Shown one piece after another: positions 1 to 64,000 of a stretch of DNA of 64,000 nt. The stretch is from positions 1 to 64,000 of the forward strand of contig CAYWJO010000015.1 in assembly GCA_964458565.1 (NCBI GenBank), in the 5' to 3' direction. The notes under the pieces were generated by a model. The model searched no databases, was not told the origin of the DNA, and was given only the letters and a program-made list of their open reading frames with translations. Both the position numbers and the translations under genes were made by a program. Position 1 is the stretch's first letter. Each line of letters begins with the position of its first letter. The DNA is from an uncultured archaeon (lineage in GTDB: Archaea; Asgardarchaeota; Thorarchaeia; Thorarchaeales; Thorarchaeaceae).

Positions 1-56
1 TCAGTGACAAGAAAACATTAGATGTCTCGTAATTATATAATAAAAGAATGAATTTT

Positions 57-155
57 GAGGGATGTCCCACCTTCGATTGCCTGTCTCATCTCGGGAATGA
101 ACACGCTCTCTGCGATGATATGGTCTCTCGAACCAAGCCTACCCACGACCCAGAC
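57..155 (-). ncRNA. Candidate small structured RNA divergent from uvrB
   Basis: Relatively GC-rich segment in an AT-rich intergenic region. A minus-strand TTTTAAT box lies at 172-178. By eye it folds into a GCUUG/CAGGC closing stem enclosing three small hairpins. No known family recognised. Confidence 0.3.
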
Positions 156-254
156 ATATGTGTATTGACTCATTAAAACCGAGCACTAGTAATATATCAG
201 AAATGGTATAGGTTGGTAAGTGCATTCACAAGTACAGATTAGAGGTTTCTCACA

Positions 255-2234
255 TTGACAGATTTCGAATTACATGCACCATTTGAGCCTACAGGTGACC
301 AACCACAAGCTATAGAAAAGCTGGTAGAGGGAATTGATGCAGGTTTTAAGCATCAGACGCTCCTAGGTGTTACTGGTTCAGGTAAGACTTATACCATGGC
401 TAATGTGATTGAAGCATTTAATAAACCGACATTGGTGATTTCGCACAACAAGACACTTGCAGCACAATTAACATCAGAGTATCGTCAATTCTTTCCAAAT
501 AACGAGGTGGGGTATTTTGTTTCATACTATGACTACTACCAACCAGAAGCTTATGTTCCAAGCCGAGATATGTACATTGAGAAAGAGGCTGACATTAACA
601 CAGAAATCGAAAAACTGCGTCATGGAGCGACTCATGCTCTGCAGACAAGAAAAGATGTCGTGATAGTGGCTTCGGTATCATGTATTTATGGAATCGGAAA
701 TCCAGAGGAATATGGAGGGCTTTCACTCTATCTGAAAGTCGGTGATCAGATAGATCGACGTGACATACTTGAGAAATTAGTGAATATGCAATATAATCGA
801 AATGACATGAACATCGAACCGGGTAGCTTCAGAGTCAGAGGAGACGTGATTGATGTTCTAGCGCCTTACAATGATTATATGACACGCGTTGAACTTGATG
901 GAAGCAAGGTAGAAAAGATTTCATTTCTGGATGCGCTCACGGGTAGAAGAGTAGGAGGAGATACTTGGATTGATCTCTATCCAGCAAGGCATCATGTGGC
1001 ATCATATGAGAACGTACAAGCCGCTTTAGATCCTATCGAACAGGAGATGCATGAACAGGTCGAGTGGTTTAAACAACAAGGGAAGCTTGTTGAGGCAGAC
1101 CGGCTGAAGAGGAGAACTCTCTATGATCTGGAGATGCTACGCGAAACAGGTTTTTGTTCTGGTATCGAGAACTACTCCAGACATATAGAAGGTCGTGCAC
1201 AGGATGAAAAAGCATACACGCTATTGGATTACTATCCAGATGATTTCTTGATGATTATTGATGAGAGTCATATGACAATTCCACAGATTCGAGGAATGTA
1301 CTTTGGCGACTTGTCCCGGAAACAAAATCTTGTGGAGTTTGGTTTCAGACTACCATCAGCCCTCGACAATAGACCACTTCGATTCCATGAATTTGAAGAG
1401 TACATGAAACATGTCATTTACACTAGTGCCACACCAAGTTCATTCGAAAAGGAACATAGCTCACAAATAGTTGAGCAGTTAATTCGACCTACAGGATTGT
1501 TAGATCCTGATATTACTGTAAAGCCTGTTGAGGGTCAAATTGATGTTCTAATCGGAGAGATACGTAAGACGACAAAAGCCGGTGATAGAACTCTTGTCAC
1601 CACCCTCACAAAGAAGACTGCTGAAATGCTTACAGAATATTTGATAGAGAATGGAGTTAGAGCGAGATATTTGCACTCAGACATTGGAACTGTAGAGAGA
1701 ATCGAAATCATTAGAGAGTTACGACAGGGAAAATTCGATGTGCTTGTAGGAATCAATCTCCTGAGGGAAGGACTTGATCTACCTGAGGTCTCAATGGTTG
1801 CCATTCTGGATGCGGATAAAGAAGGTTTTCTTAGAACAGGTTGGGCACTCATTCAAACAATGGGAAGAGCTGCAAGAAATGAAAGAGGAAGGGTATTTCT
1901 TTTTGCAGACAGAGTATCAGGTGCAATGCAAGCAGCAATTGATGAAACTAACAGAAGAAGACGGTACCAGCTAGAGTATAATGAGGAATATGGGGTAATT
2001 CCACAATCGATATCGAAGGATATTCAGGACATAGCTCAAGGGCTCCATGCTAGAGATAAGATGGAACAGACTAAACTAAAAGACTTTGATCCATTGGAAT
2101 GGGAAGATATGATGGATTATATTGTGGACCTTGAAGAACAGATGAAAGATGCAGCGCGTAATCTCGAATTTGAAAAAGCTGCACGTTTAAGAGACCAGAT
2201 AGCTGGAATGAAGAAAACTCTTGAAGGACGTTAA
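255..2234 (+). CDS. uvrB: Excinuclease ABC subunit B
   Basis: PTGDQP, GVTGSGKT Walker A, YYDYYQPEAY beta-hairpin, DESH, GINLLREGLDLPEV, GRAARN and a C-terminal UVR domain (LEFEKAARLRD). TTG start. Confidence 0.98.
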   Translation: MTDFELHAPFEPTGDQPQAIEKLVEGIDAGFKHQTLLGVTGSGKTYTMANVIEAFNKPTLVISHNKTLAAQLTSEYRQFFPNNEVGYFVSYYDYYQPEAYVPSRDMYIEKEADINTEIEKLRHGATHALQTRKDVVIVASVSCIYGIGNPEEYGGLSLYLKVGDQIDRRDILEKLVNMQYNRNDMNIEPGSFRVRGDVIDVLAPYNDYMTRVELDGSKVEKISFLDALTGRRVGGDTWIDLYPARHHVASYENVQAALDPIEQEMHEQVEWFKQQGKLVEADRLKRRTLYDLEMLRETGFCSGIENYSRHIEGRAQDEKAYTLLDYYPDDFLMIIDESHMTIPQIRGMYFGDLSRKQNLVEFGFRLPSALDNRPLRFHEFEEYMKHVIYTSATPSSFEKEHSSQIVEQLIRPTGLLDPDITVKPVEGQIDVLIGEIRKTTKAGDRTLVTTLTKKTAEMLTEYLIENGVRARYLHSDIGTVERIEIIRELRQGKFDVLVGINLLREGLDLPEVSMVAILDADKEGFLRTGWALIQTMGRAARNERGRVFLFADRVSGAMQAAIDETNRRRRYQLEYNEEYGVIPQSISKDIQDIAQGLHARDKMEQTKLKDFDPLEWEDMMDYIVDLEEQMKDAARNLEFEKAARLRDQIAGMKKTLEGR

Positions 2235-2243
2235 TTGCTCACA

Positions 2244-2275
2244 AGAAAAAGGAAAGAGAGAGGCAAGTGCCCCTC
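2244..2275 (-). terminator. Hairpin plus pyrimidine tract terminator
   Basis: Minus strand reads GAGGGGC-ACTT-GCCTCTC followed by TCTTTCCTTTTTCTT, between convergent genes. Confidence 0.55.
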
Positions 2276-2286
2276 AATTCTTTGAA

Positions 2287-3195
2287 TTACGCTTCCATCT
2301 TCTCTGCGATCTTCATCATACCGTAGATGAACAATATAATGAGTAGGATTGCAGCTAGGTTGGTAGCTCCTAGGTTACCCAGATCGTAGAAGAAGTTAAT
2401 CGACGGAAATAGCGAAGCATAGCTCCATGCATTGATAGTTAGATAGAATACAACATTGAATGTGATTCCAAGTAAGAATACCAATACCATGAACATGTAG
2501 AATATCTTCGCAAGGTCCATGAAGTATCCGCCAATCTTGTCTCCAAGGAAACCAGCTAGAAGTTTTAGCAAACCATACATGAATATGATTACACCAAATG
2601 CAGCGAATAAACCGCCTCCCAAGAATATGAACTGTGGCATTGCATGATTGAAGCTAGTATTTCCAATGAAATTGTCTAGATTCCAACCTGCATAGAAACC
2701 AACAGCTAGCATGATGAACAGACCTTTCAGGATATGTAGGATATTCTTGATCATATCCCAATTATCAGCCATCATTTTCTCTAGGATAGGTCCTATGAAG
2801 AAGAAGATACCTAGTAGGAGTATCATAACTCCTGGTAGAACAACATCTACTCCTCCAATTGGCCAATTGGGAGCTCCTATAATCATGATTACAGCATTCA
2901 AAATGAGTGCTAAACCAAGTACATACCAAGCCATATCTTCCTTTTCTATTGCATAGTACAGTGGGAATAGCAAACCAAGAACTAGAGTGAAGTAGAACAG
3001 CCATATCAAAGCATCGCCTGCAAGGAACATAGCAGTCATTCCGGTTCTAGGTAAGTAAATCAAATAAAACAGTGCTAATGCAATATTGGAGAGATACAAG
3101 ACTAACTTGTTGAAGTTGATTTCTATATCTCCGTCACTTTTTTTTTCTGGTTTTTTCAGTTCTTTTTTTTCTGTGAAGTCCTTTTTTTCTTCCAT
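2287..3195 (-). CDS. Multi-pass membrane protein of unknown function (about 8 TM, charged N-terminus)
   Basis: Long ORF of hydrophobic helices. ATG at 3195 is preceded by a GGAGAGGTG SD-like sequence; the ORF track starts at an upstream TTG (3231). Confidence 0.8.
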   Translation of the reverse strand: MEEKKDFTEKKELKKPEKKSDGDIEINFNKLVLYLSNIALALFYLIYLPRTGMTAMFLAGDALIWLFYFTLVLGLLFPLYYAIEKEDMAWYVLGLALILNAVIMIIGAPNWPIGGVDVVLPGVMILLLGIFFFIGPILEKMMADNWDMIKNILHILKGLFIMLAVGFYAGWNLDNFIGNTSFNHAMPQFIFLGGGLFAAFGVIIFMYGLLKLLAGFLGDKIGGYFMDLAKIFYMFMVLVFLLGITFNVVFYLTINAWSYASLFPSINFFYDLGNLGATNLAAILLIILFIYGMMKIAEKMEA

Positions 3196-3224
3196 ACAGA
3201 ACACCTCTCCGGCTAATTTACCGA

Positions 3225-3370
3225 AAAGCAAGTAGAATTAGATACAATACCCCGTTATTTTGTTTGCGGGGAATGATGTAATATACGTCATTTGCCGAAC
3301 TTTCGCCAACAAATAGCGCCATTTCTCATGCACCTAACCCACTAACGTTAACAATAGTGAAACGCTCCGT
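3225..3370 (-). ncRNA. Candidate structured 5' leader (cis-regulatory RNA) of the membrane protein gene
   Basis: Five consecutive hairpins, including a GC-GAAA-GU GNRA loop and a CAUGAGAAAUG T-loop-like loop. A TTTAAA box lies at about 3393-3398. Confidence 0.45.
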
Positions 3371-3521
3371 GATATATATTATTTCTGGTTTCTTTAAATA
3401 ACACAGCAAACAGTGAAAAATAATAGAGAAATGAAGTCTCTCAGATTCCCCGGTAGAATTTACGGGATTGAGATTCAATTTGAAACGCAAAGGAATAAAT
3501 CCCTAACACATAACAAGATAC

Positions 3522-4106
3522 ATGAAGAGAGCGGTAATTGAAATGAATGGGGAGAATAATCCACGCTACGGTCAATATGGAGATCCACGACCTCGGTGTC
3601 AATGGTGTGGGAGTGCTGATGTGAGAGGTTCTCATACGTTTCAATTTGGTGAATATGGTTATTTTTGCTCATATAATTGCGAAATGGCAGGTCGATACCA
3701 TCAGATGATAGGATTAGTATTTGTTGGAATACCATTCTTCGTAGTTACATCGACTATCTTGCTGTTTATTCCAAACATGCCAATTCTTTTTCCAATTATC
3801 TACATACCTCTTAGTCTACTGTTTAGTATATGGATGGTTAATTCAGTGCGTGTAGGGCATTCTATGAGAAAAGTAACAGTAGATGGTTATATCCAACGTG
3901 GAGAGCTTGACGAAGATGTTGCGATTGAATTGGAAGAAACGATTCTCGATTTCATTAAAATGAAGAATGAAGTGACTCTATCAGAAATAATATCTCATTT
4001 TGGTGAAACATACTCTGTAGCATCCATCCGTTGGGTAATAGATAGACTTCTTGTTACTGGTTCCATTGCAGAAGAAGAGATGGGTCACTATCGGGCGAAA
4101 CAATAG
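3522..4106 (+). CDS. Zn-finger (CxxC...FCSxxC) / 2-TM / winged-helix-like hypothetical protein
   Basis: CQWC and FCSYNC motifs, two hydrophobic segments, and a C-terminal wHTH-like pattern (EVTLSEIISHF...IRWVIDRLLVTGSI). Confidence 0.7.
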   Translation: MKRAVIEMNGENNPRYGQYGDPRPRCQWCGSADVRGSHTFQFGEYGYFCSYNCEMAGRYHQMIGLVFVGIPFFVVTSTILLFIPNMPILFPIIYIPLSLLFSIWMVNSVRVGHSMRKVTVDGYIQRGELDEDVAIELEETILDFIKMKNEVTLSEIISHFGETYSVASIRWVIDRLLVTGSIAEEEMGHYRAKQ

Positions 4107-4158
4107 AATCTAATAGATAACTCGCAAAGACCGAGCTGTACGACTAAATAGAGGAAGG

Positions 4159-4233
4159 ATGAAAGAGAAGGATATCTTCGATACTTTCGACGACCTCTCT
4201 CAGATGCTAGAATACTTGTGCATGGACAAGTAG
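4159..4233 (+). CDS. Putative 24-aa small ORF MKEKDIFDTFDDLSQMLEYLCMDK
   Basis: ATG directly preceded by a purine-rich GAGGAAGG stretch; amphipathic-helix-like composition. Confidence 0.25.
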   Translation: MKEKDIFDTFDDLSQMLEYLCMDK

Positions 4234-4343
4234 GTAGCATAATGAACTAGTACAAGGTAGTACATTCAGTTGTCGAAACGTGGCAGGTATCCAAAGAGTT
4301 ACTTGCATTCATAAATCCGTACTGACATTCGAGGCCGAAACCA

Positions 4344-7241
4344 ATGGTTGTGTCAAAAAGGGAAGACTCTACACAAGATGACCTGATAGATGGCCCTAGG
4401 TCAATTATTGTAGTAGGAGCTGCCGAACACAACCTCAAGAACATAACAGTAGAGATTCCTAAGAATACTCTAACCGTTGTAACAGGTGTTAGTGGATCAG
4501 GTAAGAGTTCACTTGTGTTCGATACCATTTTCGCAGAAGGTCAGAGAAGATTTATCGAGTCGCTCTCAGCCTATGCTCGTCAGTTTCTGGGTATGCTAGA
4601 GAAACCAAAGGTTGACTTCATGTCTGGGCTTTCACCCTCAATTTCAATTGACCAGAAGAGTGTTGGAAGAAATCCAAGAAGTACAGTTGGAACAATAACA
4701 GAAATCTATGATTTTCTTAGATTACTCTACGCACGTGTAGGAGAACCGCATTGTCCTGAATGTGGTAAGAAAATAGAACCTCAGACCTCTCAGCAGATAG
4801 TAGACCGCATTCTTCAATATGATGAGGGTACAAGGATAATGATTCTAGCTCCTATGATCAGAGGCAGGAAGGGAGAGTATCGGAAGGAGTTCAAGGAATT
4901 TAGAGAAAAGGGATTCATTCGAGCACGAGTTGATAGTAAGATTGTTGATATTGAAGAGGGTATGTCACTCGACCGTTATGTCGAGCACACGATTGAACTG
5001 ATATTGGACAGAGTAAAGGTATCAGAAAAAGAAAGAGAAAGAATTGCAGAGGCAGTGGATAATTCGCTCAACATGGCGGAGGGTGTTGTTACAATTGTCG
5101 CAGGAGATGAGGAACGCTCATTCTCTGAACAGTTTGCATGCATTGATTGTGGTATCAGCCTTCCTGAGATGGAACCACGTATCTTCTCATGGAATACACC
5201 TCAAGGAGCTTGCTCTAACTGTACAGGGATGGGGGTTATTCGTGATTTCGCAATAGAGTTGTTTATCGAAGATGAAAACCTCACTCTTCGCCAAGGTGCT
5301 ATCAAGTCAGACAAATGGAAAATAAAAAGAAAATCCTTCAAGAAAATCGCAGACCACTTTGGTTTTGATCTCGACACCCCATGGAAGGACCTTACTGACA
5401 AACAGAAAGAAGTTCTTCTGTATGGATCTGGGGATGTTGAATTCGAATTCGTTTGGTCCGGAGATAATGAGGAATATGAGGTAAAGTATGAGGGGAAATA
5501 CAGAAGACCATTCGAGGGTTTCATTGAACGTGCGAAACGGTCGTACAGACAGACAAAATCAGAATACAGTAAAAAGAAGTGGGAAGAATTCATGAAGGCA
5601 AAGACCTGTCCTGTTTGTAAGGGAGGTCGGCTTCAACCCGTTTCACAAGCAGTTACACTTGGAGGAAAGTCCATTGTTGAAGTAGACAGGATGTCTGTCA
5701 AGCACCTTCGGGAGTATATCAACAGTTTGGAGATTGAGCCTCGATTATCACCTGTGGCTGACCCGATCAAGAGAGAGATACAGGGTAGGGTGGGATTTCT
5801 TGAAGAAGTGGGTCTCGAATACCTCACGTTAGATAGAACAGCGCCCACGCTTGCTGGAGGAGAAGCTCAACGTATCAGACTTGCTAGTCAAATAGGCTCT
5901 AATCTGGTTGGCGTCACCTATGTATGCGATGAACCAAGTATAGGACTCCATGCAAGAGACAATATTCGTTTGCTGAAATCACTGATGAAACTGAGAGACC
6001 TCGGTAACACTGTACTTGTTGTGGAACATGACGAGGAAACCATGAGGGAGGCAGATTATATAGTCGATTTAGGAGTGGGAGCGGGGGCTGAAGGAGGAGA
6101 AGTCGTAGCAGCTGGATCTATAGAGGACATACTGAAATCCAAGAAATCAGTGACTGGACGATTCCTACGCGGGGAAGACAAGATTCCGATTCCGAAGAAA
6201 AGGCGAGAACCTAACGGACGCTTTATCGAGCTAAAAGGAGCAAGACACAATAATCTGAAGAACATTGATGTAAAGATTCCAATGGGTCTATTCGTCTCTG
6301 TAACAGGGGTGAGTGGGAGTGGAAAATCAAGCTTGGTGGTTGAGACCCTTCAACGTGAATTGGCACGCAGATTTCACAATGCTGAGGCAGAACCTGGAGA
6401 GCACGATTCAATTGAAGGAGCAGATCAACTCGACAAAGTGATTGTGATTGATCAAAGCCCAATAGGAAGGACACCCCGATCTAACCCAGCTACCTATGTT
6501 GGTCTTTGGACTCCATTACGAGACCTTTTTGCTAGTCTACCTGAGTCAAAGATTCGAGGCTATAATAAGGGGAGATTTAGCTTCAATGTGAAAGGAGGAA
6601 GATGTGAAACCTGTCGTGGAGCTGGAGTCGAAGTAATTGAGATGCAATTCCTACCTCCAGTCCAGGTAACTTGTACCGAGTGCAAGGGGCGCAGATATAA
6701 TCGAGATACTTTGCAGGTACGATTCAAGGGGAAGAATGTTGCTGACATTCTTGAGATGCGAATAGATGAAGCACACGAGTTTTTTGAAGGAATACCATCT
6801 ATTCATAGACGTATCCAGACGTTATGTGATGTAGGAATGGGATATGTCAAACTGGGACAACCTGCCACGACGCTTAGTGGAGGCGAAGCTCAACGTATCA
6901 AACTTAGTAAATTCCTTGCACGTCCTGCTACAGGTCAGACCTTGATAATGCTAGACGAACCCACAACTGGACTCCATTTTGCAGACATCAAGAAACTCCT
7001 TGAGGTGCTCCACAGACTCGTGGACCTTGGGAATACAGTATTAGTAATTGAGCATCAACTAGATGTAGTCAAGACTTCAGATTGGGTAGTTGATCTTGGA
7101 CCCGAAGGTGGAGATGAGGGAGGTTATATTGTCGCTGAAGGAACACCCGAAAATATTGTAGCTAGCAAGGATTCATTCACAGGTAAGTATCTGAAGGAAC
7201 TCCTTGAAGATAGCAAACAGAAGGGGAGGGAAAAGCGATAG
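4344..7241 (+). CDS. uvrA: Excinuclease ABC subunit A, paralogue 1
   Basis: Two ABC ATPase modules (GVSGSGKS twice, LAGGE/LSGGE, DEPSIGLH/DEPTTGLH), EGQRRF, three Zn modules, UvrB-binding and insertion domains. Confidence 0.98.
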   Translation: MVVSKREDSTQDDLIDGPRSIIVVGAAEHNLKNITVEIPKNTLTVVTGVSGSGKSSLVFDTIFAEGQRRFIESLSAYARQFLGMLEKPKVDFMSGLSPSISIDQKSVGRNPRSTVGTITEIYDFLRLLYARVGEPHCPECGKKIEPQTSQQIVDRILQYDEGTRIMILAPMIRGRKGEYRKEFKEFREKGFIRARVDSKIVDIEEGMSLDRYVEHTIELILDRVKVSEKERERIAEAVDNSLNMAEGVVTIVAGDEERSFSEQFACIDCGISLPEMEPRIFSWNTPQGACSNCTGMGVIRDFAIELFIEDENLTLRQGAIKSDKWKIKRKSFKKIADHFGFDLDTPWKDLTDKQKEVLLYGSGDVEFEFVWSGDNEEYEVKYEGKYRRPFEGFIERAKRSYRQTKSEYSKKKWEEFMKAKTCPVCKGGRLQPVSQAVTLGGKSIVEVDRMSVKHLREYINSLEIEPRLSPVADPIKREIQGRVGFLEEVGLEYLTLDRTAPTLAGGEAQRIRLASQIGSNLVGVTYVCDEPSIGLHARDNIRLLKSLMKLRDLGNTVLVVEHDEETMREADYIVDLGVGAGAEGGEVVAAGSIEDILKSKKSVTGRFLRGEDKIPIPKKRREPNGRFIELKGARHNNLKNIDVKIPMGLFVSVTGVSGSGKSSLVVETLQRELARRFHNAEAEPGEHDSIEGADQLDKVIVIDQSPIGRTPRSNPATYVGLWTPLRDLFASLPESKIRGYNKGRFSFNVKGGRCETCRGAGVEVIEMQFLPPVQVTCTECKGRRYNRDTLQVRFKGKNVADILEMRIDEAHEFFEGIPSIHRRIQTLCDVGMGYVKLGQPATTLSGGEAQRIKLSKFLARPATGQTLIMLDEPTTGLHFADIKKLLEVLHRLVDLGNTVLVIEHQLDVVKTSDWVVDLGPEGGDEGGYIVAEGTPENIVASKDSFTGKYLKELLEDSKQKGREKR

Positions 7242-10093
7242 CTGGTTACATCAGGGTGAGAAAGGCGGAAGAGCATAATCTCAAAGCCATTGATGTGGAC
7301 ATCCCTAGAGACAGGCTCGTGGTAGTCACTGGACCTTCAGGTTCTGGTAAGAGTACTTTGGTCTTTGACACCATATTTGCAGAGGGTCAAAGAAGATATG
7401 TGGAATCGCTGTCTTCTTACGCAAGACGTTTTCTGGGACGATTGGATAAGCCAAAAGTTGAGAGTATTAGTGGACTTCCTCCTGCAATCTCAATTGAACA
7501 GAAGGGGAGATCAAAGAATCCCCGTAGCACAGTAGGTACAAGTACGGAAATTCACGATTATCTCAGATTACTATTTGCGAACATTGGAATTCCACATTGT
7601 GTGAAATGTCGAGAACCGATGGAACAATTGACAGCAGAGTCAGCTGCTAGATTATTACTTGATGAGAATGGCGGACATAGAGTCTATGTCATCGCACCAG
7701 TTGTTAGAGATGAAGCAGGAAAACATGAAGAAAAATTCTCAGGACTGGTTGCCAATGGTTTCGCTCGAGTTCGTGTTGATGGAGAGATACTTGATATTGA
7801 AGGTATCGAAGTTGATGGACGTAAGAAACATGATATCGATGTCGTAGTGGATCGTTTAGAAATTAGTCAGAAGGTACGCGAGAGATTGATAGGGTCTCTT
7901 GAAACTGCTCTTGAAATTGGAGATGGTGTGGCCATCATCGCTCGTGAAGGTGAAGAAGACCTTCGATTTGCAGAACAGCTTATGTGTCCGAAATGTGGTA
8001 TTCAATATGAGAAACTAGGACCAAAGGCGTTTTCGTATAACAGACCTGATGGCGCATGCCCTACATGTAATGGACTAGGTGTAACCATATCTATAGATCC
8101 AGATCTTATAGCTCCTGATGGGAGCATGACAATTTCAGACATAAGTCGAAGAATAAACGATGGTGAACGTTCATGGTTCCTTAGAAGACTCGAGGTCTTG
8201 GGGGAGCATATCGGATTCAATATTGATACAAAATTTGAAGAATTAAACGAAGCCCAGGTTGAAACCTTGATGTGGGGAAGACCAGAGTATATCCTTGAAT
8301 ACACTCAAGAAAGTACGAGTTCATCATGGACAATTACTCGGAAGTGGCTGGGATTAGTGCCTTGGCTGAGGAAACTGTATAATGACTCAAGAAGTGGTGA
8401 CAAATACTGGTATCAACAACGTGCTCAGAGGATAGCAAACGAACTCTCAAGAAGAATTCCTTGTGAATCCTGTGGGGGAAGGAAACTGAAACCAGAGAGC
8501 CTTGCTGTAACAGTAAGTGATGTGCCAATAGATGAAATTACTTCTATGACTATTGAACAGTCACTCTCATTCTTTGAGTCTTTGAAGCTCTCTGAACGCG
8601 ACCAAAAGATTGCAGAATTGGTTTTGAAAGAGATAATAGCTCGACTCAAATTTCTTGTATCGGTAGGTCTAGAGTATCTCAATCTTGATAGATTATCGAT
8701 GACACTGAGTGGTGGGGAATCTCAACGAATTCGATTGGCTACACAAATAGGTTCAGCGCTAACAGGGGTATTGTACTGTTTAGATGAACCCAGTATTGGG
8801 CTTCATCCTAGAGACATTCGACGATTGATTGATACATTCTATCATCTCAGAAGTCTTGGTAATACTGTCGTAGTCATTGAACATGACAGGGACACAATCA
8901 TGGCGGCAGATCATATTCTGGATCTCGGCCCAATGGCGGGAATTCATGGAGGAGAAGTTGTCGCCCAAGGAAGACCATCAGATGTATTGAAAGACCCGAT
9001 ATCACTCACTGCACAATATCTAGCTGGTCAGAAACAGATACCCATACCTGAAAAGCGACGTGAAGGAAATGGGAAATCTATCATCTTAAGAAATGTGCGC
9101 ACTAATAATCTGAAAGGAATAGATGTAGAATTCCCATTAGGAAAATTCGTTTGCATTACGGGAGTGAGTGGTAGCGGGAAAAGTTCCCTGACTCATGAAA
9201 CGTTATACAAGGCATTAGCTCGCAAATTAAATGGGTCTAGTGTTATTCCCGGACCATTCGACTCTATTGAGGGGATAGAGAATATCGACAGATTGGTTTT
9301 AGTTGATCAGTCACCAATAGGGAGAACACCACGTTCGAACCCAGCTACTTATACACAGACCTTTGGAGAGATCAGAAATCTGTTTGCGAAAGTTCCTGAG
9401 GCTAGAAAGCGAGGTTATAGCCCAGGGCGATTCAGTTTCAACACGAGAGATGGCAGGTGTGAGAAGTGCGAGGGAAGTGGAGTGATTCAAGTTGAGATGC
9501 ACTTCATGAGCGACGTCTATATTGTTTGCGATGTCTGTAAGGCAAAAAGATTCGATCGGGAAACTCTTGAAGTCACATACAAGGGGAAGAACGTGACTGA
9601 GGTCTTAGGTATGACAATAGAAGAGGGACTCGAGTTCTTCCAAGATGTGCCTAAAATCGCCGATAGACTTCAGACACTAGTTGATGTAGGGCTTGGTTAT
9701 CTGGAATTAGGACAAGCAGCTACAACATTGAGTGGTGGAGAAGCCCAGAGAATGAAACTCGCTCGTGAACTTTGGCGAAGGTCGACAGGAAACACGTTGT
9801 ACATTCTTGATGAACCGACTACTGGACTCTCAGCTTCTGATGTTCACATTCTACTAAAGGTCATTAGTAGATTAGTCAATGAAGGTAACACAATCATTGT
9901 AATCGAACACAACTTGGAGGTCATAAAAACTTCAGATTGGATCATTGATCTTGGACCCGAAGGAGGTGCCGCTGGAGGGGAAGTAGTTGCGACGGGTAAA
10001 CCTGAAGATCTTGTAGGACTTGTGGAATCACATACAGGATTTCATCTTAGGGGAGTTTTGTATGCGTACAATGCTATTTATGGTGAGTTATAG
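7238..10093 (+). CDS. uvrA: Excinuclease ABC subunit A, paralogue 2
   Basis: Complete UvrA motif set (GPSGSGKS, EGQRRY, LSGGE twice, GRTPRSNPATY, Zn fingers). The likely start is ATA 7238, overlapping the uvrA1 stop; the first canonical start is GTG 7256. Confidence 0.97.
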   Translation: MAGYIRVRKAEEHNLKAIDVDIPRDRLVVVTGPSGSGKSTLVFDTIFAEGQRRYVESLSSYARRFLGRLDKPKVESISGLPPAISIEQKGRSKNPRSTVGTSTEIHDYLRLLFANIGIPHCVKCREPMEQLTAESAARLLLDENGGHRVYVIAPVVRDEAGKHEEKFSGLVANGFARVRVDGEILDIEGIEVDGRKKHDIDVVVDRLEISQKVRERLIGSLETALEIGDGVAIIAREGEEDLRFAEQLMCPKCGIQYEKLGPKAFSYNRPDGACPTCNGLGVTISIDPDLIAPDGSMTISDISRRINDGERSWFLRRLEVLGEHIGFNIDTKFEELNEAQVETLMWGRPEYILEYTQESTSSSWTITRKWLGLVPWLRKLYNDSRSGDKYWYQQRAQRIANELSRRIPCESCGGRKLKPESLAVTVSDVPIDEITSMTIEQSLSFFESLKLSERDQKIAELVLKEIIARLKFLVSVGLEYLNLDRLSMTLSGGESQRIRLATQIGSALTGVLYCLDEPSIGLHPRDIRRLIDTFYHLRSLGNTVVVIEHDRDTIMAADHILDLGPMAGIHGGEVVAQGRPSDVLKDPISLTAQYLAGQKQIPIPEKRREGNGKSIILRNVRTNNLKGIDVEFPLGKFVCITGVSGSGKSSLTHETLYKALARKLNGSSVIPGPFDSIEGIENIDRLVLVDQSPIGRTPRSNPATYTQTFGEIRNLFAKVPEARKRGYSPGRFSFNTRDGRCEKCEGSGVIQVEMHFMSDVYIVCDVCKAKRFDRETLEVTYKGKNVTEVLGMTIEEGLEFFQDVPKIADRLQTLVDVGLGYLELGQAATTLSGGEAQRMKLARELWRRSTGNTLYILDEPTTGLSASDVHILLKVISRLVNEGNTIIVIEHNLEVIKTSDWIIDLGPEGGAAGGEVVATGKPEDLVGLVESHTGFHLRGVLYAYNAIYGEL

Positions 10094-10156
10094 AAGTTTA
10101 CAAACCCAAAGCCTGAATTAGATGTTAGGTTTAGTATAGATAAGCCGGGAATCTCG

Positions 10157-11971
10157 ATGAACGACCTCCAAAGACTTGCACAGGACCTTCCTGAAGAGCC
10201 AGGAGTCTATATGTGGAAAGATGAGAAGGGTGAGATTCTCTATATTGGAAAATCCAAGTTCCTCAGGAGAAGGGTTGGGTCATATCTAAGAAGACATGGA
10301 CTTATGCGTAGGACATGAGAAATGATCCAGCGTGCACGAGACCTTGAGGTAATCGTGACTACCACAGAAAAAGAAGCACTTCTTCTTGAAGCCACCCTAA
10401 TCAAAAAACACCTGCCACCTTTCAATCTCGCATTAAAGGATGACAAGAGGCACGCTTGGATTCGGATGAATCCGAATGATGAAGTACCAACATTCAACAT
10501 AACTCGTGAGTATGAGAACGATAGTGCTACCTATTATGGTCCATTTGGTAGCGTCAAACGTCTTGAGAAATTCCTAGACACAATAAGAAGACATATTCCA
10601 ATTGCAATGTGTGGCGAACCTCTGATGGTAAAACGAGAATGCATTGATTTCCATTTGAAGCGATGTTCAGGTCCATGTTTTGATAGGAACATAACACGTG
10701 AGGAATATATGGACCTAGTAAAACAAATGGCGATGTACCTTGAAGGTAGATTGGAGGAGCTTACAGATCTGGTAGAACAGAGAATGGAGGAAGCATCTGC
10801 AAACCTTGAATTTGAGAAAGCTGCGGCTCTCAGAGACCGTTTAAACGATATTCACATTGTGATGCGACGACAGAAGGTGGTGGAGGTAAATGGCGTCAAT
10901 CGAGATGTGATTGGAATTGCACGTACTGAACAAGCTGCTCTAATTGAGCTTTTACTCATTCGGAATGGGCGACTGTTGGGTCATGATAATTTCTTTTGGG
11001 AAATTGATCTGGAAACAAAAGATACCGAGATACTTACTACGTTTGTTGAACAATTCTATTTTACCTTACCACAATTACCTGATGAAATTCTCCTTCCGTG
11101 CGCGATACCAGATCTTGTACAGTATAATGAATGGTTGACTGAATCAAGAACAAGACCTGTCAAGATAATAGTGCCAGAATCAGGAAAACCAAGAGAGTTG
11201 GTTGAGATGGCAAATACTAATGCCGATAGAGCACTTCGTAAGATGCTGATTCTGGGAGACACTAATGGAGAGATCATCTCAAAGGGAGTCAAAGAACTGA
11301 AAGATACACTCGGTCTCAAGATAGCACCTATGCATATCGAAGGATTTGATATTGCGAATATACAGGGCACAGATCCAACAGGATCATGTGTCGTATTCAT
11401 TAACGGGCAACCAGAAAACAAGATGTATAGAATGTTTAAGATAAGAATCAAAGAGACTCCTGATGATTATGCAATGATGCGTGAGGTTGTGTATCGTAGA
11501 TATCGGGGGGTAATGGAAAGAGGTGACGATTTTCCCGACCTAATTCTTATTGATGGAGGAAAGGGACAGCTAAATGTCGCACTTGATGCGATACAAGAAC
11601 TTGGATTAGATGAGTTGAATGTAGCTTCCTTGGCTAAGAGAGAGGAAACATTGTATACTAGAGACTTACCAGATGGAGTGTTGCTTGATTGGGGTTCAGA
11701 AGGTTTGCATCTTGTTCAGAGAATAAGAGATGAGGCACATCGGTTCGCCCAACGTTATCACCACAAGCTACGAGAGAAAAGAGTCACGGGTTCTATTCTT
11801 GAAGAAGCACCAGGAATCGGGCCTAAAAGAAGATCCGCGCTCCTTCGAGCGTTTGGTAGTTATCACAAGATTCGTGAAACCAGCTGGGAGTTCTTAGCCA
11901 TGGTTGATGGGATGACAGAAGCATCAGCAAGAACATTGCGAGCGTGGATAGATGAAGAGGACCCACTCTGA
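10157..11971 (+). CDS. uvrC: Excinuclease ABC subunit C with an in-frame TGA at codon 54 (10316-10318); possible pseudogene
   Basis: The N-terminal GIY-YIG part ([12 protein letters not shown]...[15 protein letters not shown]) is in frame with the 10322 ORF. That ORF has EALLLE, a Cys-rich region, a UVR domain, an RNase H-like domain ([26 protein letters not shown]) and HhH (PGIGPKR). Confidence 0.95.
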
Positions 11972-11982
11972 GATTAGATAGA

Positions 11983-13515
11983 TTATTCACGTTGTTCAGG
12001 CGGTTTTTTCCCCAAGATGTCCTCTTTTGGAGAAGTAATTTTAGGTTGGGTCTTTTCTTTGGGGGATTTTAATTTCACACTCCTCGTAGGTGATTCTTTG
12101 TGCTTTGCTGAAGTCATTGACAGCGGAATAAGTGGGGAAGCATCATCGAGAAGTGATGTCTTTAGGAGGGCATAAAGATTGTTTCTTCGTCTACTATAAA
12201 GAAGATAGACAACCAATCCACAAAGACTAATCAACCCACCAAGAATCAAGGTTTCGAAATGGAGACTTGGAATCAATATGAGACAGGTAATAACTCCAAG
12301 TAGTGGAATTGCCGGATAGAAGCGCGATTTGAATGTACCGGGTACACTCAATCCTTTTTCTCTCAGAAAAATGACTGAGAGATTTACAATGGATAAGCCA
12401 ATTAAATACCCGAAATCAGAAAGCGATGCTACAAATGTAACATCTCCCGAAGCAGCAAAGGCACATACCAAAATCAGTGTAATAATGAGAGCAGGGATTG
12501 GAGTTTTGAATTTCTTATTGACAGATTCAAAAAAACTAGGAAAGTATCTGTCGCGTCCCATTGAATACGCGACTCTCGCAGCGGCCAAGAATGTTGCATT
12601 TAATGCAGCATAATTTGATGCCGCCATACCAGCAAGTGCGAAATAGAACGCCCCTCTCCCAAAAATAAGCTCATAGACATCGGATATTGGAACGTTAGAG
12701 TTGGCAATTCCTTGATATGGAAAGTCTACACTAGGATTTGGAACTCCCACCATCACTAATGAAGCTAGCATGTAAATTCCTGTTGCTATGATGAGTGTCA
12801 GCATAATGGCACGTGGAATATTCTTCGCTGGATCCTTAATTTCTTCACTAGCAGTTGTGATAAGCTCAAATCCCACGAAACTGATATAGATAAATGAAAT
12901 AGTACCCATGAATGTGAAAAACGTGGAATCGGGTTTGAAAACCGGACCGATTACCCCAGGATCTATGAAAAATAGACCAATGAAAATAAACGAGAAGAGC
13001 ACAATTGACTGAGCAATGTTTAGGATTCCAAGAACTCCTGTTACACCCTTGATACTGATCAGGTTGGTGACAAAAGTGATAGCTATGAAAAAAATAGCTA
13101 TTGGACCAACAATCTGTAGAGTTTCCCCGGGAAGAAATGCTGCAAGTGTGTGAGCAACAGCTAAAGCATATAATCCACAGGCAAGTACATTACCAATGAA
13201 AAGAAACCATCCTGTGAGGAAGGCAGGAAATCCGCCAATAGTGTCATGAGCAAATGTATATCCACCACCCTCTTTTGGTATAGAACATGCGAGCTCAGCA
13301 TAGTTTATTGCCGTAAAAATCGTAAGTGCACCAGTTACAAAATATGCAAGTACAATGGCAGGTCCAATCATCCCAGCAGCAGTACCTGAGATAACATAGA
13401 TACCACCACCAAGCATTGCACCAAGACCAATGTTTGTCGCTCCTATAAGACCGAGACGGCGAGAGAACTTACTACTTTGTTGTTCTGAACTCGCAACCTC
13501 AACCAAGAAATTCAC
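11983..13515 (-). CDS. APC-family amino acid permease
   Basis: GAMLGGGIY, NYAELA.SIP.EGGGY, SFVGFE, EEIKDP.KNIP; about 12 TM. Confidence 0.93.
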   Translation of the reverse strand: MNFLVEVASSEQQSSKFSRRLGLIGATNIGLGAMLGGGIYVISGTAAGMIGPAIVLAYFVTGALTIFTAINYAELACSIPKEGGGYTFAHDTIGGFPAFLTGWFLFIGNVLACGLYALAVAHTLAAFLPGETLQIVGPIAIFFIAITFVTNLISIKGVTGVLGILNIAQSIVLFSFIFIGLFFIDPGVIGPVFKPDSTFFTFMGTISFIYISFVGFELITTASEEIKDPAKNIPRAIMLTLIIATGIYMLASLVMVGVPNPSVDFPYQGIANSNVPISDVYELIFGRGAFYFALAGMAASNYAALNATFLAAARVAYSMGRDRYFPSFFESVNKKFKTPIPALIITLILVCAFAASGDVTFVASLSDFGYLIGLSIVNLSVIFLREKGLSVPGTFKSRFYPAIPLLGVITCLILIPSLHFETLILGGLISLCGLVVYLLYSRRRNNLYALLKTSLLDDASPLIPLSMTSAKHKESPTRSVKLKSPKEKTQPKITSPKEDILGKKPPEQRE

Positions 13516-13765
13516 CAGCTATAGAAACTATGTCCCAGAAATCCTCTTGTATTTCCATTGGAGCCAAATATTCAACTTTTGAATGTATTGCTGTTACAAA
13601 AAACGATGGAGAGCATTTGTTGGAAAACAGAAACAGTAACTTACAGTAGTTCCCAAAAAAATGTTATAATCAAGAGTGTGCATTCATAACCCCGAAGTTT
13701 AAATGGGATATGTGAACGCATCCAAATGTCGGACAATTAAAAGTCCGTGTGCGAAGTGAATAGAA

Positions 13766-13951
13766 ATGATCTGGAAAGTAACAGACGCATGCACTGCTTG
13801 TGGAACTTGTGCTGATGTGTGCCCAGTAGACCCAACACTCTACATCATCAAAGAGATGGCAGAGTACCAAGTTGGTCGTGCTGATGAATGCACTGAATGC
13901 TACGCTTGTGTTGATAGTTGCCCTGAGGGTGCTATTGAAGAAGCCGAGTAA
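13766..13951 (+). CDS. 2x[4Fe-4S] dicluster ferredoxin
   Basis: CTACGTCADVCP and CTECYACVDSCP motifs. Confidence 0.95.
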   Translation: MIWKVTDACTACGTCADVCPVDPTLYIIKEMAEYQVGRADECTECYACVDSCPEGAIEEAE

Positions 13952-13981
13952 TCGCAGCACATAGAAACACAAAGAAGACCT

Positions 13982-14020
13982 GACAGGGATGACTTTGGTC
14001 ATCCATTTGTCGTCCCTGTC
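13982..14020 (+). terminator. Hairpin downstream of the ferredoxin (two alternative folds)
   Basis: GACAGGGATGAC pairs with GTCGTCCCTGTC; alternatively GGATGAC pairs with GTCATCC. Confidence 0.5.
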
Positions 14021-14132
14021 GTTGACATTTCCAGTTTCTATTATAACGTGGAATTATGAGATATTCCCCAAGTATTATTAGCAATTCTGCAATTCTTAAG
14101 ACCTAATAATATCCGCGAATAGGAGCGCGCTG

Positions 14133-16313
14133 ATGATGCGTAAAAATGCAATATTATTCATACTAATTATTTTACTACCTGTTGGATTCGCCGCGATATC
14201 AACGGCACCAACAGTATCTGTAATTCAAGATGTACAATACTTACCTTCAGAGTTTACATTGCAAACATTCGAGAGAAATATGAATGTAACAGCATATGTT
14301 ACTCCAGACTTTGTAAATGAAACACTCACACGTTTCTTGTATTCTGCAAAGGAAAGTATTTACATCGAAATCTACCAATTCAATAGTCCAGCGATTCTAT
14401 CTCTCATAAACGATATCAAGAATTCAAATCCATCTATTGATATCAAATTGATGTTGAGTGAACATGTAGTAGATGGGAGTTCAGAAAATATCTATACGGC
14501 GTGGAACTTAACTCAACTAGGAATTCCAGTTCGATGGACTTCGGATATCTTTGATTTTTCACATCAAAAATTCATAATCATTGACAATATCACCACAATC
14601 GTTCAAGCAGGAAACTGGGCGAAGCTAAGCGTTCCGTTAAATGACTGGATATATCAGAAATATCAAAACATGTATTGGAAGAACTATAAAGCGAATCGAG
14701 AGTTCAATATTGCAATGACCGATACAGAAGTGACCGGTTATTACAGAGACGTCTTTGACAATGATTGGAGTATCGGTACAGAGTACAATGAAACTATTGA
14801 TGGAACTGGAACTGTTCTAGAATGGGGTTCTCTTTCATTTTCATACTATCCCAGAGTATTCAACTATAGCACAGAATTTACAGGAGATATGAAAGTCACA
14901 CCAATAGTCAGTCCAGACACAAGTCTGGAGGGTATTCTCTGGTGCATCAGCAGTGCGAAGTACACACTAGACATCGAAATTCCGTATACTTACAATGGAA
15001 CCACTGCAATTACTCAAATTGTAGATGCAATTATCGCAGCAAAAGAAAGAGGCGTTAATGTCAGGATTATTGCAGATGGTACCAAGGAACAGAATGAAGA
15101 ACTTGCCCCCGAGCTTGCCAAACATGGCATTCAGATGGCATGGATGGATACGAGATTTTTTGCTAGCATACACAACAAGGCAATAATTGTTGATGGCCAG
15201 ATGATTCTCATTTCAAGTATCAACTGGAGTGAAACTAGTGTGACAGCAAACAGAGAAGCGGGAGTGATCATCGAGCACGAAGGCGTTGCACAGTGGTATC
15301 AAGCAGTTTTCGATTATGATTGGGGAATGGCCTCAAATGAGGTTTCAGATGGCGTAAACATAGGTTGGGAACCAGTAGTACCATCCAGTACAGATACAAT
15401 CAATGTGTCAGTCTACGCTCACTTAGTTAATGGCAGTGAGAATCTCGATGATGTAATTCTGAGTGTAAAAATAGATGATGGTTTATGGGAGAATCACTCG
15501 ATTTTGGAGAACATCTATCTTTCAGGTGAAGTGAATTATGAGAATTACTTCTATGAGATAAGTCCACAAGCTGATGGTACCAACATCACTGTGAAAGCCT
15601 ACATCGAAGTAGCAGGACTCTGGAACTCGAGTATGGACACTGTAATCCATGTTGCTGATATCTCGGAGGAACCAGTTACTCCAGGGGTACACATTGATTC
15701 ACCAAGTGATGTGACCTACGAGTATGGTGATACTGGAAATAGTATCACGTGGAATCCAACTTCAACCAATGAAACAGATTCCTATACTATTACTATGAAT
15801 GGAACAGAAGTCGAATCTGGAGATTGGGATGGAACAGCGATTACCATAGATGTTGATGGTTTGTCACTAGGAACTTATGTCTACTCTCTGACAGTAAATG
15901 ACACTTTAGGCAATGAAGCGAGTGACACAGTGAACGTGTTTGTAGTCGATACAACAAACCCAACAATCAATAGTCCAAATGATATCACCTATGTTAGGGG
16001 AGAAACCGGTAACTCGATTACATGGTCTCCAAGCGATGAATTTCCATCGTCATATGTCATTCAACGGGGTGGTGTCGAGGTCGATGCGGGTTCATGGGAT
16101 GGAACATCTATTTCCTGGTCAGTAGATGGCCTTGAAGCGGGAACATACCAATTCACTCTAATCGTCGTAGATACTAGTGGCAATTCAAATACCGATTCGG
16201 TTATTGTCACCGTTAATCCGACTCAAATGGATCAATTGATTCTCTATGGTGTAATTGCAATAGGAGCTCTAGTTGTCGTTATTATAGGTGTCTTCTCGCA
16301 GAAAAGAAAATAG
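14133..16313 (+). CDS. Membrane-anchored extracellular phospholipase D-superfamily protein with Ig-like repeats
   Basis: Signal peptide, two HKD motifs (HQKFIIID, HNKAIIVD) each followed by NRE, two roughly 90-aa Ig-like repeats (SPxDxTY..G.TGNSITW), and a C-terminal TM plus KRK. Confidence 0.9.
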   Translation: MMRKNAILFILIILLPVGFAAISTAPTVSVIQDVQYLPSEFTLQTFERNMNVTAYVTPDFVNETLTRFLYSAKESIYIEIYQFNSPAILSLINDIKNSNPSIDIKLMLSEHVVDGSSENIYTAWNLTQLGIPVRWTSDIFDFSHQKFIIIDNITTIVQAGNWAKLSVPLNDWIYQKYQNMYWKNYKANREFNIAMTDTEVTGYYRDVFDNDWSIGTEYNETIDGTGTVLEWGSLSFSYYPRVFNYSTEFTGDMKVTPIVSPDTSLEGILWCISSAKYTLDIEIPYTYNGTTAITQIVDAIIAAKERGVNVRIIADGTKEQNEELAPELAKHGIQMAWMDTRFFASIHNKAIIVDGQMILISSINWSETSVTANREAGVIIEHEGVAQWYQAVFDYDWGMASNEVSDGVNIGWEPVVPSSTDTINVSVYAHLVNGSENLDDVILSVKIDDGLWENHSILENIYLSGEVNYENYFYEISPQADGTNITVKAYIEVAGLWNSSMDTVIHVADISEEPVTPGVHIDSPSDVTYEYGDTGNSITWNPTSTNETDSYTITMNGTEVESGDWDGTAITIDVDGLSLGTYVYSLTVNDTLGNEASDTVNVFVVDTTNPTINSPNDITYVRGETGNSITWSPSDEFPSSYVIQRGGVEVDAGSWDGTSISWSVDGLEAGTYQFTLIVVDTSGNSNTDSVIVTVNPTQMDQLILYGVIAIGALVVVIIGVFSQKRK

Positions 16314-16322
16314 ACAGTCTAA

Positions 16323-16362
16323 GACCCCCCTCAAACTTGAGGGGTGTCATTCTCTTTTTTTT
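16323..16362 (+). terminator. Hairpin plus T-tract terminator
   Basis: CCCCTCAA-AC-TTGAGGGG inverted repeat followed by TTCTCTTTTTTTT. Confidence 0.65.
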
Positions 16363-16951
16363 ATGATGATTCAGCAAATTCAGCAAACCTATCACAGCTC
16401 TCTGCGTCTTGATTTTCTCCACGTTTTCTGTGAAGACTAGCCGCAATTCGATAAGAACGTGCTACTTCAGGCCATCGCTCTTTTGCATCCAAACATAGAG
16501 CGAGCGCTTTCCAGGTTTCCGGATTATCTGAATCGCGAGAGATTGCTTGATTATAGGCATCGATGGCTTCATCAATCTTCAACTCACTCTCAAGAGCTCT
16601 CGCCTTTTTCACCCATAATTCAGAACTGGTTGGAATCTGTGTGAGACCCAATTCCGCAGCTTCAAGAGCATCATTGAATGAGCCTGTTGATAGATGTGCT
16701 TCAGCCTTATTGGAATGTGCTCTATAATCACTTGGATTGATTGAAATTGCCATGTCGAAGGCTACAACAGCCTGAACCTGTTCTCCAATCTTAATATGGA
16801 CCAAACCCATTTCATTCAATGCATCAAGACTATCAGGATCTAACTGAAGAGCCTCTCGATATGCATCTATAGCTTTCTTATTCTGGCCTTGGATGAATAG
16901 GTTACGAGCTTTATTCATTAGTTCTGCAAAAGCAGGGTCCACAATTGTCAT
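16361..16951 (-). CDS. Tetratricopeptide repeat protein
   Basis: About five TPR motifs (AIDAYREALQLDPDS, AFDMAISINPSD, AYNQAISRDSDNPETW). Confidence 0.9.
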   Translation of the reverse strand: MTIVDPAFAELMNKARNLFIQGQNKKAIDAYREALQLDPDSLDALNEMGLVHIKIGEQVQAVVAFDMAISINPSDYRAHSNKAEAHLSTGSFNDALEAAELGLTQIPTSSELWVKKARALESELKIDEAIDAYNQAISRDSDNPETWKALALCLDAKERWPEVARSYRIAASLHRKRGENQDAESCDRFAEFAESS

Positions 16952-17078
16952 AGCATTAGCCCGACTTAGTTTACTATTAATGCTTATTATGGTGGAATAA
17001 TCAATATTGCAGTATAGGTGTTTGACAACAAGGGTTTTAACGTGGACAATATCACCTCACTTGTTCATTGCCTGAGGA

Positions 17079-17627
17079 TTGAGTATGTATCACAACGAGG
17101 AACATGACGATACTGCAGACGAATATGATGAAATCTACGAAGATTTTGATGAAACTTTTCCGGACGAAGAGGAAGATGAAATCAGAGATGTTCCAAGTGA
17201 ACCAGTTTTACCTGGAGGCACGATAGCGGCTTTCCTCAATGACCCAAGTCCATATTTAGGAATTCCACTTGTCATTGTTGGACTTTTAATTGTCTTACTA
17301 ACACCACCTGAGGTATGGGCACCAAATAGATATTCTCTACTAGGTGGCTATCTCTTGTTTGTGTTAGCTGCGGCAGCTTCTTATTTCGCTCTAAAAGTCT
17401 GGTTCTTAACTAGCACAGGATGGTTGCGATTTGGAGGACCAACAAATCTGATCGTGATCTGGGCAACAGTAGGTATTGCATCGGTGGACCTTCTTTCCTG
17501 GTTGGTTGCTGGTGCGTCTATCTTCGGGATTGGTTTTGTCGAGCCGCTTGTTTCAACAGGATTGATCATTGTACTATTCTGTTTCTATAGCCTTTGGTTA
17601 ATCCAACGAACTATAGAGCGTGATTAG
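17079..17627 (+). CDS. 4-TM membrane protein with a highly acidic N-terminal tail
   Basis: D/E/Y-rich first 35 aa, then four hydrophobic helices. Confidence 0.75.
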   Translation: MSMYHNEEHDDTADEYDEIYEDFDETFPDEEEDEIRDVPSEPVLPGGTIAAFLNDPSPYLGIPLVIVGLLIVLLTPPEVWAPNRYSLLGGYLLFVLAAAASYFALKVWFLTSTGWLRFGGPTNLIVIWATVGIASVDLLSWLVAGASIFGIGFVEPLVSTGLIIVLFCFYSLWLIQRTIERD

Positions 17628-17629
17628 GT

Positions 17630-18004
17630 TTGGGTGATAGTTCATCACCCACCAATTTCACCATCAGACATCTTACTGAAATAATTAGAGAATTCGTTAA
17701 AGAAAGAGATTGGGAGCAATTTAATCGTCCTCTAACATTAGCTATTTCTGCTCAGATAGAAATGGGTGAACTTTTGGAACTCTTTCAGTGGAAGACTGAA
17801 GATGAAATAGAGAATGCATTAGAATCCGAAGAGTACAGAAGACTCATTGGAGAGGAGTTATCCGATGTTCTTGTCTATATCCTAAGAATCGCAGATACTG
17901 CTGGAATAGACCTAGCGGAAGCGCTTACAAAAAAGATGGAGAAAAACCGCGATAAATATCCAATTGATAGTTGGAAAGGCAATGCTCCAAGTAAACTAGG
18001 ATGA
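17630..18004 (+). CDS. MazG-like nucleotide pyrophosphohydrolase (dCTP pyrophosphatase type)
   Basis: FVKERDWEQF, EMGELLELFQW, EELSDVLVY, KMEKN..KYP. Confidence 0.92.
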   Translation: MGDSSSPTNFTIRHLTEIIREFVKERDWEQFNRPLTLAISAQIEMGELLELFQWKTEDEIENALESEEYRRLIGEELSDVLVYILRIADTAGIDLAEALTKKMEKNRDKYPIDSWKGNAPSKLG

Positions 18005-18796
18005 ATCGATTAGACGAGTATATAGGTCAGGTCGTCGTTTCTCAAAAATCTGATTTAGTTCACCCATCATCTTGTCATCGGCTTCTGAGGGATCAATATC
18101 TGTATACCCAATACCAACTTCGGTATCGGTCAATCTAAGCAAGATCTCTCCATCCGGTGCAGTGATTTGTGAACAGCCTGTGAAACCAATTCCACGCTCA
18201 TCACCTATCCGATTCGCAGTTGCTGTAAATACCTTGTTCTCGAGAGACCTTGTAATCATTGAATTCTGGCAGTACTGAAGTACTAGATTTGATGGATGTA
18301 AAATCACTTGGGCACCTTTCAAGGCGAGAACTCTAGCGGTTTCAGGAAACGCCCAATCAAAGCAAATCATCACTCCAAACCTGAAACCATTCCAATCCAC
18401 AACGGGAGGTTCCAATTGACCTGGTTCGAACCAATATGTTTCCTTACTGAAAAGATGTATTTTTTGGTATGAAATTCTATAATCACCATCTGTGAAAACA
18501 ACGGCGGAATTGAACAATCCATTATTTGTCAGTTCACATATTCCAGATACAGCCATCCTATTGCTACTTGACCAATCTGCTAAACGTTTACAGTATAGTC
18601 CGTCAGGAATAGCTTCTGAGCACTCAAACGCCTCAGATTTTGATTGGAAGACATACCCTGAGTTTGCTAACTCGGGGAGTACGAGAACATCAACTTCTTT
18701 CTCAGTTGCATCAATCAAAATCTGGTCAAGTTGAAACAGATTCCAATCACTATCTGCGACTCTTGGTTGTATCTGTCCAACGCCAATTCTAATCAT
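17996..18796 (-). CDS. Nitrilase / carbon-nitrogen hydrolase family protein
   Basis: Catalytic triad motifs LPEL..SGY, YQKIHL and MICFDWAFPE. Confidence 0.93.
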   Translation of the reverse strand: MIRIGVGQIQPRVADSDWNLFQLDQILIDATEKEVDVLVLPELANSGYVFQSKSEAFECSEAIPDGLYCKRLADWSSSNRMAVSGICELTNNGLFNSAVVFTDGDYRISYQKIHLFSKETYWFEPGQLEPPVVDWNGFRFGVMICFDWAFPETARVLALKGAQVILHPSNLVLQYCQNSMITRSLENKVFTATANRIGDERGIGFTGCSQITAPDGEILLRLTDTEVGIGYTDIDPSEADDKMMGELNQIFEKRRPDLYTRLIDSS

Positions 18797-18866
18797 ATCA
18801 ATCTATCTGATATTGGACAAATTATTAATTCCGGAATGTACGGTTATTGAGATAGGGTGCATCAGT

Positions 18867-18992
18867 ATGTCTGATGATAACGAATGGTTTGATGATGAAG
18901 AAGAAAAATGGGAAGATGAAGTCGAATGGGAAGAGGAGGAATGGGGAGATGATGAATGGGAGGAATTTACAACAGAAGATGATGACTGGTAA
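18867..18992 (+). CDS. 41-aa acidic Trp-repeat peptide MSDDNEWFDDEEEKWEDEVEWEEEEWGDDEWEEFTTEDDDW
   Basis: Clean ATG..TAA frame with a GGGTG SD-like site and an upstream TTATTAA box. Strongly biased codons: 25 D/E and 6 W. Below the ORF-track size cutoff. Confidence 0.75.
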   Translation: MSDDNEWFDDEEEKWEDEVEWEEEEWGDDEWEEFTTEDDDW

Positions 18993-19006
18993 TTAGAAGT
19001 AGGAGT

Positions 19007-19468
19007 GTGATTTTAGCAGAAGGAGGAGTTGGTTTGAGCCATCACTTGAAATTATCAGATATATCAATATCACTCTTTGTTGAATTTTGTGTTTTAATGG
19101 TGATAGGTACTTTTGGCATGATATTTTTGAAGCCTTATGTGTCGCAGGAAGAATCTGCGAGATTAGTTGCATTTATTGTTCTAGGGATTGTCGGACCACT
19201 TACGCTTATTCTGACTGGTGCAGGGTGGCAGAGGAAGTTAAATCGATTATTCCTTCTAATTATGGGGCTTATGGGTTGGTTGCTACTGAGTGCAGGTCTC
19301 TTAGGATACCTTGGCATCTATACCACATTGACAATTCCAATTGCATTTGCAGTTTTTCTTCTTGGGCGACAGTTTTCGGATTCAAAATGGATAGACAGGG
19401 TTGTCATAATCAAGCGGTGGTTCAAGGTAGAGAGTGTCTTGCAAGAGGAAGAATTTACGGAGTTTTAG
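19007..19468 (+). CDS. 4-TM hypothetical membrane protein
   Basis: Four hydrophobic helices; SD-like AGGAG; directly follows the acidic peptide. Confidence 0.7.
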   Translation: MILAEGGVGLSHHLKLSDISISLFVEFCVLMVIGTFGMIFLKPYVSQEESARLVAFIVLGIVGPLTLILTGAGWQRKLNRLFLLIMGLMGWLLLSAGLLGYLGIYTTLTIPIAFAVFLLGRQFSDSKWIDRVVIIKRWFKVESVLQEEEFTEF

Positions 19469-19479
19469 ATGGTTTACTT

Positions 19480-20343
19480 CTAAAAGATAGCACCTTTCAT
19501 CATTGTCTGACAATCACAGCTTGCATCCATTGGAATCGTATCTATCATTTCGAAGGTCAATTTACGAACGCGATCAACATTGCTAGACATCGTCTTCAAC
19601 ACAAGTTCATGAGTTACTGGACCTTCGTCTCCACTTACATCATAATCTGTTGGCATGGAAATATTTACAAAACATATACCAGCTTCACGTGCAAGGGCAG
19701 CCTCGGGATACGCAGTCATTCCAATTACATCCCATCCTTGTCCATGGTAAAATAGAGATTCAGCGCGAGTTGAAAATCTTGGACCATTAATACATACGTA
19801 AGTTCCTTTCTTATGGTGTTTATATCCAAGTTTATTCGCTGTTTCACTCGCTACCTCGCTCAGCTCTGGACAAAAGGGATCTGCGAATGTAAGATGTGCA
19901 ATTGGACCGCCATCAAAAAAAGTATCTGCACGTGTTCCAAAGGTTCTATCGAATATTTGGTCTGCGAAAACAAACTCACCTAGTTTGATCTTTTCAGGTT
20001 GCAGACTTCCGCACGCAGCGGGACTGATGATACGCTTAACACCCAATGCTTTCATGCCCCATATGTTCGCTCTATAATTTATTCCATGTGGGGGGATTGT
20101 ATGGCCACGGCCATGACGTGCAAGAAACGCAAAACCACGACCCTTCATTGAACCAACTATGAAATTATCAGATGCCGCACCATATGGTGTGAACACCTTG
20201 ATTTCAATCGGATTTTCAATCACTGTTGGATCATAATTACCACTACCACCAAACATACCAATTTCAATAGGTAAAAGCTCTTCAACTTCACTGGTTCGTG
20301 TTCTATCAATAGCAACATAATCGAGCTTAGCTTCAAATGCCAA
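19480..20343 (-). CDS. mtnP: S-methyl-5'-thioadenosine phosphorylase
   Basis: GGSG, TPYG, FLARHGRGH.IPPH.INYRANIW, GPRFSTRAES, VIGMT, TDYD. Confidence 0.93.
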   Translation of the reverse strand: MAFEAKLDYVAIDRTRTSEVEELLPIEIGMFGGSGNYDPTVIENPIEIKVFTPYGAASDNFIVGSMKGRGFAFLARHGRGHTIPPHGINYRANIWGMKALGVKRIISPAACGSLQPEKIKLGEFVFADQIFDRTFGTRADTFFDGGPIAHLTFADPFCPELSEVASETANKLGYKHHKKGTYVCINGPRFSTRAESLFYHGQGWDVIGMTAYPEAALAREAGICFVNISMPTDYDVSGDEGPVTHELVLKTMSSNVDRVRKLTFEMIDTIPMDASCDCQTMMKGAIF

Positions 20344-20451
20344 AGCATATCACAACTCCTTAAGTCATTCTAGGGATTAGACGTTCTCCCATAAATAGAT
20401 GATGAACTGGTATGAATGCACTATTGTCTATGATATATTGCTGAGTTTCAG

Positions 20452-20919
20452 CTATTCTTTCCTTGAATCAATTAGTGATATGTAGATTAGGCCAAGAATC
20501 AAGATAACTAGTCCACCCATTACAATACCAGAGGTTATGTTATAGTATTGTCCATCATTGATTACACCAAGTGTGTTATGCAATATCTGTCCTGCAATGA
20601 AAAGGATTAGTCCAGCTACGGGGATATAAATCGAATAACCCCTATCAGCCTGTGTTATTGCAGGATGCTCTGGTTCATCTCTAATCTGTGAATCAGGTTT
20701 CTTAAGATCGGATCTATAGAACCGTGTCTGATCTTCAGTAAGATATCCTGAAACAACGCCTTCTTGAATTAAATCAGAGAGTAGGACAGCAGCCACTTCC
20801 TCAGGAATCTCTAATTGTTCGCTGATTGCTTCAAGTGAACTCAGACCAGTATCATTAACAATACTAGTCAATAAACGTTTCAATTCATATGCATCAGGAA
20901 TTGTTGTATCTTCGATCAT
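20452..20919 (-). CDS. Winged-helix (PCI-like) domain protein with two C-terminal TM helices
   Basis: SLEAISEQLEIP...LLSDLIQEGVVSGYL pattern followed by two hydrophobic segments. Confidence 0.6.
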   Translation of the reverse strand: MIEDTTIPDAYELKRLLTSIVNDTGLSSLEAISEQLEIPEEVAAVLLSDLIQEGVVSGYLTEDQTRFYRSDLKKPDSQIRDEPEHPAITQADRGYSIYIPVAGLILFIAGQILHNTLGVINDGQYYNITSGIVMGGLVILILGLIYISLIDSRKE

Positions 20920-21333
20920 GATATATCACATGCAATCAGTTGATATCGTAATTTAACCTAAAGCCACGATATGTGGTCACAAATCAGGGTCACGTGTTGT
21001 ATCCTGTAAACTAATAAGGTGCTTCCGCTTTGTGCAATGTTGTTCCAAAAATCGAAATTTCAAACATGATCTGATTTGGGAGGCTTCAAGAGATACATCC
21101 ATCTCAGTTCATCAGATTCTAGCGATACAATAGCTATCCTTAAACAACACTAACGCTGAGTAGAATTGAATCAATCTGTTCATATGATTCCTGCGATTTA
21201 TCATTTCCACTATCCGATGTTGATGTTTTAATTGATGATTCTGTTTTCGCTCCTATCTGAAATCAACGAATCTGTTCATTTAGAAACCTTGACTTAAAAT
21301 TATATCTCAGGAAAGGCGAGCTAGGTTGAAGAT

Positions 21334-22500
21334 TTAAGAACTCCTAAGCAATTTAGGTATGTATGTGTCAAGATATTGTATTGCGGTTTCAATTTCCTCT
21401 GTGGATACAGCGTAACAAAGTCGGAGGAATCCCTCACCATTATTTCCGAAAGCTGAACCATGTACCGTGGCTACGTTAGCGTTCTCAAAAATATCATTTG
21501 CTAATTCGAAAGAACTCTTTCCATATGCACGTATATCAGGAAACGCGTAAAATGCCCCTCCAGGTGGTTCAATGGTAATACCAGTTATTGCATTCAGACC
21601 ACAGACAATCAAATCACGGCGTTTTCGATATGTATCAAGCATCTCTTGTACGCAATTTTGTGGTCCATCCACAGCAACTTCAGCTGCTTTTTGTGATATT
21701 GATGTAGGCATAGCTAGAAAATGCTCTTGCATGTGTGTCATTGCTTTAATGACTTCAGCAGGACCTACACTGAAACCGATTCGCCAACCAGTCATTGCAT
21801 AGGATTTGGAGAATGAAAAGAGGGTCACACATCGTTCGTTCATTCCGGGAATCGAACCAATGTAAAGAGGTTTTTCAGATCCATATCGGAATTTCTCATA
21901 GGCTTCATCTGATAGGATATAAAAGTCATGATCAATGGATAACTCAGCAATCTTTCTTAGTTCAGTATTGGACGTGACGCCGCCAGTTGGATTATTTGGG
22001 GAATTAATTACTAGAAGTTTGGTTTTTTCAGAGATTAGAGATTCAACATCCTCCGCTTTCATCCCAAAGTTATTCTCTTTTCTGAGTGGTACAGGGACAG
22101 GAGACCCCCCTGTAAGCAGAGCGTGAGCAGGATGACTGACAAATCCAGGATCAGGATATAGTACCTCATCCCCAGGGTCTACAAGCACCTGATTAGCGAG
22201 AATAAGAGACCCCATTCCACCAGCAGTGCATATAATCTCGGTTGCCGGATTTGCCTCAATGTTATTATCACGCTTTAATTTCCGTGCAAAAGCCTCACGA
22301 ACCTCTATCATCCCTGCGTTGTGAGTATAGCGCGTCACTCCATTTTCGATCGCCTTTATTCCAGATTCTCTAATGAAAAGAGGTGTGTCAAAATCAGGCT
22401 GACCAACCGTGAGATTTATGCAAGCTGGGCGTTCAGCGACTCTGTTATACATTTTGCGTATCTCACTTGCTGGAATAAATTTAGTTCGACTGGCAAGCAT
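21334..22500 (-). CDS. PLP-dependent aminotransferase, class I/II (aspartate aminotransferase-like)
   Basis: GQPDFDTP, NSPNNPTG, SDEAY, SFSKSYAMTGWRIG. Confidence 0.95.
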   Translation of the reverse strand: MLASRTKFIPASEIRKMYNRVAERPACINLTVGQPDFDTPLFIRESGIKAIENGVTRYTHNAGMIEVREAFARKLKRDNNIEANPATEIICTAGGMGSLILANQVLVDPGDEVLYPDPGFVSHPAHALLTGGSPVPVPLRKENNFGMKAEDVESLISEKTKLLVINSPNNPTGGVTSNTELRKIAELSIDHDFYILSDEAYEKFRYGSEKPLYIGSIPGMNERCVTLFSFSKSYAMTGWRIGFSVGPAEVIKAMTHMQEHFLAMPTSISQKAAEVAVDGPQNCVQEMLDTYRKRRDLIVCGLNAITGITIEPPGGAFYAFPDIRAYGKSSFELANDIFENANVATVHGSAFGNNGEGFLRLCYAVSTEEIETAIQYLDTYIPKLLRSS

Positions 22501-22681
22501 TAGCAACACCGTAATGCGCAAACGCAAAGGACTGGGCTATATATGCATCTATCAGACCATCAATTCCAAAGCAACATCCAAATAATCCATTAGAGAAGAT
22601 AAAATTAAAGAATGAAGTGATAGCTCAGATATTGATCATATATCTCATTCCAGTAAAGAGCTGAATTAGATATTATTTCGG

Positions 22682-23536
22682 TCATTTGTGTTTAAGAAAT
22701 GTGCCATTTCGATATTCAGCAAAAGCAATTCTTAACTCTTCGTCAGTGTTCATAACGATTGGACCACCCCATGCGATCGGTTCATTTAAGGGACGCCCTG
22801 ATACGAGAAGCAACCTAAGGTTTTCATCTTTTGCTTCAATCCTTACAGAATCACCATCAGCATAAAGAACCAGACTATTCTCATCGTGAGTCACATTGGA
22901 ATTTGGCTCGAACAAGCCCCTACCTTCGAAAATGAATGCGAACACTGTGTGACCTCGAGAAACTGAGTGAGTAAATTCAGTTTCAGCAGGAATTGATACA
23001 TCAACATACTCTGGATCAATGACGATATCTTGAACTGGACCTTTAATGCCCTCAACTATCCCAGCTACGATTTTAACTTCTACTCCATTCTCAAGTTTGA
23101 CCGTAGATATATCATCAGCACGAATGTCACGATATCGTGGATTCATCATCTTCATGTCCGCAGGAAGATTAGCCCAGAGTTGGAAGCCTGTTAAATTCCC
23201 ATCCGTTCGCTCAGGCATCTCTTCATGTATGATACCAGAGCCAGCTGTCATCCATTGTACGTCTCCAGGTCCAATCACTCCACCATTCCCTAGACTGTCG
23301 CCATGTCGCACATTACCATTTAGAATATACGTTATTGTTTCAATCCCACGATGCGGATGCCATGGAAAACCAGCGATGTAGTCTGCAGGTTTATCAGAGC
23401 CAAAATTATCAAGAAGTAGAAATGGGTCCAATAAAGGAACATGTGCAAACCCAAATGCACGTTTTAATCGAACTCCGGCTCCTTCCATAGTAGGAACGCT
23501 TGACCAAACACTCTTTATTTTGCGTGTTACGTCCAT
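22682..23536 (-). CDS. Pirin family protein
   Basis: DPFLLLD, GFPWHPHRGIETITY, QWMTAGSGIIHEE, GFQLWANLP, GPIVMNT. Confidence 0.96.
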   Translation of the reverse strand: MDVTRKIKSVWSSVPTMEGAGVRLKRAFGFAHVPLLDPFLLLDNFGSDKPADYIAGFPWHPHRGIETITYILNGNVRHGDSLGNGGVIGPGDVQWMTAGSGIIHEEMPERTDGNLTGFQLWANLPADMKMMNPRYRDIRADDISTVKLENGVEVKIVAGIVEGIKGPVQDIVIDPEYVDVSIPAETEFTHSVSRGHTVFAFIFEGRGLFEPNSNVTHDENSLVLYADGDSVRIEAKDENLRLLLVSGRPLNEPIAWGGPIVMNTDEELRIAFAEYRNGTFLKHK

Positions 23537-23662
23537 TGTAGATACACCAGATGAAGTAAACTCTGTTACAATCACAATTAAGCTAAAGAGCCTTTACATT
23601 AAGCAGTATCTCAGATTTCGATAGAACCACAAGGATGTACCTATTGGAGTACGAAGATAGAA

Positions 23663-24337
23663 TTAATCCTTCAGGTGCCATGCTTTATCAAGCGGGTACT
23701 CTATTTTTCCAAGAAATCCCATGTGTGCCTTAACTTTTGAGAGCCGTTCATCTGAAAGAACAACATTATTGTACTCACGAAGATGCTTCTTGAGTTCCTG
23801 AGTACTCATCTCTGTCAGCTTCTCGCCTTCGAATATTTTCGTTATTAGAGCAGTAATATCCTCGTAGAAATTCCATGGCCAGATTTCCCATGCCCATGTT
23901 ACTTCTACTCCAAAGAAATCAGGTTCAAATTTTGAACCAGCAATGTGCATGAGCGTTGCAGATTTTACTTCATCAGGTCCACAGTCTTTGATATGGTCAC
24001 ATGCCAGAGTCAAACTCTGACCGGTATCAGTTATGTCATCTACTACTAGAACTTTTTTTCCAGAAACATCTACTGTAAGAGGACATGTCAACTTGGCTTT
24101 TCCATCCTTCGTAGCTGTAACACCCCAATGATCTACCTTAACACTATAAAGCTCTTTTACACCAAGCAGGTCACACGCAATTCGAGCGTGTACCCACCCA
24201 CCTCGTGCAATACCTATAATGACATTAGGTCTCCATCCAGAGTCCTTAATCTTGCTGGCAGTCTGGTAAGCATAGTTGTAGATATCATCGAAATCCAATA
24301 CATAACATAGTGGGCCCTTGAGTTCCATAACACTCAC
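23663..24337 (-). CDS. Type I purine phosphoribosyltransferase (HGPRT/XGPRT-like)
   Basis: IGIARGG, VLVVDDITDTGQSL, PDFF, W.IWPW. Confidence 0.9.
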   Translation of the reverse strand: MSVMELKGPLCYVLDFDDIYNYAYQTASKIKDSGWRPNVIIGIARGGWVHARIACDLLGVKELYSVKVDHWGVTATKDGKAKLTCPLTVDVSGKKVLVVDDITDTGQSLTLACDHIKDCGPDEVKSATLMHIAGSKFEPDFFGVEVTWAWEIWPWNFYEDITALITKIFEGEKLTEMSTQELKKHLREYNNVVLSDERLSKVKAHMGFLGKIEYPLDKAWHLKD

Positions 24338-24412
24338 AATCCAATTGCTTCGCTGAAAAGTGTCCCATTAAAAGTTTGTTGCCTTGCCTTTAAAGGCATA
24401 GTATCCAGAAAA

Positions 24413-25267
24413 TCATAGCTTATCAACATGTAAGGATAGCGAATTGAATTCCCCTGGATTATATTCTAGTGCCATGTTTAGTATATCTCCGTTTTTCACA
24501 TTAAAAGATCTATCAACTGGAAGAAAGAGGTCTCTCCACCCATCCATCATGTCCAACCTGATTTTTTGTGAAAGGTATGCCTCAAACATACCTGCGAAAC
24601 CTGAGAGTACTCCATCTTGCTGGATGTCGAATTGAAATTCAATAGATATTGTTTCGGAGTATCTATCACTATCAAAATCAAAAGAAGCAATAGGATGATG
24701 ATTAGCTAGTTCTCTTACCTCATTATTAGCTAATGTTTGTGGAAAAGGAGGAAATCTAAGATCTAAGAATTCATACCTAGTTCTCATGGCTTCACATTCC
24801 ACAGGTACAAGAAAAATGGTGATTTGCCTTGGTAGGAGAGTTCCCTTCTTCTTCAGGAGCATCTTCTTTGCATGTATTGATGCGGGAATCTGTTGCTCTA
24901 CCAGCATCATTGATGAAAGCATTTCGCAAATAACAACATCCACACGTTCATCAGGAACATAGTTCATGAAATGAGATTTTACAAAATCTATTCTATCCTC
25001 AACACCATTCAATCTGGAAGCGATTCTAGCATAACCAAGCGAATCAGCATTAATGTCAACTGCATAGACATGTTTCGCACCAGCTTTGGCAGCGAGTATA
25101 GCTAAAACTCCAGACCCTGTACCAAGGTCAACAACTACAGAATCATGATTTACTATCTGATTGATTGCGTCCCTGAATTTGCTTATCCGTTCCTTATGAG
25201 ATAGCAAACTGACTGCATGTAGTATTGAGAATGGTGTAGCATATTCGCGTGTCATTATTTTTGCCAT
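24413..25267 (-). CDS. Class I SAM-dependent methyltransferase, protein-arginine methyltransferase (PRMT)-like
   Basis: VVDLGTGSGVLAILAAKAGAKHVYAVD, VDVVICEMLSSMMLVE (double-E loop) and a C-terminal beta-barrel-like region. Confidence 0.85.
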   Translation of the reverse strand: MAKIMTREYATPFSILHAVSLLSHKERISKFRDAINQIVNHDSVVVDLGTGSGVLAILAAKAGAKHVYAVDINADSLGYARIASRLNGVEDRIDFVKSHFMNYVPDERVDVVICEMLSSMMLVEQQIPASIHAKKMLLKKKGTLLPRQITIFLVPVECEAMRTRYEFLDLRFPPFPQTLANNEVRELANHHPIASFDFDSDRYSETISIEFQFDIQQDGVLSGFAGMFEAYLSQKIRLDMMDGWRDLFLPVDRSFNVKNGDILNMALEYNPGEFNSLSLHVDKL

Positions 25268-25364
25268 ATCAAATATTACTTATAACCCGTCCGTGCAGGG
25301 ACATTTCCTAAAGCATGATTAATTCGTGCTCAATAACATACCAGAATCAAGGAAGGTAAATGCT

Positions 25365-26516
25365 ATGGCGCTCAAAGCTGCTCAAAAAGCACTAGAGGAA
25401 GAACGCTTTGAGGATGCCATTGAGATTCTTAAGAGAATACTTCTTGACGAGAACAATGAACCAGAGGTCTTAGTATATCTTGGAATTGCATATGTGCAAA
25501 CAGAACAACCTGCAAAAGCTGTAGAAGTACTAAGACAAGCAGAAGACGAAGTTGAAGATCATTGTATTTTGTGTTTGTTCCTAGGAAGAGCTCTAAAAGC
25601 TTTAGGAGAACTAGCAGATGCTGAGGATTGTCTTAGAAGAGCTATCAACCAGGAACCAGAGAGGCCAGAAGCCTGGGAAGATTTGGCTAATGTTCTTTTT
25701 GAACAAAAAGAATATGGAAAAACCGTTCGGATTCTATCTGAGGGAGTTACACGATTTCCCAATAATGTATCTCTGAGAGGGTTGAATGCAATTTGTTATC
25801 ACAGGTTAGGAGATTATACTTCAGCAGAGATTGAATGGCGAACTGTTGTTAAGCAACGACCCGATTCAGTCATGGCATGGTCAAATATAGCATATATGAT
25901 GATATTACAAACGAGATATGAAGAAGCTTCAACAATCATAGATAAAATTAGAGAGCTGGATAGTTCAGATTACAGATTTCAGCTCCTTAAAGGAGAAATG
26001 GTATTTCAAGATAGAGATTTCGAGAATGCAATACCATATTATGACCGTGTTATCGAACAAAATCCGAATAACATTCAGGCTTTGTCAAGACTTGCTCTTG
26101 TTTATAATGAATTATCCAATTCGGAAGCAAGTATTGCATACTTGAATCGTGCGGAAAAAAGTATGCACACTAATCCACAATGTTGGCGTGGTCTCTCAGA
26201 CACATACGAAAGACTTGGTATGAAAGAAAAGGTTATTGAAATTCTGGTCTATGGAACTGAAATTGACAAGGGATCTGCAGCACCTTGGATTTCATTGGCT
26301 CAAGAATATACTAGAATAGGAAAAACAGAAGAGGCAATGCATGCGTGGAAAATGTCCTTTGAATTGAGAGAGTATGTTAAGATTTGTTGCACATCTTGCG
26401 ATTCTTATTTCAAAATTCCATATACCCAAGGGTTAAGATTTGATCTCAATAGAAACCAGATATGCCCAACTTGTGCTGAAGAAGTAAGAATACCAGATGG
26501 ACTGGCATTAATCTGA
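25365..26516 (+). CDS. TPR protein with C-terminal Zn ribbon
   Basis: About nine TPRs followed by CTSC...CPTC. Confidence 0.85.
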   Translation: MALKAAQKALEEERFEDAIEILKRILLDENNEPEVLVYLGIAYVQTEQPAKAVEVLRQAEDEVEDHCILCLFLGRALKALGELADAEDCLRRAINQEPERPEAWEDLANVLFEQKEYGKTVRILSEGVTRFPNNVSLRGLNAICYHRLGDYTSAEIEWRTVVKQRPDSVMAWSNIAYMMILQTRYEEASTIIDKIRELDSSDYRFQLLKGEMVFQDRDFENAIPYYDRVIEQNPNNIQALSRLALVYNELSNSEASIAYLNRAEKSMHTNPQCWRGLSDTYERLGMKEKVIEILVYGTEIDKGSAAPWISLAQEYTRIGKTEEAMHAWKMSFELREYVKICCTSCDSYFKIPYTQGLRFDLNRNQICPTCAEEVRIPDGLALI

Positions 26517-26531
26517 ACCGAGAGAGTTCAA

Positions 26532-26981
26532 ATGAGTGATAGAAGGTATCCAAAATTTCCAATACCTGGTGTTGGTGCAATAGTTGTCAGCCATAAAGGA
26601 ATTCTTCTAGTTAGACGGAATAAGGAACCAGGCAAAGGAATGTGGAGTATTCCGGGTGGAGGAGTGGAGATTGGGGAAACACTCAAAGAAGCAATCATTC
26701 GTGAGGTTTTGGAGGAAACAGGAGTAGATATTGAACCACTTTATGAGATTGGTTATGTTGACCTAATAACAAAAGATAATCAAGGTTCAATAGAATTCCA
26801 TTATCTTATTCTTCATTTTCTTGCTAAAGCATCAAGTATTAAATTAAAACCGGAATCACCAAATGCCGATGTAAATTGGTTTGCGATGAGAGACATACCT
26901 CTTACTGAAACACTACCCCAGATTATTGAACTTCTCGTAAAGCACGAAGACCAAATTCTTGCGATTCAGGAAGAACTTTAA
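26532..26981 (+). CDS. Nudix hydrolase (ADP-ribose pyrophosphatase-like)
   Basis: Nudix box PGGGVEIGETLKEAIIREVLEETG; N-terminal RRYP..P..GVGA. Confidence 0.93.
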   Translation: MSDRRYPKFPIPGVGAIVVSHKGILLVRRNKEPGKGMWSIPGGGVEIGETLKEAIIREVLEETGVDIEPLYEIGYVDLITKDNQGSIEFHYLILHFLAKASSIKLKPESPNADVNWFAMRDIPLTETLPQIIELLVKHEDQILAIQEEL

Positions 26982-27062
26982 AAACCCAAGAAATTAATAA
27001 GCTGTAGTGAATGACATTTTGATGGAGATTACATCACACTTTCGAACGGATGTGTATAAACA

Positions 27063-27521
27063 ATGTTCAGAACAATCATGGCATTACTTGTAGCTCTTCT
27101 GGCCTCGGTTCTTATCGGTGCGTTTCAAATTGTAGGCGTCACTACTGATATGATACTTGCCTTGCCAGAAGGTGATATCCTCGCTCAGTTGCAACTCTGG
27201 GGACAGGTTCTATTCCTTGACCTAGCGAGACCTTATACAGCACTAACAGCACATAGCGCATTTGCACCATTAGTAGCATTAGGCGTCGCAGGTTTCATTG
27301 CAGGACTTATCTCAAAGAGTGGTATCAGGATGCTCTTTGTTTCAATTATTACCTTGGCGCTTTTCTTTGTGGGATACATTGTGCTCTCACTTGGAATGCC
27401 ACTCTCTATTGCATCCTTCACCGGAGAGATTGCCGCAATGGCTCTTGATCTCGGTGCAGCATTTGCCCTGCTGTTTATCCCTGGTATAATTGGAGCATCT
27501 TTGACTGCTGAGGAATACTAG
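27063..27521 (+). CDS. 4-TM hypothetical membrane protein
   Basis: Hydrophobic helices with small-residue motifs; followed by a terminator. Confidence 0.8.
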   Translation: MFRTIMALLVALLASVLIGAFQIVGVTTDMILALPEGDILAQLQLWGQVLFLDLARPYTALTAHSAFAPLVALGVAGFIAGLISKSGIRMLFVSIITLALFFVGYIVLSLGMPLSIASFTGEIAAMALDLGAAFALLFIPGIIGASLTAEEY

Positions 27522-27529
27522 AAAATCTT

Positions 27530-27566
27530 GAAGAGAGCCTTGTACTCTCTTCCTTCACTCTTTTTT
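27530..27566 (+). terminator. Hairpin plus pyrimidine tract terminator
   Basis: GAAGAGAG-CCTTGTA-CTCTCTTC followed by CTTCACTCTTTTTTC. Confidence 0.6.
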
Positions 27567-29054
27567 CTAATGAATTTGTCTTTCAATGGTAGATGAAACG
27601 AGCGTTAGAAAGCGATCCAAAAAATCGCGGTGGACAAACGCACCTGCAGCCATTGGATGACCACCTGCTTCAACTATCAGCTCATCATTTTCTTCATTAA
27701 GCTGGTCTCCAGCAGAAGAAAATGCTTCTTTTAAGTTAAGACCCCGATTTACTAATGCTTTTCTAGCACGACCTGAAATTTTCACCATAGGTCCATCATC
27801 AGACACATTCGTGCTGACCCCAATTACAGGTTTATCAATTGGAATGATACGTGCACCTTGTGCCATCCCAATAACAATTCCAACAATTGTATCTGGAGTC
27901 TGAGGATCATTCACGATATAAATCCCAGATTGTTCCTGATATCCATCTTGTTCAAGACGACGGAGGGCTGAAGCAAGGTTTGAGCGATGTTGTTGAAGCA
28001 GAGTCATTCCGGTGGATATTGCATTCTTATCTCCGAGGCATACCAAGACACCAATATCGGATCTTCTATTGCGACCACAGGCATTAAGAAGAGTCGAGAA
28101 TTCTTTAGCACTTCGAAGATCTGTACGTGGAGGTCGATGGTTAAGAGTAATAACATCTCCGATTATGCCTTGTGCAATTGATGGATCGTCATAGACATTA
28201 AGAATGTATTGAAAGAGTTTTTGAGTAACTCCTTGCTTTTCCTCTGGTTCCAGGTCAACCCAAGTTCGCCAAGAGTCTTCATCTACTTTTGTTTCAATTT
28301 CCAGTTCATTAAAGAAAAGGAGGCAGGCATCTCTATCACCAGTGAGTCCAGGAATGAATGGATCGGTGGAATATTCTAATAACAAATGTAAAGGCCGAGT
28401 GTTTATTCCAAAAAATGTAAGATCTCTATCAACACTAATGATATTCCCTTCCTCAGCGAGTTGGATTATATGTTGATTCAATCCCACAAAACCTTTACCA
28501 TAATAATGCTGTAAGTCGCCGGTGGCTCCAACAATCGCAAGCTCTGAAAGATCACTGTTTTTTTCGGATAGGGAATATGCGACTAAAAACGCAACACCAG
28601 CACCAGAGATGTCATAACTGCCGCTCAATCCAAAATGCCAAGGATTTATCTCTATGATTTTTGAATTCTCATTTTCAGGTTGTCCTGCATCGGAAGGAAG
28701 ATGATGGTCCAAAATCAAGATGTGCTTAACTTCTCTAATCGGTACGATAAATTGCTCAATCAACTCCCTTTGACCTGATCCAAAATCACTAAAGATTACC
28801 AAATCCGGATTATTCTCTGCTATAAGGTCAATAACAGTGTGAATAGTTTCAGAGTTTAACTGATGCAAATTTTTCCAGACTGGTTTTTTACTTTCCCGTT
28901 CTAACATTTGAATCACAATAGAGAGAGCGGTAATTCCATCAGCATCAATATGAGAGAGTGCTAATGGATTCTTAGAGCTCCGTATTGCGGACATTGCATC
29001 ATTTATAGTAGCCTTCATTTTGGAAGGTATCGAATCGATAAGAGAATCTGTCAT
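27567..29054 (-). CDS. recJ: DHH-family phosphoesterase, archaeal RecJ/GAN-like exonuclease
   Basis: HIDADG, FSDFG, LDHH, INP..FG...SGAG, GATGD and DHHA1 GGHPMAAG. Confidence 0.9.
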   Translation of the reverse strand: MTDSLIDSIPSKMKATINDAMSAIRSSKNPLALSHIDADGITALSIVIQMLERESKKPVWKNLHQLNSETIHTVIDLIAENNPDLVIFSDFGSGQRELIEQFIVPIREVKHILILDHHLPSDAGQPENENSKIIEINPWHFGLSGSYDISGAGVAFLVAYSLSEKNSDLSELAIVGATGDLQHYYGKGFVGLNQHIIQLAEEGNIISVDRDLTFFGINTRPLHLLLEYSTDPFIPGLTGDRDACLLFFNELEIETKVDEDSWRTWVDLEPEEKQGVTQKLFQYILNVYDDPSIAQGIIGDVITLNHRPPRTDLRSAKEFSTLLNACGRNRRSDIGVLVCLGDKNAISTGMTLLQQHRSNLASALRRLEQDGYQEQSGIYIVNDPQTPDTIVGIVIGMAQGARIIPIDKPVIGVSTNVSDDGPMVKISGRARKALVNRGLNLKEAFSSAGDQLNEENDELIVEAGGHPMAAGAFVHRDFLDRFLTLVSSTIERQIH

Positions 29055-29116
29055 CACAATCCAATGAATGATTCCTAGATATAAGTTGAAAGCTCTGATA
29101 AATTGAGTCGAGAGCA

Positions 29117-29467
29117 CTACTCTGATTTACTGAACAACCTAGAAATAGCCATGAAAAATACGACAAATATGCTAGCTACTGCCGCAAGAGCTCTTGCGAA
29201 TCTCTGACGATTTGTTTGCGGAATTTCCATGTCGCGAATCTTATTCCGGATCTTTTTGATATATATTCGAGTTTCACTGTAAAGAGTATTAGGATCATCT
29301 CGTAATGATGCAAATTCTTCCCAGTTCGTATAAAAAGGAGTAGTTGGAGATGTCAAAAGCCAATCATTCCAAATTTCGAGAATTGCATCGCGTTCTTGCA
29401 TCGGAAATCCTTCTATTGAATGTTCAATGATTCGTTCCCAATCTTCATCCATCATATTGAAGCACAT
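29117..29467 (-). CDS. Small hypothetical protein with a single C-terminal TM (tail-anchored)
   Basis: Soluble N-domain then ALAAVASIFVVFFMAISRLF near the C-terminus. Confidence 0.7.
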   Translation of the reverse strand: MCFNMMDEDWERIIEHSIEGFPMQERDAILEIWNDWLLTSPTTPFYTNWEEFASLRDDPNTLYSETRIYIKKIRNKIRDMEIPQTNRQRFARALAAVASIFVVFFMAISRLFSKSE

Positions 29468-29570
29468 CTCCGCTCAAGATATTCTTGAAACTAACGTGAA
29501 GTGTCTCGTAATATTACCTATTAAAACTTCGGACTCTCCAATTTCAATAATTACTGCCGATGATTGTAAA

Positions 29571-30104
29571 TTATCGAAGTTGGACGAGTTCCTTACTCCA
29601 TTCCTTGATATCTTGTCGTAGTTTACCTAAGTCTGCAGGACTAACTGGATCAACTCGACCATAGGTTTTAAGAATTCGAGTCCATCGACGAATCTTGACT
29701 GTGAGTTGGCCACTGCTAATTTTCTGATCTAATGAATCAGCAGCATCGTTGATCTTTACTGCCAAATCACTCGCAATTGCACCTTCTCGTACTTGTGATT
29801 CTAGGGTGTCAAGAACTGCTTGAGATGATGATACAGATCCTCGGTCTGAAGCAGAAGTTTGTGGAGTTCCGCGTGAAGGACCACCTGCGGACATACCCTT
29901 CATAAGTTGCATTAATTCATCTATCTTCTCACTATTTGCGGATACGACCAATGTTAATTCCGTGGTTGCTTCTTGAACATCACTGACCTTTGAGATAACC
30001 TCAATCATTCTGTTTAGCATATCTGTAAGACGCTCAATTGCACCATTAATCTCAGTCAGTTTTGCCCTAATGTATGTTTCATCTTCAGTCAAATAATTCA
30101 CCAC
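29571..30104 (-). CDS. Coiled-coil hypothetical protein
   Basis: About 60 aa of heptad repeats, a G/S/P-rich linker and a helical C-terminal domain. Confidence 0.75.
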   Translation of the reverse strand: MVNYLTEDETYIRAKLTEINGAIERLTDMLNRMIEVISKVSDVQEATTELTLVVSANSEKIDELMQLMKGMSAGGPSRGTPQTSASDRGSVSSSQAVLDTLESQVREGAIASDLAVKINDAADSLDQKISSGQLTVKIRRWTRILKTYGRVDPVSPADLGKLRQDIKEWSKELVQLR

Positions 30105-30269
30105 TTGTCATAGATACAGATAATGTATTTTTACTCTAGATAATTATTTGACAAGATTAAGGTTTCTAGTTCTAGTTAAAACAAATTAAGAGGTCATAAC
30201 CTAAACGTAATATATTCCGATAGCAGAAATTGGAAGTACTAATGTGCCATAAAGGAGCGAAAATCTTCG

Positions 30270-30617
30270 ATGTATGTAATCAATTATGAGGAGCGAGAGG
30301 AAACAGAAGTCGACAAACCAGGGGTGGAAAAGACTACTGTACGTTGGTTGATAGGCAGAAGATCCGGTGCAAAGACATATGCGATGCGTGTTTTTACAAT
30401 GGCGCCAGGTGGGATTATACCTCTACATACACATACCGAAGAACATGAGATCTTCATACTACAGGGACAGGCGAAGCTCTTGAGCGAGGAGGAAGGAAAA
30501 ATAGCGAGGAAAAATGATGTTGTATTTATTCCTCAAGATATGCCTCATGGTTTTGATAATAGAGATTCCAATGAAGAATTCAAATTCATTTGTGTGATTC
30601 CATTACTCGAGAAATAA
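30270..30617 (+). CDS. Cupin domain protein
   Basis: PGG.IPLHTH..EHEIFIL.G, VFIP....HGF.N. Confidence 0.92.
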   Translation: MYVINYEEREETEVDKPGVEKTTVRWLIGRRSGAKTYAMRVFTMAPGGIIPLHTHTEEHEIFILQGQAKLLSEEEGKIARKNDVVFIPQDMPHGFDNRDSNEEFKFICVIPLLEK

Positions 30618-30652
30618 TATGAAATAGTATTGCGTCCCATTCATGGATTCTA

Positions 30653-32590
30653 TTAGAACTCTAGAAATGGTTCACCCAATATGATTCGTTCAAGGAAATT
30701 GTTTCGTGATGCCTTCATCACTAATTCCTCGAATCGTTTCATGAGCCGTTTTTCATCTACATAATCAGGTTCTTTGAGACCCATTGATTGGATGACTTGT
30801 GCGAGCATATATTCAAAATCATATTTGATATAATCGACTTTCTTTATTTTTCCGCGTGATTCAATTTCTTTCTTGTACATCTTTGCTAGACCATACTTCA
30901 AAGCAGCTCGAGTTTCTTTTAGATAGAAAGACATTGCTTTCTCATACATAAGTTCACCACGTTTGACCAGCTCCTTCAAGAATGGAAGTCCGAAGCTTGT
31001 CTTTGCTATTGCTTCAATTCTTGCAATGAAAGCATTTATGAGATCCTCATAGGAAACGCTTCCTCTTGACCCACGGGTTTCAAACACTTTTTCTTCTGGT
31101 TTTACAGTTTCGAATCTCTTTTTCTTCTCTAGTACTTCAGCTTCTTTTTCCTGTGCTTGTTTCAGTTTTTCAGCCTCGAATTTTCGTGCCTCTTCTGCCC
31201 TTTTCTTTTCTTCAAGAGCACGTTCACGAGCCTCAGCCTTCTTCTTCTCCTCAGATAGACGAGCTGTTTCCAAATCTTTGAGAACTTTTTCCTGATCCTT
31301 CACTAACTGGGCCATATGCTTCTGTACATCCCGCTCAGTTAGCGTAATATGCTTTGTAAGTAACCATCGAACACCAATTCTATTTACCTTTGGTTTCATA
31401 TCAGCTGAGGAAAATATGAAGCACGCAGTTTGCTGTCCAGGCAAAGCATTGATGATATCTTCGGATTCTTTTTCTCCAGCTATGGGTTCAAGTATCCGCT
31501 CAAGAACTTTCAATGATTGCTCACTACTGATTCGTCCTGAAACAATAGTATTGAACTGCTCAAAAGCTTTGTAATCAATATCCTTAGGACTCTGTGTAGC
31601 AATCAAGCATTCAACACCATATTTTCTTGCCTGACGGAAAAGAAGAAGAAATGTTTCTTTAGGACCGGGTGCTTTCATCCCTGCAGGAATGAAAGGTGCT
31701 GCTTCGTCCTGGAATAATATCATTCTAGGAGATTCTGTGTAACCTTGTCGAAGCATCCAAGAATATAACTGATTGAGTACAATGGCAATGAAAAAGTGTT
31801 TCTCTTCTTCGCTTCTAAGAGTCTTTAGAAAGATGACATTGATAGGAGTTTTTCCGTTCACTGGTTTTATTAGATAATCAAAATCAATCTGACCTTCTTC
31901 TCGGAATAGTAACTCAGATGAACCAACAGTTAAGCTTCGAATCGCTGTAGCTAATTTCTGTCTCTCAGAATATCTCATAAAAGGTTCCAAATCAACACCT
32001 GCAGTTTCAACATCTGATTCAAGTAATCTAGCTAGATCAGCAAGATCTTTTATCTCTCGAGATTTATCTTCCCATACTGTTCGAAGGAGTTCATACAGTG
32101 CAGCAAAGGATTTTGCCTCCCAAGAACGGGATAGTCCTGCAACCTTGGCTAACACCTTCACTAGTGTACGAGCTGAATTATCTAGTAAGCGGATTACATC
32201 GTCTTGATCAGCTGATGAATCAGGTAGTTTGAGGGGATTGATAGAAACGGCAAGACCTTTACTACTGGCTGGAGTATAGACACGAACTAAGACCTTGTCC
32301 ATATATTCCTTCAAACGGGAAGGATCAACACCTTTAGATTGGAGCTCTTTTGGATCGCCAGGGAGCATTAATGAAGCGATATCACCTTGGGGATCAAATG
32401 CAAGTATCGGAATTCCTTGCATTGCTGCTTCTTCAAGTACAGCTTTACTCAAAACAGTCTTGCCCGATCCAGTCGATCCAAACACACCTCCATGTCGCCT
32501 TAGAAGATCAACGCTGATCTCAAAGGGTTTGTCAGTACGTTTACCATCCTCATCAAGATAATTACCTAACCATAACTTACCAGATGTCAT
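30653..32590 (-). CDS. HerA/FtsK-superfamily ATPase (DUF87-type) with charged coiled coil and C-terminal domain
   Basis: RHGGVFGSTGSGKT, FDPQGD, FQDEA, RQARKYGV and ATQSPKDIDYK. Confidence 0.9.
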   Translation of the reverse strand: MTSGKLWLGNYLDEDGKRTDKPFEISVDLLRRHGGVFGSTGSGKTVLSKAVLEEAAMQGIPILAFDPQGDIASLMLPGDPKELQSKGVDPSRLKEYMDKVLVRVYTPASSKGLAVSINPLKLPDSSADQDDVIRLLDNSARTLVKVLAKVAGLSRSWEAKSFAALYELLRTVWEDKSREIKDLADLARLLESDVETAGVDLEPFMRYSERQKLATAIRSLTVGSSELLFREEGQIDFDYLIKPVNGKTPINVIFLKTLRSEEEKHFFIAIVLNQLYSWMLRQGYTESPRMILFQDEAAPFIPAGMKAPGPKETFLLLFRQARKYGVECLIATQSPKDIDYKAFEQFNTIVSGRISSEQSLKVLERILEPIAGEKESEDIINALPGQQTACFIFSSADMKPKVNRIGVRWLLTKHITLTERDVQKHMAQLVKDQEKVLKDLETARLSEEKKKAEARERALEEKKRAEEARKFEAEKLKQAQEKEAEVLEKKKRFETVKPEEKVFETRGSRGSVSYEDLINAFIARIEAIAKTSFGLPFLKELVKRGELMYEKAMSFYLKETRAALKYGLAKMYKKEIESRGKIKKVDYIKYDFEYMLAQVIQSMGLKEPDYVDEKRLMKRFEELVMKASRNNFLERIILGEPFLEF

Positions 32591-32692
32591 AATACCACCA
32601 AGGATTATCTAGCAATTGTCACATAGACTATATGATGCATTCTATTCGAAGATGTACACTTTCCTTATTTCATTTGCTCATTTGGATTCGAG

Positions 32693-32730
32693 AAAAAGTA
32701 AGTGGTAAGTGGAAGATATCTTCCACCACC
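32693..32730 (-). terminator. Hairpin plus T-tract terminator
   Basis: GTGGAAGA-TA-TCTTCCAC inverted repeat followed on the minus strand by ACTTTTTC. Confidence 0.5.
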
Positions 32731-32740
32731 AAATTACGTA

Positions 32741-33352
32741 TTATTCTCCTACTGGTTCGTATTGATGGATAAGAAAGAACGCTATTGACACTACCAATAT
32801 AATAGCAATAATTCCAAGTACAATTGACCCGCCGGTATAGAGCAAAGCACCATAGATTACACCAAGGGCATATTGTAACCCAGCCATGATAGCACCTAAT
32901 ACAAGTGACACCATCATGAATCGGGCAGTCATCTCTTTCAACTTACCAGATTCACCACCTTCTAATATGGTCTTGCTGAAATATACGAAGATGAATAAGA
33001 AGACAAAAGCAACGACAATCATTGTACTCATATTGAAAAGTTGCTCTTGAAGGGGTTCACCTTCATCAAGATATCCAAATACCAGAATAGCTGCGATTGT
33101 CATCAAGAAGACGAACATATTGCTAACAAGCTTATCCTCTGGATGGACAAAACCTGTCATCTCTGTAAAGGTGTTAATTACCGTAGAGATGATAACCACT
33201 CCAAGTAAGAGTACTCCAATCAACCAAGAATAGAAGGGGATTGACGAGGTCGTTGAAATACTTTGATAGATGTATTTCAATACGATTGAAAACCCAAGTA
33301 TCGCAATACCGATTCCTGCTAAGATATTACTAATGGTCGTTAACCTAACCAT
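32741..33352 (-). CDS. 6-TM hypothetical membrane protein
   Basis: Six hydrophobic helices; GGAGAGG SD. Confidence 0.8.
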   Translation of the reverse strand: MVRLTTISNILAGIGIAILGFSIVLKYIYQSISTTSSIPFYSWLIGVLLLGVVIISTVINTFTEMTGFVHPEDKLVSNMFVFLMTIAAILVFGYLDEGEPLQEQLFNMSTMIVVAFVFLFIFVYFSKTILEGGESGKLKEMTARFMMVSLVLGAIMAGLQYALGVIYGALLYTGGSIVLGIIAIILVVSIAFFLIHQYEPVGE

Positions 33353-33411
33353 ATTTTACCTCTCCAATTATGGAACTATGTTGTCAATGGCTTGCTGTCT
33401 ATTAACTCTTT

Positions 33412-34638
33412 TTAGAGATTGCTCAAATTAGATTCTTTTGAGATAGGTCCATATTTTTCCTCAAGGAAATATGCCCCGATACAAGCTATCAGTATCAAAA
33501 CACCGACTAGGACACCCAGACCCAAAAAGAGCCCAAAAGAACTATACATGAATTCTCCTGCGATTGGACCAATAATCATACCAGACCCAAAGAAGATGCT
33601 GTACACCCCCATTGTACTACCTCTTGCTTCCTCAGTTGAAACATCAGTTAAATACGCCATCGCAGAAGGGGGGAATGCACCAGCAATAAATCCAAGTATA
33701 GGTAGAACAGGCCATATTGCCCATAGCTGTTCAAACGATTCTACATTTGCTACTAGCAAGAAGGCAAGAAAACCAAAGCCAATGAGTCCAATCACAATGA
33801 ATGGTCTTCGCTTCATTAAGTGATCTGATAAGTGGCCCATTATTATAATTCCCATTACAAGAGATACACCCAACATACCGAATAGAACCAGGAAATCCAT
33901 AGCTTCGAGACTGAAGTGCTCTTCAATGATTATTTCAGCTTTTGAGATAAATAATCCATAGAGTGAAATGATTGGGACATATACTGGAACCATTTTCTGG
34001 ATATTCTTATCCCTAGCAACCTGACTTAGGAGTTCTTTGATACTTACTTTTTCTGAAACATGTTTTCGTGTTTCCTGAATTCCAAGGACTGCTAAAAGGC
34101 CACTAATTAAACAAGCATAAGCAGCAGCAAGAAGAATCAGGATTGTATTGAACCCAAATTGAATTAGAATTATTCCAAGACCATAACCACCAGCGAGACC
34201 CATAAGAGTAGAAAGATCATAGTAGCCCATTAAACGGGCACGATTGCCTTCTCCTGAACAATCAGCAATCATAGATAGAGTAGTTGTGACCTTGGAAGCG
34301 GCGCCAATTCCGAATAGAGCAGCAAGGACAAGAGCGAGAGCTGCAAATGGAGCTGCTGCAAATAGATATGCGGCAGTTCCTGTAATCAAGAGACTTGCCA
34401 CAAAGATAGGTTTCCTACCGATTTTATCGCTATAAGAACCAAAGAAGGAAACTGTAGTTAACTCAGCAAGTGGGTAAATCGCAAGCACAAGAGTTACGCC
34501 CCATCCGACTAAGTCTCCATTCAGATAGAACGAACTGGATATAACTGCAATTGTCACATAGAAGGAAGCACGCATGATTAATGTTACTAAGTAAAGTGCA
34601 ATGAGTGTCCATTTGTGTTCAGATGCTCTAAGTCCCAA
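33412..34638 (-). CDS. MFS transporter
   Basis: Motif A GSYSDKIGRKP, GHLSDHLMKRRP, RGSTMGVY; 12 TM. Confidence 0.92.
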   Translation of the reverse strand: MGLRASEHKWTLIALYLVTLIMRASFYVTIAVISSSFYLNGDLVGWGVTLVLAIYPLAELTTVSFFGSYSDKIGRKPIFVASLLITGTAAYLFAAAPFAALALVLAALFGIGAASKVTTTLSMIADCSGEGNRARLMGYYDLSTLMGLAGGYGLGIILIQFGFNTILILLAAAYACLISGLLAVLGIQETRKHVSEKVSIKELLSQVARDKNIQKMVPVYVPIISLYGLFISKAEIIIEEHFSLEAMDFLVLFGMLGVSLVMGIIIMGHLSDHLMKRRPFIVIGLIGFGFLAFLLVANVESFEQLWAIWPVLPILGFIAGAFPPSAMAYLTDVSTEEARGSTMGVYSIFFGSGMIIGPIAGEFMYSSFGLFLGLGVLVGVLILIACIGAYFLEEKYGPISKESNLSNL

Positions 34639-34753
34639 GTTAAGACGCTCCGATAATTCCTGCTGGAGGATATTTCATCCTTTTATAAGCTCTACCTGTC
34701 TGACAATGAAGAAGAACAAAAATAAGATAAGTTTGTGAGCAAGTGTTGGAATT

Positions 34754-35116
34754 ATGCCTCCTAGTAGACTTACATCTGAACCAGGTAAAACCGAGTTCGT
34801 CTACATTATTCTCTATAGATTGAGAACGATGTCGGATCAAGAGAAGAGAGATTGGTTCAAAAAATGGGCAGAAATCAGAAAATTGATACCAAAAGAAATT
34901 AGGGTCGTAACCGAAGCTGGCAACGCATTTGGTACTGAATTTACGGGATTCTCAGTCTTTGAAGGACCTCTTGATAAATTTGAAATTCTCTATGATATTC
35001 TTGATCGTGAAACGGGACCACTTGTAGAAAAAACGAGAACGATAATAGGCACAAAAGGCAGTATAACTCCAACCAGTGATTTTGAGAGAATACTCCAAAG
35101 TCGTCCAATTGACTAG
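34754..35116 (+). CDS. Hypothetical protein, possibly ferredoxin-like (dimeric alpha+beta barrel) fold
   Basis: Alternating beta/alpha pattern; no catalytic motif recognised. Confidence 0.6.
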   Translation: MPPSRLTSEPGKTEFVYIILYRLRTMSDQEKRDWFKKWAEIRKLIPKEIRVVTEAGNAFGTEFTGFSVFEGPLDKFEILYDILDRETGPLVEKTRTIIGTKGSITPTSDFERILQSRPID

Positions 35117-35190
35117 AATATAACTTGCCATTGCCACGTAATTTTTAATATACATGAATGGGCTAACGTCATCAATGTGGAGTTGTTTAA

Positions 35191-36954
35191 GTGACGAGTA
35201 CGGTTTCAAGAAAATCTGTTCTCTTCATTCTAATCTCAATAATTGTAGGAGTATCCTTATTCACTCTCGCTCCACCAGATTTAGAACCAGGCGAATACAC
35301 AGTTTCCATTCTCGTTGAAACACCAAACTCCAGATTACGCCACGAGTTCAATATCACCTTTGTTGAATCAGGAGATACAGAGGAATACGAAACGAAGATT
35401 GTCACACCATCCCTGAATATGAGCATAGTGGCAACGAAAGTTCTTGCTATAGCTCCTGGTACGCAGGTATCCTTTACTCTTGAGTGTGAGGGAGAAATTG
35501 TAAAAGCTGAGTATTTGCAATTGAGTATCTGGAATCAAAAGGGATTCAATATAACAACAAACCCGACCAAGCAGTCTGGGCAGGTATTTGTCATGGAATA
35601 CCAACCACTTGTACGATCAAAATCAGCATTACTAATACTAGGAGTAGTGGCAGTCCTCTGGTTTTCAGAGGGAATCAGTTTAGTTGCAACATCCATCTTG
35701 ATACCGATATTGATTGTCCTCTCAGATATAAGCACTCCAAGAGATGCGTTACTTCCCTTCTTCGATCCAGCAGTTGCGTTGATACTTGGAGGATTCATGA
35801 TAGGAAGAGCGCTTAGCAAATATGAGCTCGATAAACGACTCGCCCTTATGATCCTATCAAGAAGCTCAGGATCTGGTTCTGGATTGTTAATCACAATTAT
35901 GGGAATAACCTCCTTTCTCTCTATGTGGATCAGTAACACAGCATCTGCAGCAATAATGATACCAATTGCGCTTGCAGTTATCTCACGAATTAGGAACGAG
36001 GAAATTAGAGGAAAATACGGAAAAGTATTGGTATTGGGCGTGGCTTATGCCGCAACCTTGGGGGGTGTAGCTAGTCTTGTTGGTTCCCCCCCAAATCCTC
36101 TTGCTGCAACGTACATCAATTCGTTCCTGGGTATTGAATTCTCATTCATGAGTTGGCTCCCGTTTGGTCTGCCTGTAGTCTTAATCATGCTTCCAATAGT
36201 ATGGCAATGGCTCATGATACGATTCAAGCTACCAAAGTCGATTGACGAAATGAAAGATTTGAAAGAAATCTCTGAGAAAGAGTATCTAAAACTTGGTCCA
36301 ATGCCGATGCAACAAAAAATGGTTGTAGTGGTCTTTGTCAGTGTCGTTATACTCTGGTTTACAGAAAAATTACCAGATTTCATCAGTAATGCAATAGGTT
36401 GGACGGGACATGGAATATCAAGCTCGATTGTAGCATTAATGGGAGGTCTTGCGTTGATGATTATGGGACTCCTTGATGAAACGGATGTATCCAATCATAT
36501 TAGCTGGTCATCTCTACTTATATTGGGTAGTGGTATCGCCTTAGGAGGAGCTATGATTAACACAGGCGTTTCCAACTTCCTTGCCCAGCAAATGATTATC
36601 CTAAGCGTCCTTCCACCAGTACTAATTGTTGTTATTGTTGGAACATTAGCAGTGATGATAACAATGGTCGCTTCAAACACTGGAGCAGCGGTTATTTTAA
36701 TTCCAATTGCAATACCGCTGGCAATTGCATTGAGAATGGATCCTCTTTTACTAACCATGGTTATCGCGATAACAGTATCTATGGACTTTGCATTGCCTAC
36801 AGGCACACCACCATCCACAATCGCATATAGTACAGGACAAGTGGAGATTGATGAGATGATATCAACAGGACTGGTCGTAGACCTCATCGCGATTCTGATA
36901 ATCACTCTTGGGATAGTATGGTTGTGGTCACTGTTCGGGTTAGTGACTATATAA
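35191..36954 (+). CDS. SLC13/DASS family anion symporter with an extracellular N-terminal insert
   Basis: LSMWISNTA, AATLGG...VGSPPN, SNTGAA, FALPTGTPP. Confidence 0.93.
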   Translation: MTSTVSRKSVLFILISIIVGVSLFTLAPPDLEPGEYTVSILVETPNSRLRHEFNITFVESGDTEEYETKIVTPSLNMSIVATKVLAIAPGTQVSFTLECEGEIVKAEYLQLSIWNQKGFNITTNPTKQSGQVFVMEYQPLVRSKSALLILGVVAVLWFSEGISLVATSILIPILIVLSDISTPRDALLPFFDPAVALILGGFMIGRALSKYELDKRLALMILSRSSGSGSGLLITIMGITSFLSMWISNTASAAIMIPIALAVISRIRNEEIRGKYGKVLVLGVAYAATLGGVASLVGSPPNPLAATYINSFLGIEFSFMSWLPFGLPVVLIMLPIVWQWLMIRFKLPKSIDEMKDLKEISEKEYLKLGPMPMQQKMVVVVFVSVVILWFTEKLPDFISNAIGWTGHGISSSIVALMGGLALMIMGLLDETDVSNHISWSSLLILGSGIALGGAMINTGVSNFLAQQMIILSVLPPVLIVVIVGTLAVMITMVASNTGAAVILIPIAIPLAIALRMDPLLLTMVIAITVSMDFALPTGTPPSTIAYSTGQVEIDEMISTGLVVDLIAILIITLGIVWLWSLFGLVTI

Positions 36955-37018
36955 TGAGTTGTGGTCCTGCCTGGCACAACAGGTTTAAATCGAACATAAG
37001 TAGGGTTTTTCTAAGAGT

Positions 37019-37792
37019 GTGAATAGAATGAATTGGATTGCCAAGATTGTAAATGGTAAGCCTGATGAATTCGTGAAAGCAAAATTCATGAAATATGGAA
37101 TTGGTCAACATCTAGGACCTCGCATAGACCTGCGAATCTCAGGAGCAAGATTGAATTTCAAAGTGGATCTTGACCTCGAGAAAATATTCATCCGTGGATA
37201 TGTGCATGGAGCACCAGAAGGAAAACATAAAATCAAAGGACTCCTCGTTTCCTATCAAGATAGAGTTGACGAATTCGATGGTATTGCCATGCCACTCTCT
37301 TGGAAGAAATCAGCAGGAAAGGGTACAAAGGTCTACAAGTGTAAATTGAGTGAAGTGGCCCCTATCGAACACATCCGAGAACTTCTTGAAAAGGATGGTC
37401 CCACAACATTCTTCCTTGTTTCACTTAATCCCACTGTCGGGGCAAAAGACTGGAAAGTAACAACAAAAACATCATTTCCTAAACAAGGACAGGATATAGA
37501 TGAGGAAAAACTTAAGGCACCTACTTTCTGCAAAGGATCATTGGCAAATGAATCAGAAACATATTCCTACATTATTTCTGAGATACTACCAAATTTCAAT
37601 CATGAAATTCCTGATAAAGCGAAGAAAATCGAAATCAAATATATCATTGACATAAAGGATATTGAAATTCCTGAAGACGTGTCTATGTCATTTACAGAGA
37701 AGCGGAAGAATGCTAAGAAAAGAGGCACTCTGACAAGAGTTGTCACGATTGATGATAAGGAATTCACAAGTGAGCATGAATTCATTGTTTAA
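37019..37792 (+). CDS. Basic conserved archaeal hypothetical protein
   Basis: 257-aa Lys-rich soluble ORF with an upstream TTTAAA box. Confidence 0.75.
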   Translation: MNRMNWIAKIVNGKPDEFVKAKFMKYGIGQHLGPRIDLRISGARLNFKVDLDLEKIFIRGYVHGAPEGKHKIKGLLVSYQDRVDEFDGIAMPLSWKKSAGKGTKVYKCKLSEVAPIEHIRELLEKDGPTTFFLVSLNPTVGAKDWKVTTKTSFPKQGQDIDEEKLKAPTFCKGSLANESETYSYIISEILPNFNHEIPDKAKKIEIKYIIDIKDIEIPEDVSMSFTEKRKNAKKRGTLTRVVTIDDKEFTSEHEFIV

Positions 37793-37860
37793 TCATTGTA
37801 CCGTGACCTTTAAATTCACAGACATCTGCGCGGATTCGAGATTTACAAAGAGGTAGAATT

Positions 37861-38064
37861 ATGCTACAGATAATATTCGAATCAACCTACAGCTTGTATT
37901 CAATGGTTTTTATCATACTTGGATTAATGTCATTAGGTTGGCTGGTTGTACATATTGAAGCTGGACGTCATCAATCAAACTTGAAGGTAGCATTTGCATT
38001 GATTCTGGGTGCAATTTTCATCGGATTCGGTATTCACTTCTATCTCTTGTCATCAGGTGTCTAA
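37861..38064 (+). CDS. Small 2-TM membrane protein
   Basis: GAGGT SD; two hydrophobic helices. Confidence 0.7.
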   Translation: MLQIIFESTYSLYSMVFIILGLMSLGWLVVHIEAGRHQSNLKVAFALILGAIFIGFGIHFYLLSSGV

Positions 38065-38181
38065 GTAATCATTGATTACGTGCAAAACTCGAATGCTATT
38101 GACCCACATAACTATTATTTGCTCACTAGGAGAAATACGATATAATTCGATATCAGATTGCACGTATAGAGGAGTTCTCAT

Positions 38182-39360
38182 TTGATTAAGGACCCAGAGC
38201 TTGAAAAACTTGTCATAGAAGGCAAACAAAAAATAGTCCAAGAGTTCGCTGAGAAATTTGCGAATCTTACTGAGAAGGTTCGCCGTGTTCCTCAACGAGA
38301 GATTGACGCGATTGTAGAGAAATTCTCATGTCCTCCTCAAATTGCATCTGTTGCATATGTAATCAATCTTGAAGGTCTGTTGTTCCTGAATGATGCAATA
38401 GATCTTCTTACAGCTGAATTGTATAGAAGGAATGAAGTTCGCGAGGAGATTCCGAATATTCCCGGAAGCATAATGACATTTGCAATAAACGAGGGGCAAT
38501 GGATAGAGTATCTTTATGGAGCCTTTTCACGACATCTAGAACTCAAAACAAGGGAATTAGCGAATCTTGAACAGGCTTTAGAAGAAGAGAACCCATCAGT
38601 TGAAAAAACACTCCCAATATTACAGGAACGTATAAAATTAGCTGAAACGTATATAGCTCCAGCAATAGAAACATGGCTAAAGGAACACGTGAAATCCAAT
38701 GGTGAAGATGCACTCATTACATTTGGACCCGCTCTTACAAAATGGAAAACAAGCTCGGTGAAGGGAAAGATTCCAAATATTCGAAGACGAAATCAAGCTC
38801 TTTTCAGGAAATTCAAAAGTGTGCTCACAGTCGATACAACTGAATCTGCAACAATAGATTTGATAGTAAAGAGGATTGACTTGCTTCTTGAAGACTTGGA
38901 AAATCCAGTTCAAAAAATGAGCGTGAGAGCACTCTCTCATATTCTGCTTCATATTGCACCTAGACTTGCTGGTAGAGGTGATAGGACGAGATATGTTGAT
39001 CACGGTGTTAAATCGACGAGAGGGAATAAAACCGAACCTGATATGTCATCTCCCTTTGATTTTCTTGAGAGAGATGTCAGATTAGGAAAGAGGAGAAGTG
39101 GCAAAGAGAGAGATATGTACCTGACCGAGAGAATAGGACGAGTCTTTCGTGTACTTAGATATCAAGGATTTACACAAATAGAGAGCATCGACCAGTGTAC
39201 GAAAGAAATTGAAGACAGACTTCATCTTGAAGACATACCTACTGAGGAGTTCATTGAAAAAATCAAATTTGAGATAGTAGAAATACCAAATGATGAACGT
39301 GATTCATACTCAATACAACGCATATACGATTATGTAGTAAAATATGCGTATGGTGAGTAA
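38182..39360 (+). CDS. All-helical hypothetical protein
   Basis: 392-aa ORF with a GAGGAG SD, adjoining the next gene. Confidence 0.8.
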   Translation: MIKDPELEKLVIEGKQKIVQEFAEKFANLTEKVRRVPQREIDAIVEKFSCPPQIASVAYVINLEGLLFLNDAIDLLTAELYRRNEVREEIPNIPGSIMTFAINEGQWIEYLYGAFSRHLELKTRELANLEQALEEENPSVEKTLPILQERIKLAETYIAPAIETWLKEHVKSNGEDALITFGPALTKWKTSSVKGKIPNIRRRNQALFRKFKSVLTVDTTESATIDLIVKRIDLLLEDLENPVQKMSVRALSHILLHIAPRLAGRGDRTRYVDHGVKSTRGNKTEPDMSSPFDFLERDVRLGKRRSGKERDMYLTERIGRVFRVLRYQGFTQIESIDQCTKEIEDRLHLEDIPTEEFIEKIKFEIVEIPNDERDSYSIQRIYDYVVKYAYGE

Positions 39361-39361
39361 G

Positions 39362-40132
39362 ATGGCAGAACAAACTCCACTTTACTGGCTATTGGATATT
39401 GAAGCATATGATTTTGACATTGGTGTGTTGAAAGATGCAGACTTAACAGGAAAAGCACTGATTGCATCAAGACAATTGTGGTCCATTGTACGTGGTTCTG
39501 AGGTCATTTCGGTTCTTATTGGACCAGGAGTTTTCAAAGGTACTGCTGAGGCGGGGAATAGAAGAGCAAATGTCTTGGAAAAAATTAGTGCCTTAATGTT
39601 TAATCCATCGGATATGAGGTGTGATGAACCTCTACCTGTTGTTGATATTATCAATCCTGAAGTCATTGATCCCTTAGGTGTGAGAAAGCAAGAAGAAATA
39701 GTCACATTAATTCGTAACTTGGTAATTGAGAAAGGAAATATTCTTGCTCAAGATCGTTTGGTTAGTGTACGAGGTGAAATAGGACCACCAAAAATTGCTT
39801 ATTATGAGGAATTACTAAAAAAAATCAATGTTGCTCATGTGTCAGGTGTTCAACGAGCAAGATTCATTCTCGGAGGCACAAATAGTCCCCTTTATCGACC
39901 CTATGTAGAATGGTTCAATAATAGAAAGCTCATGCGAGCAGACCAATGTAAAGTCCTTGCGTCTCATATGAATAGATTTGGCAATTTCAATAATGAAGAG
40001 ATAATGGCTGATTGGATGATTGTTGAAAAAGCTGGTTTGGATGAATCAACCGGAATAATGGCATTCCAGAAAGAATATGAAAAGACATTTGATATCATCT
40101 ATAGTAACTCCGAGAAATTCATTTTCAAATAG
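39362..40132 (+). CDS. Hypothetical protein, possibly divergent PIN-domain nuclease
   Basis: YWLLDIE, VLIGPGVF, ADQCKVLA and IMADW occur in PIN-like order. GGTGA SD before ATG 39362. Confidence 0.55.
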   Translation: MAEQTPLYWLLDIEAYDFDIGVLKDADLTGKALIASRQLWSIVRGSEVISVLIGPGVFKGTAEAGNRRANVLEKISALMFNPSDMRCDEPLPVVDIINPEVIDPLGVRKQEEIVTLIRNLVIEKGNILAQDRLVSVRGEIGPPKIAYYEELLKKINVAHVSGVQRARFILGGTNSPLYRPYVEWFNNRKLMRADQCKVLASHMNRFGNFNNEEIMADWMIVEKAGLDESTGIMAFQKEYEKTFDIIYSNSEKFIFK

Positions 40133-40182
40133 GATTGACCAAAACAGTTTTGCAGAGATGACAATTCACGTTTAACTGGTAA

Positions 40183-42828
40183 ATGCAATTGGAAGTAGTA
40201 GATGCAGACATTCAAAGGATACTCAGGAAACCTTACACTGTAGTATTAAGAGCAACAAAACAAGAAATGACTACTCGAGTAGAAATCTATTCTGATGTAT
40301 TAAGAGATAGACAACGTGCTAAGATAGCAGGATTGGTTGAATACGGATATAAGACGTCAGGTCTACTAGAGCTAAGAAGAGCATGGTTTGTGAAATATAA
40401 CAAACCAATCTATTACCAACCAAAGGAATTTCATGAAATACTCAGAAAGGCAATCAACATACTAATTCCACGTAAACAAAAACCTGAGTTCATTTCCGAA
40501 TTAAAAGATTTACTTCAAAGAATACAAACACCTGAACCAAGAATTATACCATTCTGTGAACACTGTTTAAGAGAAGATCGGATGACGGTATTATCCCGAC
40601 GTAATGCAGTCAAAACATCTGAAACCCAAGTTGCGTGTTTGAGCTGTGCTCAAAAAGATCTTCGGGTTGACCTAAAAAGCATGGGTATCAAGCTTTCAAA
40701 AGCGATGATAATTCAACTGGAGAAACAACTAGCCAGACTAAGATCCATCCCACGGCTCCTTGAAATACTATCACCTAATTTTGATCCAACTCGAGAACCA
40801 GAACTCACTCTCTTTGATACCATTGTTGCAGAACAAGTTCAAGGAGTATCCAAATTTACAGACCTTGAAATTCCAGAGAATATCAAGGATATTCTGCTAA
40901 CTGATAATCTAATCACCCTCTTACCAATCCAAAAACTTGTTACAGATGCAGGCCTTCTAAGGGATGAAAACTTACTTGTGATATCCTCAACATCATCAGG
41001 AAAGACTCTGATTGCAGAGCTTGCTGGTATTCCAAAAGCCATGCAAGGGAAAAAGATGATCTATCTTTCGCCGCTTGTGGCATTGACTAATGAGAAATAT
41101 GAGGTTTTTAAAAAGAGATACAAGAAGTTAGGCATACGTGTTGGGATTCGAGTTGGAATGTCCAGATTAGATGTTGGTAAAGATGGTAAAGTTATTGTCG
41201 ACACAGAAGTCGAGAAAGCAGATGTAATCTGTGCAACCTACGAGGCATTAGATTTTCTGCTTCGGTCTGGAGATGTAAAGAAGCTTGGTGACATAGGTAC
41301 TATTGTTGTGGACGAAATTCAGAATCTAGCTGAACCTGAACGTGGACCAGAGCTAGACGGGCTTCTAACTAGATTACGGTTTCACGCACCTAATGCACAG
41401 GTGATTGCGCTCTCAGCGACTGTGGGATCTCCTGGAGATTTAGCAAAAGACCTTGGTTTAAAGCTGATAGAATATGTTGGTAGACCTATACCTCTTGAGC
41501 GGCATCTTGTATTTGCGCGAAATGATGATGAGAAGCGATTAATGATACGACGTCTTGCAAGACAAGAATTTAGGATGAAAAGTAGTTATGGCAATAAGGG
41601 GCAGTCAATTATATTCACCTACTCACGACGCCGAGCACAAGGAATTAGTGATTGGTTAGAAGAGCATGGTGTATCTTCAGCAGTGTATCATGGAGGTTTA
41701 TCGTATGGACAAAGAAGGGCCATAGAAAGAGCCTATTCTAAGCAACGATTCGCCTGTGTTGTTACTACGGCAGCATTAGGGGCAGGAGTAGATCTTCCAG
41801 CATCACAAGTAATTTTTGAATCATTAGCTATGGGAGCGGAATGGTTGTCGACTGCAGAATTCGAACAAATGCTGGGGAGAGCCGGACGGTTAGGAAAACA
41901 TGACAAAGGTAAGGTATACCTAATTGTTCAGCCAGAAAGAAAGTATCATGGGGGCCAAGAAAAAACAGAAGATGAAATTGCGGCAGAACTGCTTGCTGGT
42001 GTAATTGAAGATGTAGAACCTTTTGCAGATGCTGAAACTTCAGCAGAGCAAATCCTTGCTTCAGTATGCTCAACTGGGCTTGTTGATTTGAAATCCATAG
42101 CTAGGATGTATAACAGGATGCTATCAATTTCAGTTCCACCATCGGATGCGTTGAAACTTCTAGTGAAAACCCATATGATTAGAGTAAAGGAAGGTGGAGC
42201 TCACCCAACAGAATTAGGTAAGGCAACTTCACTATCATTTTTGAAACCTAGGGAAGGTTTGATGGTTGAGAAGCTTGCGAGGAAGATGAATGTTCTTGAC
42301 ATAGCGATAAAACTTGAACCATTTGAAAGTGTCTACTTCAGTTCAAAACTTCAAGCAGAAATCAATTCGGCTTTTAAAACGTTCATGCCAACTAGGCTTT
42401 TCTCCGGCATCTTCAACGACCTAACTGATGTAAGCCGACCAAATACTGGAGCTACCAGATTACCCAAATGGGTCTTTGAATTATTTGGTAAATGGACAAG
42501 AGAGTTCTTCAATTGTGGATGCCGGGATTATCCTGAGTGCGACCATGGCTTGGTTTCGTTGGGTAGATGGATTGTGAATACAAGAAAGGAAGGTTTCAAT
42601 CCCACAGGCATTTCAGCTAAATTACATGATAAATTCGAATTATGGGCATATCCGGGCGATATCCTTTCCTGGTTAGACACATTGATACATAATTTGCAGG
42701 CAGTCAAGAGAATTGCAGCTGTAGCAGGAAAAACTGACTTGAATGTTGAGATAGAGGGGCAAATCGAGAGAATCGAAACGCCCCTCAAGTTCAACTCGGA
42801 AAGTGAAGAGGAGAAGGATAAAGATTAA
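40183..42828 (+). CDS. Archaeal Ski2-like DEAD/DEAH helicase (ASH-Ski2 / DUF5814 type)
   Basis: TSSGKT, DEIQ, LSAT, YHGGL, TAALGAGVD, QMLGRAGR, N-terminal CxxC...CxxC and C-terminal CGCRDYPEC. Confidence 0.92.
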   Translation: MQLEVVDADIQRILRKPYTVVLRATKQEMTTRVEIYSDVLRDRQRAKIAGLVEYGYKTSGLLELRRAWFVKYNKPIYYQPKEFHEILRKAINILIPRKQKPEFISELKDLLQRIQTPEPRIIPFCEHCLREDRMTVLSRRNAVKTSETQVACLSCAQKDLRVDLKSMGIKLSKAMIIQLEKQLARLRSIPRLLEILSPNFDPTREPELTLFDTIVAEQVQGVSKFTDLEIPENIKDILLTDNLITLLPIQKLVTDAGLLRDENLLVISSTSSGKTLIAELAGIPKAMQGKKMIYLSPLVALTNEKYEVFKKRYKKLGIRVGIRVGMSRLDVGKDGKVIVDTEVEKADVICATYEALDFLLRSGDVKKLGDIGTIVVDEIQNLAEPERGPELDGLLTRLRFHAPNAQVIALSATVGSPGDLAKDLGLKLIEYVGRPIPLERHLVFARNDDEKRLMIRRLARQEFRMKSSYGNKGQSIIFTYSRRRAQGISDWLEEHGVSSAVYHGGLSYGQRRAIERAYSKQRFACVVTTAALGAGVDLPASQVIFESLAMGAEWLSTAEFEQMLGRAGRLGKHDKGKVYLIVQPERKYHGGQEKTEDEIAAELLAGVIEDVEPFADAETSAEQILASVCSTGLVDLKSIARMYNRMLSISVPPSDALKLLVKTHMIRVKEGGAHPTELGKATSLSFLKPREGLMVEKLARKMNVLDIAIKLEPFESVYFSSKLQAEINSAFKTFMPTRLFSGIFNDLTDVSRPNTGATRLPKWVFELFGKWTREFFNCGCRDYPECDHGLVSLGRWIVNTRKEGFNPTGISAKLHDKFELWAYPGDILSWLDTLIHNLQAVKRIAAVAGKTDLNVEIEGQIERIETPLKFNSESEEEKDKD

Positions 42829-43082
42829 TTCAACTCAAATGAAAGACGCAAATTGGGGAGATCTTTCGCTTCAACTGAATCCAGATTGAGATCAAGCCAT
42901 CTATGTAATTCTCTTCTTAGTTGTTCCTTTTCAGATACTTCTGTAACTAATGGTTTCGTATCTTGAGATATCAAATGGAATCGTGTAGAACCGCATTTGC
43001 AGGCCCGATTAAGGACCATATCAAGATCAGGTGAAGTTTCTCCACAGTCACGACATTGGAAAAGCATTATTAATCTCCACAA
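42825..43082 (-). CDS. Small Zn-ribbon protein (OapC/DUF2072-like)
   Basis: QCRDCG...CKCGSTRF. Confidence 0.65.
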   Translation of the reverse strand: MWRLIMLFQCRDCGETSPDLDMVLNRACKCGSTRFHLISQDTKPLVTEVSEKEQLRRELHRWLDLNLDSVEAKDLPNLRLSFELN

Positions 43083-43198
43083 AGAGTAGATTCTATTTGT
43101 CTATAGTACTTGGTACTGCGTGAGTAATACTAAGCAGATATACAACTGCAACAAATTTATCTATCACGCATTTTGACACAGATTTGTGGTGACATGAT

Positions 43199-43462
43199 TT
43201 GGTACGTTCCTGCACAATATGCAGAGAGAAATCAAAGCTACGTTGTGATAAGTGCAGAAATGATTATTGCCCAGATCATGCAATAAAATGCCAATCTTGT
43301 GGAACAATTACTTGTCTGAGGGATTTGGGGAAGCATACAATCTGTCCGGTTTGTCAAGGAAATCTTAGAATCTGTCCAGAATGTATCTTAGATGGAAGAT
43401 TAGTTAGAATACTGAATGCAATCAACCAATGTCCTGAATGTGGTTGGAATTACCAAGGTTAA
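43199..43462 (+). CDS. Small multi-Zn-finger protein
   Basis: 14 Cys in 87 aa, mostly CxxC pairs; GGTGA SD. Confidence 0.8.
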   Translation: MVRSCTICREKSKLRCDKCRNDYCPDHAIKCQSCGTITCLRDLGKHTICPVCQGNLRICPECILDGRLVRILNAINQCPECGWNYQG

Positions 43463-43722
43463 AAAAAGAGTAAAATGAAAATTACTACGAATATTCCAAT
43501 AAGGCAAAGAGCTATCTGGGTTTGTTTTGACGCACCATATAAAATTGGTATAGGCCCGATGAGAATGAAACCTTTTGTTTCTTTTTTTGTTTCATACATA
43601 TCTGATTTTCTAGATGAGAGAAAGAACCCGATAAGAATCATCATAACTCCGATAACCAGAATGGTTATTCCGAGGACTTGAAGAAAATCAAAAAACTGCA
43701 TATTATACGCACCAACATTCAA
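43459..43722 (-). CDS. DUF131 / TIGR00304 family membrane protein
   Basis: GFILIGPIPILYG signature flanked by TM helices. Confidence 0.85.
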   Translation of the reverse strand: MNVGAYNMQFFDFLQVLGITILVIGVMMILIGFFLSSRKSDMYETKKETKGFILIGPIPILYGASKQTQIALCLIGIFVVIFILLFF

Positions 43723-44255
43723 TCAGGAATAATAAAGCTCAACCGCTCATAGCCGCCCACCGTTTCTCCTTCGTAAGCCCAAAGAGAGAGGATATCATCA
43801 TAGATTTCAAATTCCATAACTGTTTCTACTTCTTCAATCTCAGTTCCCGTAGGAAATTTCCATAGTATCTCAAAATCATAAGGCGCATCTTCTTCCTCTA
43901 ACCAGGTTTGAATCATGTTCAAACCTTGAATAAAATCTCCCGAGAAATCTATTAGGTAGATGACAGAAACAACATCAGAAGGTCCTTTCAAGTAGATATC
44001 ACAATAACTGACATAAGATCTTACACGTTTCTCATTGATCTCAACTCGTTCTTTGTCTAAGAAATACTGCATATTTGCAGCAAGTTTTTCAATCTCATGG
44101 CGAAATAGGTCATCATCACGAAGCACCCTCTTATAATACCCATCAGGGTCTTGGTACTCAAAAGATAGTCGTTCATGAATCGCTCCATACTTCGATACTG
44201 AGAAGAAAGAATCAGCGTGAATTGGTTCAACAAAATCTTCCAGGAATAGAGACAA
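43719..44255 (-). CDS. Acidic archaeal hypothetical protein
   Basis: 178-aa ORF in an operon with the beta-CASP gene; GGAGG SD. Confidence 0.75.
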   Translation of the reverse strand: MSLFLEDFVEPIHADSFFSVSKYGAIHERLSFEYQDPDGYYKRVLRDDDLFRHEIEKLAANMQYFLDKERVEINEKRVRSYVSYCDIYLKGPSDVVSVIYLIDFSGDFIQGLNMIQTWLEEEDAPYDFEILWKFPTGTEIEEVETVMEFEIYDDILSLWAYEGETVGGYERLSFIIPD

Positions 44256-44269
44256 TATGATTCCTCCGT

Positions 44270-45274
44270 TTATTCCAGTGGGACAGCATTAACTCCAGTC
44301 CCCATTAAATATCCTGAAAAAGTCATTGCATTGTCTGTAAAGCAATACACAATTTTCGGATTCACTCCAGTCACAAAGCTTGCTAGACCAGGAAAATCAG
44401 AATGCGCACTGAGGGGATGTCCACGCCGGCTGTATTTTCCAAGAGTCCATCCGGATAATGAATACTCTTCTAGGCGAGATTCAATAGAATAAGCAGATTT
44501 GATTCCCAATAACTTTCTGAGATTCATTTTAGTATGCTTTGCAGATGAACTGACTATTACACATTTTTGGGACAAAGACTCGTAGGCTTTTTTTGACATA
44601 ACGCCTATTGAATTCAGTTCTACACCATATTTTTCATAAACCCTAGAAACAGTATCAATAACATGATTGCCTGAGATGACATCGAAACCTGAATCCTGCA
44701 GCAAACGGATTACTTCCTGTGCTTTTCCTAACGAATAAGCTTTGAAGAGAGGAATTTTCCCGCGTTCACATTCCACAATCGCGGATTTGATTATATTAGC
44801 ATGAGTTTCATTCCTTGGAGGAAAAACCCAGTCGGGAGTTCCATATGTAGTTTCCATGATTAAGACATCTGCCGCGATAGGAATGGCTGCCGAATGAACA
44901 AGACTGTCAACAACATTGAAGTCCCCTGTGTAGAGTAAACGCATTCCATCGTTGAATTCTAAATGAAACATTGCAGAACCTATTACATGACCCGCATTGT
45001 ATGGTACTACCTTTACATTCCTTACACTGAACGGTATTTGGTAAGTAACAATTTCTCGGGCTTTCAATGTAAGGTTAGTTCTAGCATCAATAGTATCAAA
45101 TGTAGGTGCAGTAGAAAAAACACACGCTGCACTAGATAAACCACTCAAATGATCTGCATGGGCATGAGAAAGGAGTGTTGGTTCATTTGGGATACCAGTA
45201 TCCAAAGCAATCCGATCACCATTATATTCGATTATGATTCCAGACAGATGCTTTTTCACGGATAGCTCTGGCAT
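44270..45274 (-). CDS. Metallo-beta-lactamase / beta-CASP nuclease
   Basis: LDTG, SHAHADH, AGHVIGS, YTGDF, METTYG, AYSLGKAQE, LSAHSDF. Confidence 0.9.
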   Translation of the reverse strand: MPELSVKKHLSGIIIEYNGDRIALDTGIPNEPTLLSHAHADHLSGLSSAACVFSTAPTFDTIDARTNLTLKAREIVTYQIPFSVRNVKVVPYNAGHVIGSAMFHLEFNDGMRLLYTGDFNVVDSLVHSAAIPIAADVLIMETTYGTPDWVFPPRNETHANIIKSAIVECERGKIPLFKAYSLGKAQEVIRLLQDSGFDVISGNHVIDTVSRVYEKYGVELNSIGVMSKKAYESLSQKCVIVSSSAKHTKMNLRKLLGIKSAYSIESRLEEYSLSGWTLGKYSRRGHPLSAHSDFPGLASFVTGVNPKIVYCFTDNAMTFSGYLMGTGVNAVPLE

Positions 45275-45333
45275 AAGATTTTCAACTCAATAACTTTCAA
45301 GAATAACAAAAGGGTTTCCGTGTGACTTGATTG

Positions 45334-46227
45334 CTAATACATTCGGCTTAATACAATCATTTCACTTTCACTCTGTTTTTCCGAGATATATGTTGAATGG
45401 ACTAGATTGCATTGATTTTCACTTAGAAAGGAAAAACAAATTTTTGACGAATTAATTGGAATCTGGCTTAATAGAGTTTCTATCACAAACGAATCATCGA
45501 TTGTAACAGAATCAGAAACGATGGGTCCGATTACAGCGGTGTCTTTGTAATGCTGAATAGTAGTAGCAAAAACAGGTGTTTCATTTATCGAAAAAGTATG
45601 GAGATGATTGAGCGTATTCCCATATTCCAGAATCATTGATGGTGGCGACAAATCATAGTCGAGCTCTTTCCGTTTTTCCCAAAGCGTCTTTCGAACCCAT
45701 GAAACATCTGAGCCCCTTTGGTATATAAGAGGTGTTGATTTTCCTATTCTACGCTCAAGTCCGTATGTTTCTTGGTAGTATTGTTTGCCTTCGGTAAAAC
45801 CATTCTTCAACAGAATTTCCTTCATCCAATTATTAAGAACAGGGTTATGATGGAATGGTAACGAGAATCTCGGATTTTGATTAAAGACAAGTGTATCCAC
45901 TTGGCGTATTGCTAAGGATTTGAACCATGGTAAAGAGGATTTTACTAATTGAGTGAGTGCCTTAGGTCTGACCTCAGGTTGCATCCACACGTCTGCAAGG
46001 GTTAGACTCAACCTAGGTTTATCTCGCCATAACCATGTCCCACCCACAATCTTGTCTTCAATTGATGCAATATAGATAATGGAAGTCTCAAGGTTTGCAA
46101 GATTTCTAGCATCATCCATTAAATCAGCTTCAATGATAGTCCCAGAATACGCTAATTCGATCCACTCTTTTAATTCAGTATGACCGAGTCTTCTACATAT
46201 CATAGATCCTGAACTCACGATGTACAC
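45334..46227 (-). CDS. Hypothetical protein, degenerate tandem GNAT-like
   Basis: IYIASIEDKIVGG...LADVWMQPEVR and LLKNGF resemble GNAT motifs. Confidence 0.5.
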   Translation of the reverse strand: MYIVSSGSMICRRLGHTELKEWIELAYSGTIIEADLMDDARNLANLETSIIYIASIEDKIVGGTWLWRDKPRLSLTLADVWMQPEVRPKALTQLVKSSLPWFKSLAIRQVDTLVFNQNPRFSLPFHHNPVLNNWMKEILLKNGFTEGKQYYQETYGLERRIGKSTPLIYQRGSDVSWVRKTLWEKRKELDYDLSPPSMILEYGNTLNHLHTFSINETPVFATTIQHYKDTAVIGPIVSDSVTIDDSFVIETLLSQIPINSSKICFSFLSENQCNLVHSTYISEKQSESEMIVLSRMY

Positions 46228-46333
46228 TCACTGATTGAGTTTAGTCGAACTAAATAAATCGAGCTGTATATGAATCCTATCGAAGGATTTATGATGGTTC
46301 AAACTGATAATCCTGTGAAATAGGGTATGTGAA

Positions 46334-47323
46334 ATGGAATCCTTAGTTCTAACACGCGATGGTCTGCAAATCGCAGACACACCAAAACCACCTCTAATGC
46401 CAGGATATGTGCAAATAGAAGTACGTTCAGTTGGAATTAGTGAAAGGGATATTTCTATTTGGAACGGAGATTATGAAGTGGAGTTACCAGTAATTCTTGG
46501 ATACGAATTCACGGGTGTAATCCATGAGAGCTCAGTTCAAGACATTCAGCCTGGAACGATGGTGACTTCGGAGATTGATGTGGGATGTCAGAGATGTTGG
46601 TATTGTAGAAGTGGCCAACAATATTTTTGTAACTCCAAAAAAACATTAGGGAAATCCCGTGATGGCGCTTTAGCGGAATACATCGCTGTACCTGCAGACA
46701 TTATTCACACACTTCCAGTGGAAGTCAACAGCATTATTGGGACATTTCTTCATCCCCTTGCGTCAGCACTCAAAATAGTGACTGATGTACCCCCAAAGGC
46801 CAATGAACCTGTATTAATCATGGGTAGTGGTGAGATGGGAGTACTTACAGCCCAAGTTTATGATGCGTTTGGTGCTGATGTATATCTAGCAGGGGATAAT
46901 AGATGGAAATTAGGTGTTGCACGCCAATTAGGTATGACAAATACATTGAACTGGTCTAATAAGGATTGGAAACAGACTCTTCTCGAAAGGACGGAGGGAA
47001 TAGGGCCACGGATCGTAATTGATACCAAAAGTGAAATGGAATCAATAACTAGTGCGGTTGATCTAATCCAGAGTAATGGAATTCTTGTTCTATCCAATAT
47101 TCCCAGTAAGGATGGACTAGTATCATCATCAAAAATCGTCGATAAGGGAATCAAGGTTATTGGCAACAACCAAGGACGATATCGAGATGCTACTGATATG
47201 CTTGCGAAGAGAAGGATAGAGGTTGAGCGGCTGGTCAATAAGGAATTCAAATTGGAAGAAGGTGACAAAGCATTTGAACATGCCTCTGACCCTTCAGTTA
47301 CAAAAGTAATCATCAATATTTGA
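46334..47323 (+). CDS. Medium-chain dehydrogenase/reductase homologue lacking catalytic Zn ligands
   Basis: GroES-like plus Rossmann (GSGEMG) domains and structural Zn CxxCxxC...C. GICxxD is GISERD and GHE is GYE. Confidence 0.85.
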   Translation: MESLVLTRDGLQIADTPKPPLMPGYVQIEVRSVGISERDISIWNGDYEVELPVILGYEFTGVIHESSVQDIQPGTMVTSEIDVGCQRCWYCRSGQQYFCNSKKTLGKSRDGALAEYIAVPADIIHTLPVEVNSIIGTFLHPLASALKIVTDVPPKANEPVLIMGSGEMGVLTAQVYDAFGADVYLAGDNRWKLGVARQLGMTNTLNWSNKDWKQTLLERTEGIGPRIVIDTKSEMESITSAVDLIQSNGILVLSNIPSKDGLVSSSKIVDKGIKVIGNNQGRYRDATDMLAKRRIEVERLVNKEFKLEEGDKAFEHASDPSVTKVIINI

Positions 47324-47333
47324 GGATTCCAAA

Positions 47334-48608
47334 TTGATGGAATTTGATACGGACCTGCATATCCACTCATGCCATTCAATTGGTGTAAGTAAGAACATGA
47401 ACATTCCAAATCTCGAAAATGGTGCTGTCCAGAAAGGAATTAGATTGGTTGGAACAGGTGATGCTACTCAGCCTGATTGGTTGACCCATCTCAAAAGGAG
47501 CTTAAAGGAAAAAGATGGCGTTCTTGTGTATGAGAAGTGTGCATTTGTAATTACGGCAGAAGTCGAAGACCAAGACTCTATACATCATGTCATAATAATA
47601 CCAGATTTTGAGTCTGCAGATGAATTTCGAAAACTCTTGAAACCATACTCACCAAATATCGATGATGAATGGGGAGGAAGACCCAGAGTAAACACTTCCG
47701 CAGAACAGATAGCTGGATTTGTTAGAGAGATTGGGGGTCTAATTGGACCAGCTCATGCATTCACACCTTTCAAAGCGATTTTCCGAGAGAATAAATACAG
47801 CTCTCTTCAAGAATGCTACAAGAGTGAGGCAGGCAATATTCATTTCTTAGAACTAGGTCTCTCAGCTGATTCTGAAACTGCAGATGCAATTCCGGAACTT
47901 CATCGAGTTACATACATCAGCTCAAGCGATGCACATTCACCTACACCTGATAAACTTGGCAGAGAGTTTGTGAGATTTGCAATGGAGAAGCCAAATTTCG
48001 ATGAGTTAAAACTTGCGATATTGAGAAAGAGAGGTAGAAAACCTACATTGAATGTAGGATTCAATCCTAGACTTGGAAAATACTATCTATCATTTTGCTC
48101 ATCATGTCGTAGAACATTGATAATCCGTGAGGGAAACCAATCACCAGAATTTGATGAATTGAACATCTATATTTATTGTGGGAATACAGACGAAGAATTG
48201 AAGTTGTTGAAGTCGATCAATGAGCGTAAAGTGTATTGCCCAGCAGATGGAAAGAAGCTGCGACTTGGAGTGAGAGACAGAGCCTTCATGCTTGGAGATG
48301 GTAAGACAAATTCACCAAATCATAGACCGAAGTACATTCACATTCCACCTCTTCTTGATCTGATTACAACTGCACTCAAGGTTAAATCAGCGAAATCAAA
48401 GACAGCCATCAAGCTTTATGAAACATTACAGAAGAAATGTGGTGTGGAAACACAGATTTTAATCAATACCCCAATCAGCGAAATCCAGGATATCAATTCC
48501 AATCTTGCTAAGACAATAAAGTCGTATCGAAACGACGATGTTAGCTATATTGCAGGTGGTGGAGGACGATATGGACGTCTAATTGCACCTTGGGAGAGTG
48601 TTAGATAA
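47334..48608 (+). CDS. endoQ: Endonuclease Q family PHP-domain protein (TIGR00375-like)
   Basis: DLHIHS, GTGD, PAHAFTP, ELGLSAD, SDAHS, GREF, GKY, HRP.Y, GGGGRYG. Confidence 0.88.
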   Translation: MMEFDTDLHIHSCHSIGVSKNMNIPNLENGAVQKGIRLVGTGDATQPDWLTHLKRSLKEKDGVLVYEKCAFVITAEVEDQDSIHHVIIIPDFESADEFRKLLKPYSPNIDDEWGGRPRVNTSAEQIAGFVREIGGLIGPAHAFTPFKAIFRENKYSSLQECYKSEAGNIHFLELGLSADSETADAIPELHRVTYISSSDAHSPTPDKLGREFVRFAMEKPNFDELKLAILRKRGRKPTLNVGFNPRLGKYYLSFCSSCRRTLIIREGNQSPEFDELNIYIYCGNTDEELKLLKSINERKVYCPADGKKLRLGVRDRAFMLGDGKTNSPNHRPKYIHIPPLLDLITTALKVKSAKSKTAIKLYETLQKKCGVETQILINTPISEIQDINSNLAKTIKSYRNDDVSYIAGGGGRYGRLIAPWESVR

Positions 48609-48637
48609 TAGCGGTTGTTAAGGGAATCATTAGAGAA

Positions 48638-48925
48638 GTGGGAAGAAGTAAGACAACTAGAATCAGTGCGCGGCGTTGGTATGGCTCAACATCAATTGTT
48701 ATTCAAGATGAAAAAACAGGACAAACATATCAGGTCAATCTTTCTGCAAATGTAATGGACAAGTACAAATTCCTCCCACGAGTTGGAATGCCCGTTATTG
48801 TTCATGGATATGTTGAAGAAGCAGAATTTGGTTTGTCGGATTTTATTGTTAGTAGAGTCACAGAGATTCGTCGTAATCTACCAGATCATGGCGCAAAGAG
48901 AATCATCAACTTAGACGAGGATTAA
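48638..48925 (+). CDS. Small OB-fold-like protein
   Basis: Beta-rich: IVIQDEKTG...PRVGMPVIVHGYV...V.EI. Confidence 0.55.
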   Translation: MGRSKTTRISARRWYGSTSIVIQDEKTGQTYQVNLSANVMDKYKFLPRVGMPVIVHGYVEEAEFGLSDFIVSRVTEIRRNLPDHGAKRIINLDED

Positions 48926-48927
48926 AA

Positions 48928-49230
48928 TTACTTCTTTCGTGCACGAATCATGAATGCGGGTGCTATAAGACGTTCGGATTTACACTTTGGGCAACGAGAA
49001 GGGCGTTTCGCAGTATCTCGTGATTTGAAGAGAAAGTCGCATTTAGTACATTGAGCAGGATGCATGATAAGTTCCTTCTTCTGAGACCTGACAGTTTTTG
49101 AAATATGACCGAGATCCTCGATGACAATGGATTCTTTCTTAATATCAAGGATATCACAGATTTCTTTTGGACTCAGGGGGTATTCTGTGTGTTCCAGAAG
49201 CTCAATGATACGTTCTCTTCGTGTTTTCAA
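48928..49230 (-). CDS. Archaeal transcriptional regulator, wHTH plus Zn ribbon (COG3357-like)
   Basis: TRRERIIELL, EDL.HI.KT, PAQC..C.F.F, PSRCPKCKSE. Confidence 0.9.
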   Translation of the reverse strand: MKTRRERIIELLEHTEYPLSPKEICDILDIKKESIVIEDLGHISKTVRSQKKELIMHPAQCTKCDFLFKSRDTAKRPSRCPKCKSERLIAPAFMIRARKK

Positions 49231-49356
49231 TAGATTACACCATCTCGGATTTCACGAGCTTAAGAGAAATAGGCGAGAGTAATCAATCTTCTTACATCGA
49301 GTTGTCTTTATACGTTGAGTGAGTACTAGAATAACAGATGGAGTGAAGGATTCAAT

Positions 49357-50607
49357 ATGCCACAAACACACCTAGAACCATTAAAGAAGCAATCATCATA
49401 CGATGAGAGATTGTGTTCTAGATGTATGGGACATCGCTTCCTATGTGGAGTAAGACCATGTCCTTTATTGATGAGGGCTAAAGCTCTGGCGAATATTGAT
49501 GGTTCAGTGAAAGGATTATCTCTATACGGTGCATCTCCACCATCAGTCTTTGTAGGGAGCTTTGGATATCCAAAGGTATTAGCAGGCCCATTACTGCCAC
49601 CTACACGTGGTGAAGACTCTGCACTGATGGAACGTCCAGATCTTTGGCTAGAACGATCAATAGATGAGATTCTAGGGATTAGATTCAGTTTAGTACGAAC
49701 CAAGAAATTTCTCCCTGTAGATGCAGCGATTGATCCACCTAGAACACTTTATGAAACACAGATGCTTGCCTTATCTGAAACCCCCACTGATTCTGAAGCA
49801 ACTCTGTTGAAACGCCCTCAATTCACTAGAGTATTCTCACAGGGTACCCTTCCTATTGGTCCTTCAGCTCCGCTGAGTCTATTCAAGTTGGATAGTGATC
49901 CGAAAGTACCCAAAATAGTTGATAGAATCACTTCAGATATTGACTATAAAGCAGCTCCAGGTATATTGGATATGTTTCAGAAGGGAATAAGACAGGAACA
50001 TATCACTAGACTTCTATCAATAGGAATCCTTGGTCAGAAGAAATCAAGAAAGCTCGTTCCAACACAATGGAGTATCACAGCTGTTGATGATGTAGTAGGA
50101 AAAGAACTTCATAAACAGGTTCTGCGATTACCCTGGATTAATGATTATCGTGTAGCATTCGATCATGCATTAGGAAATACTGTAATCATTCTTTTTCTGC
50201 CCAGCGTCTGGCAATTCGAAGGTCTTGAATGCTGGCTTGGAGGTCTTTCACCAACTGTTTTCACAGACCATGAATGGTTCAAGGGAAGGAAGGACTATGC
50301 CACTTCGATACAAGGTGCATATTATGCAACAAAACTTCCTGTACTTGAGTTTCTGACAAAAATACGAAAACAAGCTGGTGTTATGGTATTCATGGAGGTT
50401 GACCCACAACGATGGGTACCTCTGGGTGTCTGGAGATTTAGAGAGATTGCAAGGAGAGCTTTGCAAAAAGAGATTGTAAAGTTCACATCACTCGACGAAG
50501 CTCTCAAAGCTGTAAATTCACATCTACGAAATCCAGTTGAGAATTATTTGAAAGTGAGTCAGGTTTTCAAGGAATTTACTACACAAACAAGACTTACCGA
50601 TTTCTAA
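49357..50607 (+). CDS. nreA: Nre family DNA repair protein (DUF650/DUF651) with C-terminal PIP box
   Basis: C..C.G.R.LCG...CP, SPPSVFVG.FGYPKV, LVPT.WSITAVDD, GAYYA, VPLGVW..RE and C-terminal QTRLTDF. Confidence 0.93.
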   Translation: MPQTHLEPLKKQSSYDERLCSRCMGHRFLCGVRPCPLLMRAKALANIDGSVKGLSLYGASPPSVFVGSFGYPKVLAGPLLPPTRGEDSALMERPDLWLERSIDEILGIRFSLVRTKKFLPVDAAIDPPRTLYETQMLALSETPTDSEATLLKRPQFTRVFSQGTLPIGPSAPLSLFKLDSDPKVPKIVDRITSDIDYKAAPGILDMFQKGIRQEHITRLLSIGILGQKKSRKLVPTQWSITAVDDVVGKELHKQVLRLPWINDYRVAFDHALGNTVIILFLPSVWQFEGLECWLGGLSPTVFTDHEWFKGRKDYATSIQGAYYATKLPVLEFLTKIRKQAGVMVFMEVDPQRWVPLGVWRFREIARRALQKEIVKFTSLDEALKAVNSHLRNPVENYLKVSQVFKEFTTQTRLTDF

Positions 50608-50631
50608 CGGGGCATTTAAGAGATACCTGGT

Positions 50632-52176
50632 TTGATAATCTGTAGAGGCTTTGTGATGTTCTACGAAGGTCTATGTAATGCAGGAAAGAGGATTCCCCCA
50701 TTTTCCTACTTAGCATCGCATAGGTCCAATACAGAACTCGAGAAATCAATACGATTTCTTTCACCCATAATGAGTGTTGATCAGCAGGGAATTTATTCAA
50801 CTGCATACTTGATGGCATTCTTTGCCCTTTTATGCTCAATGCCTTTATTCATCATTCTAAACTTGACTCTCATAATCGGAATTCCTGTTGTTTTCGGAAT
50901 CACCATACTCACATACTATGTAATAGTATCATATCCAGTCAACATGATGAACTCATTCAAAATTACATTGTCAGAGGAATCGGACCTTATTTTTGAACAG
51001 TTTATCTTAGTATTTCACTCAGGTGGTTCGATATTTGATGCAATTGAAATGATTGCAGAATCAGATCATCCATATCTCTCTAAAGCATTTCAGAAGATGA
51101 TTGCCGATATAGAGAAAGGAATTCCACCAGAAACATGTCTTTCAGATTTTGCTAAGAATCAGCCTTCTGAAGATCTTAGGAGATATTTCACAGGTGTTCT
51201 AACAGCAATGGAAAGAAGAAGTGAATTACTCGATCTACTCTCTGGAGAGTCATTTGAGGCAGATTTAGCACTCAGACAAAAAAATCTGGAGTTAGAAAGC
51301 AGACTATTGATTGTAACAGCTCTGTCTACTTACATTCCCATAATTATGACTTTAGCGATTGCACTAAGTGGTATGGCAACAAATCCAATTATTCTACTTT
51401 TCCTTCCGTTCTTTATTCTTTTGGGTCTCCTCATGAGCAGAAGATTTGCACATCAATTCTCAGCTTATTTTGATAGACCGAGAGAAACTGCAATTGCTGG
51501 CCCAACGCAGAAAGAAATCATTGCAGAATATGATGAATTCCTTAACTTCCTGATGGCGATTGGTGAAAGGCTACGTCTGGGAGACACATTAGAAGTTGCG
51601 CTCTCAGAGGTCAGAGATGACATGGCGGTTGAGGTTCAGAGATTGATTGACCCTGCAATCGATGCCATCTATACTAAGGAACAGAGCCTACAAGAGGCCA
51701 TGGAGAGAGCCGCATCTCAGGCACTAGGCCAACGTGTTTCTCACATGTTCAAGGTAATCACTCTAATGGTCGAATCTTCAGCTGTAGAAGCGGGTGCAAG
51801 ACTAACAAAGATTGCAGGTCGCTTAGTGAAAAGGTCAGCTGTCGTAAAGGAGCGCGATTCAATCATTGCTGCACAGAAATTGAAGGTATATATCCTCGTG
51901 ATTACAAGCTCTCTCGTCCTTGGTTTGATGGCATCATTAGCACCATTTCTTGGGATATCTAACTTGTTCAATGAAGGGACATTTCAACCTGGAAATCTAT
52001 CCATAATTGATATAGCACCATTGCTTGTCACTCTCCTTATAACTAGTGGATCAAATGGATATCAAAACACAAGAATGGTTGGAGGAAAACGACCAATCGT
52101 AATGGCATTTGTTTGTGTTCTACTCTTCTGGGTGGCTTTCGCGCTTGCTTCATCAGGGCTAGGAATTCTAGAGTAG
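50632..52176 (+). CDS. Type II secretion F / TadC-FlaJ-like pilus platform protein (two T2SSF domains)
   Basis: Repeated helical domains (FHSGGSIFDAIEMIA...LSKAFQKMIADIEKGIP; LRLGDTLEVALSEV), each followed by TM helices. Confidence 0.75.
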   Translation: MIICRGFVMFYEGLCNAGKRIPPFSYLASHRSNTELEKSIRFLSPIMSVDQQGIYSTAYLMAFFALLCSMPLFIILNLTLIIGIPVVFGITILTYYVIVSYPVNMMNSFKITLSEESDLIFEQFILVFHSGGSIFDAIEMIAESDHPYLSKAFQKMIADIEKGIPPETCLSDFAKNQPSEDLRRYFTGVLTAMERRSELLDLLSGESFEADLALRQKNLELESRLLIVTALSTYIPIIMTLAIALSGMATNPIILLFLPFFILLGLLMSRRFAHQFSAYFDRPRETAIAGPTQKEIIAEYDEFLNFLMAIGERLRLGDTLEVALSEVRDDMAVEVQRLIDPAIDAIYTKEQSLQEAMERAASQALGQRVSHMFKVITLMVESSAVEAGARLTKIAGRLVKRSAVVKERDSIIAAQKLKVYILVITSSLVLGLMASLAPFLGISNLFNEGTFQPGNLSIIDIAPLLVTLLITSGSNGYQNTRMVGGKRPIVMAFVCVLLFWVAFALASSGLGILE

Positions 52177-52261
52177 CTCTGTGAGAGATGCATAGCGAAA
52201 TCTTATAGGGAACGACATATCTTTTGATTTAGATAGATATTGTCCACGGAGGTATAATAGC

Positions 52262-52993
52262 GTGCAAGGACTTGGCATCCTCGACTGGAATTTTAACACG
52301 ATAATGGACTTCTTCACTAATCCAACTGTAATAGGAATTGTAATGCTGCTTACAGGCATTGTTGCGGCCGCTTGGCTCTTAGAGAGAATTGTAGATCCAA
52401 TTCCTATTATAGGAGATTTACTGAAGTGGATCATCCATTTTGGAACATACTTCGGATTCATAATAGGCATATTGGATATGCTTGTTGGATATGTTGTCTA
52501 TGTCAAATATGTTGCAATAGCAGCTGAAACTACCATAGCAATGGTTGTTGCTATATTGTTCATCATTGCGGGATTTGCATTGGTTATGAGAGTCCTATCG
52601 AAGTTTCCAATGGCGCTGCTCTTCTCCTTAGCAATTGCGGCATTTGGAGTCTTCACATTGTATGGATTTCTCCAACCAATCATTGAGAATTGGTCAGTTC
52701 CACCAATACCAGGTGCAGATTTTGCCTATGATGCGCTCAACTTCCTCACATCACTCAAAGGGATGCTGATAGTTGGTGGCATCATATTCGTTTTCATGTA
52801 TGTGATTAGCGGTTTGATTATGAAGCTCATTGAGCTAATTGGAAAGTTCTTTTCATGGACTCCAATAAGTGTAATAATCGGCCTGGTGTGTATTGCTGTA
52901 GGAGTGATTATCTTAGTCATTCCAAATGTACTGGGACTACCGCTGCCTACTGAATGGACGCAATATATCCAAGACTATCTGACTAGTCCATAG
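52262..52993 (+). CDS. Multi-pass hypothetical membrane protein
   Basis: About 6-7 hydrophobic helices; GGAGGT SD. Confidence 0.8.
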   Translation: MQGLGILDWNFNTIMDFFTNPTVIGIVMLLTGIVAAAWLLERIVDPIPIIGDLLKWIIHFGTYFGFIIGILDMLVGYVVYVKYVAIAAETTIAMVVAILFIIAGFALVMRVLSKFPMALLFSLAIAAFGVFTLYGFLQPIIENWSVPPIPGADFAYDALNFLTSLKGMLIVGGIIFVFMYVISGLIMKLIELIGKFFSWTPISVIIGLVCIAVGVIILVIPNVLGLPLPTEWTQYIQDYLTSP

Positions 52994-52995
52994 AT

Positions 52996-53037
52996 GAGGG
53001 GCGTTCAACCCCCTCCCCTCTTTCTTTTTATTTATTT
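52996..53037 (+). terminator. Hairpin plus pyrimidine tract terminator
   Basis: GAGGGG-CGTTCAAC-CCCCTC followed by CCCTCTTTCTTTTTATTT. Confidence 0.6.
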
Positions 53038-53307
53038 TCAGTCTGTGAGCGGTTGTCTTAGTTCTCTAAAGAACAAAAATTGGATTTTTAATTCGCTATA
53101 GAATTTCGCAGCTTCCAGTATCGCATCTTTCGCCTGAATCATCTGATCGTACCAAATAGACACAAAGAAATGGCTTCCTTCGTAATCTGTGATTTCAGGT
53201 TTCATAGTAAATCCGTCAGGTAACTCTGTCCCGATTGGAATGAGCATAGCTACTCTGTAGGGACCACCACTACCACGCATTTCAAGCCACATTTCGACAT
53301 AAGACAT
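53038..53307 (-). CDS. Small hypothetical protein
   Basis: 89-aa ORF with ATG start and an upstream TATA-like box. Confidence 0.65.
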   Translation of the reverse strand: MSYVEMWLEMRGSGGPYRVAMLIPIGTELPDGFTMKPEITDYEGSHFFVSIWYDQMIQAKDAILEAAKFYSELKIQFLFFRELRQPLTD

Positions 53308-53474
53308 GATGTTCCTGATTCAGAAAGATGCAGCCTTGATTAATTTATGTGAGCTGAACAGATGGAACTTAATGTTGAAGATGATGTAATATATGATAAA
53401 TAATGATGTTAACCCCAGTATTCATATACTATGATTACATTGGAGCTAATGTGTTTACGTATTACTAGATATTG

Positions 53475-53497
53475 TATTTTATTAGCTGAAATACATC
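53475..53497. promoter_or_regulatory. Inverted repeat TGTATTT-N9-AAATACA immediately upstream of an RHH regulator (candidate operator)
   Basis: Palindromic arms overlap the TATA/TSS region of gene 53499. Confidence 0.3.
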
Positions 53498-53498
53498 T

Positions 53499-54200
53499 AT
53501 GGAGGAGAACCATGTGCCAAAAAGCGAAGACAATAAAAAAACTCGAGAAGAATTGTTAAGATTAATCCCTAATGAAGTGAAAAATGCGCTTCCGGATGGA
53601 ACTCTAGAATCAATGGACAGAAGCGGACTTGAGAAGTTATGGTTGTCAACCAAGAAGCAAATAATCAGCATAACCATGACCAAGAACATCATTGATCGAG
53701 TTGATGTTCTAGTTAGTGAAGGACGCGCAGGTAGATCACGAGCACAAATCATTGAAGATGCAGTGAAATGGTTCCTAGATTTTACAGTCCATGGTTGGTC
53801 TGAACGCGGGATTTTCTTCCAGGAGTTCAGATTTGCATTTGAATCAGAGAGTCTGACATCTCTATTCTTTTCTCAACTAACACCTACCGAGCAATACGAA
53901 TTAGGAGTCACAGCAGGCAGTCAAGCACCCCTTTCGGATATCATAACACTATATTATAACGACGAAATCAGAACCAGAAAGGGAAAAATTGACATGGAAA
54001 GACAAATCAGTTTCTCATTGGAAATGTTACAGATCCATGGATGGGGTTCAATGAGAAAACAAGGAGATTTAGTGATTATCTCCAATCCATTCTTCCCAGG
54101 ACCGTTCATAAGAGGCTATCTAGAATCATTTTTAGGATTGAAACTTGAACCTGTGGAAACCAAAGTACAAGAGAATATTGCTCTTAGAATTCATGCTTAA
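53499..54200 (+). CDS. Ribbon-helix-helix (CopG/NikR-like) regulator fused to a V4R/TRAPP-like domain
   Basis: RHH pattern IISITMTKNIIDRVDVLV....SRAQIIEDAV. The C-terminal half has YELG..AG, HGWG and FIRGYLESFLG. Confidence 0.7.
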   Translation: MEENHVPKSEDNKKTREELLRLIPNEVKNALPDGTLESMDRSGLEKLWLSTKKQIISITMTKNIIDRVDVLVSEGRAGRSRAQIIEDAVKWFLDFTVHGWSERGIFFQEFRFAFESESLTSLFFSQLTPTEQYELGVTAGSQAPLSDIITLYYNDEIRTRKGKIDMERQISFSLEMLQIHGWGSMRKQGDLVIISNPFFPGPFIRGYLESFLGLKLEPVETKVQENIALRIHA

Positions 54201-54210
54201 TAGAATACGA

Positions 54211-54645
54211 CTACCACTGAATACCAATTTCTAGAATCTCAAATTCGCTTTTATATAGCCCAGGGATACTTTCAATTGTTTTCCGTATATCTTCCTCTTT
54301 AGCTCTGATACCATCAGCTGCAAAATATACCTCGTAGATGCACCGCTTGTCTTCAAAACAAAATCCAGTTGTAAAAAGAACCTTCAAATCTTGTTGCTTA
54401 AAGAGTTGGGTCATAGTTTTCATTAAAGCAGGGTTCACTTTCTCAACCTCTAGACGTACACGAGCTCCGCCTTCCTTCATCATCGGAATTAATCTGATTT
54501 CTCCAGATCGCTCAAAATAGATTACCATTGCAGCCTTCATTCCCTCAAGTTCTGGATTCTTGAAGAAATCTTCAGGAATTCGTATTGTCTGGTTCTTGTG
54601 CACATCAGCTATCATGCCTTTGGTTAACCCGGCCACGCCTAACAC
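54211..54645 (-). CDS. AbrB-like / ACT-like two-domain regulator
   Basis: ADVHKNQTIRIPE (AbrB-like), then a beta-alpha-beta-beta-alpha-beta pattern ending in IESIPGLY. Confidence 0.55.
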   Translation of the reverse strand: MLGVAGLTKGMIADVHKNQTIRIPEDFFKNPELEGMKAAMVIYFERSGEIRLIPMMKEGGARVRLEVEKVNPALMKTMTQLFKQQDLKVLFTTGFCFEDKRCIYEVYFAADGIRAKEEDIRKTIESIPGLYKSEFEILEIGIQW

Positions 54646-54820
54646 CTCATTCTTGGCATTTCCTTAACACTATTTGGTGCACATGGGTGTATATTTATCT
54701 TCGCACCAAACCATTCTTAGTTATAACAGACTCACATATATCATTTAGCAGTATCAAGTCCGATAAGTAAAAAAGCATAAAACCATCCCATTCTTCGGAA
54801 TTAAAGTGAAGGTGAACTGA

Positions 54821-54943
54821 ATGGCAATTGAAGGTGGAATCTATGTTTGTGATATCTGTGGTCAGGTTATCGAAGTAAAGAAGTCAGGACCAGGAACTCT
54901 TGTTTGTTGCAATGAACCTATGAGATTTTACAAAGAGGAATGA
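54821..54943 (+). CDS. Desulforedoxin (stand-alone Fe(Cys)4 domain, 40 aa)
   Basis: MAIEGGIYVCDICGQVIEVKKSGPGTLVCCNEPM matches YxCxxCG..V...G.G.LVCC..PM. AGGTGA SD; missed by the ORF track. Confidence 0.9.
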   Translation: MAIEGGIYVCDICGQVIEVKKSGPGTLVCCNEPMRFYKEE

Positions 54944-54962
54944 ATCAACAATTCATCGCCTC

Positions 54963-54995
54963 TTGACAATCTTTATATTCTTACAGTAGACGCCC
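54963..54995 (+). promoter_or_regulatory. Promoter of Rpb5 paralogue 1 (duplicated at 55608-55640)
   Basis: TTGACAATCTTTATATTCTTACAGTAGACGCCC versus TTGACAAATCTTATATGTTAGACAAGAGACCC; both contain a TTATAT box. Confidence 0.6.
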
Positions 54996-55024
54996 GACTT
55001 CATTTGGTCTGGAGCGATTTAATA

Positions 55025-55585
55025 ATGGTAGAACTACCTAGCATAGTGATAAAAACAAGAGAGCTGCTCTCATTACGTTCCTATAGAGTTTCAGAGTTGC
55101 TCGAGTATGAAAATCGATATGTTATGTATCCGATAAGAGACAAGGGGGACGAATTGCTCAAGAAGACAGTGTGGATCTTCAAAGAACCGAAAGTGGTTGG
55201 AATAGCTGTTGTAAAGGACATCCTTGGTGATATGGAAGAGAATGAATCCTATGATGCAATGCTTGTTGGAGGAACTAGATTTACACCTGCGGCTAAGAAA
55301 TTTGCCAAACAGGCAAGAGTTGAACTAGTAACTGGACAATACGCATCATTTGATCTATTTGGCCACCAACTTGTACCACAGCACCTTATTACCGATGACT
55401 CTGAAATTAAGCTTATACTCAATCACTACGGTATACAAAAATCACAATTACCTCGTATCTCTCGAGATGATCCAGCTGCCAAGGCTGTTGGTGCACGTAG
55501 AGGACAAGTTATTCGTATTGAGAGAGATAGCCCAACAGCAGGGATGGTTTACTACTACCGAATAGTGACAGATTTAGCTAGATAG
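55025..55585 (+). CDS. rpoH: RNA polymerase subunit Rpo5/RpoH, eukaryote-like two-domain Rpb5, copy 1
   Basis: C-terminal RpoH domain (HQLVPQH, LPRISRDDP, GQVIRIERDSPTAG..YYYRIV) plus an N-terminal jaw-like domain (LRSY.V, EPKVVGI, FTPAAK). Confidence 0.92.
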   Translation: MVELPSIVIKTRELLSLRSYRVSELLEYENRYVMYPIRDKGDELLKKTVWIFKEPKVVGIAVVKDILGDMEENESYDAMLVGGTRFTPAAKKFAKQARVELVTGQYASFDLFGHQLVPQHLITDDSEIKLILNHYGIQKSQLPRISRDDPAAKAVGARRGQVIRIERDSPTAGMVYYYRIVTDLAR

Positions 55586-55607
55586 ATAGAGCAGATTCAG
55601 GCTCTAT
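55586..55607 (+). terminator. Hairpin between the two Rpb5 genes
   Basis: ATAGAGC-AGATTCAG-GCTCTAT. Confidence 0.4.
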
Positions 55608-55665
55608 TTGACAAATCTTATATGTTAGACAAGAGACCCTTGTTTGAACGCTGGGTGTCTTTAAC

Positions 55666-56229
55666 TTGGTAGAAATTCCGGACATAGTGATAAGAACAAG
55701 AAACCTCCTTACTCTTCGTGGGTTTCAAGTAAATGACCTTTTTGAATTTGAGAATAGATATGAGATGTATCCGACCAAAACAACTAAGGAAGGTATGGTT
55801 GTAAAAACAATCTGTAGAATATTTAAAGAAAGTAAAGTTGTAGGGATATCAGTTATTAGAGATATCCATATGAAAATGGAAGAAGAAGAAGCACAAATGG
55901 GCATGATTGTTGGAGGAACTAGATTTACACCTGCGGCTAAAAAATTTGCCAGAAAGATTAGGGTCGAACTTGTTGAAGGGGGATATTCATCATATGATCT
56001 TTTTGGACACCAACTTGTACCAAGGCACATTGTCGCCGCAACAGAAGAGGTGGATCTTGTGCTTAAACATTATGGAATTGAATTGAGAAAACTTCCTCGC
56101 ATTCTACGTGATGACCCTGCTGTGAGAATTCTTGGAGCTAAAGCAGGCCAAGTGATTCGGATTCAGAGAGATAGCCCAACTGCAGGGACCATTTACTATT
56201 ATCGGTTAGTTGTAGACTCAAAAAGATAG
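55666..56229 (+). CDS. rpoH: RNA polymerase subunit Rpo5/RpoH, eukaryote-like two-domain Rpb5, copy 2
   Basis: Same architecture as copy 1 (LRGF.V, KVVGI, FTPAAK, HQLVPRH, LPRILRDDP, RDSPTAG); about 59% identical by manual count. Confidence 0.92.
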   Translation: MVEIPDIVIRTRNLLTLRGFQVNDLFEFENRYEMYPTKTTKEGMVVKTICRIFKESKVVGISVIRDIHMKMEEEEAQMGMIVGGTRFTPAAKKFARKIRVELVEGGYSSYDLFGHQLVPRHIVAATEEVDLVLKHYGIELRKLPRILRDDPAVRILGAKAGQVIRIQRDSPTAGTIYYYRLVVDSKR

Positions 56230-56234
56230 TAATC

Positions 56235-57035
56235 CTATATAGATACAAGACCAAGTAAGACTCCTAGGTAGATCATCAATACTGTAGTCAGAATTGGAAC
56301 TGTTGTATTATCAGTGCCCTTTGGACTAACTAACTCAATTAACATCGCACTAAATCCACCAAAAACTGAGATTATGATCATTTCAAAAATCAAAATTGAT
56401 GAACCTACTAGGAATATTCCATAATGAAATACTCCAAAGAACCACAAAGCAAGAAATGCACCAAGAATGCCAAATATTAGAAGTGCAAGACAGCCTTGGA
56501 TGCTACGTTTTGAGCCAAAGATTGTGTAGGTATGATTCGCACCAAATTTCATACCAATCGGGGCGGACATTCCATCACCAAACATCATGATATGAATACC
56601 AGCAGCAGCAAAACAATAGAGTTGTTCATTCCCAGTTATTGTGAATACTGCTGTTATTAGCGTGATTGAAACTGCATACCAAAAGGGACCTCTCACACTA
56701 CCATGGTCAAGATCTTCAGGTCTGGCCATTGCTTGGAAGAATTTACTAAATCGCTCTTGATTGGCCAAAGCGAGCATTATAACAAAAAGCAAGGCTACAA
56801 TGGTTCCAACCCATGCATGAGTGTAGTAAGGCAGGCTCCAAATTGCACCGCCTGCAAAGAGGTGAACAATACGTCTTGTAAACTCAGATCCTAAATTGAA
56901 TCTGCGTCGAGATAAATCTGCTATGACTAGTATAGTCAGTGCGTATAATACGGCTAATGTAAATACTATGAAATCGTTTAGATCAATGGCAAAATCAGTG
57001 ATATTAAAGACGATATCGATTTGCACCTTATTCAC
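56235..57035 (-). CDS. Polyprenol/dolichol/phytol kinase (SEC59/VTE5/DGK1 family)
   Basis: TRRIVHL, FGDGMSA.IG..FG, KRSIQG, E...PKGTDN..VP. Confidence 0.9.
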   Translation of the reverse strand: MNKVQIDIVFNITDFAIDLNDFIVFTLAVLYALTILVIADLSRRRFNLGSEFTRRIVHLFAGGAIWSLPYYTHAWVGTIVALLFVIMLALANQERFSKFFQAMARPEDLDHGSVRGPFWYAVSITLITAVFTITGNEQLYCFAAAGIHIMMFGDGMSAPIGMKFGANHTYTIFGSKRSIQGCLALLIFGILGAFLALWFFGVFHYGIFLVGSSILIFEMIIISVFGGFSAMLIELVSPKGTDNTTVPILTTVLMIYLGVLLGLVSI

Positions 57036-57088
57036 TCCTTACAGCAAATCCAACGAATAAAGTCGAACATATCTATCTATCGGCTTTA

Positions 57089-57925
57089 TTATTCACTAGT
57101 GGAGACTTGAGACTTCAAACCACTTTCTTGTTCTAAATCTGATACCGTCTTCTTCAGCAAAGCATCAAGTTTCTTCTTTTTTTCACCACGTACTGAAATC
57201 CAGACTCTCAATACAGGAGATGTGCCATATGGTTTTGGCATAGATTTAATGTACACACCAGGATTAGCATCCATTATTTTTGATATATATGGAGCCATCA
57301 CAGTTTCATCTCTTAGAGGAAAATCAACAACAATCTCACGATAGACAATACTTGTAGCGTCCATAAGCCACGGAAGAACTGATTGCTCAAATATACTCTT
57401 CAGCTCCTTTGGAACTCCAGGTAAGCAGAAGACTGTAAGACTGTCAGTTGAAAGCCGAACACCAGGTGCCCCTCCTACGGTGTTATCTAATGGAATGGCC
57501 CCTTTTGGTAAAATTCCCATCTTTAATCTGCTTTCTGTCATGTCAGGACTATCAACAATGCCCAGCTTCCATAGCATCTTGTATTGACGCTTGATGATTT
57601 CAATAGCTTCAGGATGTTCTTCAAGTTCTAGATCAAAATGCAGAGCAACAGCTTTTAGTGTCATATCATCAAATGTTGGACCTAAACCTCCAGAGCTAAC
57701 AATGATATCACATGTCTGTCTTAGAAAATCAATTCCATAGCCAATTTCATCCAATGTATCACGAACAGTCGCATGTCTTACAATATGAAGTCCTAGTTTA
57801 GAAATCTGTTTATCCAGCCAGTTTGCATTAGTATCCAAAACCAATCCGTCAAGAACCTCATTCCCAATAGTGAGAATGCCTACTCGAACCAGATCATCTG
57901 ATGAGATTGAGATCATTGATATCAA
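57089..57925 (-). CDS. cinA: CinA-like molybdopterin-binding domain protein
   Basis: IGNEVLDG.VLDTNA, SGGLGPTFDDMT, N.VGGAPG, LPGVPKE. Confidence 0.88.
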   Translation of the reverse strand: MISMISISSDDLVRVGILTIGNEVLDGLVLDTNANWLDKQISKLGLHIVRHATVRDTLDEIGYGIDFLRQTCDIIVSSGGLGPTFDDMTLKAVALHFDLELEEHPEAIEIIKRQYKMLWKLGIVDSPDMTESRLKMGILPKGAIPLDNTVGGAPGVRLSTDSLTVFCLPGVPKELKSIFEQSVLPWLMDATSIVYREIVVDFPLRDETVMAPYISKIMDANPGVYIKSMPKPYGTSPVLRVWISVRGEKKKKLDALLKKTVSDLEQESGLKSQVSTSE

Positions 57926-58584
57926 ACCCCTAGGTTAAGTTCGCTTTCTAATATTTGAATAATTATTTCATAGCTGCGAATCCGGTCACTTGCCATGCCT
58001 TTAGCTATATCAGTGTTCATACTTGCTGCAGTCGGTCTTAGTATTAGCAGCGTCTTTTGTATCCTTTTGAGTATACATTCCATGTCACTATTCGGTTCGT
58101 ACCTTAGACCATTAAATAAATCAAACAGCATACCTACGAATCCAAGTTTCACAAGCTTGTCAGCTTCCCAGACAATCTGCGCCTCAATGGGTGATAGGGG
58201 TTCATCAAGAGTCATACCCACATGCTTCTCGATTGCATCACATACCCTCTCAACTATCTCAGAATCAATTCCCTCTTTCAAAAGGAATCCACGAGCGATG
58301 TTAGCACTATCTTTTCCATGAACACCCCCACCACCAGTGGTACTGGATTTAGAAACATCATGAAACCAAGCAGCCATTACAACAACATCATAATCAGCAC
58401 CAGTCGCCCGTGCCAGATGCTTGGCCACTCTAACAACCTCTACAACATGGGTCCCCCTATAATTGAAGAAGGGTTCATCAAGCCTGTTAAGGAAGTCTGT
58501 CCATTCTTCTAACGCTGTGGCAGAACTCTCTCTTAATACGCGTTCACGCATCTTATCTTCTAAACCAACAATCATCTGAATCAA
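57922..58584 (-). CDS. HD domain phosphohydrolase
   Basis: H...V, AAWFHDV.K, HG..SA, AIEKH, EADKL. Confidence 0.9.
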   Translation of the reverse strand: MIQMIVGLEDKMRERVLRESSATALEEWTDFLNRLDEPFFNYRGTHVVEVVRVAKHLARATGADYDVVVMAAWFHDVSKSSTTGGGGVHGKDSANIARGFLLKEGIDSEIVERVCDAIEKHVGMTLDEPLSPIEAQIVWEADKLVKLGFVGMLFDLFNGLRYEPNSDMECILKRIQKTLLILRPTAASMNTDIAKGMASDRIRSYEIIIQILESELNLGV

Positions 58585-58617
58585 TCAAGTGCTGAGAAAT
58601 CATCTTAATGAATTGTA

Positions 58618-59376
58618 TCACTTGACCACAATTCGTCTGTAGAGCCTAAGTGTGTTCTCAAGAATAATCTCACAAATCTCATCATCTGTACGGTGGAGTA
58701 TTGAAGCAATCTCCTTGGTAGCTGTGTAGATATTTGATGGTTCGTTTCTTACACCCGCTTCAGGACCCAAGACAGGGCTGTCTGTTTCTACGAGAATGTG
58801 CTCAATATCAATTGCCTTGACTAATTTTTTCTTCTGAGGTGAGCGTACTACTGAGGTAGGTATTGAAAAATAATAACCGAGGTCTCTTGAAGCAACACGC
58901 GCTAGATTTGCTTTGCCATCGAATGCATGCATATGAACATCACAAATACCACAATCTTCTAGAACATGAAGAGCCTTTTTTCCAGCAGACCTCGAATGGA
59001 CTTGGACCGGGAGATTCATCTCCATTGCGAATCTAATTGCTTTACGAAACATTTCATCTTGGGTTTCACGCAATGCATGATCACGTTCCCGAAAGTGATC
59101 AAGACCAACTTCTCCAATTGCCACAAGATAACCACTCCATTTTTTCCACTCATCAAGAATGAAATCCAAGTGGTCATAAAAGATGGGATCAACACCGAGA
59201 GACACATCAACATTATCATATTGGATGCTAATCTCGACTGCTCTTTGCCAATCTGATTTAGATATTGCAGATGTGATGATGTGGATTCCTGCTTCCGCGG
59301 CACGTTTAATGACATCAGGAAGGTCAGGTTCAAATTCAGATTGCTCTAAATGACAATGTGTATCAATAATCCTCAT
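58618..59376 (-). CDS. tatD: TatD family deoxyribonuclease
   Basis: IDTHCHL, AIGEVGLD, VHSRSA, MHAF, VETDSP, RNEP. Confidence 0.93.
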   Translation of the reverse strand: MRIIDTHCHLEQSEFEPDLPDVIKRAAEAGIHIITSAISKSDWQRAVEISIQYDNVDVSLGVDPIFYDHLDFILDEWKKWSGYLVAIGEVGLDHFRERDHALRETQDEMFRKAIRFAMEMNLPVQVHSRSAGKKALHVLEDCGICDVHMHAFDGKANLARVASRDLGYYFSIPTSVVRSPQKKKLVKAIDIEHILVETDSPVLGPEAGVRNEPSNIYTATKEIASILHRTDDEICEIILENTLRLYRRIVVK

Positions 59377-59378
59377 TT

Positions 59379-60416
59379 CTAGTCATCCGGCTCAGAGATA
59401 TCATCTAATGGTTCAGTAATTCCTGATTCCTGATCAGGAGGAGGCTCATCCTCTGTGACTACTTTCCCAAGGTCCTGAAATCCCTCGCCTACTTTGGTTG
59501 CATAAGGAAGACCAAATAAATCACCGACCAGAGCAACGGCTCTGTCAATGAGAGCGAAAGCAACACCCAATTCTGTGCCACGTCCTAACACAAAGAACAC
59601 CAATGCAAATCCACCTTCTACTATACCAAGACCTGCAAGTGAAACTGGTATGAAGGATACAGCTGTTAATGCAGGGAATAGGAATAGATACCATTCTAGT
59701 GGAATATCGATACCGAGAGCGTATCCAACTGTAATCCATCGTGCAGCTGTAAGTAACCATCCAATGATTGTAATCAGAAATGCAACCAGTGCTTTCTTTG
59801 GAGAATAGCCTGCTGAATCAGCGTATTTAGAATATTTAGCGTACAGCCTATTGACAAATGGGATTCTCTCAATGACAGGCATTAGAAACTTTGGAATCTT
59901 ATTGTATGCAAGAACAGCAAATCCGACGGCTAATGCAATAACCAATCCTAAAGAGAGAAGACCATAAATGAACATATTTTGAGTAACACCCAGAGCTATG
60001 AAGATTGTCATCATTGCCATGACAAGCAAAGCGGCACGTAACATGAAGTCAAAGATTTGACCGAAGAACATGACATTGAGGGTTTGACCCTTCCCTAATT
60101 CAGGACTGCTTTTATTGATTATGAGTGGTGTTACAAAATAACCAGCACGTCCAGGAGTCATATCAGCGAGAATCATTCCTCCAAGATTCGCTTTGAATAT
60201 TGGAACAAAAAGATCTAAACGATCTAGGAGATAAGCAATTCTTAGAGCGGTCGCTGATGTTGCTATGATGTGAATCACTACAGCAAGAATCAAGAATTCT
60301 ATTGCAGCTCCAGAGATAACAGTCCATAGTTCCTCAGGTCTCGCATACCAAATCACGAGAGCAAGAAGGGCTATTCCAATAATCAATCGTAGTATGGTTC
60401 CTCGTGTTATTCGCAA
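59379..60416 (-). CDS. Lysylphosphatidylglycerol synthase TM / flippase-like membrane protein (UPF0104)
   Basis: TPGRAG, FDF, P.SLAGLGIVEG, A.IDR. Confidence 0.85.
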   Translation of the reverse strand: MRITRGTILRLIIGIALLALVIWYARPEELWTVISGAAIEFLILAVVIHIIATSATALRIAYLLDRLDLFVPIFKANLGGMILADMTPGRAGYFVTPLIINKSSPELGKGQTLNVMFFGQIFDFMLRAALLVMAMMTIFIALGVTQNMFIYGLLSLGLVIALAVGFAVLAYNKIPKFLMPVIERIPFVNRLYAKYSKYADSAGYSPKKALVAFLITIIGWLLTAARWITVGYALGIDIPLEWYLFLFPALTAVSFIPVSLAGLGIVEGGFALVFFVLGRGTELGVAFALIDRAVALVGDLFGLPYATKVGEGFQDLGKVVTEDEPPPDQESGITEPLDDISEPDD

Positions 60417-60427
60417 TTTTATTTCTC

Positions 60428-61132
60428 CTAGACTCTAATTGAAGTTGTTTTTAGAAGTTGTTTAAGATGCTTTGTAAGTTCCCTGAAGAATATCGCTTTA
60501 GATTCCCCGACTTGTCTCTGCCCTAAAATTGCAGGAACTTCCACAATGTTATATCCTTTCTTTGCCAGTTTCACGGCAATTTCAGCAACACCATCGAAAC
60601 CGTCTTGAGTGATCTCTATACTCTGAATAGCATCTTTTCGTATTGCTCTAAACATCCCAGTCCAACAAGATAGTCGTTTCATCATAAAGACTGAATAAAG
60701 CATACTAATTCCTTTGCTTGGAATTATTCTCAATTGACTGACTCCTTCAACGTATCCTCCCTTCATATAGGGAGAACCAAAGACTGCATGGACATCAGGT
60801 TTTATTGCATTGACTAAGTTCAAAATCTGATCAGGGGAGTAACTGAGGTCAGAATCAATACTAATAATCCACGGATTTTCAGCATGTTTGTAACCTGTTC
60901 GTAATGCTGCTCCAAGACCCATGTTTTTCACATGATGAATGACTCTTATATCATCTCGCCGCTGTGCTAGATTGTCAGCAACTGCCTGAGTATCATCACT
61001 GGAGCCATCATTAACTAGGATTATTTGATACTCAATACCATCAGCTTTTAGTTGCGGGATTAATTGATTTTCAATTCGAGGTAGATTGCCAGCTTCATTG
61101 TATGCCGGTATTAGAATATCAAATATCATCAT
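60428..61132 (-). CDS. Glycosyltransferase family 2 (DPM1-like polyprenol-phosphate glycosyltransferase)
   Basis: IPAYNEA, VNDGSSDDT, NMGLGAALRTG, IDSDLSY, R..GESK. Confidence 0.92.
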   Translation of the reverse strand: MMIFDILIPAYNEAGNLPRIENQLIPQLKADGIEYQIILVNDGSSDDTQAVADNLAQRRDDIRVIHHVKNMGLGAALRTGYKHAENPWIISIDSDLSYSPDQILNLVNAIKPDVHAVFGSPYMKGGYVEGVSQLRIIPSKGISMLYSVFMMKRLSCWTGMFRAIRKDAIQSIEITQDGFDGVAEIAVKLAKKGYNIVEVPAILGQRQVGESKAIFFRELTKHLKQLLKTTSIRV

Positions 61133-62376
61133 TATCTACCTTGTTCTGACGTGAGTGGTCTGAACCCTTTCACTAGAAAACGCTTTCCCTCATTCTGTGT
61201 TAAATGCCCGGCTTCATCAAATGATGCAATTAAGGTGTCGGTCTTTTCAGTTGACAACCTAAACTCAGGATAACCAGATAGTCTTAACCTTGAGGGAGTG
61301 TAGTACAATTCGCCATCATTATGCTTCCGAACAATTAGGTCAACAATACGCTTCCCGGCATCACCAAGATAGAGTTCATGTTGTTCAGGTTTCTTGGTAA
61401 CAGCAGTCTTTGCAGCGCTATGAATCTCAGAAGCGTTAGCTGCTGCAAGAGTATTCATACCAACCCAAATGGTTTCAGGCCATTCGGTATTCTCTCGAAT
61501 TGTTATTGTGGGTTTTCCGAGTAAGACAGCTTCTTCCTGAACTCCACCACTATCAGTTACAACCAAATTGGAGTGCTTGAGAAGATTCATGAAGCTGATA
61601 TAACCAACTGGCTCAATCAATACTAGATTCTCATTAGTTATCAGATGGTTGAGTCCAAATTGAGCAATCATCTTTTTTGTCCGGGGATGTATTGGGAAGA
61701 TGCAGATCATATCTAGATCTGATAGACCTTTCAGAATCTCTGAGAGTCGTTCCTTGTCATCTGCATTACCTGCTCTATGGATTGTTGCAACGGCATATGG
61801 TTGATTGTATTTGGGAGGATAGTTTTCGGATAGTCTAACACCCTCTTCCAGAGCATCAAGAGCTGTGTTGCCTGCGTGATACGTTCGATTTGGGTCACAA
61901 CCCTCCATCATTAGATTATGATATGCCGTTTCACTTGGGGCAAACAGCATATTTGCAATTGCATCTATAACAATACGATTGAGTTCTTCAGGCATTGTAC
62001 GATCAAAAGATCTACAACCAGCTTCAATATGACCAACAGGAATCTTCATTTGTGCAGCAGCGAGAGCAGCACCAGTACAACTGTTTGTATCGCCTTGGAC
62101 TAATAAGATATCAATAGCCTCTGTTTCCAGAACCTTTGCTACACCTTCCATGATTTTGGTAGACTGCAATACAGGAGTGGCGGAACCTACACTCAAATAA
62201 TAGTCGGGTTCTCTTATTGACAGATCCTCAAAGAAGGCTTGCGACATTTCATAATCATAATGTTGACCAGTGTGGATAAGAATGGATTCGACATCTTCAC
62301 GCGCTTCACATTCCTTTAGCACCGACCACGTTTTGATGAATTCAGGTCTAGTACCAACAACAACTGCAATTCTCAT
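61132..62376 (-). CDS. wecB: UDP-N-acetylglucosamine 2-epimerase (non-hydrolysing)
   Basis: GTRPEFIK, HTGQHYD, VQGDTNS, HIEAG.RS, MPEE.NR, TDSGGVQEEA, RENTEWPE. Confidence 0.96.
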   Translation of the reverse strand: MRIAVVVGTRPEFIKTWSVLKECEAREDVESILIHTGQHYDYEMSQAFFEDLSIREPDYYLSVGSATPVLQSTKIMEGVAKVLETEAIDILLVQGDTNSCTGAALAAAQMKIPVGHIEAGCRSFDRTMPEELNRIVIDAIANMLFAPSETAYHNLMMEGCDPNRTYHAGNTALDALEEGVRLSENYPPKYNQPYAVATIHRAGNADDKERLSEILKGLSDLDMICIFPIHPRTKKMIAQFGLNHLITNENLVLIEPVGYISFMNLLKHSNLVVTDSGGVQEEAVLLGKPTITIRENTEWPETIWVGMNTLAAANASEIHSAAKTAVTKKPEQHELYLGDAGKRIVDLIVRKHNDGELYYTPSRLRLSGYPEFRLSTEKTDTLIASFDEAGHLTQNEGKRFLVKGFRPLTSEQGR

Positions 62377-62489
62377 CAGCCAAATTCCTTCCTGCTTACT
62401 ATTCTCGATATAATTGCCTTAAAAGTGATGGAGGTAGGAGGGAAAGATAAAAAGGGCTTTTGTTTGGAACAGACAGGAGGTTGAGAGGA

Positions 62490-64000
62490 ATGAGTCAATT
62501 AGCGGACCATTTGAAGAGTACCCCTAGAAATACGCTTGTCATCCAGATTGTTCTCTTATTGATTGGTGTTTTAGCAAGTGTAGCACTTGTTATTTTTGGC
62601 TTTCTTCAAGAGAGTGTCTTTGAGGTGTTTGAATCTCCACTTACAGGAATTCTATTTCAGTTCTATTCATTCGTGATAATAGAGCTTAATCCAATCATGA
62701 TCCTCCTTATCGGTTCAATGGGATTTATCGGATTCTATGTAATTCCAGGGATGATAGTAACATACAGATTCTTAGATAATTTGGATTTTCTGTCACGAAT
62801 CCTCTTCGGTACTGGTTTCTCTGTGTTTGCAATGTTTTTCCCAATATTCTACTTACTCTTGCTAGGAATAGCACCAAACTGGATTCTACTATCGATTCCA
62901 TTGATTCTTTCAATAATTAGCTTCGCAACAAAACCTGAAATTATGCGGAGATTTGCTGGAGATGCTCTTGCTGCCTTTAATTGGTTAAAGAACGATGTAA
63001 AAGATAGGAAACAGTCATGGTTCTGGATTATCATTGGATTCGTGATTTTGACTAGAATCAGCTTCTTCAGCCTTACAGACAGCTACTGGACAGACTCAGT
63101 GACATACGTCCTATATGGGAATGCGATTGCAGATGGCAGTCTGCTTACAGGATTAGAATATACAAATCCCATTGGATTTCCTGTTGTAGTATTTCCTTTT
63201 ACATGGCTTGCTGGAAATGTCGAGTGGGGATTAGCTCTTGGTAATTGGTGCTTGACTTTTGTAATGCTTCTAGGTGCAATACCTCTGTTGAGAAGATTAC
63301 ACAATGCATGGCCAACAGAGAAAAAGCCGCCCTTTCGATTGATGATTCTCGCTTTTGTAACATTTCCATGGACAACAGCTTTAATGACTACGATATTCCA
63401 TGAAGCCACACTGATGTTTTTCACGATTCTTGGAACAGCAGCCATTGGAATGAAGATGAAGCATGGTGAGGTTTGGTTAGGTCTCTCTGTCGGAATAGCC
63501 TTTCTGATCCGTCCAACCCATGCTCTAATGTACTTCATATTCATGCTTGTCCCATTATACTATCAATTAAAGGAGAGGAATATTCAACAATTCTTCGTTA
63601 CTGGTTTCAAATCATTCTCCGTAGCTTTACCAGTTATACCATTTCTCATTCGTAATCTTGCTGTTGAAGGCACACTTCTTTCGACGTACGACCTTGGTTT
63701 CTTCAGCCTAGGTAATATTATTGATGTGTCATTTTGGTTTGCTAGTTTCATAACACATTCGGATGTAGGACTTTTCTCACTACTCTTTGTGCTACAACTA
63801 GTCATACTTTTTGTGCTGTTCTTGATGAAATTACGCAAACTGAACTACGAGCTAGTTGCATGGGCTATTTTTTCAGTAGTCAGTTTTGTGATTTTTGCGT
63901 TATATCCAACAGATCAACCACGTTTGTTCTCATTCTTTTTATGGCTCGTGCCAGTATTCCTGCTTTACGAATGTTGGGACCGTAATTGGGAGCTAACTGC
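62490..64000 (+). CDS. GT-C superfamily (ArnT/PMT-like) polytopic membrane glycosyltransferase, truncated by the window end
   Basis: Frame starting MSQLADHLK with an AGGAGG SD. Many TM helices and YWTDSVTY, NPIGFP, FHE and FLIRP motifs. Absent from the ORF track, consistent with no stop before the window end. Confidence 0.75.
   Translation, partial: MSQLADHLKSTPRNTLVIQIVLLLIGVLASVALVIFGFLQESVFEVFESPLTGILFQFYSFVIIELNPIMILLIGSMGFIGFYVIPGMIVTYRFLDNLDFLSRILFGTGFSVFAMFFPIFYLLLLGIAPNWILLSIPLILSIISFATKPEIMRRFAGDALAAFNWLKNDVKDRKQSWFWIIIGFVILTRISFFSLTDSYWTDSVTYVLYGNAIADGSLLTGLEYTNPIGFPVVVFPFTWLAGNVEWGLALGNWCLTFVMLLGAIPLLRRLHNAWPTEKKPPFRLMILAFVTFPWTTALMTTIFHEATLMFFTILGTAAIGMKMKHGEVWLGLSVGIAFLIRPTHALMYFIFMLVPLYYQLKERNIQQFFVTGFKSFSVALPVIPFLIRNLAVEGTLLSTYDLGFFSLGNIIDVSFWFASFITHSDVGLFSLLFVLQLVILFVLFLMKLRKLNYELVAWAIFSVVSFVIFALYPTDQPRLFSFFLWLVPVFLLYECWDRNWELT

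Follow-up and report, generated by a model that had tools for sequence, protein, structure and literature searches.

Eukaryotic Rpb5 (RPABC1, POLR2E; PF03871 plus PF01191; PDB 1dzf, 8uhd_E, 5xog_E and 7vba_E) consists of a jaw, a short hinge and an assembly domain, and it serves Pol I, II and III. The TPSA-type loop of eukaryotic Rpb5 touches downstream DNA, and diverged Rpb5 paralogues exist beside the canonical subunit in specialised eukaryotic polymerases (PMC6690254). Plant NRPE5/NRPD5 (Pol V and Pol IV; PDB 8hyj_E and 7eu0_E) and trypanosome RPB5z are second, diverged copies of this peripheral subunit. Canonical archaeal Rpo5, or RpoH (NF007129; PDB 8cro_H, 4qiw_H and 7ok0_H), is a protein of about 80 aa, and structural and review papers describe the Rpb5 jaw domain as absent in archaea. 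In Sulfolobus, Rpo13 sits beside Rpo5 at the place of the eukaryotic Rpb5 jaw and touches downstream DNA (PMC3479171). A 2026 paper models Thor- and Helarchaeota Rpo5 together with Rpo1, Rpo6 and Rpo8, and the accessible part of that paper does not mention an N domain (PMC13257274). The literature that we searched, with incomplete coverage, held no description of a full-length archaeal Rpb5.

Duplicated core polymerase subunits would be unusual in an archaeon. With the tandem pair of rpo5 genes described here, the question whether one polymerase is diversified by duplicating a subunit can be put in a simple setting.

Gene identity and the jaw domain

The window, a 64,000-nt stretch of Thorarchaeota (Asgard) DNA, carries two co-oriented open reading frames in tandem on the forward strand: an upstream gene, copy A (55025-55585; 186 aa, ATG start), and a downstream gene, copy B (55666-56229; 187 aa, TTG start). 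The pair are tandem paralogues of Asgard long-form Rpo5 (RpoH), the two-domain counterpart of eukaryotic Rpb5. Homologues begin with MVELP at the position aligned with the copy A start. An initial annotation, made from the letters of the sequence, had proposed two paralogues of about 187 aa and about 59% identity, which is close to the 60% found by BLASTP (E 6e-86); 40% of residues differ, and DNA identity is only about 65%. It had also placed an RpoH assembly domain in each copy, and both profile libraries agreed. Pfam Rpb5_C (PF01191, cut-off 23.5 bits) matched copy A at 55352-55567 (E 3.8e-26, 91 bits) and copy B at 55999-56211 (E 2.5e-25, 88 bits), and the NCBIfam RpoH equivalog NF007129 (cut-off 83 bits) gave 93.8 and 90.2 bits, respectively. 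All invariant and nearly invariant residues of the assembly domain are kept in both copies. Their C-terminal 75 residues match canonical archaeal Rpo5 (E 1.7e-20 to the Pyrococcus protein; TMt of about 0.9 to canonical archaeal Rpo5). In contrast to the canonical protein, copies A and B add a 105-residue N domain, are present as two genes and do not stand first in an rpoH-rpoB-rpoA operon, as the short Asgard forms checked do.

The N domain spans 55025-55342 in copy A (aa 1-106) and 55666-55986 in copy B. Motifs on which the initial annotation had likened this domain to the Rpb5 jaw were found (LRSY/LRGF, EPKVVGI, which reads ESKVVGI in copy B, and FTPAAK). A search with the two Pfam models, which that annotation had suggested, gave a divided answer: Rpb5_C was present in both copies, and Rpb5_N (PF03871) had no match at E <= 1 in either protein or at the locus in a search of the genome. 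PF03871 was likewise absent from all database relatives among those listed. Because Rpb5_N was silent, homology to the jaw was shown instead by profile and fold. Human RPABC1 residues 74-209 aligned to residues 49-181 of copy A in a phmmer search, and a full-length Asgard profile scored short archaeal Rpo5 below eukaryotic RPB5 (E 3e-36), the RPB5 alignment spanning residues 58-209. When a profile of the N domain alone was used (alignment A2, which includes copy B), the significant PDB matches were eukaryotic RPB5 only (E 4e-7), with profile positions 7-92 aligned to 13-111 of a plant RPB5 chain. AlphaFold2 models of copy A (pLDDT 86.7) and copy B (pLDDT 90.7) had full-length RPB5 chains as their best PDB matches, with TMq up to 0.73 for copy A and 0.70-0.75 for copy B. 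Whole-chain Foldseek TMq values of 0.70-0.75 extend over about 200 columns, compared with 0.38 for the C domain alone. Profile search and fold therefore agree with the proposed jaw assignment, though the PF03871 model is silent, and the concern that the N domain might prove unrelated to the Rpb5 jaw fold was not borne out. These data support both genes encoding full-length, two-domain Rpb5-type subunits.

The layout of jaw, short hinge and assembly domain is that of eukaryotic Rpb5, with the EPK...VG and T-P-(S/A)-A blocks in common. The Thorarchaeal copies are shorter than their eukaryotic counterparts (186-187 versus 205-215 aa), alignment is poor over roughly the first 30 residues of the jaw, and the copies would serve one archaeal polymerase rather than three nuclear ones. 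Pfam also assigns their N domain to Mrr_cat (PF04471), the catalytic domain of Mrr-type restriction endonucleases, and not to Rpb5_N. Of the Pfam models, Mrr_cat matches the N domain best (24.6 bits for copy A and 26.7 bits for copy B, cut-off 21), the match covers only the distal half of the model (positions 56-109 of 115), and 73 of the best 84 library matches of the N-domain profile carry it. Unlike Mrr nucleases, the N domain shares its chain with an RNA polymerase assembly domain, and a conserved catalytic D...(D/E)xK was not found across Rpo5-linked N domains. Invariance among these domains is limited to R18 and T87, and G59, R85, E100 and L101 come close to it. Other Asgard families have substitutions at the E-x-K of this family (KEPKV, KESKV), and a conserved acidic partner upstream of it was not found. 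We read the N domain as a homologue of the Rpb5 jaw that has the fold of an Mrr-type restriction nuclease but is catalytically dead. Its sequence is intermediate between Mrr-type nucleases and Rpb5_N, which suggests a route by which the jaw originated.

The jaw is thus not confined to eukaryotes, as it is found in both copies here and in other Asgard long forms, and this part of all nuclear polymerases probably predates eukaryotes. The long form is common in Asgard archaea, occurring in genomes labelled Hod-, Heimdall-, Jord- and Thorarchaeota. Residues 87-90 of copy A, TPAA, align with the eukaryotic TPSA DNA-contact motif; the FTPAAK of each copy lines up with human RPABC1 MTPSAK, and all of 32 Asgard long forms have T87. 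From the analogy to Pol II we infer that the N domain would line the path of downstream DNA through this conserved T-P-A-A loop. The same role is filled by Sulfolobus Rpo13, an unrelated, small, helical and separate subunit found in only some Thermoproteota, and we make no claim of homology.

Rpo5 complement, expression signals and distribution

Copies A and B are the sole Rpb5_C matches found in this genome, which is 93% complete in 93 contigs with an estimated contamination of 5.2%. The initial annotation had noted that neither copy adjoins rpoB or rpoA and had proposed looking for a third rpoH in the rpoB operon. The rpoB-rpoA genes indeed lie away from the pair, on contig C45, where a 574-nt gap and a divergent gene, but no rpoH, lie ahead of rpoB, and the genome search found no third rpoH or Rpb5_C there or elsewhere. 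This arrangement recurs among relatives: across flanks of about 1.5-4 kb, no long-form locus in the comparison carries rpoB, whereas five short Asgard forms lie directly upstream of it. Because copies A and B are the only Rpo5 genes found, at least one of them must be a working subunit. Structure modelling predicts that copy B docks on Rpo1'' (encoded on contig C45 at 11481-12665) through the canonical surface, using aa 108-183, with a score of 0.72 against 0.32 for the best control; at least 57% of contacts were common to the docking runs, and the partner pLDDT was at least 78. Of 80 solved complexes, 58 attain the mark for this score, as do 2 of 110 mismatched pairs, and since similar complexes are already solved, the copy B score may reflect likeness to them rather than binding.

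Each copy is preceded by a promoter-like element. The element of copy A (54963-54979, forward strand) consists of a BRE-like TTGACAA (54963-54969) and a TATA-like TTTATAT (54972-54978) about 48 nt ahead of the start codon, and that of copy B (55608-55624, forward strand) consists of TTGACAA (55608-55614) and CTTATAT (55617-55623) about 49 nt ahead of its start codon. The initial annotation had called these elements homologous, and they proved to be conserved across the family: among the 30 genes compared, cTTGACAAtnyTTATATg lies 45-60 nt upstream of single and upstream Rpo5 genes, with a variant form before downstream genes. The best reading of TTGACAA is that of a BRE-like element of archaeal type beside a TATA box, not of a bacterial -35 box. 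A scan for sigma-70 promoters and intrinsic terminators, whose models do not cover archaeal promoters, returned nothing at either element or after copy A. Ribosome-binding-like sites follow on the same strand, GGAG at 55011-55014 for copy A, 10 nt ahead of the ATG at 55025, with GGTG or GGGTG equally spaced in relatives, and GGGTG at 55653-55657 for copy B. The spacer of every tandem pair is 59-134 nt long and carries a TATA-like box and a GGTG site. Each copy is probably transcribed separately, to judge from these signals. Downstream copies start with TTG or GTG in all nine pairs and upstream copies with ATG in eight of nine, the remaining one having GTG, a difference that suggests unlike levels of translation.

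A hairpin between the genes, which had been taken as a further sign of independent expression, exists as a 10-bp stem at 55583-55610 (forward strand) that starts at the copy A stop codon and is followed by TTTG. The folding z-score of the region is only -1.3, which is not significant, and no matching hairpin was found in the other eight tandem pairs; we therefore rejected it as a terminator.

Tandem pairs occur in 5 of the 16 genera sampled and nowhere else among 251 Asgard genomes. The remaining 11 genera, and all other Asgard families sampled, have a single copy. The same tandem layout is present in 23 other genomes of four other genera, so the duplication is conserved in relatives, a check that the initial annotation had called for. 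Throughout the family the locus is syntenic, running from a desulforedoxin-like gene through rpo5 to a membrane protein gene. That the pair is an artefact of assembly or binning, through a collapsed or chimeric contig or a contaminating relative, is extremely improbable: the fragmentation of the assembly and its estimated contamination would allow for it, but both copies lie in one contig between conserved neighbours, and the recurrence of the layout at the syntenic locus in other genera argues against it. The low DNA identity of the copies makes a mis-joined repeat impossible, and we rejected misassembly.

All five paired genera fall within one 10-genus subclade of the rpoB tree, a quick tree of a single marker (SH-aLRT 93), and the most economical history is one duplication in the ancestor of one subclade of the family. 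A gene tree built from 40 long forms did not resolve the family beyond a polytomy. Trees that group paralogues by genus score higher than those with all-upstream or all-downstream clades, and AU tests reject neither arrangement.

Divergence of the copies and their likely roles

Both copies are under purifying selection. For orthologue pairs within genera, each copy had pN of 0.03-0.18 against pS of 0.20-0.85, and dN/dS lay well under 1 in each case. Because most pairs have saturated synonymous sites, the usable measures were pN versus pS and two unsaturated pairs. Together with the predicted docking of copy B, purifying selection on both copies suggests that two polymerase variants probably exist, and both copies would then enter the polymerase.

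It is improbable that one copy is no longer a polymerase subunit and is either decaying or acting as a free-standing factor, for example by titrating Rpo1'' or by using its jaw to bind DNA or another partner. Copy B is off consensus at 8 conserved N-domain sites, including W50R, a radical change at a residue kept in all 20 other family sequences compared; this substitution and the non-ATG start of copy B would fit such a loss, as would the roughly twofold faster evolution of one copy in some genera. However, both frames are intact with their conserved assembly-domain residues, both proteins exceed the RpoH equivalog cut-off and give high-confidence models, selection acts on both, and copy B is predicted to sit on the canonical surface of Rpo1'', although such pairs may pass through likeness to complexes already solved.

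We consider it probable that A and B are largely interchangeable Rpo5 copies, duplicated in place, with one polymerase carrying either. An alternative that we regard as unlikely, though deserving of weight, is that they give two functionally distinct RNA polymerases suited to different promoter classes, factors or growth states. Several observations would fit such specialists. Purifying selection has kept both copies for so long that synonymous sites are mostly saturated within genera, each has its own conserved promoter, two residues in five differ between them, and the start codons hint at unequal translation. Upstream copies evolve faster than downstream copies in three of four genera, and departures from the family consensus in this genome are complementary, falling mainly in the assembly domain of copy A and mainly in the jaw of copy B; the rate asymmetry and the consensus departures could be a sign of specialisation. 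There is also the eukaryotic precedent of Rpb5 paralogues in specialised polymerases (PMC6690254; PDB chains of Pol IV and Pol V).

Comparison across genera points the other way. Across five genera, not one alignment column tells the upstream copies from the downstream ones. Paralogues within a genome share 60-68% identity, similar to or above the 63% of positional counterparts from different genera, and genus-wise grouping has the higher likelihood. Most genera sampled manage with a single copy. In plants, the Rpb5 paralogue pairs with paralogous large subunits, whereas this genome yielded a single rpoB and a single rpoA', and the two Thorarchaeal copies have no lineage-wide diagnostic differences. 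A near-identical tract also covers the DNA-contact motif, at 55263-55307 in copy A (over VGGTRFTPAAKKFA) and at 55907-55951 in copy B, both on the forward strand. Within it 34 nt are exact and 44 of 45 nt match in all, with 14 of 15 third codon positions identical in the best 15-codon window; the longest exact runs elsewhere are 7-22 nt in between-genera controls and 8-18 nt in other pairs. This 45-nt tract is likely the product of gene conversion. A more specific form of the two-polymerase idea holds that some Thorarchaeota run two polymerases, alike except for the Rpb5-type jaw subunit, which serve different sets of genes or different conditions, the jaw having come from an Asgard fusion of a dead Mrr nuclease with RpoH. 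We think this doubtful; if true, polymerase diversification by subunit paralogy would have a precedent in prokaryotes, among the closest relatives of eukaryotes.

The absence of a diagnostic column, the favoured genus-wise grouping and the 45-nt tract together favour interchangeability, and partly homogenised, largely interchangeable copies appear to fit several results better than fixed specialists do. Since both copies are retained and probably transcribed separately, the most likely arrangement is a single polymerase with either A or B at one position. An ancestral single rpo5 would have been copied in place, its BRE/TATA promoter and ribosome site along with it, and both copies would then have been retained under purifying selection, each probably with its own transcription. 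The C-terminal assembly domain would anchor either protein on the largest subunit, Rpo1'', leaving the dead Mrr-type N domain to sit along the downstream DNA as a guard rail, as in Pol II. Occasional gene conversion would keep stretches of copies A and B alike, and the copies may differ chiefly in expression or dosage rather than in fixed, separate roles. Pure redundancy makes the long retention of two copies hard to explain.

Public records name such genes plainly as "subunit H", and some gene calls keep only the C domain (entries of 82-118 aa). These labels and shortened calls leave a gap in annotation.

The gene pair and its genomic setting

Copy A (window 55025-55585, plus strand, ATG start) and copy B (55666-56229, plus strand, TTG start) lie in the same orientation and encode reading frames of 186 and 187 aa that share 60% identity end to end as proteins (BLASTP E 6e-86) and about 65% as DNA, in keeping with the initial annotation of two Rpb5-type paralogues of about 187 aa and about 59% identity. 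Pfam Rpb5_C matched both copies at residues about 110-182 (E about 1e-26), and both passed the NCBI equivalog for subunit H of RNA polymerase, with 93.8 bits for A and 90.2 for B against a cut-off of 83. The first 105 residues matched Pfam Mrr_cat, a restriction-endonuclease catalytic domain, barely over its cut-off. Pfam Rpb5_N, searched alongside Rpb5_C, matched neither these residues in A or B nor anything else at the locus.

Searching the source genome (3.73 Mb, 93% complete) for Rpb5_C gave A and B and no other match. As initially observed, neither lies beside rpoB or rpoA: rpoB, rpoA′ and rpoA″ are located on contig C45, where a 574-nt gap and then a divergent gene precede rpoB, and no rpoH stands in front of it. 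Five genes for the short, assembly-domain-only RpoH in sampled Asgard genomes sit directly upstream of rpoB, and rpoB was absent from every long-form locus compared (flanks of about 1.5-4 kb). A and B pass the curated equivalog for archaeal RpoH yet break its operon rule.

Across the family, gene order runs from a ribbon-helix-helix protein, a 144-aa protein (minus strand) and a 40-aa desulforedoxin-like protein through one or two Rpo5 genes to a 266-aa membrane protein (minus strand), a MoCF/CinA-like protein and an HD-domain protein. Because this order is conserved around the pair, the Rpo5 duplication took place in situ. The desulforedoxin-like gene (54821-54943, plus strand; Pfam Desulfoferrod_N, E 6e-14; CxxC...CC) stands directly 5′ of Rpo5, whether single or paired, in most of the family genomes that were compared, so that a redox metal-binding mini-protein has a constant place beside a gene for a polymerase subunit. 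The 144-aa protein (54211-54645), for which neither Pfam nor NCBIfam has a family, shows 64-83% identity among the family genomes compared and is constant in its position beside the Rpo5 locus. The multi-pass membrane protein (56235-57035), likewise unmatched in Pfam and NCBIfam, is conserved throughout the family (42-63% identity), and its gene is convergent with Rpo5, 5 nt from the copy B stop codon.

The N-terminal domain and the eukaryotic jaw

The resemblance to the Rpb5 jaw that had been read from motifs was upheld by several comparisons. With phmmer, residues 49-181 of copy A aligned to 74-209 of human RPABC1, reaching well inside the jaw. A profile built from 32 long forms of Asgard archaea matched eukaryotic RPB5 (E 3e-36, 34-181 aligned to 58-209) and ranked it over short archaeal Rpo5 chains, while a profile of the N domain only found eukaryotic RPB5 as its only significant matches in the Protein Data Bank (E 4e-7), aligning 7-92 to 13-111 of a plant RPB5 chain. 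For the AlphaFold2 models of A and B (pLDDT 86.7 and 90.7), the top Foldseek hits were RPB5 chains of full length, with TMq 0.70-0.75 over about 200 columns; short archaeal Rpo5 reached about 0.38, and the first match outside the polymerases, the PD-(D/E)XK nuclease EndoMS, came at rank 50. By profile and modelled fold, the N domain of A and B is thus homologous to the Rpb5 jaw and fails only the Pfam Rpb5_N threshold, and by analogy both copies would work like eukaryotic Rpb5. Archaea have been stated to be without the jaw domain (PMC3479171, PMC6690254, PMC3424549), and the literature searched, which covered journals incompletely, yielded no account of a long form in archaea.

The eukaryotic jaw is a PD-(D/E)XK fold that lacks nuclease activity (PMC3424549). 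Among 1.84 billion representative proteins searched, 732 matched the N-domain profile; the best 84 included 73 with Mrr_cat, 38 with Rpb5_C and 2 with Rpb5_N, one of these last being fish RPB5. By sequence, the Asgard N domain is thus intermediate between Mrr-type nucleases and the eukaryotic jaw. The N domain is probably not a nuclease, because R18 and T87 are its sole invariant residues and the aligned N domains share no conserved catalytic D...(D/E)xK. T87 is the first residue of a T-P-A-A loop that aligns with the eukaryotic TPSA motif, which touches downstream DNA (PMC6690254).

Distribution and duplication history

We counted Rpb5_C matches in 251 genomes of the phylum, taking open frames of 180 aa or more as long forms and those of 81-125 aa as short forms. 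Long forms were present in most Asgard families, with recovered names including Jordarchaeales, Hodarchaeota, Heimdallarchaeota and Thorarchaeota, and short forms in a few. At least two matches occurred only in the source family, where tandem copies are conserved in five genera (g1, that of the source genome, g3, g4, g6 and g10); the other families had one match each. Public calls for the same or a near-identical long-form gene ranged from 82 and 114 aa up to 181 and 206 aa (locus L031 and one further cluster); the jaw domain is thus missing from some annotations, and such calls may conceal the long form from database surveys. Outside the window, a 481-aa Asgard metagenome protein named as an RpoH/Rpb5 C-terminal domain protein (P0145) has three tandem jaw-profile matches before its assembly domain, and the repeat number may vary, to judge from members of its cluster that are 327 and 411 aa long.

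A motif, cTTGACAAtnyTTATATg, lies 45-60 nt 5′ of the start codon where the gene is single and in upstream copies, and downstream copies have a variant of it, bearing out the homologous elements initially reported before both genes. In plus-strand coordinates it reads TTGACAA (54963-54969) and TTTATAT (54972-54978) before A, and TTGACAA (55608-55614) and CTTATAT (55617-55623) before B. By analogy with archaeal promoter architecture, it may represent a BRE-like element and TATA box. Since a similar motif precedes A and B, the duplicated unit takes in the promoter as well as the gene. Family Rpo5 genes compared also have a GGTG-type site 8-12 nt 5′ of the start codon; the ribosome-site-like sequences here are GGAG (55011-55014) for A and GGGTG (55653-55657) for B. 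Among nine tandem pairs, all downstream copies start with TTG or GTG, and the upstream copies with ATG (8/9) or GTG (1/9). The hairpin reported between the copies exists (10 bp, 55583-55610, plus strand) but is statistically not unusual, and nothing like it occurs in the spacers of the eight remaining pairs, which are 59-134 nt long.

A 40-sequence tree left the source family unresolved. Forcing all upstream or all downstream copies together cost 6.5-7.0 log-likelihood units (p-AU 0.35), forcing paralogues together genus by genus raised the likelihood above the free search by 2.3 to 7.5, and AU tests rejected none of these topologies. The g6 paralogues already form a clade. Same-genome pairs are 60-68% identical, and mean identity between genera is 63% for upstream-upstream and downstream-downstream comparisons and 61% for upstream-downstream. 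On the rpoB tree, a single marker, all five duplicated genera fall within one 10-genus subclade (SH-aLRT 93), six basal genera are single copy, and one gain with two losses would suffice. A and B share a 34-nt exact run, 44/45 nt overall (55263-55307 and 55907-55951), covering VGGTRFTPAAKKFA, and the best 15-codon window of this tract has 14 of 15 third positions identical. In controls, the longest exact runs were 7-22 nt. The tract points to a short gene-conversion event between A and B. The best fit is a single old duplication, after which the copies were partly homogenised and some were lost; repeated duplications are less likely.

Roles of the two copies

Neither frame is interrupted, and each copy retains all invariant residues of the assembly domain. 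Orthologue pairs of each copy, compared within genera, gave pN 0.03-0.18 versus pS 0.20-0.85, with dN/dS 0.13-0.27 where synonymous sites were unsaturated. A model of copy B with the source genome's Rpo1″ placed the contact at copy B 108-183 and Rpo1″ 257-320, with at least 57% of contacts in common between runs and partner pLDDT of at least 78. It scored 0.72 versus 0.32 for the best control; of 80 solved complexes, 58 reached the docking mark, as did 2 of 110 mismatched pairs. Because like complexes have been solved, the model shows likeness and is no proof of binding.

The initial annotation also proposed that A and B give distinct polymerase isoforms. Against the family consensus, copy A differs at 8 conserved sites (6 in the assembly domain) and copy B at 11 (8 in the jaw, W50R among them), most of these changes being conservative, and the upstream copy evolved faster in three of four genera. 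These are hints short of evidence for distinct roles, and no column of the alignment tells upstream copies from downstream ones. The pair itself was confirmed but the isoform proposal is unproven; it is plausible, and we regard it as unlikely, the internal evidence leaning against fixed specialisation.

In the source genome, rpoB is a single 1169-aa frame. In several Asgard genomes it matched in two pieces: L042 (genome G036), L065/L077 and L066/L076 (G016, G001), L072/L078 (G025) and L074/L075 (G029). In some of these the pieces lie about 1.6 kb apart in one locus or in one long frame, possibly an intein or insertion, and in others on separate contigs. Several N-terminal extensions of rpoB matches in relatives (L052-L054, L058, L059 and L061) run through one to three stop codons, probably where the match extends upstream of the true start.
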